Shown: piece by piece, positions 1 to 64,000 of the stretch
How positions within the stretch are numbered: the first letter of the stretch is position 1
How the letters are laid out: the number at the start of each line of letters is the position of its first letter
Assembly: GCF_003334815.1 (NCBI RefSeq)
Contig: NZ_QOWO01000004.1
DNA: 64,000 nucleotides
Direction: 5' to 3' (one strand)
Origin: Escherichia coli
Lineage (GTDB): Bacteria; Pseudomonadota; Gammaproteobacteria; Enterobacterales; Enterobacteriaceae
The notes under the pieces: generated by a model
Told to the model about the DNA's origin: nothing
The model's input: only the letters and a program-made list of their open reading frames with translations
The model's database searches: none
Program-made: the position numbers and the translations under genes

Positions 1-406
1 CCAGCACCGCTTGCATCACGTCCTGGCTATTCCCAACGCTAAGTTCAATCGGCAACTGCGGATAATCATGGCGATAACGGGCGATAACTGCAGGCAGAAT
101 GTAGTTACCGATGGTACTACTGGCATAGATACGAATCGCGCCGTTGTCTTCGCGAAACAGTTGTTCGATTTCAACCGCCTGTTCAAGCAATGCCAACGCA
201 CGCGGATAGAGCAGCCGCCCGTGTTCATTAACAACCAGTCTTTTCCCCACGCGATCAAACAGTTGCACGCCAAGCTGCCCTTCCAGGTCGGTCAAGGCTG
301 CGCTCACTGCTGATTGCGACAACGCCAGCATCACCGACGCCTGGGTGGTTGATCCACTTTTCAATACTTCTGCAAAAACTTCCAACTGCCGGAGGGTGAT
401 GTGCAT
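1..406 (-). CDS. yeiE: LysR-family transcriptional regulator YeiE, N-terminal 135 codons; 3' end lies beyond the window start
   Basis: Reverse-strand ATG at 404-406 translates [11 protein letters not shown]..., a LysR-type HTH N-terminus; frame stays open to position 1; divergent from yeiH as in K-12. Confidence 0.85.
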
Positions 407-419
407 AGTCGCTTACCAC

Positions 420-438
420 TTATAAAGATTAATTATAA
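420..438. promoter_or_regulatory. Candidate LysR-type binding box (TTATAA-N7-TTATAA) in the yeiE/yeiH divergent promoter
   Basis: AT-rich repeat TTATAAAGATTAATTATAA between the divergent starts; inference only. Confidence 0.2.
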
Positions 439-504
439 ATATATAATCAATTTTATTTTTAAACCAGTTAGTCGTAACCTTATGCCCGGTTAAAGGAGAG
501 GGTT

Positions 505-1554
505 ATGACGAATATCACCTTACAGAAACAACATCGTACACTGTGGCATTTTATTCCGGGGTTAGCCCTGAGTGCAGTTATCACCGGGGTCGCCCTGTGG
601 GGTGGTTCCATTCCCGCGGTTGCGGGTGCCGGGTTTAGTGCCCTCACCCTCGCAATCTTGTTGGGGATGGTTTTAGGCAACACCATCTATCCGCACATCT
701 GGAAAAGCTGTGACGGTGGTGTGCTGTTTGCCAAGCAATATTTATTACGTCTGGGTATCATTCTTTATGGCTTCCGTCTGACGTTCTCGCAAATTGCCGA
801 TGTCGGTATCAGTGGGATCATCATTGACGTGTTGACGCTGTCCAGTACCTTCCTGCTGGCTTGCTTCCTGGGGCAGAAAGTGTTTGGTCTGGATAAGCAC
901 ACCAGCTGGTTGATCGGTGCCGGTAGCAGTATCTGTGGTGCTGCCGCGGTACTGGCGACTGAGCCGGTAGTGAAAGCGGAAGCCAGTAAAGTAACCGTGG
1001 CTGTTGCAACCGTTGTTATCTTCGGGACCGTCGCGATTTTCCTCTACCCGGCGATATATCCGCTGATGTCTCAATGGTTTAGTCCGGAAACTTTCGGTAT
1101 CTACATTGGTTCTACTGTGCACGAAGTGGCGCAGGTGGTGGCGGCAGGTCATGCCATCAGCCCGGATGCGGAAAACGCAGCAGTTATTTCCAAAATGCTG
1201 CGCGTGATGATGCTGGCTCCGTTCCTCATCCTGCTGGCGGCGCGTGTTAAACAGCTGTCTGGGGCGAACAGCGGCGAGAAAAGCAAAATCACTATTCCGT
1301 GGTTTGCCATCTTGTTCATCGTAGTTGCCATCTTTAACTCGTTCCACCTGTTACCGCAGAGCGTGGTGAACATGCTGGTAACGCTGGATACCTTCCTGCT
1401 GGCAATGGCGATGGCGGCGCTGGGTCTGACCACTCACGTCAGCGCGCTGAAAAAAGCTGGGGCGAAACCTCTGCTGATGGCACTGGTACTGTTTGCCTGG
1501 CTGATTGTTGGTGGTGGTGCGATTAACTATGTGATTCAAAGCGTCATCGCATAA
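505..1554 (+). CDS. yeiH: UPF0324 family inner membrane protein YeiH
   Basis: 349-aa ORF, highly hydrophobic multi-TM protein; position divergent from yeiE. Confidence 0.9.
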
Positions 1555-1627
1555 ACCACTACATCTTGCTCCTGTTAACCCGCTATCATTACCGTTTTCC
1601 TCCAGCGGGTTTAACAGGAGTCCTCGC

Positions 1628-2485
1628 ATGAAATACATTGGAGCGCACGTTAGTGCTGCTGGCGGTCTGGCAAATGCCGCAATTCGCGCCGCCGAAATCG
1701 ACGCAACCGCGTTTGCCTTGTTCACCAAAAACCAACGTCAGTGGCGTGCCGCACCGCTCACGACGCAAACCATCGATGAATTCAAAGCCGCCTGTGAAAA
1801 ATATCACTACACATCGGCGCAAATTCTTCCCCACGACAGTTATCTGATTAACCTCGGACATCCGGTCACTGAAGCTCTGGAAAAATCGCGCGATGCCTTT
1901 ATAGATGAAATGCAGCGTTGCGAACAGCTGGGGCTTTCTTTGCTCAACTTCCACCCTGGCAGCCATCTGATGCAGATTTCAGAAGAGGATTGCCTTGCGC
2001 GTATTGCCGAATCCATCAACATTGCGCTGGATAAAACTCAAGGTGTGACAGCGGTGATAGAAAACACCGCCGGTCAGGGCAGTAACTTAGGGTTTAAATT
2101 CGAACATCTCGCGGCGATTATCGACGGCGTGGAAGATAAATCCCGCGTCGGCGTCTGCATTGATACCTGCCATGCTTTCGCTGCCGGGTATGATTTGCGT
2201 ACTCCAGCCGAATGCGAGAAAACATTCGCGGATTTTGCCCGTACTGTCGGCTTTAAGTATCTGCGCGGGATGCACCTTAACGATGCGAAAAGCACCTTTG
2301 GCAGCCGCGTTGACCGCCATCATAGCCTCGGTGAAGGCAATATCGGTCATGATGCGTTCCGCTGGATCATGCAGGACGACCGTTTCGACGGCATTCCGCT
2401 GATCCTCGAAACCATCAACCCGGATATCTGGGCAGAAGAGATCGCCTGGCTGAAAGCGCAACAAACTGAAAAAGCGGTAGCCTGA
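1628..2485 (+). CDS. nfo: Endonuclease IV (AP endonuclease)
   Basis: 285-aa [42 protein letters not shown]... recognised as Nfo; SD AGGAG 8 nt upstream. Confidence 0.95.
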
Positions 2486-2487
2486 AG

Positions 2488-3576
2488 ATGAATAACCGGG
2501 AAAAGGAGATCCTTGCAATTTTACGGCGTAACCCGCTGATTCAGCAGAACGAAATTGCGGACATGCTGCAAATCAGCCGTTCGCGCGTTGCGGCGCATAT
2601 TATGGATTTAATGCGCAAAGGCCGGATTAAAGGCAAAGGTTACATTCTCACCGAGCAGGAATACTGCGTAGTGGTGGGGACAATCAATATGGATATTCGC
2701 GGGATGGCGGATATCCGTTACCCGCAATCGGCTTCTCATCCCGGTACAATTCATTGCTCAGCGGGCGGCGTGGGACGCAACATCGCCCACAATCTGGCGC
2801 TGTTAGGCCGTGACGTCCATTTGCTTTCAGTGATTGGCGATGACTTTTATGGCGAAATGCTCCTGGAAGAAACGCGCCGTGCCGGCGTGAATGTCTCCGG
2901 CTGCGTTCGTTTGCATGGTCAAAGCACATCGACGTATCTGGCAATTGCCAATCGAGACGATCAAACCGTGCTGGCGATTAACGATACCCATCTGCTGGAA
3001 CAGTTGACACCGCAACTACTGAACGGGTCGCGCGATTTACTTCGTCATGCGGGCGTGGTACTGGCTGATTGCAACCTGACAGCCGAGGCGCTGGAATGGG
3101 TCTTTACCCTCGCTGATGAAATCCCGGTGTTTGTCGATACCGTTTCAGAATTCAAAGCGGGCAAAATCAAACACTGGCTGGCGCATATTCACACCCTGAA
3201 ACCCACTTTACCGGAGCTGGAAATTTTATGGGGACAGGCGATCACCAGCGATGCTGACCGTAATACCGCAGTGAATGCATTGCATCAGCAAGGTGTTCAG
3301 CAACTGTTTGTTTATTTGCCCGATGAGTCAGTTTATTGCAGCGAAAAGGATGGAGAACAATTTTTGCTGACCGCGCCAGCGCATACGACAGTAGACAGTT
3401 TTGGTGCTGACGATGGTTTTATGGCGGGCCTGGTATATAGCTTTCTTGAAGGATACAGTTTCCGCGACAGCGCCCGTTTTGCGGTAGCCTGCGCGGCAAT
3501 TTCGCGCGCCAGCGGCAGCTTAAACAACCCTACCCTGTCTGCCGATAACGCGCTTTCATTAGTGCCAATGGTGTAA
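2488..3576 (+). CDS. yeiI: Uncharacterized PfkB/ribokinase-family kinase with N-terminal HTH domain
   Basis: 362-aa ORF; N-terminal winged-helix-like segment followed by sugar-kinase motifs (GGVGRNIA, DxxGAGD); paralog of PsuK. Confidence 0.9.
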   Translation: MNNREKEILAILRRNPLIQQNEIADMLQISRSRVAAHIMDLMRKGRIKGKGYILTEQEYCVVVGTINMDIRGMADIRYPQSASHPGTIHCSAGGVGRNIAHNLALLGRDVHLLSVIGDDFYGEMLLEETRRAGVNVSGCVRLHGQSTSTYLAIANRDDQTVLAINDTHLLEQLTPQLLNGSRDLLRHAGVVLADCNLTAEALEWVFTLADEIPVFVDTVSEFKAGKIKHWLAHIHTLKPTLPELEILWGQAITSDADRNTAVNALHQQGVQQLFVYLPDESVYCSEKDGEQFLLTAPAHTTVDSFGADDGFMAGLVYSFLEGYSFRDSARFAVACAAISRASGSLNNPTLSADNALSLVPMV

Positions 3577-3583
3577 CAATGTT

Positions 3584-3674
3584 GCCGGATGCGACGCTTA
3601 ACGCGTCTTATCCGGCCTACAAATCAGGCAATTTCAGCAAGTAAATGTAGGCCTGATAAGCTTGCGCATCAGGC
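3584..3674. repeat. REP/BIME element (two REP units in inverted orientation) downstream of yeiI and nupX
   Basis: GCCGGATGCGACGC...TATCCGGCCTACA and inverted TGTAGGCCTGATAAG...GCATCAGGC match the E. coli REP consensus. Confidence 0.6.
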
Positions 3675-3682
3675 AATGACAC

Positions 3683-4933
3683 TCAAGCTAAACCAATAAA
3701 GAGCCCGGCAATGGTCGCACTCATCAAGTTGGAAAGCGTCGCCGCCGCCAGCGCCCGTAAACCAAGCTGGGCGATTTCCGGCGCACGGTGTGGCGCAACC
3801 GCAGAAAACGCCCCCACCACCACCCCGATAGAACCAAAGTTAGCGAAACCGCACAACGCGAAGGAAATAATCGCCACAGTTTTAGCATCGAGAGTGCCAG
3901 CCGTTTGCAGATAGGGTGAGAAATTGAGATAAGCGACAAATTCATTTATTGCCAGTTTCTGTCCAATCAAACTCCCGGCAAGATTCGCATCACTCCAGTC
4001 CACACCCATCACCCACGCCAGTGGAGCCAGCAGGTAACCTAAAATGGACTCCAGCGAGGCATGTTCAAAACCAAACCAGCCACCAACGCCGCCGATAATA
4101 CCGTTAATCAACGCAATTATTGCAACAAATGCCATCACCACTGTTGCCACACCTGCGGCGATTTTCAGCCCGGTCATTGCCCCTGTCGCAGCGGCTTCAA
4201 TAATGCTTTTTGGCGGTGTTTCGGTGAAAGAGAGGTTATTAAAGGAAACCTGCGAAGATTCCGTTGCCGGGCTTAACAGGCGGGCAAACAAGATCCCGCC
4301 AGGGATCGCCATTAATGATGCCGCCAGCAGATATTCCACAGGCACGCCCAGTGCGGCGTAACCAATCATTGTCGAACCAGCAATCGAGGCCATGCCACTA
4401 CAAATCGCTGTAAATAATTCATTGCGATTCAGACGATCGATAAAGGGTTTGACGATTGCCGGAATTTCGTTTTGCCCGAGGAAAATGGTGGTGACCGCGA
4501 CGAATGACTCGATCTTGCTGATATTTAATGCTTTCTGGAAGATACCGCCGAGAATTCGAATTAAAATCCCCATCACACCGATGTAGTAGAGAATACTCAC
4601 CAGCGCGGTGACGAAGATAATTGCCGGTAACACCCTGAAACCAAAGATAAATCCTGCACCATCAAATAAGGTATCCATTTTCGGTCCGACCAGAGAACCG
4701 AAGATAAATGCGCTACCCGCGTCGCTGTACGCCATCACTTTATGCACGCCAAAAGCGACTTTTTCAGCGACCCAACGCCCTGGCGGTAACCAAAGCATAA
4801 TGCCGCCAATCACGACCTGTAACACTAACGCCGCGCCAACGGTACGCAGGCTGATCTTCTTCTTGTTTACTGACAGTAAAAACGCAATCGTCAGCAATAC
4901 CACCATTCCCAGAACACTTCTCATGACATCCAT
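3683..4933 (-). CDS. nupX: Concentrative nucleoside transporter family permease NupX
   Basis: 416-aa multi-TM ORF; about 85 percent identical to PsuT in this window. Confidence 0.9.
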   Translation of the reverse strand: MDVMRSVLGMVVLLTIAFLLSVNKKKISLRTVGAALVLQVVIGGIMLWLPPGRWVAEKVAFGVHKVMAYSDAGSAFIFGSLVGPKMDTLFDGAGFIFGFRVLPAIIFVTALVSILYYIGVMGILIRILGGIFQKALNISKIESFVAVTTIFLGQNEIPAIVKPFIDRLNRNELFTAICSGMASIAGSTMIGYAALGVPVEYLLAASLMAIPGGILFARLLSPATESSQVSFNNLSFTETPPKSIIEAAATGAMTGLKIAAGVATVVMAFVAIIALINGIIGGVGGWFGFEHASLESILGYLLAPLAWVMGVDWSDANLAGSLIGQKLAINEFVAYLNFSPYLQTAGTLDAKTVAIISFALCGFANFGSIGVVVGAFSAVAPHRAPEIAQLGLRALAAATLSNLMSATIAGLFIGLA

Positions 4934-5032
4934 AGTGATTATCTCTTCATGTCATATTGGGCGACGGCTTTCTGCCCATCAGAAATAGCCAGGCCTGCAT
5001 CTTGCGATACCGGCCCGGCTTGTTATCAACAC

Positions 5033-5974
5033 TTAATGGGTTTTGATGTAGCCGCGCACGCACTCTTCGACTAATCCCCAGAACCAGTCTGTATCAATAG
5101 TGATGCCGACTTTGGTATTGGCGGGCTTGCCAAGAACGCCCAGCTCGTCGCAGACGGTACGCCCATAGCAAGGGCCACTGTTGACGTCCACTTCGACGTA
5201 CATCTCCTGGGTTTTAATGCCATCAGGGTTAATCAGATAACCGATGCAGGTGGCGTCGTGCACCGGGCCGCCAGCAAGGCCGTAGTTTTCGAACTGCGTT
5301 TTGAGAGTGAAGTTCATGATGTCGCTGAACAGCTCTCCGGCGGGGCCGCCTGCCCTTTCCATCCGAGCAATCACGTCCGGGGTGCAAACGGTCTGGTTGG
5401 TGAGATCGAGGCCCATCATCACTAATGGAACGCCGGAGGTGAACACTACGCGTGCGGCTTCCGGGTCGGCAAAGATGTTGAACTCGGCAGATGGCGTGAA
5501 GTTGCCTGTACCGTAAGCGCCGCCCATTAGCACAATTTCACGGATTTTGGGCAGGATCGCGGGTTGCATACGCATTGCCACCGCGATATTTGAAAGCGGA
5601 CCAACCGGCACCAGAGTGATATCGCCATCGCTTGCCATCAGGGTATCAATGATATATTTCACCGCATGAGTGCTTTCTGCCTGGCGGGTCAGCGGCTCGA
5701 ATACCGGGCCATCCAGTCCGGTTTCACCGTGAATATTATCGGCAACGATTTGTTGACGCATAATGGGCTGCGGCATCCCCGCATAAACCGGAACATTAAT
5801 CTCCAGTTTCTGGCAAACATTCAGGCCATTAATTAATGTTTTATCAAGCGTCTGATTACCCGCTACAATAGTGATGCCTAATAAATCTATTGCCGGATGT
5901 TTCGCCGCCATCATTATAGCAATAGCATCATCATGACCCGGATCACAATCCAGAATAATTTTTCTCTTTTCCAT
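5033..5974 (-). CDS. rihB: Pyrimidine-specific ribonucleoside hydrolase RihB
   Basis: 313-aa ORF starting [23 protein letters not shown], the nucleoside hydrolase DxDxxxDD motif. Confidence 0.9.
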
Positions 5975-6142
5975 TGTTTATTTCCTCTGTTTCCAGTTGC
6001 GTTATTTTTTCTACAGCAAAGAAAATTCGACCGGGCCGATGATTGAATCTTAACAACAGCGTACGTATGCTAAATATGAGAAATCTCATAGCGGATAAAC
6101 ATCGTGAAAGAAATCCACAATAATGATCTTAAGCAGCAATTG

Positions 6143-6802
6143 ATGAGTGAATCCGCGTTTAAGGATTGCTTTTTAACGGATGTTTCAGCCGATACGCGGC
6201 TGTTTCATTTTTTAGCGCGTGACTACATTGTGCAGGAAGGGCAACAGCCGTCCTGGCTGTTTTACCTGACGCGAGGCCGCGCCAGGCTTTACGCCACGCT
6301 AGCTAATGGTCGCGTGTCGCTGATCGATTTCTTTGCCGCCCCCTGTTTTATTGGCGAGATTGAGTTAATCGATAAAGACCATGAACCGCGTGCGGTGCAG
6401 GCTATTGAAGAGTGTTGGTGCCTTGCGCTCCCTATGAAACATTACCGTCCGCTGTTATTAAACGACACGCTATTTTTACGAAAACTCTGCGTCACCTTAA
6501 GTCATAAAAATTATCGTAATATTGTTTCTTTAACTCAGAATCAATCATTTCCGTTAGTGAATCGCCTGGCAGCATTTATATTACTCTCGCAGGAAGGTGA
6601 TCTTTATCACGAAAAGCATACGCAAGCGGCAGAGTATTTAGGCGTTTCTTATCGACATCTTTTATATGTTCTCGCGCAGTTCATTCACGACGGTTTATTA
6701 ATTAAAAGCAAGAAAGGGTATCTCATTAAAAACAGAAAGCAGTTGTCAGGACTGGCGCTGGAGATGGACCCGGAGAATAAATTCTCCGGGATGATGCAGT
6801 AA
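6143..6802 (+). CDS. yeiL: Crp/Fnr-family transcriptional regulator YeiL
   Basis: ORF with cNMP-binding-like fold and C-terminal HTH; ATG at 6143 gives 219 aa; an upstream in-frame GTG at 6104 is an alternative start. Confidence 0.8.
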
Positions 6803-6825
6803 AAATTATTTTCAATAGCGCGATT

Positions 6826-6863
6826 GCCGGATGCAACGCTTAATACGTTTTATCCGGTCTACA
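6826..6863. repeat. REP element downstream of psuT
   Basis: GCCGGATGCAACGCTTAATACGTTTTATCCGGTCTACA matches REP consensus; same relative position as the REP downstream of the paralog nupX. Confidence 0.55.
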
Positions 6864-6872
6864 AATCGAGCA

Positions 6873-8123
6873 TTACGCCAGACCAATAAAGAACCCGGCA
6901 ATAGTCGCACTCATCAGGTTGGAAAGCGTTGCTGCTGCCAGCGCCCGTAAACCAAGCTGGGCGATTTCCGGCGCGCGTTTTGGCGAAATAGCCGAAAATG
7001 CGCCAACGACAACACCGATAGAACCAAAGTTAGCAAAACCACAAAGCGCAAAGGAGATAATCGCAATGGTTTTCACTTCCAGCGTGCCGCCTGTTTGCAG
7101 GTATGGGGAGAAACTCAGGTAAGCGACGAATTCGTTAATCGCCAGTTTCTGCCCAATCAGGCTACCCGCAAGATTGGCATCACTCCAGTCCACACCCATG
7201 ATCCACGCCAGCGGTGCCAGCACATAGCCAAAAATACTTTCCAGAGAGGCATTGGCGAAACCAAACCAGCCGCCAATTCCGCCGATAATGCCGTTGATCA
7301 GCGCAATAATTGCGACAAACGCCATTACCACCGTCGCCACACCAGCGGCGATTTTTAGCCCGGTCATCGCACCGCTCGCCGCCGCTTCGATAAAGCTTTT
7401 TGGCGGCGTTTCGCTGAACGACAGATTTTCAAATGTGACCTGCGAAGGCTCGGTTGCCGGGCTAAGAATACGTGCAAACAAAATCCCGCCAGGGATCGCC
7501 ATCAGCGATGCCGCTAACAGGTAGTCAATTGGTACGCCCATTCCGGCATAACCAATCATCATCGAACCAGCAATGGACGCCATCCCGCTACAAATTGCGG
7601 TAAACAACTCGTTGCGATTCATGCGATCGATAAACGGTTTAACGATCGCCGGGATCTCATTTTGCCCGAGGAAAATAGTAGTAACCGCAACAAAAGATTC
7701 GATTTTGCTGATGTTGAGGGCTTTCTGGAAAATGCTGCCAAGGATGCGAATCAGCAGCCCCATCACGCCAATGTAGTACAGCAGACTGATGAGCGCAGTA
7801 ACGAAAATAATCGCCGGAAGTACGCGAAAGGCGAAGATAAAACCCGCACCGTCAAACAGGACATCCATTTTCGGCCCAACCAGCGAACCAAAAATGAAGG
7901 CGCTACCGGCATCACTGTAAGACATCACTTTATGAACGCCTAATGCCGCCTGTTCTACTGCCCATTTTCCCGGTGGGAAGTAGAGCATGATGCCACCAAT
8001 AGCGATTTGCAGCAGCAGTGCGGCTCCAACCGTGCGCAAACTGATGCTCTTTTTATTCACTGACAACAGAAATGCTATTGCCAGTAACACCACCATCCCC
8101 ACAACACTTCTCATTATATCCAT
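6873..8123 (-). CDS. psuT: Putative pseudouridine transporter (CNT family)
   Basis: 416-aa ORF, paralog of NupX; last gene of psuK-psuG-psuT arrangement. Confidence 0.9.
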   Translation of the reverse strand: MDIMRSVVGMVVLLAIAFLLSVNKKSISLRTVGAALLLQIAIGGIMLYFPPGKWAVEQAALGVHKVMSYSDAGSAFIFGSLVGPKMDVLFDGAGFIFAFRVLPAIIFVTALISLLYYIGVMGLLIRILGSIFQKALNISKIESFVAVTTIFLGQNEIPAIVKPFIDRMNRNELFTAICSGMASIAGSMMIGYAGMGVPIDYLLAASLMAIPGGILFARILSPATEPSQVTFENLSFSETPPKSFIEAAASGAMTGLKIAAGVATVVMAFVAIIALINGIIGGIGGWFGFANASLESIFGYVLAPLAWIMGVDWSDANLAGSLIGQKLAINEFVAYLSFSPYLQTGGTLEVKTIAIISFALCGFANFGSIGVVVGAFSAISPKRAPEIAQLGLRALAAATLSNLMSATIAGFFIGLA

Positions 8124-8216
8124 AATGATTTTCCCTTCATGCCGGTAAACCCGGCGTCAGCGCCAGGTTTTGGTATGCTTGATGAGTACGGGCGACGGCT
8201 TTCTGCCCGTCAGAAA

Positions 8217-9155
8217 TTAACCCGCGAGACGCTGATATTCTTTGGCAATTTCGCTCGCCAGAATGGCGTTGTTGAACACCAGCTGGATGTTGGATTTCAG
8301 GCTGTCACCGCCGGTCAGTTCAGCAACGCGCGCCAGCAGGAATGGCGTACTTTCTTTACCAATGACTCCCTGAGCTTCAGCTTCAGCTACCGCCTGATCG
8401 ATCGCCGCATTGATAGTGTGTTCCGGCATAGCAAACTGTTCCGGGATCGGGTTCGCTACCACGAGGCCACCGTTCAGACCGCTTTGCCATTTCACCGCCA
8501 TTGCACGGGCAATTTCGCTGGCGCTGTCGAGACGAATGCTGACGTCAAACGGGCTGGTGCGGCAGAAAAACGCAGGCAGCGCTTTAGTCTGATAGCCAAT
8601 TAACGGCACACCGAAGGTTTCTAAATACTCAGTGGTTAATCCTAAATCGAGAATAGATTTCGCCCCGGCACAAACAACGGTGACATTAGTATTTGCCAGT
8701 TCTTGCAAATCGGCAGAAATATCGAAGGTATGTTCCGCCCCGCGATGCACACCACCAATTCCCCCGGTGGCAAATACTTTAATTCCGGCAAGCGCCGCAA
8801 TAATCATCGTTGAAGCCACAGTGGTTGCGCCATTTTTTCCGGCGGCAACAACAAAAGGTAAATCGCGACGACTAACTTTGGTCACGTTATGCCCTTCACG
8901 ACCCAGTAATTCAATTTCTTCTTTGCTTAACCCCACTTTCATCACGCCGCCAATAATGGCGATCGTGGCAGGTACAGCGCCCTGTTTACGAATAGTTTCT
9001 TCAACTTCAATTGCGGTCTGGGCATTTTGTGGGAACGGCATCCCGTGAGAAATAATGGTCGATTCCAGCGCCACAACCGGTTTTTTGTTTTTTAAAGCGT
9101 CCTGCACTTCCGGGGAAATTTGTAATAATTCAGGGGAAATTTTTAATTCAGACAT
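8217..9155 (-). CDS. psuG: Pseudouridine-5'-phosphate glycosidase
   Basis: 312-aa ORF recognised as PsuG (YeiN); overlaps psuK by 13 bp. Confidence 0.9.
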   Translation of the reverse strand: MSELKISPELLQISPEVQDALKNKKPVVALESTIISHGMPFPQNAQTAIEVEETIRKQGAVPATIAIIGGVMKVGLSKEEIELLGREGHNVTKVSRRDLPFVVAAGKNGATTVASTMIIAALAGIKVFATGGIGGVHRGAEHTFDISADLQELANTNVTVVCAGAKSILDLGLTTEYLETFGVPLIGYQTKALPAFFCRTSPFDVSIRLDSASEIARAMAVKWQSGLNGGLVVANPIPEQFAMPEHTINAAIDQAVAEAEAQGVIGKESTPFLLARVAELTGGDSLKSNIQLVFNNAILASEIAKEYQRLAG

Positions 9156-10084
9156 TCTGCGTTCTCCACTAACGATATAACGTTGGCAATCGATAAATCG
9201 GGGTTATTGGTGTATTCACAGGAGAGCGCCATTGACGAACATCCCTGTGCGAAACGAACAGATTCGGCAAACGGCATTCCGTCTACCCAACACGAAGCAA
9301 GTCCCGCCATCATGGCATCGCCCGCTCCGGTAACATTAATAACATTGGTTTTGATCGGCGCAGACCAGCCACTTTCACCGCTGATATCGCTGTAATAAAC
9401 GCCGTCGCCGCCCATGCTCAATACCAGTCGGTTCAGGCCATGTTGATGGAACCAGGCAGCAACTTTTGCCACATCTTCACGCCCTGACAGCGCAATCCCA
9501 CTCAGGGTTTCCGCTTCAAGGCGGTTTGGCTTGAGAGTGTGGATCTGATTTAGACGGTCGCGCACTTTGACACATTTCCATGCCGAAACCGGATCGACAA
9601 ATACGGGTACGTTGGCGGCATTATCCAGAATCCATGCCAGTGCCTCTTCACTGATATTACAGTCCGCGACAATGACCTTTGCCCTCTGAATAAATTCACC
9701 GTGCTGTGCGAGATATTCAGCTGTAATAGCGTTGCTAATATTCATGTCATTTATAGCAACCAGCATTTCACCGGTATTATCGAGTAATGATAAATAACTC
9801 GACGTATTTTCTCCCGGCACAATCAGGCATTTATCGACATAAACGCCAGATTGATTGGTTTGCGTTAGCAGCGATTGACCATAAAAATCACTGCCTACGG
9901 CGCTCAGTAGCCAGGCTTTGTTACCCAGCAACGCCAGGTTTTGTGCAATATTGCGCCCTACTCCACCAGGCGTAAATTTTATTTTACCTGGATTTGAATC
10001 CGCATAATTTAATGATTCATGTGAATATCCGGCGACATCAATATTCGCCGAACCTATAATTACGACATAATCCTTTTCGCGCAT
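9143..10084 (-). CDS. psuK: Pseudouridine kinase (PfkB family)
   Basis: 313-aa ORF with ribokinase-family motifs (GGVGRNIA, GAGDAMMAG). Confidence 0.9.
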   Translation of the reverse strand: MREKDYVVIIGSANIDVAGYSHESLNYADSNPGKIKFTPGGVGRNIAQNLALLGNKAWLLSAVGSDFYGQSLLTQTNQSGVYVDKCLIVPGENTSSYLSLLDNTGEMLVAINDMNISNAITAEYLAQHGEFIQRAKVIVADCNISEEALAWILDNAANVPVFVDPVSAWKCVKVRDRLNQIHTLKPNRLEAETLSGIALSGREDVAKVAAWFHQHGLNRLVLSMGGDGVYYSDISGESGWSAPIKTNVINVTGAGDAMMAGLASCWVDGMPFAESVRFAQGCSSMALSCEYTNNPDLSIANVISLVENAECLN

Positions 10085-10321
10085 AGCACGTCCTCTGGTA
10101 AAAAATTACCAACCCTGTCAATCCACAAGAATATAGATACTGCAAAGACGGTTTAAACATGTGTTCATATTTAAACATGTGCTCATAGTATGCATGTTTT
10201 ACGTAAAGTAAATTACCGCCAGAGAGGCAAAATGGGCAGATTTGAGCAGGCTCACAAAATGCGATTAAATGCCTGAATTACAAAAGCGAGGAATTTGTGA
10301 CGGGATGCACAGAACAGAACA

Positions 10322-10350
10322 ATAAAAAAGGGCAGAAAATAATCTGCCCT
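10322..10350 (-). terminator. Rho-independent terminator downstream of fruA (fruBKA operon)
   Basis: On the minus strand, hairpin GGGCAGA-N7-TCTGCCC followed by TTTTTTATT. Confidence 0.6.
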
Positions 10351-10506
10351 TGAGGAAATAACCTGAGTGTTTGATGAACGTTTGAAGTTTCTACTGAAAA
10401 ATAAAACCATTTAAATTCATAAAATTACATTCACAAACCGGTCATTCTCTTTGCGCTCATCAAATGTTACAGGACAGGAAATTTCTGCCCTGTAACACAC
10501 CTTTTA

Positions 10507-12198
10507 TTACGCTGCTTTCGCTACTGCGTCCACTTCCGGACGTTTCAGGAAGGCATAGGCCAAACCCGCCACCAGCGTACCGGCAATAATTGCTACCAGG
10601 TAACCCAATACCGGCGTAATAGCGCCAGGGATCAGCAGAACAAACAGACCACCGTGCGGTGCCATCAGTTTCGCACCAATCGCCATTGAGATTGCGCCAG
10701 TCAGCGCCCCACCCACGATACAGCACGGCAGCACACGCATCGGATCACGAGCAGCAAACGGAATTGCACCTTCCGAAATGAAGCACAGTCCCAATACCAG
10801 AGCGGCTTTGCCACCTTCCTGCTGCGCTTTGTCGAATTTGCGACGCGCCACCATTGTTGCCAGACCCATTGCCAGCGGTGGCACCATACCTGCCGCCATA
10901 ATCGCCGCCATCGGGCCATAGGTTTGAGTACTCAGCAGACCCACACCGAATGCGTACGCTGCTTTGTTTACCGGACCGCCCATGTCAGTACACATCATGC
11001 CACCGAGGATCGCCCCCAGCAGAACCGCATTCGCAGTCCCCATGGTCTGCAGCCAGTGAGTCAGCCCTTCGAGAATGCCAGCAACTGGTTTACCGATCAG
11101 GTAGATCATCGCCAGACCGACCACCAGACTGGAAATTAGCGGAATGATCAGGATCGGTTTCAGCGCCTCCATACTCTGTGGCAGTTTCAATTGCGTACTG
11201 ATTAACTTCGCAATGTAACCAGCCAGGAAGCCCGCAATAATACCACCAATGAAGCCAGAACCGGTGCTGACCGCCAGCATACCGCCAATCAGACCCGGAG
11301 TGAGGCCCGGACGATCGGCAATGGAAAAGGCAATATAACCTGCCAGTACCGGCACCATCAGCGCAAAGGCTGAACCACCACCAATCTGCATCAGCGCCGC
11401 AGCCAACGTACCCGGCTCTTTAAACGCTTCGATACCAAAAGCAAAAGAAAGCGCGATACACAGACCACCTGCAACGACCATCGGCAGCATGTAAGAAACG
11501 CCCGTCAGCAAGTGACGGTATGCGCCTGCACTCTCTTTCTTACTTTCAGTGGTCGCCGTTTGAGCTTTGCCCGCCGGTTCATACGGCGTTGCTTCAGCAA
11601 CCGCTTTATCCAGTTCCTGCGCGGTTTTCTTCAGCGCCAGACCGGTAGAGGTACGATACATCGGTTTACCAGCAAATTTCGCCAGATCCACTTCGATATC
11701 TGCCGCCACAATCACCAGATCCGCTGCTGCGACTTCTTCGGGAGTGATTGCATTACCCGCGCCAACAGAACCACGGGTTTCAACTTTCACCCACCAGCCA
11801 CGTTTTTTCGCTTCGGTTTCAATGGCTTCAGCCGCCATAAAGGTGTGTGCTACGCCAGTCGGGCAAGCAGTCACCGCAACTACGCGTTTCGGACCGCTGG
11901 CGGCAACTGGTGCTGTCGCAGCGACCGGCGCAGTGTAAGGTTTCGCATGGCCTTTGGCTTCACTCAGGAACAGCTCAGGGTGCGCAACTGCCCGGGAAAT
12001 ATCGCCCAGCCAGACATTTTTACCGTTCAGCGCGCTGTCGTTCGGGATGGAATCACCGAGAACAATCGCCATTTCAGCGTCGTTCGGATTGTCGATGATT
12101 TCCAGTTTTGCTTTTCGCGCCGCCGCGCCCAGCAGGGTCTTCGCCATATAGGCGCGTGCCTGACCGAGATTAGCGTCAATAATCAGCAGCGTTTTCAT
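10507..12198 (-). CDS. fruA: PTS fructose-specific EIIB'BC component
   Basis: 563-aa ORF recognised as FruA; operon order fruB-fruK-fruA on minus strand. Confidence 0.95.
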   Translation of the reverse strand: MKTLLIIDANLGQARAYMAKTLLGAAARKAKLEIIDNPNDAEMAIVLGDSIPNDSALNGKNVWLGDISRAVAHPELFLSEAKGHAKPYTAPVAATAPVAASGPKRVVAVTACPTGVAHTFMAAEAIETEAKKRGWWVKVETRGSVGAGNAITPEEVAAADLVIVAADIEVDLAKFAGKPMYRTSTGLALKKTAQELDKAVAEATPYEPAGKAQTATTESKKESAGAYRHLLTGVSYMLPMVVAGGLCIALSFAFGIEAFKEPGTLAAALMQIGGGSAFALMVPVLAGYIAFSIADRPGLTPGLIGGMLAVSTGSGFIGGIIAGFLAGYIAKLISTQLKLPQSMEALKPILIIPLISSLVVGLAMIYLIGKPVAGILEGLTHWLQTMGTANAVLLGAILGGMMCTDMGGPVNKAAYAFGVGLLSTQTYGPMAAIMAAGMVPPLAMGLATMVARRKFDKAQQEGGKAALVLGLCFISEGAIPFAARDPMRVLPCCIVGGALTGAISMAIGAKLMAPHGGLFVLLIPGAITPVLGYLVAIIAGTLVAGLAYAFLKRPEVDAVAKAA

Positions 12199-12214
12199 TA
12201 TGCCTCTCCTGCTG

Positions 12215-13153
12215 TCAGTTAAAAGGTTGTAAGTCGACGCGCGCCATCATTGCGGCCAACTGCGGACGATCGGTAATACCCACATTGCTTTGACTTACCG
12301 CCAGGGCTGCAACAGCTGTCGCCAGACGCAGTGTGTGTTCACTGGATTCACGCATCAGCAAGCCATAAATCAGGCCACCAACCATAGAATCCCCTGCGCC
12401 AACGGTGCTTACGACATCGACTGACGGTGGTTTGGCGATCCATTCGCCGGAGGCATTAACCCAAAGCGCGCCTTCGGCACCCAGTGAAATAACAACATGC
12501 GCGATGCCTTGTTCACGTAGCGCATGTGCAGCTTCAATCACATCTTTCATTTCAGGCAGTTTACGGCCTGCCCAGATTTCCAGCTCGCGGCGGTTAGGTT
12601 TCACCAGCCACGGTGCCGCTTTCAAACCTGCTACTAACGCTTCACGGCTACTATCAAAGATAATGCAAGGACACTGACTACGCAGGCGAGTCATCCAGTC
12701 GGTGAACGCTTCCGGGCTGACGCCTGACGGTAAGCTTCCGCTGACACAGACCATATCGAACTGACCGAGCCAGCTCAGAGAATCAGTCACAAAGCGTTCC
12801 CAGTCGGCGGGGGTGACTTCAAAACCCGAGAAGTTGAAGTCGGTCACTTCGCCGTCTTTTTCCGTCAGCTTAACGTTAATTCGGGTGCGCCCCTGTACAA
12901 CCTGGAAACGGTTGGCAATGCCCAGCTCGCTGAACAGTTGCTGAAAACCATCCTGATTGTCTTTACCCAGGAAGCCGCCAACGGTGACATCAATTCCCAG
13001 GTCTTTTAATACTTTGGCCACGTTGATGCCTTTACCCGCCGCATGCAGACCGGTGGTTTTCACCAGGTTCACTTCGCCGCGTTCAATTTCCGGGCAGAAA
13101 CCAACAAGGTCATAAGCCGGATTAAGGGTGATAGTAGCAACACGTCTGCTCAT
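12215..13153 (-). CDS. fruK: 1-phosphofructokinase
   Basis: 312-aa PfkB-family ORF between fruB and fruA. Confidence 0.95.
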   Translation of the reverse strand: MSRRVATITLNPAYDLVGFCPEIERGEVNLVKTTGLHAAGKGINVAKVLKDLGIDVTVGGFLGKDNQDGFQQLFSELGIANRFQVVQGRTRINVKLTEKDGEVTDFNFSGFEVTPADWERFVTDSLSWLGQFDMVCVSGSLPSGVSPEAFTDWMTRLRSQCPCIIFDSSREALVAGLKAAPWLVKPNRRELEIWAGRKLPEMKDVIEAAHALREQGIAHVVISLGAEGALWVNASGEWIAKPPSVDVVSTVGAGDSMVGGLIYGLLMRESSEHTLRLATAVAALAVSQSNVGITDRPQLAAMMARVDLQPFN

Positions 13154-14283
13154 TATGCGCCCTCCCCAAGACCAGCAGCGATAGCGTCGCCGATTGCTTT
13201 CAGCGCCTGTTCAGCATCTGCACCCTGGGCGGTAAAGCGTAGGCGATGACCTTTCTTAACGCCAAGTGCCACAACTTTCATCAGACTACGTCCGTTTGCC
13301 GGTTTGCCTGTACCATCAAGGTTTGTCACGGTAATATCACTGTTAAATTGTTTAATGGTATTGACCAGCATGGTACCTGGACGAGCATGCAGGCCGTGTT
13401 CATTGCGCACCACAAACTCCGCGCTTAACACGTCGTCGGTCGGCGCATCATCGCTGGTCAGCAGCGCCAGCAACGTTGCCGCATCCGCTTTCAGCAAGCG
13501 GTCAGCTTTATTGTCGAGCAATAAATCAGCGAGACGCTTAAGAACCGCGATGGGCTGATCGTCATTCATCGCCACACTCACCAGCATGGCTGCCGTTTCG
13601 CCGTCCACATCAAAAGCATTTGCCGCACGGCTTACCGCAATCGCGCTACGCAGATTGCCTTCGGCGCTATCGCTCAGCCAGATACCCTGTCCGAGATTCA
13701 GCGGTTGTTCATTGATGGCTTTGGTGACGAAAGTGGCGTCAACTGCCCCCGCCTCTTTCAGACGCGCAGCGTTCAGCGCCTGAAGAGTCAGCAGATCGCT
13801 GGCGACGATATCCAGTGTCAGCATTTCGTTGTCGAGCTTCAGCTGCTCACTCTGCTTTTCGCCCATCAGTAATGCGCGAAGTTCTTCTGCTGTTGTTGCT
13901 GACTTCAGTTGTTCAGCAACGGAATCATCGCTCAGTACGTGGGTCAGCTGGCGTAGCAGGCCCAGATGTTCATCCGAGCTGGCAGCAATACCGATTGCCA
14001 CGTACGCTACCTGACCGTCACCCCAGGTGACGCCTTCCGGGAACTGAAATACCTGAACGCCGGTTTTCAGCACCTGATCGCGGGTGTCGGTAGTGCCGTG
14101 TGGAATAGCAATACCATTGCCGAGGAACGTTGAGGTTTGCTGTTCGCGCGCCAGCATGCCATTGACGTAGCCTTCTGCTACATTACCGGCCTGCACCAGC
14201 GCCGCAGCGACCTGGCGAATCGCCTCTTCTTTGTCTCCGGCCTTTTCGCCCGGATGGATGTCCTGTACGGATAACTGGAACAT
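13153..14283 (-). CDS. fruB: PTS fructose-specific EIIA/FPr (HPr-like) multiphosphoryl transfer protein
   Basis: 376-aa ORF; N-terminal EIIA-Fru-like and C-terminal HPr-like (GLHARPG) domain. Confidence 0.95.
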
Positions 14284-14297
14284 AGTTCTCCTCTCTT

Positions 14298-14318
14298 GCT
14301 GAATTGAAACGATTCAGC
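14298..14318. promoter_or_regulatory. Cra (FruR) operator in fruB leader
   Basis: GCTGAATTGAAACGATTCAGC contains the Cra half-site palindrome TGAAACGATTCA, 15 bp upstream of the fruB start. Confidence 0.7.
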
Positions 14319-14369
14319 CTCTATGAGAAAAAAAGCGCCAACCTGGCTTAGGGTTAAAGACAAGATCGC

Positions 14370-14385
14370 GCTGAAACGTTTCAAG
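14370..14385. promoter_or_regulatory. Cra (FruR) operator in fruB promoter
   Basis: GCTGAAACGTTTCAAG contains the perfect Cra palindrome TGAAACGTTTCA. Confidence 0.75.
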
Positions 14386-14650
14386 AAAGCATAATACTTC
14401 TGTTTCAGCACGCAAGGAAAGCCGTAAAGTTATGAGCAAAAGTTTGATGTGCTGCACAATTTTTTGCCATTTTTCCTAATTGCTGATGGGAAAATCCGTT
14501 ATCAGCAATTTCATTTCAGCAGCGTCAGCAGCCAATCAGCAACAGTGAAATGGCATTTTGACTATTCGTGGCGCTTTTGATTTCGCTGTCTGTTTATTTT
14601 CTGACAAGCAGCGTAAACTCCGCGTCTTCCTCTTCCAGTGATCGACCAGC

Positions 14651-15832
14651 ATGCATAACTCCCCCGCAGTCTCCAGCGCGAAATCGTTTGACCTGACCTC
14701 GACGGCGTTTTTAATCGTTGCCTTTCTCACCGGTATTGCGGGCGCTCTGCAAACCCCGACACTCAGTATTTTTCTTACCGATGAAGTACATGCCCGTCCG
14801 GCGATGGTGGGATTCTTCTTTACCGGCAGCGCTGTCATTGGGATTCTGGTAAGTCAGTTTCTCGCCGGGCGCTCTGATAAGCGCGGCGATCGCAAATCGC
14901 TGATTGTCTTTTGCTGCCTGTTAGGCGTGCTGGCCTGCACCCTTTTTGCCTGGAATCGCAACTACTTTGTTTTGCTATTCGTTGGCGTCTTTCTTAGCAG
15001 CTTTGGCTCGACCGCTAACCCGCAAATGTTTGCCCTTGCCCGTGAACATGCCGACAAAACCGGACGTGAGGCGGTGATGTTCAGCTCTTTTTTACGCGCT
15101 CAGGTTTCACTGGCATGGGTCATTGGCCCACCGCTGGCTTATGCCTTAGCGATGGGTTTCAGCTTTACGGTAATGTATCTGAGCGCAGCGGTAGCGTTTA
15201 TTGTTTGCGGTGTGATGGTGTGGCTGTTTTTACCGTCGATGCAAAAAGAGCTTCCGCTGGCGACCGGCACGATCGAAGCGCCGCGCCGTAACCGTCGCGA
15301 TACGCTGCTGCTGTTTGTCATTTGTACATTGATGTGGGGCTCGAACAGCCTGTACATCATCAACATGCCGCTATTTATTATCAACGAACTGCATCTTCCC
15401 GAGAAACTGGCCGGTGTGATGATGGGGACCGCCGCCGGGCTGGAAATCCCGACGATGTTGATTGCCGGATATTTCGCCAAACGTCTGGGTAAGCGTTTCT
15501 TAATGCGCGTTGCTGCCGTGGGTGGCGTCTGTTTTTACGCAGGAATGCTGATGGCGCATTCACCTGTCATTCTGTTGGGCTTGCAGCTGCTAAATGCTAT
15601 TTTTATTGGCATTCTGGGCGGCATCGGGATGCTCTATTTTCAGGATCTGATGCCCGGTCAGGCGGGTTCAGCCACCACGCTCTATACCAACACTTCGCGC
15701 GTGGGCTGGATCATCGCAGGATCAGTGGCGGGCATCGTCGCCGAGATCTGGAATTATCACGCTGTGTTCTGGTTTGCGATGGTGATGATTATCGCCACTC
15801 TGTTTTGCTTACTGCGGATTAAAGATGTTTAA
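14651..15832 (+). CDS. setB: Sugar efflux transporter B (MFS)
   Basis: 393-aa 12-TM MFS ORF divergent from fruB. Confidence 0.9.
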
Positions 15833-16083
15833 GGCGCGGTCAGCATTTCCAGATCGATAAGCCAGGTCATGGCCTGCTGACGCGAGTTACCGCACATTTC
15901 AGCGCTGGCTTGTAAGCCTGCACAGACTTTCGGTCGCAGTGGCGAGGTGAAAATTTTACAGCGTTGCTGTTCATCAAGCTGAATGCAGGGCGTATTGGCG
16001 GGCTTGCCATCTGGCATACCGGGAATAGGGCTGGAAATTGAAGGGGCAGTGCAACACGCCCCGCAACCCGGACGGCATTCCAT
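15829..16083 (-). CDS. yeiW: UPF0153 cysteine-cluster protein YeiW
   Basis: 84-aa product starting [18 protein letters not shown] with CxxC motifs; the longer 128-aa upstream extension in the ORF track is probably not translated. Confidence 0.75.
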
Positions 16084-16237
16084 ACGTTGTTCTCTTAAGG
16101 TTAACCACCGGATTGATGAGCGCGCACAGTACCACCTTTTTTGCACCAGCAAAAGTGCGAATACCACTTGCCCGAAAGGCCCGTCGCGAGTACTTTGTCG
16201 CGATATTTTTGACATTTTCGACTACAGGAATTTTTCG

Positions 16238-16810
16238 ATGCCAAGAGCGAACGAAATTAAAAAAGGTATGGTACTGAATTACAACGGCAAACTGCTGCTG
16301 GTTAAGGATATTGATATTCAGTCGCCCACTGCCCGCGGTGCCGCTACGCTGTACAAAATGCGTTTTTCTGATGTCCGTACCGGGCTGAAAGTAGAAGAGC
16401 GTTTCAAAGGTGATGATATCGTTGACACCGTGACGCTGACCCGCCGTTACGTTGACTTCTCCTATGTCGATGGCAACGAATATGTCTTTATGGATAAAGA
16501 AGACTATACCCCGTATACCTTCACCAAAGATCAGATTGAAGAAGAGTTGCTGTTTATGCCAGAGGGCGGCATGCCGGACATGCAGGTGCTGACCTGGGAC
16601 GGTCAACTGCTGGCGCTTGAGCTGCCGCAGACCGTTGATCTGGAAATCGTTGAAACCGCACCAGGCATCAAAGGGGCATCTGCCAGCGCCCGTAACAAAC
16701 CGGCGACATTGAGCACTGGTCTGGTGATTCAGGTACCAGAATACTTAAGCCCGGGCGAAAAAATTCGTATCCATATCGAAGAACGCCGTTATATGGGGCG
16801 TGCTGACTAA
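16238..16810 (+). CDS. yeiP: Elongation factor P-like protein YeiP (EfpL)
   Basis: 190-aa product [26 protein letters not shown]... is an EF-P paralog; upstream ORF-track extension from 15983 rejected. Confidence 0.9.
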
Positions 16811-16826
16811 CTTCAGCCGCATGCAG

Positions 16827-16857
16827 AAAAGGGATAGCTCAGGCTGTCCCTTTTTTA
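16827..16857 (+). terminator. Rho-independent terminator after yeiP
   Basis: GGGATAGC-tcag-GCTGTCCC hairpin followed by TTTTTT. Confidence 0.6.
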
Positions 16858-17032
16858 ATTTATTATACCAATCTTCTATTTTGCGCTTCCTGAACACCTT
16901 ACGCCCTCAATTTTCACTCGTTGATTGATCGCCCTCACACTTCATCGCATTAACAATCCAGACCAATTTCAATTGCTGTCATATAACTTTACACTGTCGT
17001 TGTTAATTAATCGTTACTAAGACGTGACTCCT

Positions 17033-18499
17033 ATGAATACAATCGCCTCCGTTACGCTCCCGCATCATGTACACGCTCCACGCTATGATCGCCAGCAGTT
17101 GCAATCACGTATCGTTCATTTTGGCTTTGGAGCCTTTCACCGCGCTCATCAGGCGTTACTGACCGATCGTGTGCTGAATGCCCAGGGCGGCGACTGGGGG
17201 ATCTGTGAAATCAGCTTGTTCACCGGTGATCAACTGATGAGCCAGCTCCGCGCACAGAACCATTTATATACCGTGCTGGAGAAAGGTGCGGACGGCAATC
17301 AGGTGATAATTGTCGGTGCCGTTCACGAATGCCTTAATGCAAAACTGGATTCCTTAGCGGCAATTATTGAGAAATTTTGCGAGCCACAGGTGGCAATTGT
17401 TTCCCTGACGATTACCGAAAAAGGCTATTGTATTGACCCGGCCACCGGTGCACTCGACACCAGTAATCCGCGGATTATTCACGATCTACAAACCCCTGAA
17501 GAACCTCACTCCGCACCGGGTATTCTCGTCGAAGCACTGAAACGCCGCCGTGAGCGCGGCCTTACACCGTTTACCGTGCTCTCCTGCGACAATATTCCCG
17601 ACAATGGTCATGTGGTGAAAAACGCGGTGCTGGGAATGGCAGAAAAACGTTCGCCAGAACTCGCCGGGTGGATAAAAGAGCACGTCAGTTTTCCGGGAAC
17701 CATGGTCGACCGCATTGTTCCGGCTGCAACCGACGAATCACTGGTGGAAATCAGCCAGCATCTGGGGGTGAATGATCCCTGCGCGATTAGCTGCGAACCG
17801 TTTATCCAGTGGGTGGTGGAAGATAACTTCGTCGCTGGGCGTCCTGCCTGGGAAGTCGCAGGTGTACAAATGGTGAATGATGTCCTGCCATGGGAAGAGA
17901 TGAAACTGCGGATGCTTAATGGCAGCCACTCTTTTCTCGCTTATCTGGGTTACCTCTCAGGATTCGCCCATATCAGTGATTGCATGCAGGATCGCGCATT
18001 TCGCCATGCCGCCAGAACATTAATGCTGGATGAGCAAGCGCCGACACTGCAAATTAAAGATGTCGATTTAACACAATATGCGGATAAGTTAATTGCACGT
18101 TTTGCTAATCCGGCGCTGAAACATAAGACCTGGCAAATCGCGATGGATGGCAGCCAGAAATTACCGCAACGCATGCTGGCAGGTATTCGCATACATCAGG
18201 GGCGCGAAACGGACTGGTCGTTGCTGGCATTAGGCGTTGCAGGCTGGATGCGTTACGTCAGCGGCGTTGATGATGCCGGAAATGCCATTGATGTTCGCGA
18301 TCCGCTTAGCGATAAAATTCGCGAACTTGTTGCGGGCAGCAGCAGTGAACAACGCGTAACCGCCCTGCTTTCCCTGCGTGAAGTTTTCGGTGATGATCTG
18401 CCAGATAACCCGCATTTTGTGCAGGCCATCGAACAAGCCTGGCAACAAATCGTACAATTCGGCGCACATCAGGCGCTATTAAACACCCTCAAAATTTAA
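17033..18499 (+). CDS. yeiQ: Mannitol dehydrogenase-family oxidoreductase YeiQ
   Basis: Long-chain mannitol/altronate dehydrogenase-like ORF; ATG at 17033 gives 488 aa (in-frame GTG at 17024 is an alternative). Confidence 0.85.
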   Translation: MNTIASVTLPHHVHAPRYDRQQLQSRIVHFGFGAFHRAHQALLTDRVLNAQGGDWGICEISLFTGDQLMSQLRAQNHLYTVLEKGADGNQVIIVGAVHECLNAKLDSLAAIIEKFCEPQVAIVSLTITEKGYCIDPATGALDTSNPRIIHDLQTPEEPHSAPGILVEALKRRRERGLTPFTVLSCDNIPDNGHVVKNAVLGMAEKRSPELAGWIKEHVSFPGTMVDRIVPAATDESLVEISQHLGVNDPCAISCEPFIQWVVEDNFVAGRPAWEVAGVQMVNDVLPWEEMKLRMLNGSHSFLAYLGYLSGFAHISDCMQDRAFRHAARTLMLDEQAPTLQIKDVDLTQYADKLIARFANPALKHKTWQIAMDGSQKLPQRMLAGIRIHQGRETDWSLLALGVAGWMRYVSGVDDAGNAIDVRDPLSDKIRELVAGSSSEQRVTALLSLREVFGDDLPDNPHFVQAIEQAWQQIVQFGAHQALLNTLKI

Positions 18500-18616
18500 C
18501 GATTTCTGCGGTTAAAGCGGATGAAGCTCACCTTCGTCCGCTCTCCCCTTCTCTTTTCTGCCTTTTTTAGCCAGGATTAACGCTCAGTTAACTTACCAGA
18601 GTATTGCGGAGCCGTT

Positions 18617-19603
18617 GTGACCAGGACCAACCTCATCACCGGTTTTCTCGGCAGCGGGAAAACCACGTCGATTCTTCATCTGTTAGCCCATAAAGATCCC
18701 AACGAAAAATGGGCGGTACTGGTTAATGAATTTGGGGAAGTCGGAATTGATGGTGCTTTGCTCGCCGATAGCGGCGCATTGCTGAAAGAGATCCCCGGCG
18801 GCTGCATGTGCTGCGTTAATGGTTTACCCATGCAGGTAGGGTTGAATACCTTACTGCGTCAGGGAAAACCAGACCGCTTGTTGATAGAGCCGACCGGGCT
18901 GGGCCATCCGAAACAGATCCTCGATCTGTTAACCGCACCAGTCTATGAACCGTGGATAGATCTGCGCGCCACCTTGTGCATTCTCGATCCGCGCTTGCTG
19001 CTGGACGAAAAAAGCGCCAGCAATGAAAACTTCCGTGACCAGCTGGCTGCCGCAGACATCATTGTCGCCAATAAATCCGACCGTACGACGCCCGAAAGTG
19101 AGCAAGCGCTACAGCGTTGGTGGCAGCAAAATGGTGGCGATCGACAATTAATTCACAGTGAGCATGGGAAAGTTGACGGTCATCTTCTGGATTTGCCGCG
19201 TCGCAATTTAGCCGAGTTGCCCGCCAGCGCCGCGCATTCTCATCAGCATGTCGTGAAAAAAGGGTTAGCAGCGTTAAGCCTGCCAGAGCATCAACGCTGG
19301 CGTCGCAGTCTGAACAGCGGGCAAGGATATCAGGCCTGCGGCTGGATATTCGACGCTGATACGGTATTCGACACCATTGGCATTCTGGAATGGGCGCGAC
19401 TTGCACCGGTGGAACGCGTCAAAGGCGTGCTGCGTATTCCCGAAGGGCTGGTGCGAATCAACCGTCAGGGCGATGACCTGCACATTGAAACGCAAAACGT
19501 TGCGCCACCGGACAGCCGTATTGAGCTGATTTCCAGCAGCGAAGCTGACTGGAATGCCTTGCAGAGCGCGCTGTTGAAGCTTCGTTTAGCGACTACCGCG
19601 TAA
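18617..19603 (+). CDS. yeiR: COG0523-family zinc-binding GTPase YeiR
   Basis: 328-aa ORF with P-loop GFLGSGKTT and CxCC motif (GGCMCC); GTG start. Confidence 0.85.
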   Translation: MTRTNLITGFLGSGKTTSILHLLAHKDPNEKWAVLVNEFGEVGIDGALLADSGALLKEIPGGCMCCVNGLPMQVGLNTLLRQGKPDRLLIEPTGLGHPKQILDLLTAPVYEPWIDLRATLCILDPRLLLDEKSASNENFRDQLAAADIIVANKSDRTTPESEQALQRWWQQNGGDRQLIHSEHGKVDGHLLDLPRRNLAELPASAAHSHQHVVKKGLAALSLPEHQRWRRSLNSGQGYQACGWIFDADTVFDTIGILEWARLAPVERVKGVLRIPEGLVRINRQGDDLHIETQNVAPPDSRIELISSSEADWNALQSALLKLRLATTA

Positions 19604-19641
19604 GGTTGCCTGCGTTTTTCAGTAAGATAATTAGAGAAAAT

Positions 19642-20355
19642 ATGATTAAAAATTTGCCGCAAATAGTGTTGTTGAATATTGTCGGCCTCGCGCTGTTTCT
19701 TTCCTGGTATATCCCCGTTAATCATGGATTCTGGTTGCCGATTGATGCGGATATTTTTTATTTCTTTAATCAGAAACTGGTCGAAAGTAAGGCCTTTTTG
19801 TGGCTGGTTGCATTGACCAACAATCGCGCCTTCGACGGTTGTTCACTGCTGGCGATGGGTATGTTGATGCTGAGTTTCTGGCTGAAAGAAAACGCCCCTG
19901 GCAGACGACGTATCGTGATTATTGGTCTGGTCATGCTATTAACTGCAGTGGTATTAAACCAGCTGGGTCAGGCATTAATTCCTGTAAAACGGGCCAGCCC
20001 AACATTGACTTTTACCGATATTAACCGCGTCAGCGAACTGCTCTCTGTTCCCACGAAAGATGCCTCACGAGATAGCTTTCCCGGCGATCACGGCATGATG
20101 CTGCTTATTTTTTCGGCATTCATGTGGCGTTATTTCGGCAAAGTTGCAGGCCTTATCGCCCTTATTATTTTTGTGGTTTTTGCATTTCCCAGAGTAATGA
20201 TTGGCGCACACTGGTTTACTGACATCATTGTCGGTTCGATGACCGTGATATTGATCGGTTTGCCCTGGGTGTTGCTGACGCCATTAAGTGATCGATTAAT
20301 CACCTTTTTTGACAAATCACTACCAGGAAAAAACAAACATTTCCAAAACAAATAA
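19642..20355 (+). CDS. lpxT: Lipid A 1-diphosphate synthase (undecaprenyl-PP phosphotransferase, PAP2 family)
   Basis: 237-aa membrane ORF from ATG 19642 (MIKNLPQIVLL...); PAP2-type motifs. Confidence 0.85.
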   Translation: MIKNLPQIVLLNIVGLALFLSWYIPVNHGFWLPIDADIFYFFNQKLVESKAFLWLVALTNNRAFDGCSLLAMGMLMLSFWLKENAPGRRRIVIIGLVMLLTAVVLNQLGQALIPVKRASPTLTFTDINRVSELLSVPTKDASRDSFPGDHGMMLLIFSAFMWRYFGKVAGLIALIIFVVFAFPRVMIGAHWFTDIIVGSMTVILIGLPWVLLTPLSDRLITFFDKSLPGKNKHFQNK

Positions 20356-20766
20356 CTCACAGTAATTAACATCATCAGGGTTATTTTTATAGTGAGGATA
20401 ATCCTGATGATGCGCACCGTGCTTTCATCTATCGAACGCAAAAATCATTCTCTAAGTAAATGAATGGATTGCATGCGTTTCACTCAATTGTACTTTAATT
20501 GACCAACCCCGCTTATTAACTTTCTGTATCACTTTTTCTTATAAAAAATCATGTAAAACCGCTCGCCAAGACCGCACCAATCGGGTAATCTCGAACTCGT
20601 TTTGCCTCGGCGGTAGATTATCCTCACAGCATATAATTTTGTGCGTTAGTCCACAGATTTGGCCTTAAGGAATTGTTTCAACATGCCCAGGTAATTAGTC
20701 TCGTGTCGCTTGGCATTTTTTTATAACGATATTTGTCGTTAAGGACTTCAAGGGAAAACAAACAAC

Positions 20767-21333
20767 ATGGTCAAATCTCAACCGATTTTGAGATATATCT
20801 TGCGCGGGATTCCCGCGATTGCAGTAGCGGTTCTGCTTTCTGCATGTAGTGCAAATAACACCGCAAAGAATATGCATCCTGAGACACGTGCAGTGGGTAG
20901 TGAAACATCATCACTGCAAGCTTCTCAGGATGAATTTGAAAACCTGGTTCGTAATGTCGACGTAAAATCGCGAATTATGGATCAGTATGCTGACTGGAAA
21001 GGCGTACGTTATCGTCTGGGCGGCAGCACTAAAAAAGGTATCGATTGTTCTGGTTTCGTACAGCGTACATTCCGTGAGCAATTTGGCTTAGAACTTCCGC
21101 GTTCGACTTACGAACAGCAGGAAATGGGTAAATCTGTTTCCCGCAGTAATTTGCGTACGGGTGATTTAGTTCTGTTCCGTGCCGGTTCAACGGGACGCCA
21201 TGTCGGTATTTATATCGGCAACAATCAGTTTGTCCATGCTTCCACCAGCAGTGGTGTTATTATTTCCAGCATGAATGAACCGTACTGGAAGAAGCGTTAC
21301 AACGAAGCACGCCGGGTTCTCAGCCGCAGCTAA
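20767..21333 (+). CDS. mepS: Murein DD-endopeptidase / NlpC-P60 lipoprotein MepS (Spr)
   Basis: 188-aa ORF with lipobox LLSAC and NlpC/P60 catalytic Cys (GIDCSGFV). Confidence 0.95.
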
Positions 21334-21379
21334 TAAACCGTTTGGATGCAATCCCTTGGCTATCCTGACGAGTTAACTG

Positions 21380-21410
21380 AAAGCACTGCTTAGGCAGTGC
21401 TTTTTTGTTT
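21380..21410 (+). terminator. Rho-independent terminator after mepS
   Basis: AGCACTGC-ttag-GCAGTGCT hairpin followed by TTTTTTGTTTT. Confidence 0.65.
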
Positions 21411-21513
21411 TCATTCATCAGAGAAAATGATGTTTCCGCGTCTTGATCCAGGCTATAGTCCGGTCATTGTTATCTTTTAAATGTTGTCGTAATTTCAGGA
21501 AATTAACGGAATC

Positions 21514-23070
21514 ATGTTCATACGCGCTCCCAATTTTGGACGTAAGCTCCTGCTTACCTGCATTGTTGCAGGCGTAATGATTGCGATACTGGTGAGTTGC
21601 CTTCAGTTTTTAGTGGCCTGGCATAAGCACGAAGTCAAATACGACACACTGATTACCGACGTACAAAAGTATCTCGATACCTATTTTGCCGACCTGAAAT
21701 CCACTACTGACCGGCTCCAGCCGCTGACCTTAGATACCTGCCAGCAAGCTAACCCCGAACTGACCGCCCGCGCAGCGTTTAGCATGAATGTCCGAACGTT
21801 TGTGCTGGTGAAAGATAAAAAAACATTCTGTTCATCTGCGACCGGTGAGATGGACATTCCACTCAATGAATTGATTCCGGCGCTCGACATTAATAAAAAC
21901 GTCGATATGGCGATCTTACCCGGCACGCCGATGGTGCCGAACAAACCCGCAATCGTCATCTGGTATCGCAACCCTTTGCTGAAAAATAGCGGCGTCTTTG
22001 CCGCTCTGAATCTCAACCTGACGCCTTCACTCTTTTATAGTTCACGGCAGGAAGATTACGATGGCGTCGCCCTCATTATTGGCAATACTGCGCTATCTAC
22101 CTTTTCTTCACGTTTGATGAACGTTAACGAATTAACCGACATGCCAGTCCGTGAAACTAAAATTGCGGGCATTCCTCTGACCGTTCGGCTTTATGCAGAT
22201 GACTGGACATGGAACGATGTGTGGTACGCATTTTTACTGGGCGGCATGAGTGGAACTGTCGTTGGCCTGCTCTGCTATTACCTGATGAGCGTACGTATGC
22301 GCCCCGGCAGAGAAATCATGACCGCCATCAAGCGCGAACAATTTTACGTGGCGTATCAACCGGTGGTGGATACACAAGCTTTGCGAGTAACGGGCCTGGA
22401 AGTACTGCTACGCTGGCGGCATCCTGTCGCGGGAGAAATTCCCCCGGATGCCTTCATTAACTTTGCCGAATCGCAAAAGATGATTGTGCCGCTGACTCAG
22501 CACCTGTTTGAGTTAATTGCCCGCGATGCCGCAGAATTAGAAAAAGTGCTGCCGGTAGGCGTCAAATTTGGTATTAACATTGCGCCGGACCATCTGCACA
22601 GCGAAAGCTTTAAAGCAGATATCCAGAAACTGCTCACTTCCCTGCCCGCACACCATTTCCAGATTGTGCTGGAAATTACCGAGCGCGATATGTTGAAAGA
22701 GCAAGAAGCCACACAACTCTTCGCCTGGCTGCACTCGGTCGGCGTAGAAATTGCTATTGATGACTTCGGCACCGGGCACAGCGCGCTTATCTATCTTGAG
22801 CGTTTTACGCTCGATTATCTGAAAATTGACCGTGGATTTATCAACGCCATCGGTACGGAAACGATCACTTCCCCCGTACTTGACGCGGTGCTGACGCTGG
22901 CGAAACGCCTCAATATGCTGACGGTTGCTGAAGGGGTCGAAACGCCGGAACAGGCGCGATGGCTAAGCGAACGCGGCGTTAATTTCATGCAAGGCTACTG
23001 GATTAGCCGCCCGTTACCGCTGGACGATTTTGTTCGCTGGCTAAAGAAACCGTATACGCCGCAGTGGTAA
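21514..23070 (+). CDS. pdeN: CSS-motif/EAL-domain c-di-GMP phosphodiesterase PdeN (Rtn)
   Basis: 518-aa ORF with N-terminal TM and periplasmic domain, and C-terminal EAL domain (EVLLRW, QGYWISRP). Confidence 0.9.
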   Translation: MFIRAPNFGRKLLLTCIVAGVMIAILVSCLQFLVAWHKHEVKYDTLITDVQKYLDTYFADLKSTTDRLQPLTLDTCQQANPELTARAAFSMNVRTFVLVKDKKTFCSSATGEMDIPLNELIPALDINKNVDMAILPGTPMVPNKPAIVIWYRNPLLKNSGVFAALNLNLTPSLFYSSRQEDYDGVALIIGNTALSTFSSRLMNVNELTDMPVRETKIAGIPLTVRLYADDWTWNDVWYAFLLGGMSGTVVGLLCYYLMSVRMRPGREIMTAIKREQFYVAYQPVVDTQALRVTGLEVLLRWRHPVAGEIPPDAFINFAESQKMIVPLTQHLFELIARDAAELEKVLPVGVKFGINIAPDHLHSESFKADIQKLLTSLPAHHFQIVLEITERDMLKEQEATQLFAWLHSVGVEIAIDDFGTGHSALIYLERFTLDYLKIDRGFINAIGTETITSPVLDAVLTLAKRLNMLTVAEGVETPEQARWLSERGVNFMQGYWISRPLPLDDFVRWLKKPYTPQW

Positions 23071-23151
23071 GGTGTGCTTACGTCCCTTATTATTCATAGT
23101 GAAAGCATGCCGGATTGCGGCTAATGATGAGTAAAAGGAAATCCGTTGCAG

Positions 23152-24966
23152 ATGATTGTGCGCATACTGCTGCTGTTTATCGCTCTGTTCACCTTTGGTG
23201 TGCAGGCGCAGGCTATCAAGGAAAGCTATGCCTTTGCCGTGCTGGGCGAACCCCGGTACGCGTTTAATTTCAACCATTTTGATTATGTGAACCCCGCCGC
23301 GCCAAAAGGTGGGCAGATAACGTTGTCAGCCCTCGGCACCTTCGATAATTTCAACCGCTATGCACTGCGCGGCAACCCGGGCGCACGCACCGAGCAGCTG
23401 TACGACACGCTATTTACGACTTCCGATGACGAACCAGGCAGTTATTACCCGCTGATTGCTGAAAGCGCACGCTATGCTGACGATTATTCCTGGGTGGAGG
23501 TCGCTATTAATCCGCGCGCCCGTTTTCATGATGGTTCGCCCATTACTGCCCGCGATGTAGAGTTTACTTTTCAAAAATTTATGACCGAAGGCGTGCCGCA
23601 ATTTCGTCTGGTCTACAAAGGCACCACCGTCAAAGCCATTGCACCGTTAACCGTGCGCATTGAGTTAGCTAAACCCGGCAAAGAAGATATGCTGAGTCTG
23701 TTTTCGCTGCCGGTATTTCCAGAAAAGTACTGGAAGGATCACAAACTTAGCGACCCGCTCGCCACGCCTCCGCTTGCCAGTGGTCCGTACCGCGTTACGT
23801 CCTGGAAAATGGGGCAAAATATTGTCTATTCCCGTGTGAAAGATTACTGGGCAGCAAACTTACCGGTAAACCGTGGACGCTGGAATTTCGACACCATTCG
23901 CTACGATTATTACCTCGATGATAATGTCGCCTTTGAAGCGTTTAAAGCAGGTGCCTTTGATTTGCGTATGGAAAACGACGCCAAAAACTGGGCCACGCGT
24001 TATACCGGTAAAAATTTCGATAAAAAATACATCATCAAAGATGAGCAAAAGAACGAATCAGCCCAGGATACGCGTTGGCTGGCGTTTAATATCCAACGTC
24101 CGGTATTCAGCGATCGCCGGGTCCGGGAAGCTATCACTCTCGCCTTTGACTTTGAATGGATGAACAAGGCGTTGTTTTACAATGCCTGGAGTCGCACGAA
24201 CAGTTATTTTCAGAATACCGAATACGCGGCCAGAAATTACCCCGACGCCGCGGAGCTGGTGCTTCTGGCACCAATGAAAAAAGATCTACCGTCAGAAGTC
24301 TTCACACAAATCTACCAGCCGCCGGTATCCAAAGGCGATGGCTACGATCGTGACAACCTGTTAAAAGCCGACAAACTTCTCAACGAAGCGGGCTGGGTGC
24401 TGAAGGGTCAGCAACGCGTTAATGCCACAACGGGTCAGCCACTCAGCTTTGAATTATTGCTTCCCGCAAGCAGCAATAGTCAGTGGGTATTGCCGTTCCA
24501 GCACAGCCTGCAACGGCTGGGTATCAACATGGACATTCGCAAGGTGGATAACTCGCAAATCACTAACCGCATGCGCAGTCGCGACTATGACATGATGCCG
24601 CGCGTATGGCGGGCGATGCCGTGGCCCAGTTCCGATTTACAGATTTCCTGGTCATCGGAATATATCAATTCCACTTATAATGCCCCCGGCGTGCAAAGTC
24701 CGGTTATCGACTCGCTGATCAACCAAATTATTGCCGCGCAGGGAAATAAAGAAAAATTACTGCCGTTGGGGCGAGCACTGGATCGCGTATTAACGTGGAA
24801 TTATTACATGCTGCCAATGTGGTACATGGCGGAAGACCGTCTCGCCTGGTGGGATAAATTCTCCCAGCCGGCCGTGCGCCCCATCTATAGCCTCGGTATC
24901 GATACCTGGTGGTATGACGTCAATAAAGCGGCCAAACTGCCGTCCGCCAGCAAACAGGGAGAGTAG
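23152..24966 (+). CDS. yejA: ABC transporter periplasmic substrate-binding protein YejA (microcin C / peptide uptake)
   Basis: 604-aa product from ATG 23152 with signal peptide; family 5 SBP; first gene of yejABEF. Confidence 0.9.
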
Positions 24967-26061
24967 ATGGGCGCTTACCTGATTCGCCGTCTGTTGCTGG
25001 TGATCCCAACATTATGGGCGATTATCACCATCAACTTTTTCATCGTGCAAATTGCGCCTGGCGGTCCGGTCGACCAGGCCATCGCCGCCATTGAGTTTGG
25101 TAATGCCGGAGTATTACCCGGCGCAGGCGGTGAAGGTGTTCGTGCCAGCCATGCGCAAACGGGTGTCGGCAATATCAGCGACAGTAATTACCGTGGCGGA
25201 CGCGGATTAGATCCAGAAGTGATCGCTGAGATCACTCATCGCTACGGTTTTGATAAGCCGATCCACGAACGTTACTTCAAAATGCTCTGGGACTACATCC
25301 GCTTTGATTTTGGCGATAGCCTGTTTCGCAGCGCCTCGGTGCTGACGCTGATTAAAGACAGTCTGCCGGTTTCCATCACCCTCGGATTGTGGAGCACGCT
25401 GATTATCTATCTGGTGTCGATTCCGTTAGGCATTCGCAAAGCTGTTTATAATGGGAGCCGCTTTGACGTCTGGAGTAGCGCATTTATCATCATCGGCTAC
25501 GCCATTCCGGCCTTTTTGTTTGCCATCCTGCTGATTGTCTTCTTCGCGGGCGGCAGCTATTTCGACCTGTTCCCTCTACGCGGCCTGGTTTCCGCTAACT
25601 TTGATTCGCTGCCGTGGTATCAGAAAATCACCGATTATCTGTGGCATATCACGCTGCCGGTGCTGGCGACAGTGATTGGTGGCTTTGCGGCGCTGACCAT
25701 GCTGACAAAAAACTCATTCCTTGATGAAGTGCGCAAGCAATACGTGGTGACCGCGCGTGCGAAAGGGGTAAGTGAAAAAAATATTCTCTGGAAACATGTG
25801 TTCCGCAACGCCATGCTGCTGGTGATTGCCGGTTTTCCGGCGACGTTTATCAGCATGTTTTTTACCGGCTCGCTGCTGATTGAGGTGATGTTTTCACTCA
25901 ATGGTCTGGGCTTACTGGGCTACGAAGCGACCGTCTCGCGCGATTATCCTGTAATGTTTGGTACCTTGTATATTTTCACCCTGATTGGCCTGCTGCTGAA
26001 TATTGTCAGTGATATCAGCTATACGCTGGTTGATCCGCGTATTGATTTTGAGGGACGTTAA
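24967..26061 (+). CDS. yejB: ABC transporter permease YejB
   Basis: 364-aa multi-TM ORF, immediately follows yejA. Confidence 0.9.
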
Positions 26062-27086
26062 TGTCGCGACTCAGCCCCGTCAATCAGGCCCGTTGGGCGC
26101 GTTTTCGTCATAACCGTCGCGGCTACTGGTCGTTATGGATTTTCCTCGTCTTGTTTGGTTTGAGTTTGTGTTCTGAACTTATCGCCAACGATAAACCGTT
26201 GCTGGTGCGTTATGACGGCAGTTGGTATTTCCCGTTATTGAAAAACTACAGCGAAAGCGATTTTGGCGGCCCGCTGGCAAGTCAGGCTGATTATCAGGAC
26301 CCGTGGCTGAAACAACGGCTGGAAAATAACGGCTGGGTACTGTGGGCACCGATTCGCTTTGGTGCTACCAGTATCAACTTTGCTACCGATAAGCCCTTCC
26401 CTTCTCCACCCTCCCGGCAAAACTGGCTGGGAACGGATGCCAACGGCGGCGATGTGCTGGCACGCATTCTCTATGGCACGCGGATCTCGGTTCTGTTTGG
26501 CCTGATGCTGACTCTCTGTTCCAGCGTGATGGGCGTGCTGGCGGGGGCGCTACAAGGCTATTACGGCGGTAAAGTCGATCTCTGGGGACAACGCTTTATT
26601 GAAGTATGGTCGGGGATGCCGACGCTGTTTTTGATTATTTTACTTTCCAGCGTCGTACAGCCTAACTTCTGGTGGCTGCTGGCAATTACTGTCTTGTTTG
26701 GCTGGATGAGTCTGGTCGGCGTGGTGCGGGCGGAGTTTTTACGTACTCGTAATTTCGACTACATTCGTGCGGCACAGGCGCTTGGCGTCAGCGATCGCAG
26801 TATCATCCTGCGTCATATGTTGCCTAATGCCATGGTCGCGACCCTCACCTTTTTACCGTTTATTTTATGTAGTTCGATAACCACCCTGACCTCGCTCGAT
26901 TTCCTCGGCTTCGGTCTACCGCTCGGTTCACCGTCACTCGGTGAACTGCTGTTACAAGGGAAAAATAACCTTCAGGCCCCGTGGCTTGGGATCACCGCCT
27001 TCTTGTCGGTGGCGATATTATTGTCTTTGCTGATCTTTATTGGTGAAGCCGTCCGCGACGCATTTGATCCTAATAAGGCGGTGTAG
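26061..27086 (+). CDS. yejE: ABC transporter permease YejE
   Basis: 341-aa multi-TM ORF overlapping yejB stop. Confidence 0.9.
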   Translation: MSRLSPVNQARWARFRHNRRGYWSLWIFLVLFGLSLCSELIANDKPLLVRYDGSWYFPLLKNYSESDFGGPLASQADYQDPWLKQRLENNGWVLWAPIRFGATSINFATDKPFPSPPSRQNWLGTDANGGDVLARILYGTRISVLFGLMLTLCSSVMGVLAGALQGYYGGKVDLWGQRFIEVWSGMPTLFLIILLSSVVQPNFWWLLAITVLFGWMSLVGVVRAEFLRTRNFDYIRAAQALGVSDRSIILRHMLPNAMVATLTFLPFILCSSITTLTSLDFLGFGLPLGSPSLGELLLQGKNNLQAPWLGITAFLSVAILLSLLIFIGEAVRDAFDPNKAV

Positions 27087-27087
27087 C

Positions 27088-28677
27088 ATGACGCAAACTC
27101 TGTTAGCGATTGAAAATTTGTCGGTGGGTTTTCGCCATCAGCAAACCGTACGTACAGTAGTCAATGATGTTTCACTACAGATTGAGGCTGGCGAAACGCT
27201 GGCGCTGGTGGGTGAGTCAGGTTCAGGCAAAAGCGTTACCGCGCTGTCAATTTTACGCCTGCTCCCTTCCCCGCCGGTTGAATATCTCTCCGGCGATATT
27301 CGTTTTCATGGCGAATCGCTGCTTCACGCCAGCGATCAAACGTTGCGCGGTGTACGCGGTAATAAGATCGCCATGATTTTTCAGGAACCGATGGTGTCGT
27401 TAAATCCATTGCATACCCTGGAAAAACAGCTTTATGAAGTGCTTTCACTCCACCGCGGGATGCGTCGGGAAGCGGCTCGTGGCGAAATTCTTAACTGCCT
27501 TGATCGCGTTGGTATCCGCCAGGCGGCAAAACGGCTGACAGATTATCCGCATCAGCTCTCCGGCGGCGAACGGCAGCGGGTGATGATTGCGATGGCGCTG
27601 TTAACGCGACCGGAATTATTAATTGCCGATGAACCGACCACCGCACTGGACGTCTCTGTCCAGGCGCAGATTTTACAGCTGTTGCGCGAACTGCAAGGCG
27701 AGCTGAATATGGGCATGCTGTTTATTACTCATAACCTCAGCATTGTCAGAAAACTGGCCCACCGCGTGGCGGTAATGCAAAACGGTCGCTGTGTCGAGCA
27801 AAATTACGCCGCTACGCTATTTGCATCACCCACTCATCCTTACACACAAAAGCTACTCAACAGTGAACCGTCAGGCGATCCAGTGCCGTTGCCAGAACCT
27901 GCCTCAACGTTGCTGGATGTTGAACAGCTTCAGGTTGCCTTCCCCATTCGCAAAGGGATTTTGAAGCGCATTGTGGATCATAATGTGGTGGTGAAAAACA
28001 TCAGTTTTACGCTACGAGCGGGTGAAACACTGGGTTTAGTGGGCGAGTCCGGTTCCGGGAAAAGTACGACGGGACTGGCGCTGCTGCGACTGATTAATTC
28101 TCAGGGCAGCATCATCTTTGACGGTCAGCCACTGCAAAATTTAAATCGCCGCCAGCTGTTACCTATTCGTCATCGCATTCAGGTGGTATTTCAGGATCCA
28201 AACTCCTCGCTCAACCCACGACTCAACGTTTTGCAGATTATTGAGGAAGGCTTACGGGTTCACCAGCCGACGCTTTCTGCCGCACAACGCGAACAACAAG
28301 TGATAGCCGTGATGCATGAAGTGGGATTAGATCCTGAAACACGCCACCGTTATCCGGCGGAGTTCTCTGGTGGTCAGCGACAACGTATTGCGATTGCCAG
28401 GGCATTAATTCTTAAGCCCTCGCTGATCATACTTGATGAACCGACATCATCACTCGACAAAACGGTACAGGCGCAAATATTGACGCTATTGAAATCATTG
28501 CAACAAAAGCATCAACTGGCCTATTTGTTTATCAGCCACGATTTGCACGTTGTCCGCGCGTTATGTCATCAGGTTATCATACTGCGACAAGGGGAAGTAG
28601 TGGAACAAGGACCGTGCGCGCGCGTGTTTGCCACACCGCAGCAGGAGTATACGCGTCAGCTACTGGCGTTGAGCTGA
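27088..28677 (+). CDS. yejF: ABC transporter ATP-binding protein YejF (duplicated ABC domains)
   Basis: 529-aa product from ATG 27088; two Walker A motifs (GESGSGKS twice) and LSGGERQR / FSGGQRQR signatures. Confidence 0.9.
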   Translation: MTQTLLAIENLSVGFRHQQTVRTVVNDVSLQIEAGETLALVGESGSGKSVTALSILRLLPSPPVEYLSGDIRFHGESLLHASDQTLRGVRGNKIAMIFQEPMVSLNPLHTLEKQLYEVLSLHRGMRREAARGEILNCLDRVGIRQAAKRLTDYPHQLSGGERQRVMIAMALLTRPELLIADEPTTALDVSVQAQILQLLRELQGELNMGMLFITHNLSIVRKLAHRVAVMQNGRCVEQNYAATLFASPTHPYTQKLLNSEPSGDPVPLPEPASTLLDVEQLQVAFPIRKGILKRIVDHNVVVKNISFTLRAGETLGLVGESGSGKSTTGLALLRLINSQGSIIFDGQPLQNLNRRQLLPIRHRIQVVFQDPNSSLNPRLNVLQIIEEGLRVHQPTLSAAQREQQVIAVMHEVGLDPETRHRYPAEFSGGQRQRIAIARALILKPSLIILDEPTSSLDKTVQAQILTLLKSLQQKHQLAYLFISHDLHVVRALCHQVIILRQGEVVEQGPCARVFATPQQEYTRQLLALS

Positions 28678-28680
28678 CGC

Positions 28681-29025
28681 TTAAAAAGGATTGTAGTTTG
28701 AAAAGGGTTCGGCAATTGCCACACCAAAATTTTTCAATCGGCATGTTGCAGCAAACTCGTCCTGGCGATTTACAAACAGGCACGGCTCACCTTCACACTC
28801 CAGCACCGAACATGGAACTTCGATGTCGCTTAACGCCTGGCTTAGTTTATACATCACCGACCATGCATTATCACCATCCGGGCTAAGCAATTTAAGCGCC
28901 ACCAGGCTGTTGTCACCGCACGGTCCATTTTGCGGAATCGGTTCAACCTTCGAACCTGCGAAACCAGCAGACCAGCGATAGTTCTGCGGCAGTCGATGGA
29001 CGATTGAGAGTTGTAATGAAGTCAC
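28681..29025 (-). CDS. yejG: Uncharacterized protein YejG
   Basis: 114-aa ORF convergent with yejF; position as in K-12. Confidence 0.8.
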
Positions 29026-29317
29026 TTATTTTCCCCGGAAGCACATTCACTTCACAATTTGTTTACATCAATTTTAACACATCATCAACAATCCGTCTTT
29101 ATACAGATCGTAAAGATTGATGCCTCGCCTGCGTGGCCTCTATGGCTCTGATTTAAGTAATATCTGCGGGCGTGGTCACGTTTGCGGGGCTATATGTACC
29201 CGTTTCTGCGATCTAACTCAACCTTTTTAACTACAATGATGTGACTTTTTACATAAATTGATTTTACATAAAATAAACATATATCGGGGGAATGATAGAT
29301 TTGTGGTTGACATGCAT

Positions 29318-29345
29318 CAACAAAGGAAGCCTTTTAGCTTCCTCG
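29318..29345 (-). terminator. Candidate terminator downstream of bcr
   Basis: Minus-strand hairpin GGAAGC-N6-GCTTCC followed by TTTGTTGATG. Confidence 0.4.
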
Positions 29346-29357
29346 TTGTGCAATAGA

Positions 29358-30548
29358 TCACCGTTTTTTCGGCCGACTGGCGTACAGACAGAAGAGAATG
29401 GAGCTGGTTGCGCAGAATGCAATTGACCAAATCATCGGCCATGCAGAGTTAAAGGTCGCAAGAGAAAGCAATGCGCCAACAATTGCCCCTATGCCAAAAC
29501 GGAAGGTTCCTGCCAGCGAAGATGCCGTTCCCGCCATATGGGGAAACTCATCAAGAATGACCGCCATCGCATTGGATGACACCATCGACACGCAGCCCAC
29601 AAACGCCGCAACGCCAACCACCAGCGACCAAAATCCCAGCCCCAGCAGCGCACTGATGACCATCCACGCTGCCATAATAAATTGTATCCACAACCCCGAG
29701 CGGAACATATTTAACGCGCCAATGCGGCGGACGAAGCGGCTGTTAAAGATGGTCATCACGAACAGAAAAACAATGTTTAGCGCAAAGTAATAACCAAAGT
29801 TTTCCGGCGCGACGTGGTTAATTTCAATATAAACAAACGGTCCGGCGCTTAAGAATGAGAACATCCCGGCAAAGCTGAAACCACTGGCAAGCATGTAGCT
29901 CAGGACACGTTTATGGCGGAACAGCGCCGCAAAGTTACCAATAGTGGTACGAATGTGAAATGGCTGACGACGCTCCGGTGGTAAGGTTTCTTTAATCAGG
30001 AAGAAAATCATTGCCGAAGCCAGAATCGCCGCTAATGCCAGGATCCAGAAGATGTAATGCCAGCTCAGCCACACCAGCACCCAGCCGCCAACTATCGGTG
30101 CCATCAGCGGTGCAATGGTTGTCACCAGCATGACAAACGACATCATCCGCGAGAACTCTTCTTTCGGGTAAATATCGCGCATCAGGGCGTTAATGACCAC
30201 GCTGGCCGCAGCCGCAGCCAGCCCGTGGAAGAAACGCATCACAATCAGCTGATCGATGGTGTTTGCCAACGCACACGCCACCGCGGCGGCGGCAAACACC
30301 AGCGTACCGCCGAGCACCACCGGCTTACGCCCGAAGCTGTCTGCCATCGGCCCGTAGATTAACTGCCCCAACGCAAAGCCCAGAATATAAGTACTGAGGG
30401 TCATCTGCGTACTGCCCGCCGGTACGCCAAACTGCGCTGAAATTACCGGTAGCGCGGGCAGATACATATCAATCGACAGCGGCATCAACATGGCCAGCAG
30501 GCCAAGGATAAAAACAATAGCAAACGACGAATGCTGTCGGGTGGTCAC
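29358..30548 (-). CDS. bcr: Bicyclomycin/multidrug efflux MFS transporter
   Basis: 396-aa 12-TM MFS ORF. Confidence 0.9.
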
Positions 30549-30575
30549 AACGGGCTCCTGAAAGTCATTGAAAAG

Positions 30576-31271
30576 TTAGACGACGCTGGCAATTTCTTCT
30601 TCAGTTAACGGACGATATTCACCGGGGGCTAAATCAGCATCCAGCGTAATACCGCCAATACGTTCACGATGCAGCTCAACCACGTGGTTACCCACGGCGG
30701 CGAACATGCGTTTCACCTGATGATAACGCCCTTCGCTGATGGTCAGACGAACCTGCGTTGGGGTAATCACTTCCAGCACCGCAGGCTTAGTGAGATCTTT
30801 TTCGTTATGCAGCTGCACGCCTTTAGCAAATTGCTCTGCCGTATCGTCAGCTACAGGTGATTCCAGTGTCACCAGATAGGTCTTCTCGCAATGATGGCGC
30901 GGAGAAGTAATGCGGTGCGACCACTGACCATCATCAGTCATCAGCACCAGACCGGTGGTATCAATATCCAACCGCCCCGCCGCATGCAGTTTCCACGCTA
31001 CCGGTTCATCAAGAAAATAGAGCACCGTTGGGTGATCAGGGTCGTCCGTGGAGCAAACATAGCCCTGAGGCTTATTGAGCATGAAGTAACGTGGACCGTG
31101 TTGCTGCGCCAGCGGGTTGCCATCGTAAGCGACATCATGTTCAGGAAGCAGTTTGAACGCTGCATTACGGACGATTTCGCCATCGACGGTGACACGATTG
31201 CCGCGGATTTCACGCCCGGCAATAGCACGGCTAACGCCGAGTTGCTGTGCGATAAATTTATCAAGTCGCAT
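30576..31271 (-). CDS. rsuA: 16S rRNA pseudouridine(516) synthase
   Basis: 231-aa ORF with S4 domain and RsuA/RluB-family motifs. Confidence 0.9.
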
Positions 31272-31419
31272 GTGTGTGATTTTGCCTGTAAAAACGGAGG
31301 TCGGGCATTGACCCGAAAATCTGAACTGTTGTCTGCCCAGTATAGCGGTCTAATAACATCCCTCAAGGGAAAAAGATCCATGGCATACTATTAGCAGAAT
31401 AATCTACCTACGCGAGACC

Positions 31420-33180
31420 ATGATTTTTACACTTCGCCCATATCAGCAAGAAGCCGTGGATGCCACGCTCAACCATTTTCGTCGTCATAAAACCCCTGCC
31501 GTTATCGTGCTGCCCACCGGCGCAGGTAAAAGCCTGGTGATAGCGGAACTGGCACGGCTGGCTCGTGGTCGCGTGCTGGTGCTGGCACACGTTAAAGAAC
31601 TGGTGGCGCAAAACCATGCAAAGTATCAGGCGCTGGGGCTGGAAGCCGATATTTTTGCCGCCGGGCTAAAGCGCAAAGAGAGCCACGGTAAAGTGGTATT
31701 TGGCAGCGTGCAGTCTGTCGCCCGTAATCTTGATGCCTTTCAGGGTGAATTTTCGCTGTTGATTGTCGATGAATGTCACCGTATTGGTGACGATGAAGAG
31801 AGCCAGTATCAGCAAATCCTCACTCACCTGACAAAAGTGAATCCCCACTTACGCCTGCTGGGGCTGACTGCCACGCCTTTTCGATTGGGCAAAGGCTGGA
31901 TCTACCAGTTTCATTATCACGGCATGGTACGCGGCGATGAGAAAGCCCTTTTCCGTGACTGCATTTATGAGCTGCCGCTGCGTTATATGATTAAACACGG
32001 CTATCTGACGCCGCCAGAACGACTGGATATGCCAGTAGTGCAATACGATTTCAGCCGCTTGCAGGCACAGAGTAACGGGCTGTTCAGCGAAGCCGATCTC
32101 AACCGTGAGCTGAAAAAACAACAACGTATTACCCCGCACATCATCAGCCAGATTATGGAGTTTGCTGCAACGCGCAAAGGGGTGATGATTTTTGCCGCGA
32201 CGGTTGAACACGCAAAAGAGATTGTGGGATTACTGCCTGCCGAAGATGCAGCACTGATTACTGGCGACACCCCCGGCGCTGAGCGCGATGTGTTAATTGA
32301 AAATTTTAAAGCCCAGCGTTTTCGCTATCTGGTCAACGTCGCGGTACTGACCACCGGATTTGACGCCCCGCACGTCGATCTTATCGCCATTCTGCGCCCT
32401 ACCGAATCAGTGAGTCTTTACCAACAAATTGTCGGGCGCGGTCTGCGTCTCGCTCCGGGCAAGACTGATTGCTTAATTCTTGATTATGCGGGTAATCCTC
32501 ACGATCTCTACGCGCCGGAAGTTGGTACACCAAAAGGCAAAAGTGACAACGTTCCGGTACAGGTTTTCTGCCCTGCCTGCGGTTTTGCCAACACCTTTTG
32601 GGGGAAAACGACCGCCGACGGGACATTGATTGAACACTTTGGTCGTCGCTGTCAGGGATGGTTTGAAGATGACGACGGTCATCGCGAACAATGTGACTTC
32701 CGTTTCCGTTTTAAAAATTGCCCGCAATGTAACGCGGAAAACGATATTGCCGCCCGCCGCTGCCGCGAATGTGACACCGTACTGGTTGATCCGGACGATA
32801 TGTTAAAAGCGGCGCTACGACTGAAAGACGCGCTGGTATTACGCTGTAGCGGCATGTCTTTGCAACATGGGCACGACGAGAAAGGCGAATGGTTGAAAAT
32901 CACCTATTACGATGAAGACGGCGCGGATGTGAGTGAGCGTTTCCGTCTGCAAACACCTGCCCAGCGTACCGCCTTCGAGCAGCTTTTTATCCGCCCGCAT
33001 ACGCGCACACCGGGCATCCCGCTGCGCTGGATCACCGCCGCCGATATCCTCGCCCAGCAAGCCTTATTGCGACACCCGGATTTTGTCGTCGCCCGCATGA
33101 AAGGCCAGTACTGGCAGGTGCGTGAAAAAGTGTTCGATTACGAAGGTCGTTTTCGTCTGGCGCACGAATTACGCGGTTAA
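31420..33180 (+). CDS. radD: Superfamily 2 DNA repair helicase RadD (YejH)
   Basis: 586-aa ORF with Walker A (PTGAGKS), DECH box and C-terminal zinc-finger-like cysteines. Confidence 0.9.
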
Positions 33181-33196
33181 TGGTAGTTTTGATTGA

Positions 33197-33589
<393 letters not shown>

Positions 33590-33605
33590 TTGCTGAATAA
33601 GTTGT

Positions 33606-33634
33606 AAAAAACCCCGCTCCGGCGGGGTTTTTTG
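33606..33634 (+). terminator. Rho-independent terminator of rplY
   Basis: AAAAAA-CCCCGC-tccg-GCGGGG-TTTTTTGT. Confidence 0.85.
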
Positions 33635-33727
33635 TATCTGCAGATTATGCCTGATTACGGTATTGCTATTTTTTGCAGGCCAGATAAGGCGTTCACGCCG
33701 CATCTGGCATTCAGAACACAAAACCGA

Positions 33728-34735
33728 TTAATTGCCGCCAGACGTCCGGCGCTGCAATTGGTCGCGCAAATTCGGCGGCGTGCCTTTAATGGTCAAGGTA
33801 TCGGTTGCTGGATCCCAGAAGATGCGTTCACCTAACAGCATCGCATCAAAGTTAATAGTCAAGCCACCGCCGCTACCGGCAAACTTCGTCAACTGACGCA
33901 GTGTGCTACGGTCTGCCGGGAAGCTCTCTTCCAGTTCGTAGCCTTTTTCAGCCGCAAACTCCGTGAAGCTCACTTCGCTTACGCCTGCCAGCTCTTTCGA
34001 CAGCGATTTCAGTTCGATCTCTTCGCCTGCCTGCAGCTGCTCATTACAGTAGCTATAAACCTGCTGGCGCACGTTCTGTCGCTCTGCTTTATCCAGTTGT
34101 GCTTCGGCAGTGAAATCATCAACCGCTTGCAACAGCCCACGGTTTTGCGCTTTCGCGTTTAACCCTTCGCTGGCCCCGAGGAAATCCATAAAGAAATCCG
34201 CCACTTTGCGCCCTACTCGCCCTTTCAGGAAAGTGAGATAGCGGGTGGACTCTGGATTGGTTTCCCATTCGGTTAAATCGATACGCGCAACAATATCCGC
34301 ATGATTGATATCAAGATAATGGGTTGGGTTGATGTCGAGATTTTCGTTAACGCGCATACTGCTCAGGTTGCTCAGAACTGCCACCAGCAAATACTCCACC
34401 GCCAGATAGCGATAGTGGCAAAACAGCACGAATCCACCGTCAGCAAAAGGATATTTCGCTAATTCGTCACGCAGGCGGCCGGTTGCCGCGCGGCTAAATG
34501 CCAGGAAGTCCTCTTCGCCCTGACGCTGTAAGCGCAGCGTCTGCGCCAGTTCACTCTCTTCGCTAAACAAGCCGTAAGCTTTATTTTTGGCGCTATAGAC
34601 CCGATGCAGTTCTGCCACCATCTCAACGACGGTTTCTGTCGGTTCCAGCAATGAATCGCGCAACACCAGCTCAAGGTTCTGCTCATCACGCTTGATAAGC
34701 TGGTGCAGAGCAATCTGGTTGATATCCAGACTCAT
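33728..34735 (-). CDS. yejK: Nucleoid-associated protein YejK (NdpA)
   Basis: 335-aa ORF recognised as YejK. Confidence 0.9.
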
Positions 34736-34916
34736 GATAAACTCTCCTTTAAGACCGGGCGGTATTCAACCACCGCCGGTTAAGCGACGCAATAAAAGAT
34801 GGCGGTCATTTTACAGAAGGCAGCGTAACGAGAATGATTTAACGCATAAAAAAGCAGAAAAAAAACCGTTGCTACGGTAATATGTTGCCCTTTCATCAAC
34901 TAACTGATTTCGATTT

Positions 34917-35144
34917 ATGCCACAAATTTCCCGCTACAGTGATGAACAGGTTGAACAATTGCTCGCAGAGCTGCTCAACGTACTGGAAAAACATAAGGCT
35001 CCGACCGACCTTTCCCTGATGGTGTTAGGCAACATGGTCACTAACCTTATCAACACCAGCATTGCCCCGGCCCAACGCCAGGCAATTGCCAACTCTTTTG
35101 CCCGCGCCTTACAGTCCTCTATCAACGAAGACAAAGCGCACTAA
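34917..35144 (+). CDS. yejL: UPF0352 protein YejL
   Basis: 75-aa ORF divergent from yejK and upstream of yejM. Confidence 0.85.
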
Positions 35145-35163
35145 GGGAAACAGATAACAGGTT

Positions 35164-64000: not shown

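Follow-up and report, generated by a model that had tools for sequence, protein, structure and literature searches.

The nfo gene of Escherichia coli, which encodes endonuclease IV, is a textbook example of a gene of the SoxRS oxidative-stress regulon; it is driven by a SoxS-dependent promoter, and accounts of its induction usually refer to promoter activation alone. How can such control be maintained when the gene lies 73 bp behind yeiH, an unrelated and separately regulated gene on the same strand that ends without a recognizable terminator? Here we describe a hairpin in the yeiH-nfo spacer and argue, with somewhat better than even confidence, that it forms a boundary between the transcription units of yeiH and nfo and acts only on RNA arriving from yeiH.

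The yeiH-nfo junction and its hairpin

The window, that is, the whole stretch of 64,000 nucleotides analyzed here (contig NZ_QOWO01000004.1 of assembly GCF_003334815.1), is nearly identical to the genome of E. coli K-12 MG1655, such that a window position equals the NC_000913.3 position minus 2,249,212. Only nine substitutions separate the two sequences in the first 39.7 kb of the window. The register with MG1655 is lost at window position 39707, the site of the MG1655 IS5K insertion in yejO, and the sequenced strain is probably a close relative of K-12 without IS5K in this gene.

On the minus strand, yeiE extends up to position 406; it is followed on the plus strand by yeiH (505-1554, with the stop codon TAA at 1552-1554) and nfo (1628-2485), and yeiI starts at 2488. 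The open reading frame list and the RefSeq annotation agree on yeiH and nfo, which are separated by 73 nt only, and bear out the placement of the element between these two genes in an earlier reading of this DNA made from the sequence alone (hereinafter the sequence-only reading). A candidate source of RNA entering the hairpin is the yeiH transcription start site (TSS), located 17 nt upstream of the yeiH ATG at NC_000913.2 position 2247722, which converts to position 488 (plus strand) of the window (Kim et al. 2012, PMC3415461). Downstream, the nfo stop codon (2485) and the yeiI start (2488) are 2 nt apart, and a TSS assigned to yeiI maps on the plus strand at about window position 2230, within the nfo coding sequence and 258 nt upstream of the yeiI ATG (Kim et al. 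2012, PMC3415461).

A repeat search of the window detected two inverted repeat arms in the spacer, CTCCTGTTAACCCGCT at 1569-1584 and AGCGGGTTTAACAGGAG at 1604-1620, and the long inverted repeat that the sequence-only reading had reported at 1569-1620 is real. RNA folding, which had been proposed there as a check, yields a strong stem: RNAfold predicts 17 pairs, from G1568-U1621 through U1584-A1604, with a single bulge at U1610 and a 19-nt loop, at a minimum free energy of -25.8 kcal/mol. None of the 200 dinucleotide shuffles was as stable, and the z-score was -5.99 in an 86-nt context and -6.93 in a 60-nt context. The 5' arm (1568-1584, plus strand), which lies 13 nt downstream of the yeiH stop codon, carries an anti-Shine-Dalgarno motif, CUCCU, at 1569-1573; the loop spans positions 1585-1603; and the 3' arm (1604-1621), which includes the bulged U1610, contains the nfo Shine-Dalgarno sequence AGGAG at 1616-1620. 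The location of AGGAG within the 3' arm had been recognized correctly; 7 nt lie between this motif and the nfo ATG at 1628. No Rfam family was found for the hairpin, a scan of positions 1300-1900 having returned two chance-level matches only.

The nfo promoter within the hairpin

Comparison of the regions upstream of nfo showed that the most conserved elements of the spacer are the -10 hexamer of the nfo promoter and a candidate SoxS box 18 bp upstream of it. Within the spacer, conservation is highest in the block AACCCGCTAT.AT, which in E. coli corresponds to TATCAT at 1584-1589 (plus strand), the sole nearly invariant -10 hexamer; the first base of this hexamer is the last base of the 5' arm and the remainder lies in the loop. 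A CCGCTAT.AT block is nearly invariant in yeiH-nfo spacers, and T45, A46, T47 and T50 of the -10 region are invariant in 29 genera.

The predicted SoxS/MarA/Rob box, TCATCGCATAAACCACTACATC, occupies positions 1544-1565 on the plus strand and shares bases with both the -35 region and the yeiH stop codon, and a gap of 18 bp separates its end from the -10 hexamer; this SoxS site has been predicted for nfo previously (Mendoza-Vargas 2009, supplementary file 6, PMC2760140). The marbox-like segment proper, ATCGCATAAACCACTACATC (1546-1565), for which GGCATAAACCACTAC is the form conserved across genera, likewise includes part of the yeiH stop codon. Its match to the marbox consensus, at 1546-1564(5), has two mismatches and leaves an 18-bp gap to the -10 hexamer at 1584. 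Because the consensus match by itself is not above chance (12 matches found in the window vs 17 expected), the candidate box rests on its position, its conservation and the published prediction. With this predicted box, the nested promoter would fit the geometry of class II SoxS/MarA/Rob promoters, reportedly laid out by Martin et al. in 1999, namely a forward marbox over a weak -35 region and 18 bp before the -10 hexamer. The likeness concerns the promoter nested in the hairpin and not the hairpin itself, and we know of no other promoter of this regulon that is located inside a stem-loop.

The 5' end of the nfo mRNA has been mapped at -29 from the ATG, and a sigma-70 -10 box, GCTATCAT, has been assigned to it (written 'acccGCTATCATtacc' for the nfo TSS; Mendoza-Vargas et al. 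2009, supplementary file 3, PMC2760140). This places the end at about position 1599 (plus strand), inside the loop. The method used in that study did not discriminate 5' triphosphates, so the end at -29 may not be primary, and its distance from the -10 hexamer (10 nt) is longer than usual; the true start is probably located at 1595-1599, which is within the loop either way. Genomic SELEX revealed binding of the RNA polymerase holoenzyme in the spacer listed as yeiH>nfo (Shimada et al. 2014, PMC3946193), and no nfo TSS was detected under non-inducing conditions (Kim et al. 2012, PMC3415461).

Because the conserved -10 hexamer and the published 5' end put the start in the loop, the SoxS-dependent mRNA of nfo itself would lack the 5' arm and, starting downstream of that arm, cannot be a substrate on which the hairpin acts. 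This is at odds with the main proposal of the sequence-only reading, namely that the structure controls translation of the nfo mRNA proper; an nfo 5' end downstream of the 5' arm had been named there as the observation that would speak against the proposal, and this is where the published end at -29 and its assigned -10 box fall. Moreover, a cis-regulatory RNA of a 5' untranslated region (UTR), be it a riboswitch, an RNA thermometer or another leader, is contained as a whole in the mRNA that it regulates, whereas the 5' arm lies upstream of the nfo -10 hexamer and 5' end. A leader of the nfo mRNA that gates translation, for example as a thermosensor or as the target of a trans-acting factor, would be in line with a very stable stem covering AGGAG. 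In addition to the positions of the mapped end and of the conserved -10 hexamer, such a leader is contradicted by the lack of any promoter-like site upstream of the 5' arm in a plus-strand scan and of any Rfam match, and a stem of about -25 kcal/mol without a known opener would simply silence nfo. We therefore regard a regulated leader as very improbable.

Predicted accessibility of the nfo ribosome-binding site

The two RNAs that can reach nfo, one entering from yeiH and one initiated in the loop, differ sharply in the predicted state of the ribosome-binding site. For transcripts with a 5' end at the yeiH TSS or at any other point upstream of 1568, the predicted probability that a base of AGGAG pairs with the anti-Shine-Dalgarno motif is at least 0.97 for every base; in RNA starting at 1596 or 1599, these bases are paired at all with a probability of at most 0.54. 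Sequestration of the Shine-Dalgarno sequence, as postulated in the sequence-only reading, would thus apply to the yeiH read-through RNA but not to the mRNA from the nfo promoter. The predicted cost of opening the region from -15 to +3 in E. coli is 15.6 kcal/mol in the read-through RNA vs 6.7 kcal/mol in the own-promoter RNA, and averages of 12.8 and 3.9 kcal/mol, respectively, were obtained for 36 loci. The value of 15.6 kcal/mol is the highest among the 44 window sites tested in a context of -110 to +35 (median 7.1). RNA from the nfo promoter shows no unusual degree of structure (z = -1.3), and pairing of the loop CCUCC with GGAG in this mRNA was rejected as a candidate because it comprises only 4 pairs in a non-significant structure.

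Conservation and covariation of the stem

The hairpin segment is present in all of the 5426 complete E. coli genomes, in 5313 of them with at least 99 % identity, and always as exactly one copy per genome, which excludes a dispersed repeat of the REP/BIME or ERIC type. A single genome, L082 (NZ_CP031215.1), shows a 2-nt deletion (TG) in the 5' arm at the equivalent of window positions 1573-1574, which also shortens the spacer of the nfo promoter; this deletion could be a real variant or an assembly error.

Beyond E. coli, the comparison of upstream regions covered 80 nfo loci of other species. Each of the 30 Enterobacteriaceae loci is predicted to form a helix around the -10 hexamer; these loci, which include Escherichia, Citrobacter, Enterobacter, Pluralibacter, Leclercia, Lelliottia, Shimwellia, Cedecea, Kluyvera and Phytobacter, have free energies between -16.6 and -31.9 kcal/mol for the helix. 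The length of the terminal loop ranges from about 4 to 46 nt among the genera, with the arms still complementary. The alignment served to build a covariance model, with which the 30 loci were aligned anew. In the resulting structure-guided alignment, which was fitted to the structure (a sequence-only alignment gave similar numbers), standard pairs fill 82.6 % of the cells vs at most 48.5 % with slid partners, and 7 of the 17 pairs, in 15 cells, have changed on both sides, a count that none of the 500 shuffles reached; the covariation is modest and the compared sequences are related. Compensatory changes are exemplified by TGTCAAACCCGC/GCGGGTTTGACA in Shimwellia and CCCGG/CCGGG in Enterobacter sp. 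ENT03, and bulges and G-U pairs occur in the aligned hairpins.

A near-perfect palindrome, the arms of which flank the -10 hexamer and the start site, might also function as double-stranded DNA, either as an operator for an unknown dimeric regulator or as a cruciform-prone spacer that tunes the nfo promoter. Comparison of the two strands gave folding energies of -25.1 vs -23.7 kcal/mol (p = 0.066), with 18 of the 30 loci favoring the plus strand, and 47 vs 43 G-U pairs; given that the two strands fold about equally, this test leaves room for a role at the DNA level or on the minus strand. The variable loop length, however, fits a folded strand and not a protein site with fixed spacing: no dimer of fixed geometry tolerates inter-arm distances from about 4 to about 46 bp, and an operator for a dimeric protein was rejected on these grounds. 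Further points against a DNA-level role are the position of the 3' arm, which varies between about +1 and about +35 when counted from the predicted start, and the occurrence of bulges and G-U pairs. Altogether, we attach little credence to a DNA-level function.

The evolution of the outer part of the stem follows that of the Shine-Dalgarno sequence: genera with a Shine-Dalgarno sequence keep the anti-Shine-Dalgarno motif, which decays in those that lack one. An insertion of 16 nt parts the inner stem from the Shine-Dalgarno sequence in Cedecea neteri and Enterobacter sp. Ag1, and CTCCTG and CAGGAG are still complementary. In Citrobacter and Kluyvera, AGGAG is deleted and the decay of CTCCTG has taken a different course in each species; their inner stem persists and is lengthened by the new pairs TATACTC/GAGTATG. 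The stem apparently has some value beyond hiding the Shine-Dalgarno sequence because these two genera retain a strong inner stem without that motif.

Several features of individual loci can be added. The Citrobacter and Kluyvera loci L004, L006, L012 and L014 contain no recognizable nfo Shine-Dalgarno sequence and have GGCGGGTTTAATTTATG immediately upstream of the start; their stem, about 45 nt upstream of the nfo ATG, is extended by pairing of the -10 hexamer region (TATACTC) with GAGTATG, and a T-rich tail comes next. In Yersinia, a short inner stem, CCGCT/AGCGG, is kept around the -10 region.

Relation to yeiH termination

The sequence-only reading had alternatively suggested that the structure terminates or attenuates yeiH transcription. 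A scan of positions 1300-1800 detected no canonical plus-strand terminator between yeiH and nfo in E. coli, and no separate terminator was found in the spacer across the hairpin-bearing group. The hairpin itself was rejected as an intrinsic terminator in E. coli given its 19-nt loop, compared with about 3-8 nt in such terminators, the lack of a U-tract and the lack of a match in the scan. The tail that follows the stem, CCTCGCAT, contains 2 T in 8 nt, and across the genera this number varies from 0 to 7, with T-rich tails in several of them (RIT691 7/8, Citrobacter 5/8).

The picture is different in Serratia, Yersinia, Edwardsiella and Providencia, where a canonical terminator, at the same position after the yeiH stop, separates the yeiH homologue from the nfo promoter (-10 CATAAT). 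In Edwardsiella, this terminator consists of 14 pairs, a 3-nt loop and a T-run (positions 1903-1934 in locus L059 and 1888-1919 in locus L071), with the nfo promoter located downstream, and in both loci its 5' arm contains the 10-mer CCTGTTAACC, which is identical to E. coli 1571-1580 and was found only twice elsewhere in the approximately 400 kb of fetched loci. In contrast to these canonical terminators, the E. coli stem encloses the -10 hexamer and the start in a 19-nt loop, lacks a U-tract and stops 7 nt short of the nfo ATG. Thus, the terminator proposed in the sequence-only reading is not a canonical one in E. coli, but the core of its 5' arm is that of the Edwardsiella terminator arm. 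Because the canonical terminator of Edwardsiella shares this core, the enterobacterial hairpin probably descends, as far as can be judged from sequence comparison, from a yeiH terminator, the loop of which would have come to hold the nfo promoter while the 3' arm merged with the Shine-Dalgarno sequence.

These observations bear on a reading in which the hairpin is mainly a 3'-end element of the yeiH mRNA, that is, either a terminator that is weak or needs assisting factors or a block to 3' exonucleases after Rho-dependent termination, and in which the overlap with the nfo Shine-Dalgarno sequence is a by-product of the very short spacer. The core shared with the Edwardsiella terminator arm, the T-rich tails of several genera, the retention and extension of the stem in Citrobacter and Kluyvera without a Shine-Dalgarno sequence and the lack of another terminator between yeiH and nfo all point in this direction. 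The E. coli loop of 19 nt, the 2 T in 8 nt downstream and the failure of the scan to call a terminator do not; with tails that vary so widely, the U-tract is not a conserved feature, and the parallel retention and decay of the Shine-Dalgarno sequence and its complement also count against this reading. Termination or 3'-end protection as the main role accordingly appears unlikely to us, and it is compatible with the boundary-element explanation, from which it differs in emphasis only.

Descent from a terminator also raises the prospect that the hairpin is a decaying relic in which only the -10 hexamer and the Shine-Dalgarno sequence are under selection and the complementarity has no function today. 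The homology of the 5' arm to the Edwardsiella terminator arm and the overlap of much of each arm with otherwise constrained elements would be compatible with such a relic. However, pairing is kept in 30 of 30 loci despite the divergence of the neighboring spacer sequence, the double changes exceed those in shuffled controls, and Citrobacter has gained the TATACTC/GAGTATG pairs, so that a functionless remnant seems improbable.

A further sequence was noticed in Yersinia and Pectobacterium, where CAGCCAACGCACATGCAGCTTGAAGTATGACG precedes the nfo promoter at a distance of about 60-130 nt from the nfo ATG (loci L037, L042 and L047); it resembles the end of an ERIC/IRU repeat.

A proposed boundary element that acts on read-through RNA

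The boundary-element explanation that we favor can be outlined as follows. The core promoter of nfo is nested in the hairpin: the predicted SoxS/MarA box is located just upstream, the spacer of the promoter is taken up by the 5' arm, and the loop holds the -10 hexamer together with the mRNA start. The 3' arm doubles as the nfo Shine-Dalgarno sequence. An mRNA initiated at this promoter would begin in the loop, without the 5' arm, and its ribosome-binding site would be accessible. RNA reading through from yeiH would contain both arms and form the 17-bp stem, so that the Shine-Dalgarno sequence would be buried and no endonuclease IV would be made from it. The untranslated nfo segment of such RNA would be open to Rho or exonucleases, and the stem would probably also provide a stable 3' end of the yeiH mRNA after their action. 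The structure, its conservation, the placement of the conserved -10 hexamer and of a published 5' end in the loop and the predicted contrast in accessibility are results; we infer that cells contain read-through RNA, that no translation takes place on it and that the element is retained for this reason. The more specific formulation, in which the hairpin is a conserved insulator of the promoter-in-a-hairpin kind, with a remodeled yeiH terminator, a SoxS-dependent nfo promoter in its loop and the Shine-Dalgarno sequence as its 3' arm, we consider about evenly balanced between right and wrong.

Among the closest known systems is gene e (lysozyme) of phage T4, for which McPheeters et al. are said to have described in 1986 that early read-through transcripts are untranslatable and that late transcripts start inside the hairpin. 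The T4 genes soc, 49 and I-TevI have similar arrangements. As at nfo, the hairpin of gene e covers the ribosome-binding site and encloses the promoter of the gene, such that the gene's own transcript lacks the 5' arm; the upstream transcripts of gene e carry both arms and are silent, as is predicted for RNA entering nfo from yeiH. The T4 device serves the temporal (early/late) control of a phage, whereas nfo belongs to a stress regulon of the chromosome, is transcribed from a SoxS-activated sigma-70 promoter and would receive its upstream RNA from an unrelated membrane-protein gene.

Insertion sequences provide the second parallel. Fold-back inhibition in IS10/Tn10, on which Davis, Simons and Kleckner reportedly published in 1985, is said to guard against external promoters, and IS50 and other insertion sequences have similar arrangements. 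In IS10, as in our model of nfo, the ribosome-binding site is paired with a segment that precedes the element's own start and is therefore contained in incoming transcripts only, which insulates translation from impinging transcription. The yeiH-nfo spacer combines the two features typical of such fold-back elements, namely a stable hairpin over the Shine-Dalgarno sequence and an own start downstream of the 5' arm. The difference is that IS10 is a mobile element defending itself against fortuitous activation, whereas the nfo hairpin resides at a fixed syntenic junction and encloses the -10 hexamer. IS200 combines a left-end terminator against impinging transcription with a separate stem that sequesters the Shine-Dalgarno sequence (PMC4513863). 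It shares with the nfo model the purpose of insulation from upstream transcription and the stem-loop over the Shine-Dalgarno sequence, but it employs two hairpins, with the sequestering stem located in the 5' UTR of the transposase, whereas at nfo one hairpin would do both jobs and would be absent from the own mRNA. The type of mechanism is therefore already known. Its use at nfo is apparently undescribed: no earlier description of the nfo hairpin was found in the full-text literature searched, which is weak evidence of novelty given that most of the older SoxS/nfo literature was outside the scope of the search, and an earlier mention is possible.

If the boundary-element explanation is correct, it would account for the SoxS control of a stress gene placed so closely behind a terminator-less neighbor: the upstream RNA would be rendered unreadable rather than stopped, and the output of endonuclease IV would be set by which promoter made the mRNA and not by the amount of nfo RNA. 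Transcript-specific translation is so far best known from phage T4 and insertion sequences, and the nfo hairpin would be a conserved cellular counterpart of the T4 lysozyme and IS10 devices that also reveals a route from a terminator to such a device. The same solution might then be expected at other very short junctions between genes on the same strand, where RNA-seq levels may mislead on protein output; at this locus, nfo RNA need not track the Nfo protein. For the same reason, constructs with and without bases 1568-1584 may behave very differently.

Other palindromes and marbox-like sequences in the window

Outside the yeiH-nfo spacer, the best match to the marbox consensus in the window, ACAGCACTGAATGTCAAAA, is located at 62509-62527 on the plus strand and has one mismatch. 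Judging by its position, it should lie upstream of micF (the MG1655 gene would fall at about 63.9 kb of the window), and it may be the known micF marbox. Two further strong palindromes were detected, CTTATCCGGCCTACA/TGTAGGCCTGATAAG at 3607-3660, between yeiI and nupX, and ATACGCCACATCCGGCAT/ATGCCGGATGTGGCGCAT at 54543-54581; both resemble REP elements.

Follow-up and report, generated by a model that had tools for sequence, protein, structure and literature searches.

YeiI, an annotated E. coli gene product that is uncharacterised in the literature, is read here as a putative pseudouridine-sensing repressor of psuKGT, with NupX-RihB forming a separate unit; this reading is rated somewhat better than an even bet. 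The window, i.e. the whole stretch of 64,000 nucleotides that was analysed, is E. coli chromosome and is matched at 100% identity by several complete genomes. The interval in question is the pseudouridine (psu) catabolic locus, well known in E. coli, with a uridine/cytidine uptake and hydrolysis block inserted. The genes from yeiI through psuK are all annotated in E. coli; their coordinates were correct in the original prediction and are collected with the other features in Table 1.

Table 1 Features of the psu locus (positions are those of the window)
Feature	Position	Strand	Description
yeiI	2488-3576	+	wHTH aa 1-48 (nt 2488-2631) and PfkB pseudouridine-kinase-like domain aa 58-348
BIME between yeiI and nupX	3582-3675	.	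REP 3582-3630 and inverted REP 3647-3675
nupX	3683-4933	-	CNT-family nucleoside transporter, ancient psuT paralogue
5' leader block common to nupX and psuT	4959-4986	-	28 nt; hairpin H1, core GGGCAG..GTCGCCC
rihB	5033-5974	-	pyrimidine ribonucleoside hydrolase, in inserted block
yeiL	6104-6802	+	Crp/Fnr-family regulator, divergent from rihB, in inserted block
Single REP 3' of psuT	6824-6872	.	
psuT	6873-8123	-	CNT-family transporter, last gene of psuK-psuG-psuT
psuG-psuT leader	8124-8216	-	hairpin H1 ~8190-8212; H2 8147-8171 (AAAACCUGGCG-loop-CGCCGGGUUU)
psuG	8217-9155	-	pseudouridine-5'-phosphate glycosidase; Indigoidine_A domain in orthologues
psuK	9143-10084	-	pseudouridine kinase without HTH
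Two tandem candidate operators	10156-10183	-	18 bp apart; ~-5 to +22 of inferred psuK promoter
O1 (candidate)	10156-10165	-	exact AACA-N2-TGTT
O2 (candidate)	10174-10183	-	AACA-N2-TGTT, one mismatch
Inferred psuK promoter	10185-10212	-	-35 TTTACT (10207-10212), 16-nt spacer, -10 TACTAT (10185-10190)
CRP-like site	10241-10256	-	TGTGA-N6-TCAAA; centre ~71 nt upstream of inferred transcription start

From residue 54 on, YeiI was 39% identical to PsuK in an alignment, and 53 extra N-terminal residues precede this part. HTH_24 (residues 1-48, E 2.3e-10) and PfkB (58-348, E 3e-68) were assigned using Pfam, which confirmed the predicted PsuK paralogue with an N-terminal HTH of about 50 residues. Absence of an HTH fold from structure prediction had been set beforehand as refuting; in the AlphaFold2 model (pLDDT 89.9) the fold was present, with residues 3-54 forming three helices and a beta wing. 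The kinase domain of the model was superposed on E. coli PsuK at TM 0.94-0.96 and rmsd 1.4-1.9 Å. Among solved structures, no combination of HTH and PfkB was found. As an HTH-PfkB fusion paralogous to PsuK, YeiI plausibly has the regulatory role that had been proposed for it.

The start of yeiI lies 2 nt past the stop codon of nfo. The arrangement nfo-yeiI> <psuT-psuG-psuK without nupX, rihB and yeiL was found in at least nine other genera, and 14 of 19 informative YeiI loci of the genome scan had yeiI tail-to-tail with psuTGK and lacked these three genes. E. albertii, Citrobacter, Enterobacter, Kluyvera, Buttiauxella, Phytobacter ursingii and Kosakonia have this layout, and so, in addition to the scan loci, has Klebsiella oxytoca. 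A four-gene unit of yeiI and psuT-psuG-psuK, likewise without nupX, rihB and yeiL, is located in another genomic neighbourhood in Affinibrenneria, and Salmonella, Pseudocitrobacter and Entomohabitans carry YeiI and an HTH-less PsuK on contigs that agree in length and are probably the same. Because yeiI adjoins psuTGK without nupX, rihB and yeiL in so many genera, the nupX-rihB-yeiL block, which stands between yeiI and psuT in E. coli and a few other lineages, is an insertion, and the adjacency of yeiI and nupX in E. coli is its by-product; the ancestral Enterobacteriaceae form is nfo-yeiI> <psuT-psuG-psuK. The real partner of YeiI is most likely the psu operon and not the NupX/RihB pair. The assignment of YeiL to the Crp/Fnr type was borne out by its cNMP_binding (residues 35-119) and HTH_Crp_2 (154-215) domains (Pfam).

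In the original prediction, YeiI was instead a kinase acting on an unidentified and possibly modified nucleoside, perhaps with a regulatory role as well, and formed a module with the transporter NupX and the hydrolase RihB. This is considered improbable. It draws on the neighbourhood of yeiI and nupX-rihB in E. coli, on two base-pocket differences from PsuK (M107T, M114T) and on published assays in which NupX transported uridine and cytidine weakly, so that its best substrate may be another (PMC11241209). In the same assays, uridine, cytidine and xanthosine transport by PsuT were all absent, hence the paralogues have diverged in function. RihB, however, hydrolyses unphosphorylated uridine and cytidine (PMC10526354), which leaves a kinase no place as pathway partner: with uridine and cytidine imported by NupX, the pair needs no kinase and is a unit of its own for uptake and hydrolysis, probably controlled by YeiL or in some other way. 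Together with the association of yeiI with psuTGK elsewhere, and with the candidate operator described below, this speaks against the module.

As predicted, NupX and PsuT have the same length of 416 aa; identity was 88% in a gapless alignment rather than about 85%. With dN 0.077 and dS 1.40, synonymous sites are saturated, and since this dS equals the between-genera level, the duplication is old, not recent. The similar REP element expected after each transporter was present, but nupX is followed by two inverted copies (a BIME with a weak, sub-threshold Rfam match to the REP-derived naRNA4) and psuT by one. The psuT REP and the first REP of the BIME are 86-89% identical; unrelated REPs at 54057-54435 resemble the nupX REP just as closely (87.8%), so REP likeness alone is no proof that the flanks were co-duplicated. 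Independent support for a duplication with flanking DNA, as had been suggested, comes from E. albertii, where a single REP between yeiI and psuT appears as a hybrid of both E. coli copies, and from the leader block of nupX, which matches 8190-8217 at 27 of 28 positions despite the dS of 1.40. The H1 core of this block is kept across genera. In an alignment of the psuG-psuT leader from 13 genomes, H1 showed one compensatory pair and H2 was invariant except for the loop; no matching Rfam family was found for this leader.

Outside the YeiI clade, HTH-PfkB proteins are encoded in psu operons, in the order HTH-PfkB, psuG, CNT transporter in Yersinia, Serratia, Xenorhabdus and Pasteurella, and as HTH-PfkB followed by psuG in Shewanella and one Burkholderiaceae genome. 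In a tree of kinase domains, HTH-less PsuK clustered with these fused operon kinases from other families (100% bootstrap) and YeiI formed its own clade (100%); the position of that clade received 59% in the neighbour-joining tree, at which duplication and horizontal acquisition are both possible origins. The Enterobacteriaceae operon kinase PsuK has lost the HTH and YeiI retains it, although HTH loss and YeiI do not strictly co-occur, two lineages having a PsuK that lacks the HTH, with no YeiI next to it. Within the HTH-PfkB family, conservation is highest in the HTH: that of YeiI is 70-76% identical to those of the Yersinia, Serratia and Photorhabdus fusions, compared with 48-51% for the kinase domain, and the residues of the recognition helix vary little or not at all. 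The yeiI gene is under purifying selection (omega about 0.04-0.08).

Regions of up to 300 nt upstream of psuK or HTH-psuK were screened for 2304 palindromes. AACA-N2-TGTT ranked first, occurring in 8 of 9 independent HTH-bearing lineages (background 0.028 per 300 nt), and the next-best palindrome (4 of 9) was the same site extended. The motif was present in 20 of 22 loci, in K. oxytoca as two exact tandem copies, and was missing upstream of both HTH-less operons without a neighbouring HTH-PfkB (Aeromonas and a Pasteurellaceae MAG); its presence thus correlates with that of the HTH protein. The window holds only one tandem pair, which lies at the psuK promoter with O1 and O2 over the inferred transcription start. 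No candidate operator was found in the window near nupX, rihB or yeiL, which counts further against a NupX/RihB module, nor near yeiI itself.

The psuK promoter hexamers and transcription start were inferred from conservation, the hexamers being kept across genera, and from one recurrent gut-adaptive SNP at 10210, by which TTTACT becomes TTGACT. The promoter scored 8/12, under the threshold of the scan tool, which favoured a different, non-conserved promoter-like site. The upstream CRP-like site, so called from its resemblance to the consensus, is kept as TGTGA-N6-TCATA across Enterobacteriaceae.

The candidate site AACA-N2-TGTT might be bound by another factor, the HTH of YeiI then serving another target, e.g. 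the nfo-yeiI unit, or being vestigial. Probable co-transcription of yeiI with nfo across the short gap and an RNAP-binding peak reported between the two genes (PMC3946193) would fit this. The motif, however, goes along with an HTH-PfkB protein in neighbourhoods that are unrelated and is missing where the protein is missing, and no part of YeiI is more conserved than the HTH. This explanation is given very little weight.

The PsuK ligand-site residues Asn14, Asp16, Ser30, Tyr97, Asn112, Asn143, Lys170 and Asp256, with roles as described (PMC9061257), are kept in YeiI and its clade, including every pseudouridine-specific contact (Ser30, Asn143 and Lys170 in PsuK numbering). The likely ligand of YeiI is therefore pseudouridine rather than an unidentified nucleoside, and the retention of all polar contacts that define it is a further point against the NupX/RihB module. 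When 41 YeiI-clade and 49 PsuK-like sequences were compared, only five positions were differentially conserved: M107T, M114T, N187T, A191L and G255D. An altered ligand is possible in view of the two Met-to-Thr changes, which lie in the base pocket. Both catalytic motifs are altered and fixed in YeiI, NXXE to TXXE and GAGD to GADD; Asn187 belongs to a proposed Mg2+ site (PMC9247573), and Gly255 directly precedes the catalytic Asp. The catalytic base Asp256 as well as Lys185, Asp164 and Glu190 are kept, and YeiI may thus still be an active kinase. The fixed changes in both motifs for phosphoryl transfer point to YeiI as a sensor of pseudouridine with poor or no turnover of it.

A second, fully active pseudouridine kinase, autoregulating or redundant with PsuK, comparable to the fused HTH-PsuK found in other bacteria and not a dedicated psuKGT regulator, would agree with retention of the catalytic base, of the residues that bind ribose and of most of the ATP/Mg site, with purifying selection on the kinase-like domain comparable to psuK, and with operon kinases as the nearest homologues beyond the YeiI clade. 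It is rated as rather unlikely, as NXXE and GAGD are changed clade-wide and as it is difficult to see, other than for regulation, why a redundant kinase with so conserved an HTH would be kept next to an operon that has a kinase already. According to a review, moreover, a psuK mutant is unable to use pseudouridine (PMC12506659), so YeiI is no replacement for PsuK in vivo.

For YeiI as a sensor-repressor, the following mechanism is proposed. A YeiI dimer would bind the two tandem (C)AAACA-N2-TGTTT(G) operators over the psuK transcription start and thereby repress psuKGT. Pseudouridine would be bound by the kinase-like domain via the conserved Ser/Asn/Lys triad, and the resulting closure of the dimer, as in PsuK crystals, would re-space the two HTHs and release the DNA. 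Activation of psuKGT would be supplied by CRP.

The reuse of a sugar-kinase fold as ligand sensor of an HTH factor for the matching catabolic genes has a precedent in the ROK repressors NagC and Mlc, compared with ROK sugar kinases; their fold is ROK/ASKHA and that of YeiI PfkB/ribokinase, so that the likeness is one of analogy and homology is not implied. BirA and NadR are bifunctional enzyme-repressors: each joins an N-terminal wHTH to an enzyme from the pathway under its control. The fused HTH-PsuK proteins may by analogy work like these, but the enzyme families are unrelated to PfkB and the enzyme half of YeiI may be impaired.

Among known systems, NupX and PsuT belong to the CNT family (annotation; Pfam on orthologues), as do the NupC-type transporters, and RihB, of the RihA/RihB pyrimidine nucleoside hydrolases, is a characterised uridine/cytidine hydrolase (PMC10526354). 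PsuK/PUKI (YeiC, EC 2.7.1.83; PDB 7vkp, 7vtd, 7vva) has the PfkB fold, the locus, the catalytic Asp and every contact to pseudouridine and ribose in common with YeiI, which differs by its winged HTH, its separate clade, the five substitutions and an enzymatic activity that is putative (PMC9061257, PMC12506659). The HTH-PfkB fusions of Yersinia, Serratia, Photorhabdus, Xenorhabdus, Pasteurellaceae, Shewanella and the Burkholderiaceae genome, annotated only and uncharacterised, are encoded by the first gene of psuK-psuG(-transporter) operons and share with YeiI the two-domain architecture (HTH 57-76% identical in these lineages), the upstream candidate operator and the association with psuG. They keep canonical NXXE, GAGD and Met114 and are the sole kinase of their own operon, whereas YeiI is encoded outside and convergent to the operon, beside an HTH-less kinase.

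The window proved to be E. coli chromosome. Every gene of the locus is annotated, and PsuK, PsuG and RihB are characterised. A 9-kb query matched several complete E. coli genomes at 100% identity and was present in all 5426, with the rihB-yeiL block matched in 5419 of the 5426 and yeiI in 5423 of them. In some E. coli genomes rihB or yeiL is interrupted by IS1 or IS903: in two hits (H9, H10) IS1 lies beside a second CDS for a cNMP-binding domain, and in another (H11) IS903B lies between two nucleoside-hydrolase CDS. Coordinates of the features discussed are collected in the table.

Genes, repeats and predicted control elements of the yeiI-psuK locus
Feature	Position	Strand	Remark
yeiH, nfo			left of yeiI
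yeiI	2488-3576	+	
REP	3582-3630		after nupX
inverted REP	3647-3675		after nupX
nupX	3683-4933	-	
rihB	5033-5974	-	
yeiL	6104-6802	+	
REP	6824-6872		after psuT
psuT	6873-8123	-	
psuG	8217-9155	-	
psuK	9143-10084	-	
O1, candidate operator	10156-10165		exact; with O2 the only tandem pair in the window
O2, candidate operator	10174-10183		one mismatch
putative psuK promoter, -10	10185-10190		from conservation
putative psuK promoter, -35	10207-10212		from conservation
fruA			after psuK

Gene order was compared by scanning for YeiI with one genome per species and mapping the E. coli proteins onto the resulting 21 loci, of which 19 were informative; the other two were a 390-bp fragment and a degraded C. 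koseri locus. The order yeiH-nfo-yeiI> <psuT-psuG-psuK <fruA, with no gene between yeiI and psuT, was seen in 14 of the 19 (E. albertii, most Citrobacter, Enterobacter, Kluyvera, Buttiauxella, Phytobacter ursingii and Kosakonia), and K. oxytoca likewise has yeiI directly beside psuT-psuG-psuK. Linkage of yeiI to psuT-psuG-psuK held in every informative Enterobacteriaceae locus examined and extended to Affinibrenneria (Pectobacteriaceae), where HTH-PfkB> <CNT-psuG-PfkB (311 aa for the latter kinase) lies in an unrelated neighbourhood. The nupX-rihB-yeiL block was confined to E. coli and close Escherichia species, one C. amalonaticus strain and Phytobacter diazotrophicus. Since it is absent between yeiI and psuT in most informative loci, the block is an insertion into the psu locus, and the adjacency of yeiI and nupX is secondary. 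The original prediction of a YeiI-NupX-RihB module for an unidentified nucleoside is therefore not supported, yeiI being paired with psuTGK in most of these loci. Two loci look eroded: in Escherichia sp. MOD1-EC7003 psuK is gone, psuG is partly missing and little of psuT remains, with yeiI-nupX-rihB-yeiL retained, and in C. koseri NCTC10786 yeiI, psuT, psuG, psuK and fruA are fragmented, as pseudogenes or through assembly errors.

NupX and RihB form a unit of their own. RihB is a characterised uridine/cytidine hydrolase (PMC10526354), and NupX transports uridine and cytidine at low efficiency, whereas PsuT transports neither of these nor xanthosine (PMC11241209). With NupX for uptake and RihB for hydrolysis of uridine and cytidine, the two constitute a self-sufficient route that needs no kinase. 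YeiL proved to be of the Crp/Fnr type, as proposed (PF00027 cNMP_binding, E 6e-14; PF13545 HTH_Crp_2, E 6e-6), and has been described as a regulator of stationary phase and nitrogen starvation for which one target is known (PMC3590769, PMC9308461). Because yeiL accompanies rihB in all three block-bearing lineages, it would be the more natural candidate for a regulator of rihB-nupX.

NupX and PsuT are both 416 aa long and 88% identical without gaps, slightly above the previous estimate of about 85%, and their segments share 85% nucleotide identity through the coding region. The synonymous divergence (dS 1.40, saturated; dN 0.077, omega 0.055) is comparable to that between psuT of E. coli and of Citrobacter or Kluyvera (dS 1.1-1.5). 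As it is saturated and as large as between genera, the duplication is old, with purifying selection on both copies, and a recent duplication was ruled out on the same value. The within-genome transporter pairs of C. amalonaticus S646 (dS 0.47) and Phytobacter diazotrophicus (dS 0.73) are less diverged than the E. coli pair or inter-genus orthologues, which suggests either that the copies on the two sides of rihB-yeiL underwent gene conversion or that the block was acquired separately. In both of these genomes the yeiI-proximal transporter copy bears the 3' flank of single-copy relatives, and their yeiL-psuT flanks are homologous to one another.

The duplication had been proposed to include 3' flanking DNA on account of similar REP elements, which do lie behind both genes, nupX being followed by two in inverted orientation and psuT by one. 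These are imperfect palindromes of ~35-40 nt, located behind stop codons and resembling other genomic copies; Rfam hits to naRNA4 (REP-related) on leaders and REPs were weak and below threshold. Their similarity was not accepted as sufficient proof of a co-duplicated flank, as the nupX REP is 88.6% similar to the psuT REP and 87.8% to unrelated REPs elsewhere in the window, and all three are 88% similar to the REPs at 40789-40867 and 54057-54435. Better evidence that the flanks were co-duplicated is seen in E. albertii, whose single REP between yeiI and psuT resembles the E. coli yeiI-side copy in its left part and the psuT-side copy in its right part, and in a 28-nt 5' leader block (4959-4986 versus 8190-8217) that is identical at 27 of 28 positions although synonymous sites are saturated. 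A BIME cluster was also noted at 53989-54541, where a 113-nt unit with two REP-like palindromes is repeated in tandem (4.9 copies, which match one another at 95%).

The psuG-psuT spacer (8124-8216) is strongly conserved in 13 Enterobacteriaceae genomes and holds two hairpins. The first, H1 (CGGGC...GCCCG), has one compensatory pair and a conserved loop sequence; the second, H2 (AAAACCUGGCG-loop-CGCCGGGUUU), is longer, with a G+C-rich stem and a U-tract pairing with an upstream A-tract. The nupX leader (4959-4986) retains H1 alone. Beyond the weak naRNA4 hits, no Rfam family matched the leader hairpins. The palindrome TTTCTG-N5-CAGAAA in the 28-nt block, significant within the window, was rejected as an operator since it is restricted to Escherichia, other genera keeping just the hairpin core GGGCAG..GTCGCCC.

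YeiI was described as uncharacterised and of unknown function in papers of 2022 and 2025 (PMC9061257, PMC12506659); machine-learning tools label it a pseudouridine kinase, a label rejected by curators (PMC12506659). Elsewhere in the literature it is entered merely as a hypothetical transcription factor. Its relation to PsuK as a paralogue with an extra N-terminal domain was borne out by 39% identity in an alignment starting at YeiI residue 54, and the HTH-like character of that domain by a Pfam match to HTH_24 at residues 1-48 (E 2.3e-10) and a three-helix-plus-wing fold in an AlphaFold2 model (pLDDT 89.9, pTM 0.83), with helices at 3-14, 20-27 and 31-43 followed by a beta hairpin (pLDDT 78-93). 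The remainder matches PfkB PF00294 (residues 58-348, E 3e-68), superposes on the E. coli PsuK crystal structures with a TM-score of 0.94-0.96 and gave Foldseek E-values down to 6e-39 against PsuK and ribokinases, so that YeiI belongs to the PfkB/ribokinase family by profile and predicted fold. A structure search found no solved structure with HTH and PfkB in one protein. Both domains of yeiI are under purifying selection.

In PsuK, ribose is contacted by Asn14 and Asp16, the base pocket is formed by Tyr97, Asn112 and Met114, the hallmark triad of pseudouridine kinases is Ser30 (contacting N1; Ser/Thr), Asn143 and Lys170, and Asp256 is the catalytic base (PMC9061257). All of these residues except Met114 are kept in YeiI, where the triad corresponds to Ser83, Asn196 and Lys223 and is conserved in at least 94 of 95 homologues. 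Comparison of 41 YeiI-clade with 49 PsuK-like sequences yielded five differently conserved positions (PsuK numbering): M107T, M114T, N187T, A191L and G255D. Asn187 of the PfkB NXXE motif belongs to the proposed Mg2+ site of PsuK (PMC9247573); YeiI reads T-L-P-E here (Thr240), and whereas all 49 PsuK-like sequences have Asn at this position, 40 of the 41 YeiI-clade sequences have Thr. Gly255, the anion-hole glycine directly before the catalytic Asp in GAGD, is Asp in 41/41 YeiI-clade sequences (G-A-D-D in YeiI), with the catalytic Asp kept; Lys185, Asp164, Glu190 and Asp256 are still present in the clade. Pocket conservation together with N187T and G255D indicates that YeiI has a pseudouridine-type pocket and a phosphoryl-transfer machinery that appears specifically altered, not destroyed. 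A psuK mutant is reportedly unable to use pseudouridine (PMC12506659), and YeiI is thus no substitute for PsuK.

Homologues combining HTH_24 and PfkB were common in Proteobacteria. An HTH-PfkB gene opens the operon of Yersinia, Serratia, Xenorhabdus and Pasteurella, with psuG and a CNT transporter gene behind it, which is the order of E. coli psuK-psuG-psuT; in Shewanella it lies upstream of psuG, and in a Burkholderiaceae genome psuG and a Bmp/ABC nucleoside transporter come after it. The kinase domains of these fusions share 54-61% identity with E. coli PsuK versus 44-50% with YeiI. Neighbour-joining analysis grouped Enterobacteriaceae PsuK, which lacks the HTH, with the fused kinases (100% bootstrap), and YeiI formed a separate clade with the Affinibrenneria protein (100% bootstrap), placed as sister of the former group with weak support (59% bootstrap). 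From operon survey, identities and tree we infer that pseudouridine kinases are usually HTH-fused, that Enterobacteriaceae PsuK derives from such a form by loss of the HTH, and that YeiI is a diverged paralogue in which the HTH was retained. No degenerate HTH-coding remnant was detected upstream of E. coli psuK by tblastn with four HTH domains, nothing being matched past the start of the kinase domain. The HTH is the best-conserved part of the family: YeiI shares 70-76% identity with the Yersinia, Serratia and Photorhabdus fusions in this domain versus 48-51% in the kinase domain, and the recognition-helix residues are invariant or nearly so. No paper on HTH-fused pseudouridine kinases was found. 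Xenorhabdus cabanillasii encodes, in addition, a stand-alone HTH-PfkB paralogue of 355 aa (6001-7068 of its locus), away from psuG, with canonical GAGD and Met114 and an AACA-N2-TGTT palindrome ~275 nt upstream; this suggests that the fused kinase was duplicated independently.

This palindrome is shared by the regions upstream of psuK or HTH-psuK. Choice by eye was avoided by enumerating, for nine independent lineages, every 4-N(0-8)-4 palindrome (2304 in all) within 300 nt upstream. AACA-N2-TGTT occurred in eight, the ninth (Serratia) having a copy with one mismatch; the runner-up, CAAA-N6-TTTG, reached 4/9 and is the same site extended, and the background was 0.028 per 300-nt window. Of 22 loci, 20 have an exact copy ≤300 nt upstream of the gene, and K. 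oxytoca, which has yeiI, carries two, 18 bp apart. No exact copy was found upstream of psuK-psuG-CNT in Aeromonas jandaei and a Pasteurellaceae MAG, the sole two control operons whose kinases lack the HTH and which have no neighbouring HTH-PfkB gene; these same two exceptions break a strict co-occurrence of HTH-less PsuK with YeiI, which was therefore discarded. The Aeromonas operon is part of an island, on a short contig that also encodes a phage-type integrase and a WYL-domain protein. In the window scan no AACA-N2-TGTT was present near nupX, rihB or yeiL, and the other exact copies (156-165 in yeiE; 25793-25802 in an ORF) were coding and treated as incidental. The co-occurrence of palindrome and HTH protein makes AACA-N2-TGTT the probable operator of the YeiI HTH.

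An alignment of Enterobacteriaceae psuK upstream regions showed, in conserved order, a CRP-like site TGTGA-N6-TCATA, TTTACT, TAnnAT 16 nt downstream of it, and two operator copies. The scan-tool promoter TTTAAA-16-TATATT was rejected because other genera do not conserve its -10 region. Relative to the predicted transcription start the candidate operators lie at about -5 to +22, which would be a repressor position. During evolution in the mouse gut a recurrent A-to-C change at 2257444 in the psuK/fruA spacer was reported to alter psuK expression, and the same psuK up-mutation was acquired in most lines (PMC7518454, PMC9509342). At window position 10210 this change would convert the putative -35 hexamer TTTACT to TTGACT and act as a promoter-up mutation beside the candidate operators, which supports the promoter assignment and argues that expression of the operon matters in the gut. 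The position was obtained with a 1978-bp offset that we take to separate two MG1655 reference versions, and the offset agrees with the SNP site being intergenic and an A.

Two alleles of yeiI were distinguished, as 2060 of the 5423 complete E. coli genomes with the gene show 80-90% nucleotide identity to the K-12/window allele. The yeiI gene of strain FORC_029 shares 81% of nucleotides and 86% of amino acids with that of the window, with just 73-74% across 2751-3250, whereas the flanks are far closer (nfo 98.6%, nupX 94.6%, rihB to fruA 96.7-99.3%). The second allele is nearest to E. albertii YeiI (93% aa) and, compared with the K-12 type, stands nearer to other genera; both alleles retain GADD, Thr240 and the pseudouridine triad. 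Introgression or balancing selection could account for this dimorphism.

The following mechanism is proposed. YeiI dimers would bind both candidate operators and repress psuKGT, which CRP would activate. Pseudouridine, bound via Ser83, Asn196 and Lys223, would induce dimer closure of the kind described for PsuK (PMC9061257), and closure would shift the HTHs, which a short linker joins to the first kinase-domain strand, so that DNA is released. By virtue of N187T and G255D, YeiI would sense pseudouridine without consuming it; in species with fused kinases a single protein would do both jobs. It is possible, although we regard it as rather doubtful as a whole, that an ancestral bifunctional HTH-pseudouridine kinase split into PsuK, which took over catalysis and lost the HTH, and YeiI, which kept HTH and pocket with degraded phosphoryl-transfer motifs; that YeiI is the first known PfkB-fold kinase acting as a dedicated transcription factor, for an operon of modified-nucleoside salvage with a promoter under repeated selection in the mouse gut; and that the deep divergence of the two E. 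coli yeiI alleles results from selection on this regulation.

YeiI is among the E. coli K-12 proteins still uncharacterised, and the assignment suggested by the analysis is specific, naming pseudouridine as ligand, the psuK promoter as target, an operator sequence and the diagnostic residues Thr240 and Asp308 (YeiI numbering). A regulator candidate is thereby named for an operon with a recurrent mouse-gut promoter mutation and for which no paper proposing any regulator was found, and the HTH-fused pseudouridine kinases of Proteobacteria emerge as an entire uncharacterised family. If true, the scheme would provide a clean natural example of a bifunctional enzyme-regulator dividing into enzyme and sensor. 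Enzyme folds reused as, or fused to, the sensor of an HTH regulator are familiar from ROK repressors, BirA and NadR. YeiI shares the concept with these systems by analogy only, whereas a PfkB-fold case and the division between PsuK and YeiI would be new.

Follow-up and report, generated by a model that had tools for sequence, protein, structure and literature searches.

Background

The ROK repressors (NagC, Mlc, and Bacillus XylR) join an N-terminal winged helix-turn-helix (HTH) to a sugar-kinase-like domain that senses the pathway substrate. In these systems a catalytic paralogue does the kinase work and the operators overlap the promoter. BirA, NadR, and archaeal RbkR also have an N-terminal HTH, fused in their case to an enzyme of the regulated pathway, and for BirA and NadR the product or an adenylate co-represses biosynthesis or salvage. 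BlaI, MecI, and CopY are winged-helix proteins that bind as dimers to a TACA-NN-TGTA "cop box", and the bla and mec operators consist of two such dyads side by side over the promoter. Promoters of the lac, gal, deo, and nupG type are activated by CRP and controlled by a repressor, with a weak -35, a CRP site upstream, and an operator over the start.

The psuKGT operon of Escherichia coli, which serves pseudouridine catabolism, can be compared with all of these. We hold, with slightly better than even confidence, that psuKGT is repressed through twin dyad operators by YeiI, a protein with an HTH and a PfkB domain (HTH-PfkB), and that pseudouridine is the inducer. YeiI would resemble the ROK repressors in function only, as a one-component HTH with a kinase-like sensor. 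No ROK family is among its Pfam matches, its sensor is a PfkB domain (ribokinase-like, PF00294) rather than an actin-like ATPase fold, and the psuK sites are a pair of 12-bp dyads rather than a 23-bp site. With BirA, NadR, and RbkR the HTH-PfkB proteins share the fusion of an N-terminal HTH to an enzyme of the regulated pathway. The HTH-PsuK proteins of Yersinia, Pasteurella, and Shewanella have their own sites upstream, so they would autoregulate, and they keep the GAGD motif, the D of which is the conserved catalytic Asp of PfkB enzymes. Whereas a product or adenylate acts as the co-repressor with BirA and NadR, a catabolic substrate would be the expected inducer of an HTH-PfkB protein. E. 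coli differs from all three systems in that the enzyme PsuK and the predicted regulator YeiI are separate paralogues.

The psuK sites have the same 4-2-4 dyad, xACA-NN-TGTx, as the cop box, but the outer base gives AACA here instead of TACA. The YeiI HTH matches HTH_24, HTH_11, and MarR-type profiles; Penicillinase_R is not among its Pfam matches, and a proteolytic signalling partner of the BlaI/MecI type is absent. The psuK promoter shares the weak -35 and, with the start placed as we propose, a conserved TGTGA-N6-TCA(A/T)A site some 70 bp upstream and the overlying operator with promoters of the lac, gal, deo, and nupG type, but its putative regulator is not of the LacI, DeoR, or CytR type. 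We regard the cis element as ordinary. What makes the case interesting is the predicted regulator family, together with its link to a recurrent adaptive mutation.

The psuK upstream region

The window analysed here is a stretch of 64,000 nucleotides (64 kb). It is E. coli K-12-like, with 5 differences from MG1655 over 11.6 kb and none in the region of interest. The spacer between psuK and fruA is 422 bp long, and a strong terminator on the fruA side lies at 10328-10351. These are the features on which the argument depends, in window coordinates:

6873..10084, minus strand: psuKGT, the regulated operon (open reading frames and RefSeq annotation)
9143-10084, minus strand: psuK (open reading frames and RefSeq annotation)
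8217-9155, minus strand: psuG (open reading frames and RefSeq annotation)
6873-8123, minus strand: psuT (open reading frames and RefSeq annotation)
10507-12198, minus strand: fruA
2488..3576, plus strand: yeiI, the proposed regulator; winged HTH at residues 1-48, PfkB kinase-like domain at residues 58-348
10173..10184, minus strand: putative operator O1, palindrome GAGCACATGTTT, inside the unit 10170-10187 (pattern search, 14-sequence alignment)
10155..10166, minus strand: putative operator O2, palindrome GAACACATGTTT, inside the unit 10152-10169 (pattern search, alignment)
10190..10201, minus strand: the "inverted partial copy", CGTAAAACATGC on the psuK strand, with a conserved AAACA half-site (inverted-repeat search)
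10185..10190, minus strand: predicted -10 hexamer TACTAT, conserved as TA...T in 14/14 sequences
10207..10212, minus strand: predicted -35 hexamer TTTACT, with TTTAC invariant across genera
10241..10256, minus strand: predicted CRP-like site TGTGAGCCTGCTCAAA, matching TGTGA-N6-TCACA at 9/10 positions
10095..10112, minus strand: small conserved inverted repeat TTGGTAATTTTTTACCAG, directly before the psuK Shine-Dalgarno sequence

Positions 10152-10201 read TTTAAACATGTGTTCATA / TTTAAACATGTGCTCATA / GTATGCATGTTTTACG. The original prediction described them as an 18-bp tandem repeat with one mismatch, called perfect, and an inverted AAACATG core, about 70 to 120 bp upstream of psuK, and suggested a binding site for a regulator of the pseudouridine operon. 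The layout is as described. Sequence inspection and a repeat search place the 18-mers 10152-10169 and 10170-10187 in tandem with 17/18 identity, and Tandem Repeats Finder gives a period of 18, 2.0 copies, 94% matches, and a score of 65 at 10152-10187. The inverted-repeat search returns AAACATG at 10193-10199, forming AAACATG/CATGTTT pairs with both 10155-10161 and 10173-10179. Measured from the psuK start codon (10084, minus strand), the element lies 68-117 bp upstream. Allowing up to 3 mismatches, the 18-mer occurs at 2 places in the 64 kb, where 0.05 are expected and none of 100 shuffles reached 2; there are no further copies outside the tandem pair within the window. The repeat exceeds chance. 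Two lone matches to the 12-mer, at 155-166 (in or near coding sequence) and at 25792-25803 (inside a 364-aa ORF), have no partner site and were put down to chance.

The comparison of alleles indicates that the conserved entity is the 12-bp palindrome within each unit rather than the direct repeat itself. Each 18-mer holds a palindrome of the form (A/G)AACA-NN-TGTT(T/C), and the two centres are 18 bp apart. In K-12 the dyads are GAACA-CA-TGTTT and GAGCA-CA-TGTTT, and dyad symmetry is found in each unit. Both palindromes are intact in the divergent psuKGT allele of about 1,100 E. coli genomes (phylogroup B2, for example ATCC 25922), although its units share only about 12/18 positions. The near-perfect direct repeat is thus a feature of the K-12-type allele, and the word "perfect" does not carry over to the B2 and E. 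albertii allele. One swine isolate has three tandem units, so slippage does occur at this repeat. The direct copies and the inverted core are real, but two dyad-symmetric sites and one conserved half-site describe the functional unit better. O1 is conserved as (G/A)A(A/G)CA-NN-TGTT(T/C) in 14 aligned enterobacterial sequences. The AAACA half-site lies within the -35/-10 spacer, 15 bp from O1 and outside the 18-bp register; the cross-genus alignment shows its AAAC to be invariant and the next A nearly so.

Conservation of the site pair

The palindromes of E. albertii are GAACATGTGTTT and GAACATATGTTC, the latter being the O2 homologue and a perfect palindrome. Citrobacter has GAACATGTGTTT and GAACATGTGCTC, and Buttiauxella has AAACACATGTTT and GAACATGTGCTC. 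Throughout Escherichia, Citrobacter, and Buttiauxella the outer AACA/TGTT is kept, the central two bases vary, and the distance between centres is always 18 bp.

A site pair with at least 7/8 core positions of AACA-NN-TGTT is found upstream of the first psu gene in 12 of the 14 lineages examined, with a motif that was defined on enterobacterial sequences and with some of the distant sequences viewed by eye before scoring. The spacing is 18 bp, including in Yersinia, Serratia, and Pasteurella, except for three lineages where it is 19 (Shewanella, Aliivibrio, and a metagenomic gammaproteobacterial contig). The Shewanella pair includes the perfect palindrome GCAAACATATGTTTGC. A Salmonella island and a Burkholderiaceae MAG have one strong site each. 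When each upstream region was shuffled preserving dinucleotides, such a pair appeared in 0-4 of 2000 trials. The annotated HTH-PfkB genes of Yersinia and Serratia start 9 codons too early according to the protein alignment, so the sites fall upstream of the real start. No proximal site pair was found upstream of a second HTH-PfkB paralogue in Xenorhabdus that is unlinked to psuG. As negative controls, psuG genes without a neighbouring kinase are uninformative, since their upstream regions are tiny or their contigs short, and a word-index search with PsuG returned close relatives only. Across the genomes compared, the site pair is conserved in three orders, far above the shuffled expectation and at a fixed position relative to the promoter.

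The putative promoter and a recurrent adaptive mutation

The putative psuK promoter is TTTACT-16-TACTAT, and the O1/O2 pair lies directly 3' of its -10. The -10 varies among TACTAT, TATTAT, TATCAT, and TACAGT, and in 14/14 sequences it stands exactly 16 bp after TTTAC(T/A). The blocks conserved in the 14-sequence alignment are the CRP-like site, TTTAC(T/A), AAACA, the -10, O1, O2, and the hairpin with the Shine-Dalgarno region; the stretch between O2 and the hairpin is unconserved. We infer that transcription starts near 10178, an A about 7 nt after the -10. O1, centred at 10178.5 or about +1, would then cover about -6 to +6, and O2, centred at 10160.5 or about +19, would cover about +13 to +24. 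The CRP-like site, centred at 10248.5, would lie at about -70.5; in class I CRP-dependent promoters such sites are centred near -61.5, -71.5, and so on. Its TTGTGA is invariant in the 14 sequences and TGTGAttctgtTCATA is kept in Citrobacter, Buttiauxella, and E. albertii; in the Salmonella copy the second half has diverged.

The small inverted repeat would be part of a 94-nt leader. It reads GGTA/TACC in the K-12 type, GGCA/TGCC in B2, Citrobacter, and Salmonella, and GGTA/TGCC in E. albertii, so it changes on both sides with a wobble intermediate. A sigma-54 -24/-12 reading of TGGCA-N6-TGCCA before the Shine-Dalgarno sequence was rejected, as the element changes symmetrically and is too close to the start codon. 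A promoter scan also gave TTTAAA-16-TATATT (10157-10130). We did not accept it as the main promoter: outside the E. coli clade it is not conserved, and in one Escherichia genome an 11-bp deletion shortens its spacer from 16 to 5 bp.

The spacer between psuK and fruA is a well-documented target of parallel adaptation, by an A to C change at MG1655 position 2257444 (PMC7518454, PMC9509342, PMC6731689). This is the sole allele of the spacer selected in the mouse gut, and it arose in 5/7 young mice, in further old mice, and in one resident strain (PMC7518454, PMC9509342). An A to C "psuKp" allele was also seen in 3 long-term stationary-phase populations (PMC7858067). Taking four srlR mutations from the mouse-gut tables for calibration, we found 1978 to be the only offset that yields all four amino-acid changes, and used it together with NC_000913.3 to map the mouse-gut coordinate. 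The mouse-gut mutation falls at window position 10210, the third base of the -35, where it turns TTTACT into TTGACT (T to G on the psuK strand). This supports TTTACT-16-TACTAT as the promoter. The base is invariant in 14/14 natural sequences, and only 5 TTGACT alleles turned up among the E. coli genomes searched, at least four of them in genomes whose names suggest laboratory strains (ER1821R, ER2683, S17-1, and ST18).

YeiI as the candidate regulator

The idea that this is the operator of a regulator dedicated to the pseudouridine operon gains from the conserved palindrome pair beside the promoter. The regulator originally suggested, YeiL, does not. We reject it because yeiL does not co-occur with the sites. 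In tblastn searches of about 13 kb per genome, yeiL (with rihB and nupX) was found only in the loci of E. coli and of its close relatives E1V33 and E. whittamii. The same searches did not find it in the loci of E. albertii, Citrobacter, Buttiauxella, Raoultella, or Salmonella, nor in those of Yersinia, Serratia, Pasteurella, Shewanella, or Aliivibrio. The pair is retained in all of them apart from Salmonella, where one strong site at least is present. Altogether yeiL is missing from 15 of the 19 site-bearing loci compared, E. albertii included. In E. coli yeiL adjoins psuT. That place is taken by yeiI, directly convergent to psuT, in E. albertii, Citrobacter, Buttiauxella, a Raoultella MAG, and the mobile Salmonella accessory island, and these loci have neither yeiL, rihB, nor nupX. 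The yeiL-rihB-nupX block between yeiI and psuT looks like an insertion peculiar to the E. coli clade.

An HTH-PfkB gene, on the other hand, is present in every locus with the site pair; in E. coli it is yeiI. Two-domain homologues are widespread in the Gammaproteobacteria and there is one in a Burkholderiaceae MAG. The HTH-PfkB gene leads the psuG operon in Yersinia, Serratia, Pasteurella, Shewanella, Aliivibrio, a metagenomic gammaproteobacterium, and the Burkholderiaceae MAG; the operon sometimes includes a nucleoside transporter, and there is no separate psuK. The site pair lies just upstream of this leading gene in 6 of these 7 lineages, the Burkholderiaceae MAG having its single strong site there. 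Across three orders of bacteria the HTH-PfkB protein is the only DNA-binding protein encoded in the psu locus. In the Salmonella island yeiI and psuKGT are found together as a four-gene module. What connects YeiI to the sites is this association between genes and motifs, and it suggests that YeiI, rather than YeiL, is most likely the protein that binds at psuK. The yeiI gene itself starts 2 bp after nfo with no recognisable site upstream. This leaves no room for a promoter or operator, and we reject autoregulation of yeiI.

YeiI has been described as an uncharacterised sugar kinase or as a hypothetical transcription factor (PMC9061257, PMC12506659, PMC6055005), and in the literature we searched neither YeiI, "PsuR", nor an HTH-kinase is tied to psu regulation. 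Its Pfam matches are HTH_24 (2.3e-10) and PfkB (PF00294, 3e-68), with the PfkB fold and signature both present, and its PfkB domain is 39% identical to PsuK. In the AlphaFold model (pLDDT 86) a winged HTH of three helices precedes a PfkB fold. The PDB entry that matches the model best is E. coli PsuK, with a target-normalised TM-score of 0.94, and the PDB comparison returned no solved HTH-PfkB structure. The winged HTH is nearly invariant across HTH-PfkB proteins, including the third helix SRSxVAxHIMxL, presumably the recognition helix. This parallels the conservation of the DNA motif.

The kinase-like domain of YeiI keeps three residues that contact pseudouridine in PsuK. S30, N143, and K170 have been shown to confer on PsuK its affinity for pseudouridine and a conformational change triggered by the ligand (PMC9061257). 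They correspond to S83, N196, and K223 of YeiI and are invariant in the protein alignment. PsuK is a homodimer joined through a beta-thumb, with a loop of the partner subunit contacting the ligand (PMC9247573), and this arrangement offers a possible route from ligand binding to the geometry of the HTH domains. In the YeiI of E. coli, Citrobacter, and Salmonella GADD stands in place of GAGD, with the Gly next to the final Asp substituted and that Asp retained. GAGD is intact in PsuK and in the HTH-kinases that lead operons. This difference points to the division of an ancestral kinase-repressor into a separate enzyme and sensor. Such a split would fit the report that a psuK mutant is unable to use pseudouridine despite having yeiI (cited in PMC12506659).

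A model and its alternatives

We propose that one YeiI dimer would bind each palindrome, placing two dimers over the start region. On O1 and O2 YeiI would occupy about -6 to +24 and block either initiation or promoter escape. When pseudouridine, or its phosphate, bound the kinase-like domain, the dimer would change its geometry and come off the DNA, and cAMP-CRP would supply activation at the weak -35. In Yersinia, Serratia, Pasteurella, Shewanella, and Aliivibrio the operon-leading HTH-PfkB protein would serve both as kinase and as repressor of its own operon. Among the loci compared from E. coli, Citrobacter, and Salmonella, the roles would be divided between PsuK, which has no HTH, and YeiI, which has the HTH and an altered catalytic loop.

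A broader claim follows the same lines, and here our confidence falls a little short of even. The HTH-PfkB proteins may be a previously undescribed family of one-component regulators derived from kinases, in which an ancestral moonlighting pseudouridine kinase repressed its own operon through twin AACA-NN-TGTT operators. Yersinia, Serratia, Pasteurella, Shewanella, and Aliivibrio would still have this ancestral form. In Escherichia and Citrobacter it would have split into PsuK, which lost the HTH, and YeiI, a pseudo-kinase sensor-repressor in which GAGD became GADD.

The experimental evolution literature bears on the sign of the regulation. Loss-of-function alleles of frlR, srlR, and dgoR have been seen in evolution experiments, but for psuK only the -35 SNP (PMC7518454, PMC9509342). 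Loss-of-function alleles of yeiI would be expected for a simple repressor, and none were reported in those experiments. A -35 SNP alone fits repression only if the inducer is already present, as in the gut or in starving cultures, or if the derepressed promoter is too weak. The lack of yeiI alleles also leaves room for YeiI as an activator. We think it unlikely that the sites are YeiI-type operators at which YeiI activates or acts both ways. The invariance of the weak -35 in the alignment would suit an activator-dependent promoter, as would a history of promoter-up mutation with no regulator knock-outs, and relative to TTTAAA-16-TATATT the sites lie at the -35 and upstream. That promoter-like pair is the one that is unconserved outside the E. 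coli clade and has a 5-bp spacer in one Escherichia genome, however, and in every lineage the pair abuts or lies downstream of the conserved -10, which is the position of a repressor. In Yersinia, Serratia, and Pasteurella the sites are between a TTTACT-17-TAAAAC promoter-like element and the start codon.

Another protein might bind instead of YeiI. We judge it unlikely, to much the same degree as activation, that the sites are recognized by a factor whose gene lies elsewhere, for instance a regulator of nucleosides or pyrimidines or a global one, and that YeiI is just a kinase paralogue with an HTH. AAACA/TGTTT half-sites do resemble parts of several operators. The half-sites of KdgR and PurR are GAAACA/GCAAAC, and the stretch between the sites agrees with the DeoR operator, TGTTAGAATTCTAACA, though at only 11/16 positions. 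The geometries do not fit. KdgR sites have an odd 1-bp centre, LacI/PurR/Cra-type sites have a central CG, missing here, and no 2-bp spacer, and the PhoP hexamer TGTTTA repeats with a period of 11 bp rather than 18. The LexA box, CTGT-N8-ACAG, does not fit either; GAACATATGTTC resembles the Gram-positive box GAAC-N4-GTTC, but Gram-positive-type LexA is, to our knowledge, absent from these bacteria. An NsrR-like ATGCAT half-site at 10190-10195 is unconserved in other genera. The position of the HTH-PfkB protein as the only DNA-binding protein of the psu locus in three orders also argues against an outside factor, as does the movement of yeiI and psuKGT together into the Salmonella island. YeiL, a member of the CRP/FNR family, we consider very unlikely. 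Apart from the place of its gene beside psuT in E. coli, it has in its favor that a 5-N4-5 reading of each site gives the dyad TGAAC-N4-GTTYA, an FNR-like geometry. But the half-site differs from TTGAT and TGTGA, the sites and promoter stay conserved in the 15 of 19 site-bearing loci that lack yeiL, and the block that carries it looks specific to the E. coli clade. It is quite improbable, if less so than YeiL, that the repeat acts in RNA, through a leader hairpin that affects stability, translation, or sRNA pairing. A start near 10178 would put both units in the 5' UTR, the repeats form an 11-bp stem in the folded K-12 leader (-25 kcal/mol, z = -2.4), and RIL-seq and TRIC-seq list psuK mRNA among the targets of RprA (bioRxiv 10.1101/2025.09.11.675593). 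Yet only the near-identical units of the K-12-type allele give the long stem, and the AACA/TGTT half-sites are kept in sequence across genera with no covariation. A 12-nt palindrome with a 2-nt centre is too short for a stable hairpin on its own, and O1 straddles the predicted start and so would be only partly transcribed. The Rfam search gave no family, its sole hit being a chance-level one to an lncRNA model (13.9 bits, where the gathering score is 48). Least credible of all is that slippage in this AT-rich intergenic region left a duplication without function. The variable copy number, with three tandem units in the swine isolate, and the restriction of near-identity to the K-12-type allele are what slippage would give, but it does not account for a palindrome pair that keeps its 18-19 bp spacing across three orders, far above shuffles, and its fixed position relative to a conserved promoter.

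Conclusions

If repression by YeiI through the twin dyads is correct, YeiI gains a function and a DNA motif, and the promoter, the operators, and the probable CRP site of the pseudouridine catabolic operon would be defined. The operon is also relevant to pseudouridine bioproduction strains with engineered psuK and psuG. The circuit would control a locus that E. coli has repeatedly up-mutated in the mouse gut and in long-term starvation. The kinase-HTH fusions may then be a case of an enzyme-regulator that split into two specialized paralogues.

The psuK promoter and its variants

A recurrent adaptive mutation falls in the psuK promoter. The psuK/fruA A to C substitution that arose repeatedly during evolution in the mouse gut maps by its coordinates to position 10210 of the window, 9 bp outside the repeat element (10152-10201), where it changes the conserved -35 hexamer from TTTACT to TTGACT. 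An A to C allele named 'psuKp' is known from long-term stationary-phase cultures and probably represents this mutation too. Five RefSeq complete genomes carry the TTGACT allele: ER1821R, ER2683, S17-1, ST18 and fEC.1. Going by their names, the first four may be laboratory strains. Between the window and MG1655 there are five differing positions in 11.6 kb (7092, 8497, 10400, 13309 and 15243), and they leave the promoter and operators untouched; the DNA is thus that of a close relative and not of MG1655.

Other E. coli genomes differ in the number of repeats or have lost the promoter. The swine isolate 210205630 (NZ_CP015912.1) has three tandem copies of the 18-mer rather than two, at positions 173-226 of our comparison locus L022, and by its sequence would have three predicted operators. 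The third copy argues that the repeat is prone to slippage. At least two genomes (NZ_LR883050.1 and NZ_CP178707.1) have lost both the psuK promoter and the operators, along with the 5' part of the gene, to an IS1 insertion.

Elements around the inferred promoter and leader

Three further elements lie in the psuK-fruA spacer.

10241-10256: conserved CRP-like site, TGTGAGCCTGCTCAAA, about 70 bp 5' of the inferred psuK start
10216-10230, psuK strand: weak terminator-like hairpin, GCCTCTCTGGCGG then TAATTTACTT
10095-10112: small inverted repeat directly 5' of the psuK Shine-Dalgarno sequence

Citrobacter, Buttiauxella and E. albertii have TGTGAttctgtTCATA as their variant of the CRP-like site, and we found no report in the literature of CRP regulation of psuKGT. 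The hairpin is downstream of the strong fruA terminator (10328-10351), and its T-rich tail overlaps both the -35 hexamer and the position of the adaptive mutation.

Both arms of the leader inverted repeat are altered between alleles. They read GGTA/TACC in the K-12 type and GGCA/TGCC in the B2 type, Citrobacter and Salmonella, while the E. albertii version is GGTA/TGCC. This two-sided change suggests a conserved leader hairpin or a further dyad site. The psuK mRNA is also listed among the targets of the sRNA RprA (bioRxiv 10.1101/2025.09.11.675593).

When recA was deleted in several clinical E. coli isolates treated with ciprofloxacin, PsuG was among the most reduced proteins, as was PsuK in one isolate (PMC11039860). 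This suggests that the operon is induced in the SOS response, either directly or via RNA turnover. The psuK promoter itself shows no LexA box.

Start codons of the HTH-PfkB genes

The annotated starts of the HTH-PfkB genes in Yersinia and Serratia (L015 6001-6027, L018 5001-5027) add 9 residues (MFKNKQVS.) that are found in none of the homologues, and these 5' extensions overlap the putative operator pair. Judging from the alignments, translation probably begins at codon 10, an ATG.

Evolution of the locus

About 1,100 of 5,304 E. coli genomes carry a B2-type psuKGT allele that is too divergent to be detected by megablast.

5307-8973 of L024 (E. coli ATCC 25922): example of the B2-type psuKGT allele

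The promoter of this allele is similar to the E. albertii one (TTTACA-16-TATTAT), and in ATCC 25922 only a fragment of nupX remains. Recombination or allele replacement here long ago could explain these features.

Compared with the loci of other genomes (L007-L014), the block of nupX, rihB and yeiL between yeiI and psuT (window 3683-6802) is confined to E. coli and the clades closest to it; in E. albertii, Citrobacter and Buttiauxella yeiI and psuT are direct convergent neighbours. NupX is a close paralogue of PsuT (~88% identity by tblastn). In Salmonella enterica (L021, GCA_010633625.1, 8001-12315) the module of yeiI and psuT-psuG-psuK lies in an accessory region, adjoining a transposase and the toxin-antitoxin pair RelB/ParE. 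Given this setting, yeiI, psuT, psuG and psuK appear to move as one unit.

Follow-up and report, generated by a model that had tools for sequence, protein, structure and literature searches.

The DNA analysed here is a 64,000-nucleotide stretch of an Escherichia coli genome (contig NZ_QOWO01000004.1; hereafter the window), in which each position equals the corresponding position of strain MG1655 (NC_000913.3) minus 2,249,212. It is E. coli K-12 DNA with the gene order yeiR-lpxT-mepS-pdeN, and the spacer between lpxT and mepS measures approximately 410–411 bp (20356–20766). No feature is annotated within this spacer in the curated MG1655 RefSeq record or in the E. coli records listed, which were sampled across 5,426 PGAP-annotated genomes. 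A 501-bp query surrounding the hairpin described below was found as a single copy in each of 5,426 complete E. coli genomes and was 100% identical to K-12 derivatives. The features to which we refer are the following, given as window positions:

19642–20355, + strand: lpxT coding sequence with the stop codon TAA at 20353–20355 (b2174 in the MG1655 RefSeq record, 2268854–2269567)
20366–20393, + strand: sigma-70-like motif TTAACA-16 nt-TATAGT, found in a consensus scan (10/12), overlapping the hairpin and without experimental support
20370–20389, + strand: 5' arm of the hairpin, beginning 14 nt after the lpxT stop codon
20390–20392, + strand: hairpin loop UAG of the RNA fold
20393–20412, + strand: 3' arm of the hairpin, holding the Shine-Dalgarno (SD)-like GAGGA (20394–20398) and both ATG codons (20407–20412)
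20407–20463, + strand: mini-ORF MMRTVLSSIERKNHSLSK of 18 codons, with ATG-ATG at 20407/20410 and TGA at 20461–20463, judged incidental
20415, + strand: mapped RNA 3' end (Term-seq, Adams et al. 2021, class 'orphan')
20422–20439, + strand: degenerate Pho-box-like relic CTTTCAT-CTAT-CGAACGC, inside the mini-ORF and intact in many other genera
20708, + strand: mepS transcription start site (TSS), with a flanking sequence identical to window 20658–20708, 59 nt before the ATG at 20767
20767–21333: mepS coding sequence, ATG at 20767

The initial annotation of this DNA described an inverted repeat that started at 20378 and enclosed a 15-nt loop. The repeat is indeed present, but it begins at 20370, so that 8 nt of its 5' arm had been cut off, and the loop is shorter than described. 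At the DNA level, the two arms (20370–20384 and 20398–20412) comprise 15 nt each with 1 mismatch and are separated by 13 nt. The RNA of the + strand folds into a 20-bp stem, in which 20370–20389 pairs with 20393–20412, with 4 G.U pairs and the 3-nt loop UAG. The observation that the 3' arm overlaps a GAGGA-spaced ATG-ATG was accurate, with GAGGA at 20394–20398 and the two ATGs at 20407 and 20410. Folded alone, the hairpin reached -23.7 kcal/mol on the + strand versus -14.2 kcal/mol for its reverse complement, and the 115-nt region around it had a z-score of -4.3 relative to dinucleotide shuffles, none of which (0/200) folded as well. In a ranking of every 46-nt fold in the 64-kb window, the hairpin came 4th on the + strand and was weaker than -18 kcal/mol on the - strand. 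The stem contains only 5 G-C pairs out of 20 and is followed by CGCACCGU, with 1 U in 8 bases, and our terminator scan did not call the lpxT hairpin as an intrinsic terminator. The sequence downstream of the stem is richer in C than in G (C/G of 26/15 over the next 100 nt; 27 C versus 15 G in the 108 nt of 20413–20520).

The window-wide fold scan also picked up, on both strands of window ~54027–54500, near-identical strong hairpins that recur every ~112 nt (54055, 54167, 54281, 54393 and others). The series has the appearance of structured units repeated in tandem.

Within E. coli, a 54-nt hairpin query matched in 5296 of the 5426 genomes, always at ≥95% identity. The conservation of the spacer as a whole is a mosaic: it is very high from ~20520 to mepS, moderate in the region of the 5' arm and poor in the stretch that carries the mini-ORF. 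Two strains differ by larger changes. In E. coli 20A24 (L086, NZ_CP147044.1), an IS1A copy stands in place of the 5' arm of the hairpin, and in E. coli MIN12 the spacer match breaks beyond window ~20561 and falls at two places in the genome. The sequences of 20A24 and MIN12 suggest that insertions within the spacer are tolerated. Given that IS1 lies inside the 5' arm in one natural isolate, the hairpin is non-essential and appears dispensable at least there.

Published transcript maps of E. coli place an RNA 3' end directly behind this structure. The Term-seq data of Adams et al. (2021 eLife 10:e62438, supplementary file 1) contain a + strand 3' end at MG1655 position 2269627 with a score of 1323.37, which is window position 20415 and thus 3 nt past the stem; the flanking sequence of this entry is identical to window 20365–20425. 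At 60 nt beyond the lpxT stop codon, the entry exceeded the 50-nt limit of the class 'primary' and was for this reason classified as 'orphan' (Adams et al. 2021). The peak is weak and was seen in one of three growth conditions (Adams et al. 2021), which we take to be LB at OD 0.4, given that 2269627 is found on the same sheet as 2269975, an entry that carries the LB OD 0.4 Rho-score columns (supplementary file 3). For lpxT, Kim et al. (2012 PLoS Genet 8:e1002867, supplementary file 2) recorded a start site with 2 reads, 28 nt ahead of the ATG; lpxT is thus weakly expressed, which fits with the modest Term-seq peak. Supplementary file 2 of Adams et al. (2021) lists no Rho-termination region at 22694xx–22699xx, in a list whose regions are under-called according to its authors and for a gene that is weakly expressed. 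A reported action of MicA on lpxT concerns translation and has no relation to the 3' hairpin.

We next consider whether the hairpin might mark the beginning of a transcript rather than an end. The motif TTAACA-16-TATAGT, which runs into the hairpin, could act as a promoter that starts a transcript near 20400 and yields a small RNA or else a mepS transcript from upstream that has the mini-ORF close to its 5' end. This motif is the sole sigma-70-like match in 20200–20900, and its ATTAAC part is kept in many genera; however, shuffles of the region contained 1.7 such matches on average, and the -10 element is not kept in the Escherichia locus L002 (CATAGA) or in E. albertii (L003), with L004 having CATAAT. 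Moreover, Kim et al. (2012) report no TSS between the start sites of lpxT and spr (mepS), no intrinsic terminator follows within the next ~180 nt, and no Rfam family covers the locus, as a search at E≤10 of 19000–22000 returned chance matches to eukaryotic snoRNAs and miRNAs alone. For these reasons, the small RNA that the initial annotation had considered is not supported. The sole mapped 3' end at the hairpin belongs to RNA coming from upstream. Neither this spacer nor these genes are among the entries of the Cappable-seq and SMRT-Cappable-seq supplements. Taken together, we regard transcription from within the hairpin as very unlikely.

The known start of mepS lies elsewhere in the spacer. 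Kim et al. (2012, supplementary file 2) mapped the mepS (spr) TSS to U00096.2 position 2267942, corresponding to window 20708, with 188 reads and a 59-nt leader, indicating that mepS has a promoter of its own, ~300 nt downstream of the hairpin, from which it is expressed. The spacer had thus rightly been said to carry the mepS promoter, even though the hairpin itself is situated ~300 nt upstream of that TSS. The same distance means that the mini-ORF is not on that mepS leader and speaks against the leader peptide that had been suggested earlier.

Could the 18-codon frame nonetheless be a genuine gene, for a small protein or for a leader peptide with a regulatory role, whose translation is gated by the hairpin? 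The frame had previously been given 17 codons and an end at 20452; it has 17 codons when counted from the second ATG and 18 from the first, and the former end falls 11 nt short. GAGGA is located 8 nt before the first ATG, and the frame is open in six E. coli strains, yet the differences between these strains are mostly amino acid replacements, for example TV to LL (EC958) or E to A (SE11 and others). On RNA coming from lpxT, the SD and both ATGs are paired within the -23.7 kcal/mol stem, and most transcripts stop at the mapped 3' end, 9 nt inside the ORF. Beyond E. coli, neither the frame nor its length nor GAGGA is kept in other Escherichia: three other species have MMCDFVLVH (9 aa), MMRGVADTHRLK (12 aa) and, following a 1-nt insertion, the frameshifted MMRAVAFIHQTQKSFPK (17 aa), and the counterparts of GAGGA in these species are GAAGG, CGAAG and GCGGA. 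ATGATG is equally found in Citrobacter, followed by unrelated sequence, while the other genera have no mini-ORF and, in most of them, the homologous DNA is a Pho-box-like repeat.

The body of the ORF is also far more polymorphic than the hairpin. A 54-nt ORF-body query matched in 2013/5426 E. coli genomes by megablast, which needs an exact word of 28 nt; compared with the 5,296 genomes that matched the hairpin, this number places the ORF body among the fastest-changing parts of the spacer. The frame is unannotated in the MG1655 RefSeq record and in the E. coli records listed, its 23-aa GTG-extended peptide had no match in NCBIfam, and it has no entry in one supplement of the Ribo-RET small-ORF study by Stringer et al. 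(2021). Five ORFs with ≥20 aa overlap this spacer, and ATGATG simply complements the CATCAT at the base of the stem, so that the mini-ORF is no more than what chance would provide. It is most likely an accident of the hairpin, and a functional peptide seems highly improbable to us. The general leader-peptide proposal of the initial annotation is likewise not supported, given that the ribosome-binding site and the start codons are locked in the hairpin, that conservation of the frame stops at E. coli and that most transcripts end 9 nt into it.

To compare the locus across the family, we used a set of 80 Enterobacteriaceae loci, obtained by a MepS search with one genome per species. All 80 related loci have lpxT directly upstream, a spacer of near-constant length (~415 bp) and then mepS. 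At 77 of 81 loci, the lpxT stop codon was followed, at a distance of no more than a few tens of nt, by a hairpin of -10 kcal/mol or below. In a 66-sequence alignment, all of the tested base pairs (15/15) had changes on both sides, and the covariation score was 0.286 versus 0.140 ± 0.010 for shuffles, none of which reached it (0/500); slid partner columns scored at most 0.098. A core, AUCAGGGAUCG-UUUU-CGAUCCCUGAU, is common to most genera, while the outer stem pairs differ by clade, with CAUCAU/AUGAUG in Escherichia and Citrobacter, GCUAUC/GAUAGC in some Enterobacter and UACCUUCAGCG/CGUUGAAGGUA in Salmonella arizonae. The lower 10 bp of the 5' arm (CATCATCAGG) are the same in three out of four Escherichia sequences and in many Citrobacter, with one substitution in L002. 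In Kluyvera, Atlantibacter, Siccibacter and Cedecea, the stem sequences are unrelated. The inverted repeat is therefore a real and conserved RNA hairpin, beyond what chance would produce.

The bases that follow the stem differ between these groups as well. The 8 nt behind the stem contained ≥5 T at 21/81 loci, most of which belong to more distant genera; loci of Kluyvera, Klebsiella, Atlantibacter and Cedecea are among the 21, and in Siccibacter and Buttiauxella the predicted stem takes up part of the T-run. In Escherichia, Citrobacter and most Enterobacter, the same 8 nt contain 0–3 T. Judged by their sequence, the hairpins with T-runs in distant genera are textbook intrinsic terminators. The simplest history would be that of an ancestral lpxT terminator whose U-tract eroded in the Escherichia/Citrobacter/Enterobacter group, with the stem being kept and lengthened; as part of our best explanation, the upper stem would have been remodelled in Escherichia into an A/U- and G.U-rich extension. 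The first of the possibilities raised in the initial annotation, an lpxT 3' structure, has thus held up: the hairpin lies 14 nt past the stop codon, covaries family-wide, shares its place with the terminators of distant genera and precedes a Term-seq end by 3 nt.

Upstream of the stem, the motif AATTAAC (window 20363–20369) is kept in most genera (L005–L078) amid an otherwise variable 3' UTR. It is situated 0–10 nt 5' of the lpxT hairpin and abuts the stem directly in Escherichia and some Citrobacter.

A palindrome of this kind might also act as DNA, as the binding site of a protein such as a regulator of mepS. Indeed, the core ATCAGGGATCG-TTTT-CGATCCCTGAT is near invariant in many genera, including the loop, and outside Escherichia there is no excess of G.U over A.C combinations (28 G.U versus 31 A.C cells), so that covariation alone cannot fix the strand. 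However, distant genera have wholly different stems at the same place, followed by T-runs, which argues for selection on pairing and not on sequence. Moreover, every pair covaries, the RNA 3' end follows directly after the stem, and the palindrome lies ~300 nt from the mepS TSS. The 3–4 G.U pairs in Escherichia make the fold specific to the + strand, an assignment that the T-runs in distant genera and the mapped + strand RNA 3' end equally support. We therefore give the binding-site explanation a very slim chance. Apart from the palindromic form itself, nothing suggests that the inverted repeat arose by chance or belongs to a dispersed REP/BIME-like family, two options which the shuffle z-score of -4.3, the family-wide covariation and the median of one place per E. 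coli genome with none on plasmids leave with next to no probability, the single-copy hairpin not being REP-like.

Starting from the demonstrated structure, conservation, covariation and mapped 3' end, we propose, with a probability of roughly 0.8, that the hairpin forms the 3'-terminal stem-loop of lpxT (yeiR-lpxT) mRNA and is a U-less descendant of an intrinsic terminator. In E. coli K-12, this stem-loop would set the steady-state 3' end of the lpxT mRNA, 3 nt beyond the stem. In the route that we favour, RNA polymerase would be released further downstream, probably by Rho acting on the untranslated C-rich/G-poor spacer, and 3'-5' exonucleases would then trim the RNA back until they are halted by the 20-bp stem. 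Alternatively, the hairpin might itself drive weak termination without a U-tract. We consider downstream release followed by trimming somewhat more likely than inefficient termination at the hairpin, with both the action of Rho and the block of exonucleases being what we infer. By either route, the lpxT mRNA would be stabilised and mepS would probably be insulated from lpxT transcription. The 3' arm, together with the rapidly evolving spacer that follows, would have given rise to GAGGA, ATGATG and the 18-codon frame as mere by-products.

This proposal is in line with previous work by Dar & Sorek (2018), who showed that Rho-terminated transcripts of E. coli end precisely just past stable U-less stem-loops, with a mild enrichment of C over G downstream and evidence for the stems blocking PNPase and RNase II. 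The lpxT element resembles this class in that a stable stem-loop lies directly 5' of a precise steady-state end, without a U-rich tail and with more C than G downstream, and in being located soon after a stop codon in an untranslated spacer. It differs in that its stem is unusually long (20 bp), A/U-rich and contains 4 G.U pairs, and in that the site is not in the Rho-region list of Adams et al. (2021). By its sequence and its 3' end, it fits the class. With canonical intrinsic terminators it shares the gene-end position, a stable stem 14 nt past the lpxT stop codon and a 3' end just after the stem, and the canonical features, namely a G+C-rich stem and a T-run, are found at the same position in Kluyvera, Klebsiella, Atlantibacter, Cedecea and others. 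Unlike in canonical terminators, only 1 U is found among the 8 bases after the E. coli stem, where ~5 or more are expected, and 5/20 pairs are G-C. The lpxT hairpin is an unnamed new member of a well-known kind and holds nothing surprising to a specialist.

Several other known types of element were considered. In fourU-type RNA thermometers, of which Salmonella agsA is an example, a run of U pairs with the SD. The lpxT hairpin is similar in that UUUUU (20384–20388) pairs with GAGGA by A-U and G.U pairs in the upper stem. We nevertheless rejected this option, as the 15-bp helix below also buries the start codons and as -23.7 kcal/mol is far too stable for a melting switch; in addition, the ORF behind it lacks conservation, and the gene that comes next is related neither to heat shock nor to virulence. 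A role as RNase III substrate is unsupported, the mapped 3' end lying outside an intact stem. The same holds for translational coupling to the lpxT stop codon, the stem starting 14 nt past the stop, which by our estimate is about the edge of a terminating ribosome.

The mepS-proximal part of the spacer has a different character. The ~250 bp before mepS (window 20520–20766) are >90% conserved across the 80 species-level loci, far above the rest of the spacer. A structure search of this conserved upstream region found covariation in only 2 of 23 predicted pairs; with almost no covariation, the conservation looks like that of a DNA-level promoter/operator and not of an RNA element. It contains a CRP-like palindrome, TGTGCGTTAGTCCACA (window 20640–20655), which keeps its GTGCG and CACA ends unchanged throughout 25 genus-level loci and is centred 60.5 nt upstream of the mepS TSS at 20708, a class-I-like position. 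A putative -35 element TTGTTT (20673–20678) and -10 element TAGTCT (20696–20701) of mepS are found in conserved blocks. Further downstream, the mepS leader carries an invariant hairpin, TAACGATATTTGTCGTTA (20724–20741), with an apical pair that varies between UA, UG and CG.

Other Term-seq ends map near and within mepS. Those at window 20761 and 20763 (MG1655 2269973 / 2269975) lie 4–6 nt before the mepS ATG and were seen in two growth conditions, with a Rho score of 0.63 that was called 'No'. Combined with the TSS at 20708, these ends would delimit a mepS 5'-leader fragment of ~54–56 nt. Within the mepS coding sequence, a 24-nt inverted repeat (window 20872–20935) is 83% complementary, and a strong internal end at 20924 (MG1655 2270136), called not Rho-dependent, is located at this repeat, with scores of 10,108 and 12,902 in two conditions.

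Lastly, we examined the DNA that spells the mini-ORF in E. coli. The sequence CTGTCAT-N4-CTGTCAT was found within 3 mismatches at 49/81 loci versus 4/81 shuffled spacers, nearly always 339–347 nt upstream of the mepS ATG. It is perfect at 8 loci, among them those of Citrobacter, Phytobacter and Leclercia, and the intact Pho-box-like repeat, as in L008, L010, L012, L020, L026, L033, L034 and L041, lies ~341–347 nt before the mepS ATG. Other Enterobacter, Kosakonia and Kluyvera loci have 1–3 mismatches to it, and a conserved TAAAAT/AAATGAAT element follows ~12 nt after the repeat. Escherichia sequences have 5–7 mismatches anywhere in the spacer and Salmonella arizonae has 4, and both therefore appear to have lost the repeat. 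The DNA spelling the E. coli mini-ORF may thus be the decayed remnant of a PhoB-type promoter, a tentative reading to which we assign somewhat less than even odds. Among the papers searched, none linked mepS to PhoB or the Pho regulon. If the reading is true, the lpxT terminator hairpin would in those genera be followed by a phosphate-starvation promoter directed toward mepS, or toward an RNA in the conserved spacer.

For the annotation of E. coli, our proposal means that the 'orphan' Term-seq end at MG1655 2269627 can be assigned to lpxT, and it cautions against annotating the overlapping 18-codon frame as a small-protein gene. Across the family, the locus would represent a clean case of an intrinsic terminator that loses its U-tract in the course of evolution while its stem is retained and even lengthened. 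This fits with the idea that hairpins at gene ends may be kept for the protection of RNA 3' ends besides their role in termination.
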